Positions 1-6,377 of a DNA stretch of 6,377 nucleotides are shown here, in pieces. How positions within the stretch are numbered: the first letter of the stretch is position 1; the number at the start of each line of letters is the position of its first letter. Source of the DNA: Promethearchaeota archaeon. Its GTDB lineage: Archaea; Asgardarchaeota; Odinarchaeia; Odinarchaeales; JBHLKK01. The stretch lies in the NCBI GenBank assembly GCA_048939465.1, contig JBHLPL010000110.1:1-6377 (forward strand), given 5' to 3'. Under the pieces are notes generated by a model. That model worked only from the letters and a program-made list of their open reading frames with translations. It was not told where the DNA came from and made no database searches. Both the position numbers and the translations under genes were made by a program.

Positions 1-1405
1 GTGGGCCGGTTATTACTGTAAGCTTCTGAGAAAGACCGAGAATTACAGCCTCACGTTGTTCACTATTCAGGGGCAGGATTTCAAGTATGGGCGTATTTTG
101 AGACGAAGAATCGTCAAGAACATTTCCACATAACCATATTCCCAATGCAGTATCACGGTATCCAGTCTCATCGATTGTTTCTAGTTTGGCCATTTCGGTC
201 TCTAATCCCTGAGTGTACGGAGATCTTTCACCAAGGATGAGTATGGCTCTGTTATAAATACCCTGCTCTTTGATTTCTGCTAAAGGAGGCTCTTTTGTTA
301 ATGCATACGGATTAACATTTTCAATCCAGTCCCAATGTGGTCTACTTTCTTGTAACTTCATGAACAACTCATCGATCTCAGGCAAATCACCTTCAGCACC
401 AGCTAAACCTAGTTCCTCAGACAGCTGTATAGACTCATCAGTCAAGTTACCACTTCCTACATCCGCAAGGGACTTAAGTACTGAGAAGTTCAGAAAAGGT
501 GAATCTTCAGTTATACTTGGCTCCTGGTTAGGATGAGAAGGATCCTGTGATAGTGGAAAGAGACAGACAGGATCGACCATGAAGCCTTCCCAGCCCCTTC
601 GACCCTGAACCCATCTCAGACGAACAGGATAACCAACATACATTATAAGCCTACCTCGATCCCGCCTCATCCTGTTGAGTAACTGTCGGGCTGGATCATA
701 CTCAAATATACTTGACATCGTTCTGCTTAGTTGAGGAAGTTCCTCCAATTCAACGTAGTCTGATTGATAATTGCTGGTAGCAAAAACACTGATACCGTCT
801 TCGCGGTCTTGTGACAGGCAGTCTAAATAGTACCGACACAAGCGAGCTAAAAGAGAATCCGGAACCTCGACACGTTTTGGTGTTTCTCGTTGAGAGGTAA
901 TTGCAAGACCTTTCGGCCACCACTTGTATTCCCGGTCTTGTCTAAATTTATTACGGAGTTCACTATAGAGAATAGAATTGACGTCTGTTCTCTCTATACC
1001 AAGCTCCTGAGCAATCTCTCGCGATTTTAGGCCCGGTCTCGCCACAAGCAGTTCAGAAATCCTGACCTTATTACTTTTTGGTAGATCATTGGTCTGAGTG
1101 TCTCCAGCACTTCGTCTTCCGGAACTAGTAGTTGAAAGCCTGATTCTGTCCAGACGAAATACTCTTTCCTCTTGACGTGTAGAACAATAAGCGCGCAAGT
1201 AGACATCTGTGTAGCCATCCACTTTAAACAGCTCCAATGGCCTAACAAGCCGCTTTTCACCCGGTGTTGTACCACCCATATATACTATTTCTAGCCATTG
1301 GGCCTCTTGGATCGCCACCTTAAGCTCTCGGCAGAGAGTATGATCAGAGTCGGATGCGGAGCGACGACTTGCCCTTCGCCAATCATCAAGTTCATCCGAT
1401 GTCAT
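1..1405 (-). CDS. WYL domain + winged-HTH + SF1 (UPF1/DNA2/NAM7-like, COG1112-type) helicase fusion protein; 3' end lies outside the window (partial)
   Basis: Hand translation of the minus strand shows no stop from ATG 1405 to base 2 (468 codons). GGAGA lies about 10 nt upstream of the ATG, and the nearest upstream in-frame stop is near 1485. N-terminus is MTSDELDDWRRASRR. WYL, aa 28-88 (nt 1324..1142): LKVAIQEAQWLEIVYMGGTTPGEKRLVRPLELFKVDGYTDVYLRAYCSTRQEERVFRLDRI. wHTH, aa 113-163 (nt 1069..917): KVRISELLVARPGLKSREIAQELGIERTDVNSILYSELRNKFRQDREYKWW. The frame ends with PLNSEQREAVILGLSQKLTVITGP, a Q-motif plus the start of a Walker A (expected GPPGTGK). It is absent from the ORF track because its stop is off-window. 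Confidence 0.9.
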   Translation of the reverse strand, partial: MTSDELDDWRRASRRSASDSDHTLCRELKVAIQEAQWLEIVYMGGTTPGEKRLVRPLELFKVDGYTDVYLRAYCSTRQEERVFRLDRIRLSTTSSGRRSAGDTQTNDLPKSNKVRISELLVARPGLKSREIAQELGIERTDVNSILYSELRNKFRQDREYKWWPKGLAITSQRETPKRVEVPDSLLARLCRYYLDCLSQDREDGISVFATSNYQSDYVELEELPQLSRTMSSIFEYDPARQLLNRMRRDRGRLIMYVGYPVRLRWVQGRRGWEGFMVDPVCLFPLSQDPSHPNQEPSITEDSPFLNFSVLKSLADVGSGNLTDESIQLSEELGLAGAEGDLPEIDELFMKLQESRPHWDWIENVNPYALTKEPPLAEIKEQGIYNRAILILGERSPYTQGLETEMAKLETIDETGYRDTALGIWLCGNVLDDSSSQNTPILEILPLNSEQREAVILGLSQKLTVITGP

Positions 1406-1506
1406 GAAACGAAATTCTCCAGTGAATTCACACTTTAGCAACTCTAATCCGCAATGTTGTGTCTCGCATCCCTGCAAATCTAGCGACTACAAGAAAGTAA
1501 AAACCT

Positions 1507-1535
1507 ATTATATACTCTATGTGAGTCTAAATCAA
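1507..1535 (-). promoter_or_regulatory. Putative sigma70-type promoter for the WYL-helicase gene
   Basis: Minus strand has -35 TTGATT (1535..1530), a 17-bp spacer and a perfect -10 TATAAT (1512..1507), about 100 nt upstream of ATG 1405. Confidence 0.6.
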
Positions 1536-1620
1536 GGAAAATGAAGACAAAACCTTCAAGCCTAGACAATTCCTGTCAAGCAATACGACTGTCTGTCAGA
1601 CCATTGCAAATCTTGCTTTT

Positions 1621-1638
1621 TTGCTCGAATTCGAGCAA
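1621..1638. promoter_or_regulatory. Perfect 18-bp palindrome TTGCTCGAATTCGAGCAA; candidate binding site for a dimeric protein
   Basis: All 9 base pairs checked and there is no loop. It sits in the intergenic region between the two divergent promoters. The palindrome is certain, but its function is inferred. Confidence 0.6.
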
Positions 1639-1754
1639 TTTAACAAACAGGTTACGTATAGGTTGTTTCTTCTGAGTGTGCGCAGTGCAATGTGGTAAGA
1701 AGGAGGAGAATTGTTTTACACTCCCTTCGTGTCGTCGAGCCGCAACATTTCTTA

Positions 1755-1783
1755 TTGACCGATTTGACTCAATGCATTATATT
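1755..1783 (+). promoter_or_regulatory. Putative sigma70-type promoter for the ParB-HD-MTase operon
   Basis: -35 TTGACC (1755..1760), 17-bp spacer, -10 TATATT (1778..1783). Both boxes match consensus at 5/6. It lies about 200 nt upstream of ATG 1985. Confidence 0.55.
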
Positions 1784-1984
1784 TCTAATCAGTTTTACCA
1801 AGGATGGAATCCTGATCTGCGGTGAAAGCATCAAGTGGACAAAATAAGTTAGTAAATTTGATGGACCCTCCATGATTGAATGGTGAGATAGATTCTTAAT
1901 TCTGTTAAGTATTTGCACGGACGTAATGATAAGCAAATCTTAGAATAATTAGCTAAAATCGTAAATTGCTTTGGGAATTGGGAA

Positions 1985-3016
1985 ATGAAGTTACAGAATA
2001 TCGAGACTGCCAAGATTGATCGAAATCCTCAAAATCCCCGTGGGATCAACGTCGTTGAAGAAGATGAAAAGCTGGGATTGCTAATGGATTCAATAGAACA
2101 GTTCGGAATATTGGTGCCATTGGTTGTTACGCCTGAAAACGGACGTTATATACTTGTTGATGGCGAACGAAGGTACGAGGCAGCAAGAAGTCTCGGTCTT
2201 GTAAAAGTACCTGCTTATGTTACGGAAAAAGGGCTCAGTGATAAGGATGTCCTATTACGAATGTTTCACATTCATCATAACCGTGAGCAGTGGGGGCCAA
2301 TACAAGAGTGCATGGCTTTGGAGGATACCTATGAGAAGATAAGGAAACGTCCAAAAATTAAGGGAATAACCGCTGAGGATGCAAAGATACAGGCGATTGC
2401 GGAAGAATTAAGTAAAACCGCAGGAATTGAGTTTCGGACGGCGCGAGACAGAGTACTTTTTTTGCGGTGGCCGGAGGACGTTAAAAACAACTTGTATAAG
2501 ATACCGTCTGGGGCACATCACTATATTGTGGAAATTGAAAACGGTATTATCTTGCCTGCCTTAAAAAACTATCCTGATTACTTTGAAAATGTTCCAGTTA
2601 ATGAAGTCAGACGTTTCCTTCTTGAGAAGATCAGTGTCAACGCCGTTGGGAGGGGGATAGAAGTGCGTGTAGCAACTCCGATAGTAAAGTTTCAAACACA
2701 CAAAACGAAGGAGAGGAAGAAGATTCTCAGAATTCTAGATGATTTAGTTAGAGACAAGAATATGACCTACCAAGATGCTCGCGAGGAATTTGACCGACAG
2801 TTTCCAGAAGCCGCTTCTACACCACCGCCATCACCTCGCAAATTGTTGTCAGCAATATGTAACTTGTGTGAGCAGATCGAAGTATTTGATCCCGAATCAT
2901 TTGAGAGAAGCATCAAAAGGGCTAAGGCAAGCAAGAAAGATGTTATGTCTGCAATGCAAAGACTGATAGACATGCTGAATGATTTACAGTCTCGAATCAA
3001 AATAAATCGCAGTTAA
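1985..3016 (+). CDS. ParB/Srx-family protein (ParB N-terminal nucleotide-binding domain, ParB-type HTH, helical C-terminus); not part of a parAB cassette
   Basis: NPQNPR (aa 14-19), LMDSIEQFGILVPLVV, the arginine patch LVDGERRYEAA (aa 57-67) and VPAYV are typical of the ParB N-terminal domain. IAEELSKTAGIEFRTARDRVLFLRWPEDVKNNL (aa 138-170) resembles the ParB HTH region (ELA..LGKSR..V.N.LRLL.LPEEVQ). A Pro-rich linker (aa 276-286) precedes an amphipathic helical tail. Confidence 0.9.
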   Translation: MKLQNIETAKIDRNPQNPRGINVVEEDEKLGLLMDSIEQFGILVPLVVTPENGRYILVDGERRYEAARSLGLVKVPAYVTEKGLSDKDVLLRMFHIHHNREQWGPIQECMALEDTYEKIRKRPKIKGITAEDAKIQAIAEELSKTAGIEFRTARDRVLFLRWPEDVKNNLYKIPSGAHHYIVEIENGIILPALKNYPDYFENVPVNEVRRFLLEKISVNAVGRGIEVRVATPIVKFQTHKTKERKKILRILDDLVRDKNMTYQDAREEFDRQFPEAASTPPPSPRKLLSAICNLCEQIEVFDPESFERSIKRAKASKKDVMSAMQRLIDMLNDLQSRIKINRS

Positions 3017-3032
3017 TGATCACAGGTCTCAT

Positions 3033-4517
3033 ATGAACGTTTTCAGCGAAGATTCAATCCTATTTGAGGCTATTGATGGCAAATGCCTCAAAAGAATGAG
3101 AGGTATTCCGCATGGCATACAACGCCCATGGAAAGAACTCGTTTCGAAAGGAACGCTCTGGGCAGTGTATCGGATTAGTGGAGAGCATTGGCCGAGATCC
3201 ACTGAGAAAGCAATTCTTAAGTTGAAAGAAAGCTCAGGAGTAAGCCCATGTGTACTCGTAGGAAAGAATGAAGACCTTGGCACTGTAGCAACAGCCTTCA
3301 GCAAGTTACAGGTTCCTGTTGTCACTGAGATAGGAGGACGAGGGAAACTGGTACGACCTAGAGCGGTAGAAAAACAGAAAAAAGTAGAAAAAGGATGGAC
3401 ATCGCGCGTATCACCTTATGTCTTGGAAGATTGTTCAAAATTGAATAACATTCATGCCGATTTGCGTACGCTTATCTGTGTATTGGTGAAGAAGTATGGA
3501 GATAAAAGAGAGTGGGATGACGAACACGAGCATAAGGCGCTCCAGACGTTTTTCTTAGACTTTGCTGGCCTTAATGGTTTAAGTGCTGACGCCTCACGGG
3601 CCCAAATCGTTTTGCGCCGCCTTGAACAAGCTGGGATGGCGGGCAGTCGAGACCATTATTTTCACTCCTTTCAAAACTTCTTCTTTGGCCTATGGGTTAT
3701 AGGAGAAGCGCGTGATTACTTTGAGAAGTGGCTAAAAGTATCCAAACTGTTCTGGAGTGTTTCACTTGAGTTTGTATGGTTTCTCGTTTGCATGTGGCAC
3801 GATGTTGGGTATGGGCTTCATTCGCGGAGAGCTATCGAAGAGAACGTTTTTGGAATCGAACTTGAAGAGTCCCCCACTGACCGATTGAGTACATATCTCA
3901 CAAGCCTACCCATTATGGAGGCCAAAAGAACAATTACTTCACTGATGGAGCACTTACTGGACACCAAACCTCAAACTGGATGGATGGAACCGCGACGAGA
4001 GTCCAAATATACTAATACTGAACAGAAACTTGAAAGAGCCATAGATGCTGATCTGAGAAGTGGACATGGGGCTGCGAGCGCGCTGCGGCTTTACACGGAC
4101 ATGATGAATTTTATCAATAAGTGCGCTGTCCAGGAAAAAAGAAATATCCTAATTCAATCTACTTTAATTGCTGCTGCTTCAATACCTTTCCACGACTGGC
4201 ATTTTAGGAGGTGTGTACGGAAAGAGTATGGTGTCTGCAAAATACCGGTTATAACAATGCCTTTTGCAGCACTTCTTGCGTATGTCGATAGCATACAGGA
4301 AGATAGAAGGAAGTTTGACAGTATCAGAAAAGAGAGGGCGTTCTTGCGGCACCTCACTATAGAAGAAGAAAGGATCATATCAGCAGAGGTTGATGGAGCT
4401 GCACTTGCGAATGGAGATGTTATTTGGAAAATTGTAGAAGCAACCGATGTTCTTTCTTTTTTGGAAAGAAGCACGGCTAGCTTCGAAGTCGAATACCCGA
4501 AATGGTTAGTAGCATGA
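3033..4517 (+). CDS. HD-superfamily metal-dependent phosphohydrolase with an unassigned ~110-aa N-terminal alpha/beta domain
   Basis: Ordered candidate metal ligands: RDHYFHS (H208/H211), MWHDVGY (H256-D257), GHGAASA (H345), IPFHD (H387), AYVDSIQE (D419). The ATG is 16 nt after the parB-like stop. Substrate is unknown. Confidence 0.8.
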   Translation: MNVFSEDSILFEAIDGKCLKRMRGIPHGIQRPWKELVSKGTLWAVYRISGEHWPRSTEKAILKLKESSGVSPCVLVGKNEDLGTVATAFSKLQVPVVTEIGGRGKLVRPRAVEKQKKVEKGWTSRVSPYVLEDCSKLNNIHADLRTLICVLVKKYGDKREWDDEHEHKALQTFFLDFAGLNGLSADASRAQIVLRRLEQAGMAGSRDHYFHSFQNFFFGLWVIGEARDYFEKWLKVSKLFWSVSLEFVWFLVCMWHDVGYGLHSRRAIEENVFGIELEESPTDRLSTYLTSLPIMEAKRTITSLMEHLLDTKPQTGWMEPRRESKYTNTEQKLERAIDADLRSGHGAASALRLYTDMMNFINKCAVQEKRNILIQSTLIAAASIPFHDWHFRRCVRKEYGVCKIPVITMPFAALLAYVDSIQEDRRKFDSIRKERAFLRHLTIEEERIISAEVDGAALANGDVIWKIVEATDVLSFLERSTASFEVEYPKWLVA

Positions 4518-5788
4518 ATGTTAACAGAGTAAATCTTTTCAAAGCTGTGCTGCGTCTACTGCAAAGTACGGATAAAATCTCGAGTCTTGACTTGCCGGGA
4601 AAGGATGGTTTGAGTGGAGGTGCCATCCCATGGCGACTGAACGGCCACACTTTTGTTCATCCATTGCATCGAATGGCGTCAAGAGTCGGAGGATTCCCTC
4701 CACAACTACCTCGATATTTTATTCAACGTTTTACCAAACGGGGAGATTTAATATGTGATCCGTTTTGTGGGAAAGGTACGACGTTACTTGAGGCAGTATC
4801 TTTGAGGCGAAAGGCTCTAGGTTGTGATATCGGGCCTGATGCCGTTATTATATCCCGCGCAAAAACGAATTGGCCTTCGTTAGAAGAGATTCTTCCATAC
4901 GTTGAACAATTACCGCGAGACGGGGTCAAACAAGAAGTACCTGTTGATGTGAAGCTATTCTTTCATCCCAAGACACTAGAGCAAATCCTAGCTGCCAGAG
5001 AAAGGATACTCACCGACAGGTTGATAGGACGTGGACGACGGCGCCAGCTAGCTGAATTTACGATGGGGGTGCTGCTTGGTTGCTTGCACGGTAGATCGCG
5101 ATGCTCTCTCTCTCTACCAAGTAACCATGCGTTTGCTATGTCTCCCAGATATGTGAGGAAGTATGCAAAGGAGCATAATCTTAAATGTCCAAAGCGCGAC
5201 GTCAGAGAATGCATTATAGAGCGCATACTGATGATGCTTCCAGGTCCAAGAGTCAAAGAGTCTGCCCATGTTTTTGAGGATGACGGAAAGAAAATAGGTT
5301 TTAACAAGAAAGGTCAGTGGTCTGGACGAGTCAACCTAATCATTACATCGCCTCCGTATCTAGCTAGACAAACCTACATTAAGGACTCTTGGCTTCGATT
5401 GTGGTTGCTCGGTCGGGATTCTAAAGCAATTAAGGTAAAGTCATTGGAAACAGGTAATATTGTTAGATTCACCGAAATGATGCAGAGCTGCCTCGGAGAA
5501 TTCTTGCGTTTGCTTAGACCGAATGGGCGGTGCTTATTGGTATGTGGTACATCACATTGTGATTTATTGGGTGAAAAAACCAAAGTTCGGATTGCAGGTT
5601 TAGTAATGTACGCTGCGATGAATGTTACACACGAAAAATACAAATGGCATATCGAAAATCTTATTGAAGATAAAATTGTTCTGAAAAGGGGTAGTTATTT
5701 CGCAGTAAGAAGTAATGGTGATATCGATGATACACGGAGGAGGATAAGCGAAGACGATATAGTGAGCTTGGTTAAGATCCACAAATGA
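4514..5788 (+). CDS. SAM-dependent amino-DNA methyltransferase, alpha-class motif order, SPPY motif (probably N4-cytosine; N6-adenine not excluded)
   Basis: Motif X/I region HPLH...FPPQL...FTKRGDLICDPFCGKGTT (DPFCGKG at nt 4757), then a ~190-aa putative target-recognition insert, then catalytic motif IV LIITSPPY (nt 5348..5359) and EFLRLLRPNGRCLLVCG. I prefer start 4514 over 4502 because it gives an ATGA overlap with the HD stop (TGA 4515..4517). Confidence 0.88.
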   Translation: MNVNRVNLFKAVLRLLQSTDKISSLDLPGKDGLSGGAIPWRLNGHTFVHPLHRMASRVGGFPPQLPRYFIQRFTKRGDLICDPFCGKGTTLLEAVSLRRKALGCDIGPDAVIISRAKTNWPSLEEILPYVEQLPRDGVKQEVPVDVKLFFHPKTLEQILAARERILTDRLIGRGRRRQLAEFTMGVLLGCLHGRSRCSLSLPSNHAFAMSPRYVRKYAKEHNLKCPKRDVRECIIERILMMLPGPRVKESAHVFEDDGKKIGFNKKGQWSGRVNLIITSPPYLARQTYIKDSWLRLWLLGRDSKAIKVKSLETGNIVRFTEMMQSCLGEFLRLLRPNGRCLLVCGTSHCDLLGEKTKVRIAGLVMYAAMNVTHEKYKWHIENLIEDKIVLKRGSYFAVRSNGDIDDTRRRISEDDIVSLVKIHK

Positions 5789-6050
5789 GGAAACCTGACG
5801 GCATGCATTTTGATAACATCAGGAAATTACTGTAAAGTATGCCTGAATTAGGATTCACAAAACGTAGGTATCCTACTCAAAAATTAGAGTGAAGGCAAAA
5901 ACGTTTGAGTGGCGAATTTTTGGAATGGAAGTCAGCTCATTGATGACTGAATATTGACAGCTTCGGGAAAAGTGATTTCCGACAAAGTCAGAGCTTTGAC
6001 AAACATATCACAATCAGTGCACATGTTATCTTCCTTGCTTTGCAATCAAC

Positions 6051-6350
6051 TCAAAATTCGGTTACATATCCTTGCAGACACACCCTTAGCAGCAGTACCC
6101 CCGGAAGCCCGGTCTGTCTCCGTCCATGATTGAGTCTACCAATGACGTTCTCATCCAGCGGCACTCGCACCAGTTTATCAGCCTCGATCTCACCCTTCAG
6201 ACCGAGCTTCCGGAGCGATTCCACCAGCGGTAGCAGTTCAGCGTCCAGGGCTTCGTCAACGACCCAGCGGAGGGCCTTCCCCTCTCTATCACCACGCTCT
6301 TTGACCTTGTCCCACAGGCCGTTCGGCAATTTCATAGTACGATAGAACAT
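6051..6350 (-). CDS. Tandem ribbon-helix-helix (RHH) DNA-binding protein; true start may lie outside the window
   Basis: Two RHH-like units: YRTMKLPNGLWDKVKERGDREGKALRWVVDEAL and LVRVPLDENVIGRLNHGRRQTGLPGVLLLRVCL. Each has an alternating hydrophobic strand, helix, G-turn and helix. The frame stays open from 6350 to the window end (EICEEDRLP-M). Confidence 0.65.
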   Translation of the reverse strand: MFYRTMKLPNGLWDKVKERGDREGKALRWVVDEALDAELLPLVESLRKLGLKGEIEADKLVRVPLDENVIGRLNHGRRQTGLPGVLLLRVCLQGYVTEF

Positions 6351-6377
6351 TGGTAGGCGATCTTCTTCACAAATTTC

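Follow-up and report, generated by a model that had tools for sequence, protein, structure and literature searches.

The window, which is the entire 6377-bp contig (C50) of an archaeal genome bin, contains the 5' third of a gene that probably encodes a stand-alone single enzyme, a defence helicase-nuclease that is recruited to or held on single strands by a WYL domain. The full protein would consist of a WYL barrel, a flexible linker, a Z-alpha-like winged helix, an N-domain, a UPF1-type SF1 helicase, and a DUF559/MTES_1575 endonuclease, in this order. An earlier note on this DNA had proposed that an N-terminal WYL domain is followed by a winged helix and a UPF1-like SF1 helicase, the reverse of the order in wHTH-WYL-WCX regulators, and this architecture was borne out.

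Hhe, Prometheus, and Mokosh type II represent a growing class of prokaryotic immune single-protein helicase-nucleases, and their target recognition is largely obscure. The core of the enzyme described here most likely acts like Hhe, ProA, and MkoC, and its nuclease would cut the foreign or aberrant nucleic acid onto which the motor loads. The linker-tethered WYL domain would recruit or hold the motor on single strands such as replication intermediates, R-loops, and resected ends, as proposed by analogy with the WYL domain of bacterial Pif1 helicases. The defence role, the ligand, and the effect of the WYL domain on the motor are all three what we infer for this gene.

The gene at the contig edge

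The gene structure can be read directly. One open frame was identified on the minus strand (2..1477 in the ORF listing) and its 3' end is open past window base 1. The ATG at 1405 is the start, as residue 1 of an 80%-identical full-length relative (P0001) aligns there. The coding part that follows is stop-free over 468 codons, as had been claimed, and it ends at residues 1-2 of the Walker A loop. The gene had also been described as hidden and invisible in the ORF track. It is real, but its invisibility only means that the contig ends within it. The features identified are listed in Table 1.

Table 1. Features of the partial gene in the window (nucleotide positions of the window; residues counted from the ATG).
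Feature	Position	Strand	Basis
Partial CDS, first 468 codons of a ~1,220-codon WYL / wHTH / N-domain / SF1 helicase / Vsr-type nuclease gene	2..1405	-	Open frame, P0001 alignment
N-terminal helix aa 3-11 (ELDDW)	1373..1399	-	AF2 helix 3-11, alignment A6
WYL domain aa 13-95, Sm-like beta-barrel	1121..1369	-	Pfam match aa 25-89 = nt 1139-1333
Flexible linker aa 96-110	1076..1120	-	Block pLDDT 55-56; 98-106 below 50
Winged helix-turn-helix aa 111-168, Z-alpha-like	902..1075	-	AF2 model and fold search
Second linker aa 169-184	854..901	-	pLDDT 37 for aa 171-180
Family-specific alpha/beta N-domain aa 185-440	86..853	-	Stand-alone model pLDDT 82, pTM 0.73
SF1 helicase start, LPLNSEQREAV (aa 444-454) and G467, P468 of Walker A	2..76	-	Alignment

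The order from WYL domain to nuclease is carried in a single ORF by 15 full-length WYL-bearing relatives that are 43-81% identical. These relatives, taken as protein records or reading frames, are 13 clusters (JGI, ENA, NCBI, and Logan) and the frames in L008 and L010. Full-length relatives span 1210-1227 aa, with one of 1359 aa. Public contigs of two sequencing runs match nt 28-1500 colinearly with zero differences, and these runs may be the source sample. The shared single-ORF order and the colinear public contigs rule out a misassembly or gene-fusion artefact, an outcome that the earlier note had said would refute its reading.

About 750 residues appear to be missing from the assembly, since the contig stops inside Walker A. 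The rest of the gene was absent from the other contigs of the bin, both in a search with P0001 and in a tblastn search with P0001 aa 461-1220. Nothing was gained leftwards from the public contigs of the two best-matching runs, which start at nt 28, and an exact 35-mer from nt 6-40 had zero matches in JGI metagenome contigs. No RNA run was present among the holders listed by a sequencing-run search for the contig. The C-terminal two thirds of this copy are unseen, and truncation or decay of the copy is possible. The bin is archaeal (TBP is present). The 6.4-kb contig was assigned to it by binning alone; the GC and tetranucleotide make-up of the contig are typical for the bin.

Domains of the protein and its relatives

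The WYL domain was identified with PF13280 (E 1.7e-11 and 44.4 bits; the cut-off is 21.8 bits). Its match covers aa 25-89, so the claimed WYL signature is present and aa 28-88, the stretch singled out for a profile check, do match. No other WYL match was found in the whole genome bin. Residues 1-95 were modelled (AF2 pLDDT 86-97) with an Sm-like five-stranded barrel fold, which matches CapW (Z 9.9), PafBC (Z 9.5), DriD (Z 8.6, 33% identity, rmsd 2.6 over 73 residues), and Hfq (Z 7.9). Trp9 of the preceding ELDDW helix is invariant in 15/15 WYL modules of the family (alignment A6). Across these 15 modules Y42, R52, Y69, R81, and F83 are also invariant and R84 is conserved in at least 90%. The six residues align with DriD Y168, R178, Y192, R204, W206, and R207, which are ssDNA contacts (PMC10853764). 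At the position of DriD R189 a Thr is found. Judging from this conservation, the basic and aromatic face of the WYL domain is most likely a binding surface for single-stranded DNA or RNA. The WCX domain contributes to the ssDNA pocket of DriD. Because the WYL domain here has no WCX partner, its ligand could differ from that of DriD.

The linker behind the WYL domain (aa 96-110) is predicted to be disordered and differs in sequence and length among relatives, in agreement with the flexible linker that had been noticed. The winged helix follows, with AF2 elements H112-122, H128-135, H139-147, E154-156, and E162-164. Its fold matches many wHTH domains at Z 8-9, including PKZ and ORF112 Z-alpha, and the family profile ranks Z-alpha chains first in the PDB. 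Thus, the wHTH that had been claimed does fold as one, but it is not the partner of the WYL domain; it belongs to the N-terminus of a WYL-less family.

The N-domain is specific to the family, spans 255 residues, and contains a highly conserved block, GIYNRA...ERSPYTQGLE(T/S)E. No PDB neighbour was found for its stand-alone model (best Foldseek E 0.25, best VIA-align Z 3.5), and fold searches with the whole model matched the WYL domain and winged helix, not the N-domain. In the Atlas its neighbours are the N-terminal parts of AAA_11 helicases (TM 0.56-0.75) and DUF4011 (TM 0.42-0.45), and the N-domain may be weakly DUF4011-like in its modelled shape. An ESM-Atlas feature search with the N-domain was uninformative (scores <=0.78), and a poor Atlas model gave meaningless hydrolase rows.

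The end of the frame reads LPLNSEQREAV...LTVITGP, and all relatives continue with GPPGTGKSQVV. Invariant columns in this region are L444, L446, N447, E449, R451, T466, G467, and P468, and the LPLNSEQREAV stretch is aligned by profile to yeast Upf1/NAM7. The helicase motif and Walker A start that had been claimed are therefore present as the LN-SEQR motif and the G-P at the contig edge. Only this G-P of Walker A lies within the window; motifs II-VI were read from orthologues, beyond the contig end. In relatives GPPGTGKS is followed by DEASQ, in line with the GPPGTGK and DEAxQ-type motif II that had been predicted, and the AAA_11/AAA_12 helicase is followed by a DUF559/MTES_1575 Vsr-type nuclease. 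The guess of a C-terminal nuclease was thus correct for the orthologues, in which the nuclease D, E-x-D, and H are invariant. Among 48 helicase-nuclease regions, 13 WYL-bearing proteins included (alignment A5), the invariant motifs are GPPGTGKS, DEASQ, GDPxQL, QGDER, NVA..RAR, and nuclease D...E-x-D-G..H. The core is of the IGHMBP2/UPF1 type (TIGR00376, E 2e-40); a RecD2 match is limited to the Walker A region.

The family and known systems

The protein belongs to a compact and widespread core family of ~170 clusters at 50% identity, whose members are usually ~1,115 residues long and have no WYL domain. A family search returned 901 representatives at E<=1e-3 and 170 at E<=1e-30, and nearly all of these matches begin at query aa 113-120. 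With the alignment as query, 111 of ~185,000 species genomes match, from many bacterial phyla and one archaeon; a single-protein query found nothing. Almost all relatives are bacterial, whereas the bin is archaeal, and none of 40 relatives of the source genome holds a family match. The N-terminal modules vary: a winged helix is present in most members, some have none, and a few have a WYL domain or an extra HTH. This variable N-terminus may be the site of substrate choice.

The WYL cap is rare and patchy. Of the 80 loci retained from the 111 matching species genomes, three have it, and some 90% or more of family members lack it. The family is large and mostly WYL-less; its ancestral N-terminus is the winged helix, to which the WYL domain is a rare add-on. 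A single WYL clade was rejected on a tree of the shared region (AU test, p 0.0005), and six changes are needed by parsimony to explain WYL presence and absence. When the WYL module by itself was used in a word-indexed search, all matches were family members and none pointed to a donor.

The core family is related to Hhe and Prometheus ProA, which are single-protein anti-phage helicase-nucleases, and to Mokosh MkoC. Its scores stay under the curated cut-off for each named system. Hhe (NF042953 'DUF4011 domain-containing anti-phage protein Hhe'; PDLC02194) is likewise a single polypeptide with a non-catalytic N-domain, a UPF1-like SF1 helicase, and a Vsr/DUF559-type endonuclease, and it shares the defence-island context of the family. 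The Hhe profile covers aa 785-1196 of P0001 (E 5e-39 in NCBIfam and E 2e-28 in PADLOC), but the score on NF042953 is 133.5 bits where 2,000 are required, which leaves P0001 outside Hhe. Hhe is ~1,800 aa long, and only its second helicase lobe and nuclease align with P0001. Its N-terminus has no winged helix or WYL domain, as far as profiles show, and no Pfam DUF4011 match was found in P0001, P0005, or the WYL-less P0040.

Prometheus ProA (NF058533) is also a single-protein helicase-nuclease defence system. P0001 aa 754-1216 match ProA positions 1252-1704 (E 2e-57), but the score of 194 bits is short of the 1,500 required, and P0001 lies outside this system as well. ProA is ~1,900 aa long with the layout DUF4011-helicase-nuclease-DUF3320, and neither DUF is present among the Pfam matches of P0001, P0005, and P0040. 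The best PADLOC matches to the helicase part are MkoC of Mokosh type II (E 4e-62, aa 692-1083 only) and the PADLOC candidate PDC-S37 (E 4e-51, aa 785-1217 only, reaching into the nuclease), a protein of ~1,550 aa. Other partial PADLOC matches are MkoA and Hhe.

Three archaeal Prometheus homologues, from Lokiarchaeales, bear an added WYL domain (PMC13700489). Thus, WYL accretion onto such enzymes has a precedent, archaea included. The WYL domain is C-terminal in these reported variants, whereas in the present protein it is N-terminal and precedes the winged helix. Fusions of WYL domains to SF1 helicases were already listed in 2014 (PMC4012209). The uniqueness that had been claimed for this protein was overstated in view of these fusions and of the WYL-extended Prometheus proteins. 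Literature searches found nothing on exactly this family. It is an unnamed, horizontally scattered family, and the WYL-bearing protein is a modest variant and not a new kind of system.

Possible roles of the WYL domain and winged helix

The proposal of a recruiting WYL domain draws on bacterial Pif1 helicases (TePif1, DdPif1 8BNV, and SsPif1 8BNS). The C-terminal WYL domains of DdPif1 (E 4e-5) and SsPif1 (E 1e-3) are the best PDB sequence matches to the WYL domain, so that its closest solved relatives in sequence are from thermophile Pif1 helicases. Like the protein described here, these are SF1 helicases (Pif1 is SF1B) with a single WYL domain and no WCX, and both WYL domains share conserved arginines in the R-x-F-R-L-D-R-I strand. 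Their core is Pif1/RecD-like and not UPF1-like (AAA_11/AAA_12), their WYL domain is C-terminal and not N-terminal, and they have no nuclease, winged helix, or N-domain. The AAA_11/AAA_12 core and the N-terminal WYL domain thus place the present protein outside the Pif1-WYL helicases. To our knowledge, Pif1 is not a defence-island gene. In Pif1 the WYL domain is not a switch but an accessory ssDNA-binding module required for helicase activity (PMC9964779; bioRxiv 10.1101/163188).

The earlier note had instead suggested a sensor-gated motor. In such a motor, the WYL domain would be an allosteric switch that restrains the helicase-nuclease until ssDNA, RNA, or a small nucleotide signal is bound. 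This reading is unlikely but is the strongest of the alternatives. Ligand binding by the WYL domain alters the activity of the attached domain in DriD, PafBC, CapW, and BrxR (PMC10853764, PMC9122601), the WYL domains of the family have an invariant ligand face, and a nuclease able to cut host DNA plausibly needs a safety catch. However, the core enzyme is independent of such a switch, since about 90% or more of family members have no WYL domain. The WYL domain is also attached via a disordered linker of ~15 residues, and its nearest sequence relatives are the Pif1 WYL domains, which are accessory binders (PMC9964779). By analogy, an accessory ssDNA-binding role appears at least as likely as gating, and allosteric licensing of the motor is the less supported option. 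The WYL-bearing and WYL-less forms of the family are natural paired constructs for comparing a recruiter, as in Pif1, with a switch, as in DriD.

The winged helix could also take part in target choice. It is possible, although rather doubtful, that it is a true prokaryotic Z-alpha domain that recruits the enzyme to Z-DNA, Z-RNA, or similar high-energy structures of phage transcription and replication, with the WYL domain adding a single-strand sensor. The ADAR1 contacts to Z-DNA compared were K169, N173, Y177, P192, P193, and W195. At the corresponding columns 54/56 family members have a basic residue, 52/56 Asn, 42/56 Tyr (His in 10), and 56/56 the wing Trp, and the window copy has R139, N143, Y147, and W162. 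The family wing reads Y-R-W-W-P, with no Pro-Pro ahead of the Trp. In P0010, P0013, and P0017 z-alpha is the top match (26-28 bits, cut-off 21), covering only profile positions 4-47 of 67. The winged helix in the window has no z-alpha (PF02295) match at E<=1 and is matched best by TrmB and HTH_24; in the family 26/56 members match z-alpha versus 48/56 for HTH_24. Inactive Z-alpha-like domains are known from bacteria, and B-to-Z conversion assays were used on giant-virus domains (PMC11298590). If the Z-alpha reading is true, bacteria and archaea would have an equivalent of the ZBP1/ADAR1/PKZ logic in which the effector is a helicase-nuclease. A Z-alpha-like winged helix that reads nucleic-acid conformation would link prokaryotic and animal innate sensing.

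The genomic context of relatives supports a candidate defence gene. Family members were found near a Gabija-like OLD/UvrD pair and HEPN (L088), directly downstream of Zorya ZorABCD and with HsdM (L092), and near an integrase, a transposase, and dCTP deaminases (L090). The WYL-bearing P0005 adjoins SIR2-like, AAA_13, and PDDEXK genes and a recombinase (L005), and relatives are also found near restriction-modification genes and integrases. This defence-island context is an association only. Some WYL-bearing copies lie amid housekeeping or metabolic genes (L007, the archaeal L008, and L010). These copies are consistent with a housekeeping helicase-nuclease for repair or R-loops, outside immunity, whose WYL domain senses damage ssDNA as in PafBC and DriD. 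WYL regulators of the DNA damage response bind ssDNA (PMC10853764, PMC6789036), and Prometheus was related to eukaryotic R-loop-acting enzymes in a paper on Asgard archaea (PMC13700489). A housekeeping role is nevertheless quite improbable, as the sparse and patchy spread among species and the integrases and several defence systems that flank relatives are the pattern of an accessory, mobile gene.

The regulators BrxR, CapW, DriD, and PafBC share with the present protein the WYL fold (Z 8.4-9.9) and a winged helix, and DriD also shares its ssDNA-contact positions. They are ~300-aa wHTH-WYL-WCX dimers, whereas here the WYL domain precedes the wHTH, an enzyme of ~1,050 aa follows, and the winged helix comes with the helicase family and not with the WYL domain. 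With a disordered linker right after the WYL domain, no WCX-like domain in the model, and a length of ~1,220 aa, the protein falls outside this regulator class. It is very improbable that its WYL domain and winged helix control the divergent ParB-HD-methylase operon or their own promoter: a 579-bp spacer with an 18-bp perfect palindrome (1621-1638) separates the divergent genes and WYL proteins often control adjacent defence genes (PMC9122601), but ParB and HD genes are absent from 84/84 family loci, all WYL-bearing ones included (one weak methylase match was found), the neighbours of WYL-bearing relatives are unrelated among themselves, the winged helix is family-wide whatever the neighbours, and the domain order is opposite to that of known regulators, with WCX absent. 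Any link of the gene to this cassette was rejected, since the cassette is missing at the 84 related loci. The window can thus be annotated with a candidate defence gene, present as a partial CDS, that is independent of the neighbouring ParB-HD-methylase cassette.

Architecture of the truncated protein

The genome bin consists of 152 contigs that total 1.96 Mb, and it is archaeal because it encodes TBP. The window is an entire contig of 6,377 bp. Its GC content is 43.8% versus 43.4% for the bin, and its tetranucleotide make-up is also ordinary for the bin. The gene of interest lies in a single minus-strand frame that runs from 1477 past the left contig end. The ATG at 1405 pairs with residue 1 of P0001, the closest full-length relative (1,220 aa, 80% identical), and thus the coding part is 2-1405, in exact agreement with the 468-codon frame of the earlier note. 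A TATATAATA box is located about 100 bp upstream of this ATG and fits an archaeal TATA and a bacterial -10 equally. The contig edge cuts the frame at ...LTVITGP, and GPPGTGKSQVV is the continuation in all relatives. The remainder of the gene was not found among the bin contigs, the public contigs of the best-holding runs end at nt 28 (depth about 6), and a metagenome scan with the contig-edge sequence gave no match.

WYL is the sole significant Pfam family in the 468 residues (aa 25-89, E 1.7e-11), which bears out the WYL signature noticed earlier, and no second WYL was found anywhere in the bin. An AlphaFold2 model of the 468 residues was built on 66 sequences (mean pLDDT 82.5). Its beta-barrel superposes on those of CapW (Z 9.9), PafBC (Z 9.5), BrxR (Z 8.9), and DriD (Z 8.6, 33% identity). 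The residues of the wHTH that the earlier note saw after the WYL do fold as a winged helix (Z 7.5-9 to many winged helices). The helicase start that it saw is likewise present, as a UPF1-type motif followed by the first part of Walker A.

Features of the truncated protein and of the divergent gene cluster
Feature	Residues (aa)	Window position	Strand	Basis
Helix	3-11		minus	AlphaFold2 model
Beta-barrel (WYL)	13-95		minus	AlphaFold2 model
Disordered	96-110		minus	AlphaFold2 model
Three helices and hairpin (winged helix)	111-168	902-1075	minus	AlphaFold2 model
Disordered	169-184		minus	AlphaFold2 model
Alpha/beta domain (N-domain)	185-440	86-853	minus	AlphaFold2 model
UPF1-type LN-SEQR motif and Walker A start	444-468		minus	sequence comparison with relatives
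ParB_N protein, 343 aa		in 1985-5788	plus	family match
494-aa protein		in 1985-5788	plus	no family match
N6/N4 DNA methylase, 428 aa		in 1985-5788	plus	family match

The N-domain was also modelled alone (255 residues, pLDDT 82, pTM 0.73). No solved structure is a neighbor of it: the top VIA-align hit reaches Z 3.5 and the top Foldseek hit E 0.25. Its likeness in the ESM Atlas is to N-terminal regions of other bacterial AAA_11 helicases (TM 0.56-0.75), with a weak resemblance to DUF4011 (TM 0.42-0.45). It contains a strongly conserved GIYNRA...ERSPYTQGLE(T/S)E block.

The missing C-terminus can be read in relatives, of which hundreds of full-length ones were retrieved in a search for longer proteins. 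WYL, AAA_11, AAA_12, and DUF559/MTES_1575 occur together in 12 of the best 120 clusters (1,210-1,227 aa) and in one of 1,359 aa, and likewise in reading frames of two loci, L008 and L010. P0001 has Walker A at 464, DEASQ at 814, GDPHQL at 840, and a C-terminal nuclease motif, ...LDFAL...IEVDGEYYH.... The helicase and nuclease motifs are invariant in 48 of 48 aligned sequences. Thus, the C-terminal Vsr/DUF559 nuclease that had been predicted is confirmed for the orthologues; the window copy ends before that region. The WYL-wHTH-SF1 fusion itself stands as observed, while its interpretation is supported in part, with the orthologues supplying the evidence for the nuclease.

Distribution of the WYL module

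A library of 50%-identity representatives gave 901 matches at E<=1e-3, and 170 of them reach E<=1e-30. In nearly all, the alignment starts at query residue 113-120; a subset begins at about 183, where the winged helix is absent too. Most relatives are about 1,113-1,120 aa in length and cover 72% of the query because they begin at the winged helix. The family is encoded on 111 stretches of one-genome-per-species DNA, in Planctomycetota, Acidobacteriota, Verrucomicrobiota, Chloroflexota, Pseudomonadota, Patescibacteria, and other phyla; it was found in 0 of 40 relatives of the source genome. Of the 80 loci kept from these stretches, just three match from residue 1; their sources are an uncultured archaeon (55% identical), a Dehalococcoidaceae bin, and a Sedimentisphaerales bin. 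The WYL is an addition that few members of this large family carry.

A tree was built from 355 shared residues of 121 sequences. Its 13 WYL-bearing rows are scattered over at least four places and require six changes. A single WYL clade is rejected, as forced monophyly lowers the log-likelihood by 143 units (AU p 0.0005). A specific N-terminal helix in which Trp9 is invariant is nevertheless common to all WYL modules, whose grouping mirrors that of the protein bodies. The likeliest history is one module type that was repeatedly lost or exchanged between members through recombination. Some members have different N-terminal extras (the relative P0086 has a second HTH-like stretch), and the N-terminus is thus the variable end of the family. 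The extensions of P0086 and P0104 are about 95-125 aa. A sub-branch of about 1,025-1,065 aa (P0210, P0224, P0231, and P0246-P0259) starts at the N-domain, without the winged helix.

Possible roles of the WYL and the winged helix

Sixteen positions are invariant across 15 WYL modules, among them Y42, R52, Y69, R81, and F83, and R84 is nearly so. These six align with DriD Y168, R178, Y192, R204, W206, and R207, which touch the ssDNA effector in the DriD structure (PMC10853764). Among solved sequences, the WYL best matches those at the C-termini of two thermophile Pif1 helicases, DdPif1 (E 4e-5) and SsPif1 (E 1e-3); the regulators PafBC (E 0.011) and DriD (E 0.02) score weaker. Because the protein is without a WCX domain and its WYL is attached by a linker that is disordered in the AlphaFold2 model, the favored reading is a tethered WYL that would bind single strands and so recruit or hold the motor. 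An allosteric gate of the motor, as the earlier note proposed, is the second option.

The winged helix of the family appears to be Z-alpha-like. When its profile was searched against all PDB sequences, Z-alpha domains (CyHV-3 ORF112 1.5e-7, PKZ 9e-6, vaccinia E3 1e-4, ADAR1 2e-3, and ZBP1 0.01) preceded the MarR, ArsR, and IclR helices that greatly outnumber them; one designed-repeat artefact ranked above the Z-alpha domains. The isolated winged helices of three relatives (P0010, P0013, and P0017) have Pfam z-alpha as their top match (26-28 bits versus a cut-off of 21, helical part only); that of the window scores below the cut-off. At the Z-DNA contact positions, a basic residue is present in 54 of 56 sequences, Asn in 52, Tyr in 42, and the wing Trp in all 56. 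The wing Pro-Pro is missing. Structure does not discriminate, as Z is about 8.4 to Z-alpha and to ordinary winged helices alike. Z-DNA binding was not seen when bacterial Z-alpha-like domains were tested previously, but those domains lack the Asn and Tyr (PMC11298590). Possible reading of Z-DNA or Z-RNA is a testable lead. In PADLOC, the wHTH of P0001 also weakly matches the ZorC C-terminus (E 2e-4).

Pif1-WYL proteins have been studied already. A 2014 catalogue listed WYL fusions with superfamily-I helicases (PMC4012209), and Prometheus homologues with a WYL were reported from Lokiarchaeales (PMC13700489). In those the WYL is C-terminal, whereas in the window protein it is N-terminal. The novelty is in how the parts are combined: a Pif1-like WYL at the N-terminus, then a winged helix that is Z-alpha-like, an N-domain without a solved-structure neighbor, a UPF1-like motor, and a nuclease of the MTES_1575 type. 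The combination occurs in an unnamed family, and a copy is binned to an archaeon.

Gene neighborhoods

The neighborhoods of relatives are not conserved, and thus the helicase-nuclease is a one-gene unit. Immune or mobile genes often adjoin family members. One locus (L088) has a Gabija-like OLD/UvrD pair, an AAA and S8 protease pair, and a HEPN protein. In another (L092, 649-11351), the complete operon of a type I Zorya system (ZorA, ZorB, ZorC, and ZorD) is followed 60 bp downstream by a WYL-less member and then by two HsdM genes. L090 has an integrase, a transposase, and dCTP deaminases, and in L005 the WYL-bearing P0005 is beside SIR2-like, AAA_13 and PDDEXK, and serine recombinase genes. 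This association makes a role in defense probable. Matches to MkoC, PDC-S37, MkoA, Hhe, ProA, and PLuB in PADLOC/NCBIfam are each partial and far under the curated cut-offs, so the family is a relative of named single-protein helicase-nucleases and a member of none.

A tight co-directional cluster is divergent from the helicase gene. A common regulated locus has no support, as the ParB-like, HD, and methylase proteins are absent from 84 loci with family members, bar one weak methylase match. The helicase gene and the cluster look like accessory modules that are independent of each other and share one small contig. A 99-aa ORF toward the right end of the contig (6051-6350, minus) has no match in Pfam, PADLOC, or NCBIfam. 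The 579-bp divergent spacer contains a perfect 18-bp palindrome, TTGCTCGAATTCGAGCAA, at 1621-1638, which includes GAATTC.

Follow-up and report, generated by a model that had tools for sequence, protein, structure and literature searches.

Type III and Type I restriction-modification (R-M) systems communicate over long distances along DNA by means of an NTP switch. In ParB clamps, the E-N pair of box III is needed for hydrolysis and N-gate engagement. Nucleotide-depleting HD effectors, such as dGTPase and SAMHD1-like enzymes, are established in phage defense; to our knowledge, the HD domain has not been established as a fold of restriction nucleases. In addition, ParB-fold proteins work with DNA-modifying enzymes: a phage 5mYOX T-dioxygenase is ParB-dependent, and its associated ParBs have no obvious DNA-binding domain (PMC13229309), the ParB-fold protein DpdB partners DpdA (PMC12839542), and ParB-methyltransferase fusions have been reported (PMC11529989).

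The window, the whole stretch of 6,377 nucleotides analyzed here, carries a cassette of three genes, all on the + strand. ORF calling assigned a ParB-family gene of 343 residues (1985..3016) and a middle gene of 494 residues that encodes a restriction endonuclease (REase)-like domain and an HD domain (3033..4517), and ORF calling together with Pfam and PADLOC assigned a DNA amino-methyltransferase (4502..5788), which has 428 residues from the ATG at 4502, or 424 residues from the in-frame ATG at 4514 downstream. The ParB stop codon TAA (3014-3016) is followed by 16 nt and then by the middle-gene ATG at 3033, whereas the middle-gene stop TGA (4515-4517) overlaps the methylase ATG at 4514 as ATGA. 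This layout agrees with the initial annotation, which had described three co-oriented genes, whose two junctions are a 16-nt gap and a 4-nt overlap at ATGA, and no ParA in the unit; indeed, ParA is absent from the window and from every related locus. The adjacent ParA and parS that define a ParABS partition system are lacking.

A divergent intergenic region, read from the sequence and given no strand, lies 5' of the cassette (1478..1984) and presumably contains its promoter or promoters. Of the "one good promoter" annotated upstream, a sigma-70-like match does exist at 1755-1783 (10/12), but such matches are no commoner than chance (7 observed against 9.2 ± 3.4 in shuffles), and sigma-70 promoters are not applicable because the contig has been assigned to an archaeal bin. 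It shares no palindrome with the 5' regions of 30 related loci, neither a parS-like site nor a conserved operator was identified, and the upstream region has no notable or centromere-like repeats.

Comparison with PADLOC-DB v2 revealed no match for the HD protein, and the signature models of DISARM, BREX, Dnd, Ssp, MADS and the candidate systems are not satisfied by the cassette. The ParB protein matches only the ParB part of the MTase_II model PDLC03229 (residues 1-82, E = 1.9e-5), and the methylase matches generic MTase_II models, in addition to a weak match to mad2 in the motif I region (2.1e-8). Literature searches found no description of a ParB-HD-methylase trio. The cassette matches no named system found, consistent with the earlier view that no such trio has been named.

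The ParB-family protein retains the N-domain and the helix-turn-helix (HTH) ascribed to it at the outset. Pfam search identified ParB_N (PF02195) with 55.5 bits (cut-off 26.3, E = 6.2e-15), and TIGR00180 was matched with 58.7 bits (cut-off 58.45, E = 6e-16); ParB_N is also matched by 26 of the 29 neighbors located 5' of the HD gene. Residues 60-63 form a GERR motif of the GERRxRA-type nucleotide-binding box II, with a family consensus of DGERR in which R63 is near-invariant, and a ParB/Noc-type HTH sits at residues ~140-180. Residues 8-165 align to residues 28-188 of Spo0J, and a profile of 29 orthologs matches Bacillus subtilis ParB (1e-19) and Noc (8e-19) via the HTH; against Noc, the alignment covers the HTH region as far as profile position 178. 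The C-terminal half (~180-343) is family-specific and includes a conserved PPxPxKL stretch. Profile alignment to 6sdk placed I96 and H97 opposite E111 and N112 of B. subtilis ParB in box III (ENLQR); H97 is near-invariant in the family, and the R-E that follows is retained. As the E-N pair of the CTPase box III is missing, a CTP-gated clamp cannot be assumed, and from the sequence canonical CTP hydrolysis and gating are doubtful. The comparison with CTP-gated clamps originally drawn therefore stands for the GERR box and falls for box III.

Compared to the CTP-switch clamps ParB/Spo0J, Noc and KorB, the N-domain, GERR box and HTH are alignable, whereas the absence of ParA and of a parS-like site, the I96/H97 pair, the family-specific C-terminal half and the HD and methylase partners set the cassette apart. 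Similar to the ParB partners of modifiers (5mYOX, DpdB/DpdA, DndB and the ParB-N6/N4-MTase fusions), it couples a ParB/Srx N-domain to a post-replicative DNA modifier; however, its ParB is a separate gene with a ParB/Noc-type HTH, and the constant partner is the HD protein rather than the modifier. In GmrSD, BrxU and SspE, too, a ParB-superfamily NTP-binding module cooperates with an effector of nuclease type in biological conflicts, but theirs is a DGQHR/DUF262-type module fused to HNH or DUF1524 that attacks modified DNA with no cognate methylase, as opposed to a GERR/HTH-type ParB, a separate putative HD effector and a linked methylase.

The middle protein, modeled with a pLDDT of 91.7 (87.9 for the N-terminal domain modeled alone), has no Pfam family at E ≤ 0.1. 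Its N-terminal domain was delimited by the model and fold search to residues 1 to ~115 (3033..3377, + strand), of which residues 1-110 model as a restriction-endonuclease-like (PD-(D/E)xK-type) α/β fold without the conserved catalytic D/E/K. VIA-align search against 48,161 PDB chains gave SdaI (Z 6.4), AF1548 (Z 6.3), XisH, NucS and BstEII (Z 6.2 each) as top matches, followed by SfsA, PaqCI, VRR-NUC, Hjc, Vsr and MspJI. The best 50 matches are nearly all REase-fold proteins, yet with Z-scores of only 6.4-4.0, and Foldseek against the PDB gave E ≥ 0.05. Across residues 1-124 of 47 aligned sequences, no acidic or lysine column is invariant or nearly so, as would be expected of a catalytic D...(D/E)xK, and the most acidic column is position 51 (28/47 sequences). 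The domain is probably a DNA-reading or docking module, not a nuclease. The unit had been annotated as having no recognisable REase, which remains true of conserved catalytic residues and not of the modeled fold.

The remainder of the middle protein (residues ~128-494; 3414..4517, + strand), defined by alignment and fold search, models as an HD/PDEase fold; PDEs, the PPX/GppA C-domain, YhaM and an HD hydrolase are matched with VIA Z-scores of 10.3-8.2. The highest values (10.3-9.4) belong to class I PDE catalytic domains and the PPX/GppA C-domain, and lower ones to YhaM (8.2), PgpH (7.0) and SAMHD1 (6.7); moreover, AlphaFold DB fold clusters named "HD domain-containing" match the middle protein with E-values from 3e-19 to 1e-3. 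Since a Z-score of ~10 is no more than moderate for a helical domain, the conserved ligand motifs carry much weight in this assignment. Residues H208, H211, H256, D257, H345, H387 (followed by D388), D419 and D424 are invariant in the 47-sequence alignment, giving the H...HD...D metal ligands of the HD superfamily as part of a full set H..HD..H..H..D, accompanied by the conserved arginines R125, R206, R352, R392 and R426. The HD phosphohydrolase of the initial annotation is thereby upheld, its H256/D257 dipeptide lying within a full invariant ligand set. The only sequence-family match, to TIGR03401 of the HD cyanamide hydratase family, has E = 0.013 and 15 bits, far short of the 109.85 cut-off, and the curated HD models (PF01966 and relatives) do not recognize the protein. 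We predict that the domain is a di-metal phosphodiesterase or nuclease effector. It shares the HD/PDEase fold and full ligand set with the HD effectors (Cas3 HD, Cas10 HD, SAMHD1/dGTPase, YhaM and class I PDEs), but differs in having no Pfam HD match, in its large size (~370 aa) and in its fusion to a degenerate restriction-fold domain.

The methylase, correctly recognized as an SPPY amino-methyltransferase, contains the sequence DPFCGKGT (residues 86-93) as its SAM-binding motif I, of the FxGxG type, and TSPPY (residues 282-286) as its catalytic motif IV, of the (D/N/S)PP(Y/F) type. N6_N4_Mtase (PF01555) is matched with 61.7 bits (cut-off 26.7, E = 1.3e-16) in the motif I region alone, covering only profile positions 166-216, and the PADLOC Type II MTase model PDLC03325 matches over the full length (1.3e-41). 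Among 21 orthologs, SPPY is invariant and motif I near-invariant. Motif I precedes motif IV by ~190 residues, the reverse of the β-class order, and by this motif order the architecture is permuted. By motif conventions, the SPPY form suggests N4-cytosine specificity; the PDB sequence matches are N4-cytosine MTases, via motif I only.

The same gene set recurs at 32 further loci, which span six or more bacterial phyla; the cassette moves between many uncultured bacteria and the archaeal genome bin of the window. These 33 loci, window included, are related rather than independent. In 30 of them, the ParB-cluster gene directly neighbors the HD gene on its 5' side, and only fragments at contig ends or the most remote variant deviate. 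A gene of this cluster is also present in L038, where the contig stops short of the HD gene. The divergence of ParB closely follows that of the HD protein (r = 0.96, Mantel p 0.001), as does that of the MTase (r = 0.91). ParB and the two-domain REase-like/HD protein form an obligate, co-diverging pair. Wherever the HD gene is intact, a DNA-modifying enzyme is always alongside it (27/27 loci), though its family is exchangeable: a permuted N6/N4 MTase in 18, a B12-binding radical SAM enzyme in five, a Dam-class enzyme in three and a β-class N6/N4 MTase in one. The permuted-MTase loci show two gene orders, ParB-HD-MT and MT-ParB-HD. Altogether, the modifier type was exchanged at least four times while ParB and HD stayed; in the HD-protein tree (28 rows, L043 left out), the Dam type arose at least twice, and the radical-SAM and β-class types once each. 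The HD gene is broken at four loci. It is interrupted by a Mutator-family transposase in L026 and split in L040, both of which keep the MTase, and frameshifted in L019 and L031, the only two loci without a modification gene.

On the HD-protein tree, phyla are intermixed. Among 60 Asgard relatives, the HD family has no full-length member and only three short partial HD-region matches, and the family was not found in IMG/VR, PLSDB and INPHARED (72,556 plasmids and 50,697 phages). One cassette sits in an integrative and conjugative element beside ArdA, SSB and TraC, and another between two pieces of a uvrA-like gene, but most loci are chromosomal, amid housekeeping genes, without integrase, relaxase or replication genes. 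Judging from these sequences, the cassette is horizontally mobile and self-contained. The trio that was initially proposed as one unit has in fact proved conserved across homologous neighborhoods, co-diverging and horizontally moving. The window's WYL-helicase gene, suggested for inclusion, was rejected as a part of the cassette, as it is not conserved with the cassette at the related loci; no homolog of it was found in the 60 Asgard relatives. Because housekeeping genes make up most of the heterogeneous set of 102 flanking genes, no defense-island signal is visible in this census, which has no matched control, and defense-island enrichment was not seen. In L005 and L017, which are 94% identical and represent one lineage, the cassette is nested between DISARM-type SNF2/Eco57I-methylase genes and DrmA-DrmB/PLD genes. 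Despite this likeness to DISARM (class 1), the cassette is not a DISARM component, as every other locus, window included, has no DISARM genes.

We propose, at a probability of about one half, that the cassette functions in the manner of an R-M system, with ParB and the HD protein acting on unmodified DNA. Host DNA would be marked by the methyltransferase, the mark in the window probably being m4C. ParB would bind DNA by its HTH, with loading, spreading or scanning switched by its GERR nucleotide pocket, and would position or license the HD protein, whose degenerate restriction-fold domain may read or dock on DNA. The di-metal HD site would be the effector that cuts unmodified DNA, or, less likely, hydrolyzes nucleotides once unmodified DNA is sensed. 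Such a module would result in phage and plasmid exclusion and/or host addiction to the cassette. This division of labor, already outlined in the initial annotation, is suggested because the modification gene is obligatory yet interchangeable and both loci without a modifier have a broken HD gene; it fits these patterns, whereas its mechanism is what we infer from the genes. The intact, invariant catalytic apparatus of HD and MTase and the GERR box and HTH kept by ParB are consistent with it, as are the conserved adjacency, the co-divergence, the patchy distribution and the known pairings of ParB-fold proteins with DNA modifiers. Similar to Type I and Type III R-M, an amino-methyltransferase is obligatorily linked to non-methylase partners in a self-contained, mobile cassette, the non-methylase gene breaks while the methylase persists, and the MTase family is interchangeable. 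By contrast, the cassette has no helicase/translocase motor, canonical REase active site or recognized specificity subunit; its partners are a predicted ParB-fold nucleotide switch and a putative HD phosphodiesterase. Against an R-M-like role, the modeled HD domain has cyclic-nucleotide PDEs and PPX/GppA as its nearest solved neighbors rather than known DNases, and the missing box III pair, the restriction fold without catalytic residues, the absence of a parS-like site and the mostly housekeeping flanks argue in the same direction.

These same flanks, and the nucleotide and polyphosphate phosphodiesterases nearest to the HD fold, would suit a DNA-modification or epigenetic module, in which ParB loads on or opens the duplex and activates the methylase or radical SAM enzyme, unmodified DNA is not killed, and HD is an accessory, for example a regulator hydrolyzing the ParB nucleotide or a by-product, or an enzyme of repair or processing. 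DNA-modifying enzymes with ParB-fold activators have been described (PMC13229309; DpdB, PMC12839542) and ParB-MTase fusions exist, but an accessory tied to one chemistry should not tolerate the exchange of four unrelated enzyme types. Furthermore, ParB has no more constant partner than the HD protein, which is also the largest of the three and contains a modeled restriction-fold domain, the gene decay resembles that of R-M, and the patchy horizontal spread is more typical of selfish or defense modules, making this reading rather unlikely. Methylation-sensing abortive infection, in which ParB detects unmodified DNA and HD depletes dNTP/NTP or CTP or degrades RNA to arrest growth, would agree with the resemblance to PDE, PPX/GppA, YhaM and SAMHD1-type enzymes and with conserved arginines near the site that suit nucleotide phosphates; given the fusion of HD to a DNA-type restriction-fold domain, we regard it as improbable.

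The locus in a conjugative element points instead to a mobile-element module for establishment, anti-restriction or maintenance, whose methylase pre-protects the incoming element, with ParB targeting it and ParB and HD serving partition or entry. ParB-MTase fusions are indeed typical of plasmid leading regions and Asgard mobile elements (PMC11529989), and ParB is closest in fold to partition proteins. However, the chromosomal setting of most loci, the lack of any match in the plasmid and viral databases and the absence of ParA and centromere-like repeats make such a role quite improbable. That three unrelated genes are adjacent by chance, or that binning or annotation produced an artefact, might be suspected from the short contig (6.4 kb) and from the failure to find HD and helicase homologs in the Asgard relatives. 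With the gene set recurring at 32 other loci, along with translational coupling and co-divergence, an artefact is scarcely credible, and chance adjacency is refuted, as far as genomics can do so, by that recurrence and co-divergence.

Three ORFs on the plus strand take up positions 1985-5788 of contig C50, which at 6,377 bp is the whole window and belongs to a 1.96-Mb genome bin of 152 contigs. They encode a ParB protein (gene 1, 1985-3016), a two-domain HD protein (gene 2, 3033-4517) and a DNA methyltransferase (gene 3, 4502/4514-5788). The stop codon TAA of gene 1 (3014-3016) is separated by 16 nt from the ATG of gene 2 at 3033, and the TGA of gene 2 (4515-4517) overlaps the ATG of gene 3 at 4514 to form ATGA; an in-frame ATG at 4502 provides an alternative start of gene 3. 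Upon re-reading of the sequence, the coordinates, the spacing and the residue numbers of the initial annotation (R62/R63, H256/D257 and SPPY) were all found to be correct. A sigma-70-like site is located at 1755-1783, in a region where such matches number no more than expected by chance. Comparison of the repeats of the window and the palindromes in the 300 nt upstream of 31 cassettes revealed nothing common to them that could represent an operator or parS.

The three genes constitute one conserved, mobile module, in agreement with the operon proposed in the initial annotation. Another 32 loci, all non-redundant, were collected from metagenomes and GTDB genomes (33 with the window; individual loci bear L-numbers) and their ORFs were clustered; the same gene set recurs and co-diverges. 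Among these loci, L020, L024, L026, L028, L029, L032, L034, L036 and L038 are Microflora Danica ("MFD") records, derived from nanopore MAGs. A ParB of the same subfamily sits upstream of and adjoining the HD gene in 30 of the 33 loci, window counted, with a gap of less than 100 nt in all but two of them; of the other three loci, L037 is a fragment at a contig end, L038 breaks off ahead of the HD gene, and L041 is the variant furthest removed from the rest. The pairwise identities co-vary between ParB and the HD protein (r = 0.96, Mantel p = 0.001), as well as between the methyltransferase and the HD protein (r = 0.91).

All 27 loci with an intact HD gene have an adjoining modification gene, termed the modifier. 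It is a permuted SPPY methylase in 18 of these loci, in the order ParB-HD-methylase in the clade of the window and methylase-ParB-HD in a deep sister clade. The remaining modifiers are a Dam-class methylase in three loci (L003, L015 and L043), an ordinary β-class N6/N4 methylase in one (L039), and a B12-binding radical SAM enzyme in five (L006:11559-13022, L022:4528-5589, L023:8846-9901, L024:8879-9934 and L036:8804-9904) in addition to the remote variant (L041:2968-4635), whose best NCBIfam similarities, with scores well under the cut-off in every case, are to BchE, HpnR and other cobalamin-dependent C-methyltransferases. A maximum-likelihood tree was built from 28 HD proteins, without L043. 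The Dam-type loci occupy two separate positions in it, both well supported; the radical-SAM loci group in a single clade, and L039 falls within the methylase-ParB-HD clade. These positions indicate that the modifier has been replaced at least four times, with ParB and the HD protein retained. The exchangeable third gene represents a natural experiment, in which various modifiers are placed on one ParB-HD chassis, and a new kind of DNA modification may be present in the radical-SAM clade, one that would be undescribed if the enzyme modifies DNA.

The HD gene is broken in four loci. In the decaying copy L026 (1411-9002), a Mutator-family transposase has inserted into the HD gene; a second IS, with a DDE transposase (DUF772/DDE_Tnp_1), separates the methylase from ParB. 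The methylase is kept, as it is in L040, where the HD gene is split. The HD genes of L019 and L031 are frameshifted, and these two are the only loci that lack any modifier. In these small numbers of related loci, the decay is what one would expect were the HD gene to do harm in the absence of the modifier.

The gene 1 product (343 aa) is a ParB of the ParB/Noc type and not of the DUF262/DndB type. Its ParB_N domain scores 55.5 bits against a Pfam cut-off of 26.3, and in a profile search with 29 orthologues the similarity to B. subtilis ParB (1e-19) and Noc (8e-19) extends through the helix-turn-helix, beyond which the C-terminal half (residues about 180-343) is family-specific. The GERR box is found at residues 60-63. 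In B. subtilis ParB, E111 and N112 are required for CTP hydrolysis and gate closure. Gene 1 lacks this E-N pair of the ENLQR box and has I96/H97 at the corresponding positions, with H97 being near-invariant across the family.

The gene 2 product (494 aa) matched no Pfam or PADLOC family. A model predicted from a 47-sequence alignment (pLDDT 91.7, pTM 0.93) consists of two domains, the larger of which (residues about 128-494) is predicted to adopt an HD/PDEase fold. Structural similarity search using VIA-align placed it closest to class I phosphodiesterases and the C-domain of PPX/GppA (Z of 10.3-9.4), followed by YhaM (8.2), PgpH (7.0) and SAMHD1 (6.7), values that are only middling for a helical domain. 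The residues H208, H211, H256-D257, H345, H387, D419 and D424 are invariant in the family and reproduce the H..HD..H..H..D pattern of di-metal HD enzymes. Because the Z values are middling but the ligand residues are invariant, we base the HD assignment on fold and motifs jointly. AlphaFold DB clusters named "HD domain-containing" also match the model, with E-values down to 3e-19. The gene 2 profile against PDB sequences, as well as Foldseek of the whole model against the PDB, yielded only noise, in the latter case mainly E1 enzymes. An atlas feature search gave a weak pointer to Pfam HD-CE (0.82, lead level 0.9); this assignment was rejected, as a Pfam scan gave no confirmation and no paper was found. 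A word-indexed search retrieved about 100 relatives, and 50%-identity clusters numbered 153, 450 and 1,271 at E-values of up to 1e-30, 1e-10 and 1e-3, respectively, all of them unnamed and about 500 aa in length. The best 150 representatives are all about 500 aa or fragments; no fused forms of 866-2470 aa were found, which is weak evidence.

The N-terminal domain of gene 2 (residues 1 to about 115), modelled alone with a pLDDT of 87.9, has top matches nearly all of the restriction-endonuclease fold, with Z values of only 6.4-4.0: SdaI, AF1548, XisH, NucS, BstEII, SfsA, PaqCI, VRR-NUC, LlaBIII, FAN1, Can2, Hjc, Vsr and MspJI. The family alignment contains no conserved acidic or lysine column in this domain, which on the model is probably a degenerate, non-catalytic restriction-type fold. 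The earlier statement that the unit holds no recognisable restriction endonuclease thus stands as regards a conserved catalytic column, and needs amendment as regards the fold. Prediction of a complex between ParB and the HD protein, each with its own alignment, scored 0.11 against a mark of 0.32, which speaks neither for nor against an interaction.

Gene 3 encodes a DNA amino-methyltransferase with a permuted motif order, in which motif I (DPFCGKGT, residues 86-93) precedes motif IV (TSPPY, residues 282-286). Among 21 orthologues, motif I is near-invariant and SPPY is invariant. The Pfam match covers only the part around motif I; over its full length, the protein is recognised by a Type II methylase model of PADLOC (1.3e-41). 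By motif conventions, SPPY suggests N4-cytosine methylation. Judged from sequence, the catalytic motifs of the cassette are intact.

We would place the cassette among modification-linked self/non-self modules; it belongs to no named family among those tested. The HD protein has no counterpart among the PADLOC v2 models, and our literature search found no description of a ParB, HD and methylase trio in defence, in line with the initial annotation, which knew of no named system. The cassette is not ParABS, because it has no ParA and no parS was found; nor is it similar to GmrSD/SspE, since it has another ParB type, another effector and a linked methylase. It is also distinct from DISARM, because the association is limited to one Thermoguttaceae lineage, where the cassette is nested in a DISARM class-1-like operon (L017:15-17274 and L005:1311-21335, 94% identical). 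These two loci comprise, in this order, an SNF2-type helicase, an Eco57I-type methylase, the cassette, a YhcG PDDEXK nuclease (in L017) and DrmA-DrmB, the last being a fused DEAD/Helicase_C/MZB protein in L017 and separate genes in L005, which additionally has a PLD gene.

We propose, with a probability of roughly 0.5, that the cassette is a restriction-modification-like module in which ParB and the HD protein act on unmodified DNA. The modifier would mark self DNA, and ParB would load on or scan DNA through its helix-turn-helix and GERR nucleotide pocket and position the HD protein, whose dead restriction-fold domain may read or dock on DNA and whose di-metal site would serve as the effector against unmodified DNA. 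The main rival is a pure modification or epigenetic module with ParB activating the modifier, a role documented for phage T-dioxygenases (PMC13229309) and proposed for DpdB. We consider it unlikely, as an accessory enzyme should not outlast four switches of modifier chemistry, and the decay pattern resembles that of restriction-modification systems. That the HD protein instead depletes nucleotides in an abortive response seems quite improbable to us, although the present data do not separate this activity from DNA cleavage, and a role in mobile-element establishment, which fits one locus only, is very unlikely. Enrichment in defence islands gave no signal in a Pfam census of 102 flanking proteins, which are mainly housekeeping and were counted without a matched control.

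To our knowledge, neither a ParB-fold switch nor an HD enzyme is a core component of any modification-linked restriction system. If functional, the module would be a restriction-like system whose non-methylase parts are exactly these two, and would widen the roles of ParB past segregation, nucleoid occlusion and gene silencing. A stronger version, which we hold to be doubtful, is a new type of restriction-modification immunity that combines a ParB switch instead of a helicase motor, an HD restriction nuclease and a radical-SAM self-mark in a sister clade. Were it true, the ParB-fold nucleotide switch would be a device for DNA scanning and communication, the HD phosphodiesterase, steered by its dead restriction-fold domain, would have no predecessor as a restriction nuclease of the HD type, and the B12-dependent self-mark would mean that a so far undescribed DNA modification exists.

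The cassette family occurs only in uncultured microbes of soil, peat and sediment and in one Asgard genome bin, which explains why it has never been met at the bench. Its hosts, including Acidobacteriota, Verrucomicrobiota, Planctomycetota, Zixibacteria, Bacteroidota, Aminicenantes and others, are intermixed on the HD tree. A phage or plasmid origin was rejected, as IMG/VR, PLSDB and INPHARED gave no matches to the family. The 60 Asgard genomes searched yielded no full-length relative of the HD protein, only three short stretches that partially match the HD region, including one in another part of the bin that holds the window, and no relative of the helicase-like gene that flanks the cassette in the window. 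The nearest cassette, L012 (62-68% identity), has as its neighbour a protein that weakly matches sigma-70 region 4. Together, these findings suggest that the Asgard copy either was acquired across domains or lies on a bacterial contig that was mis-binned; as the nearest relatives look bacterial, it is a candidate inter-domain transfer. Composition raised no flag of mis-binning (GC 43.8% vs 43.4%; tetranucleotide distance mid-rank among like-size contigs), a weak test at 6 kb.

The flanking gene (2-1477, minus strand) is divergent from the cassette and encodes a WYL-domain protein that leaves the contig just before a Walker-A-like "ITGP". It has an HTH-like stretch and a weak match to the ZorC "EH signature", and its continuation off the contig resembles a P-loop helicase. 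The initial annotation had entertained this helicase as a possible addition to the system; it is missing from every other cassette locus, and was therefore rejected as a fourth component. On the other side, a 108-aa open frame without a family match runs off the contig end (6051-6377, minus strand) and encloses a 16-nt inverted repeat (6101-6116/6198-6213, 94% complementary).

Elsewhere, one locus lies inside an ICE beside ArdA, SSB and TraC, and another adjoins a RES toxin gene. After the Dam-type cassette of GCA_004196315.1 comes a small RelA/SpoT-type HD_4 gene (L043:11621-12178), as a single occurrence. In a Bryobacterales MAG (L002:8320-17687), the cassette and a 493-aa orphan gene on the opposite strand lie between two UvrA-like pieces, a 175-aa UvrA_inter fragment and an 838-aa UvrA-like gene, and it looks as if this cassette had inserted into a uvrA paralogue.
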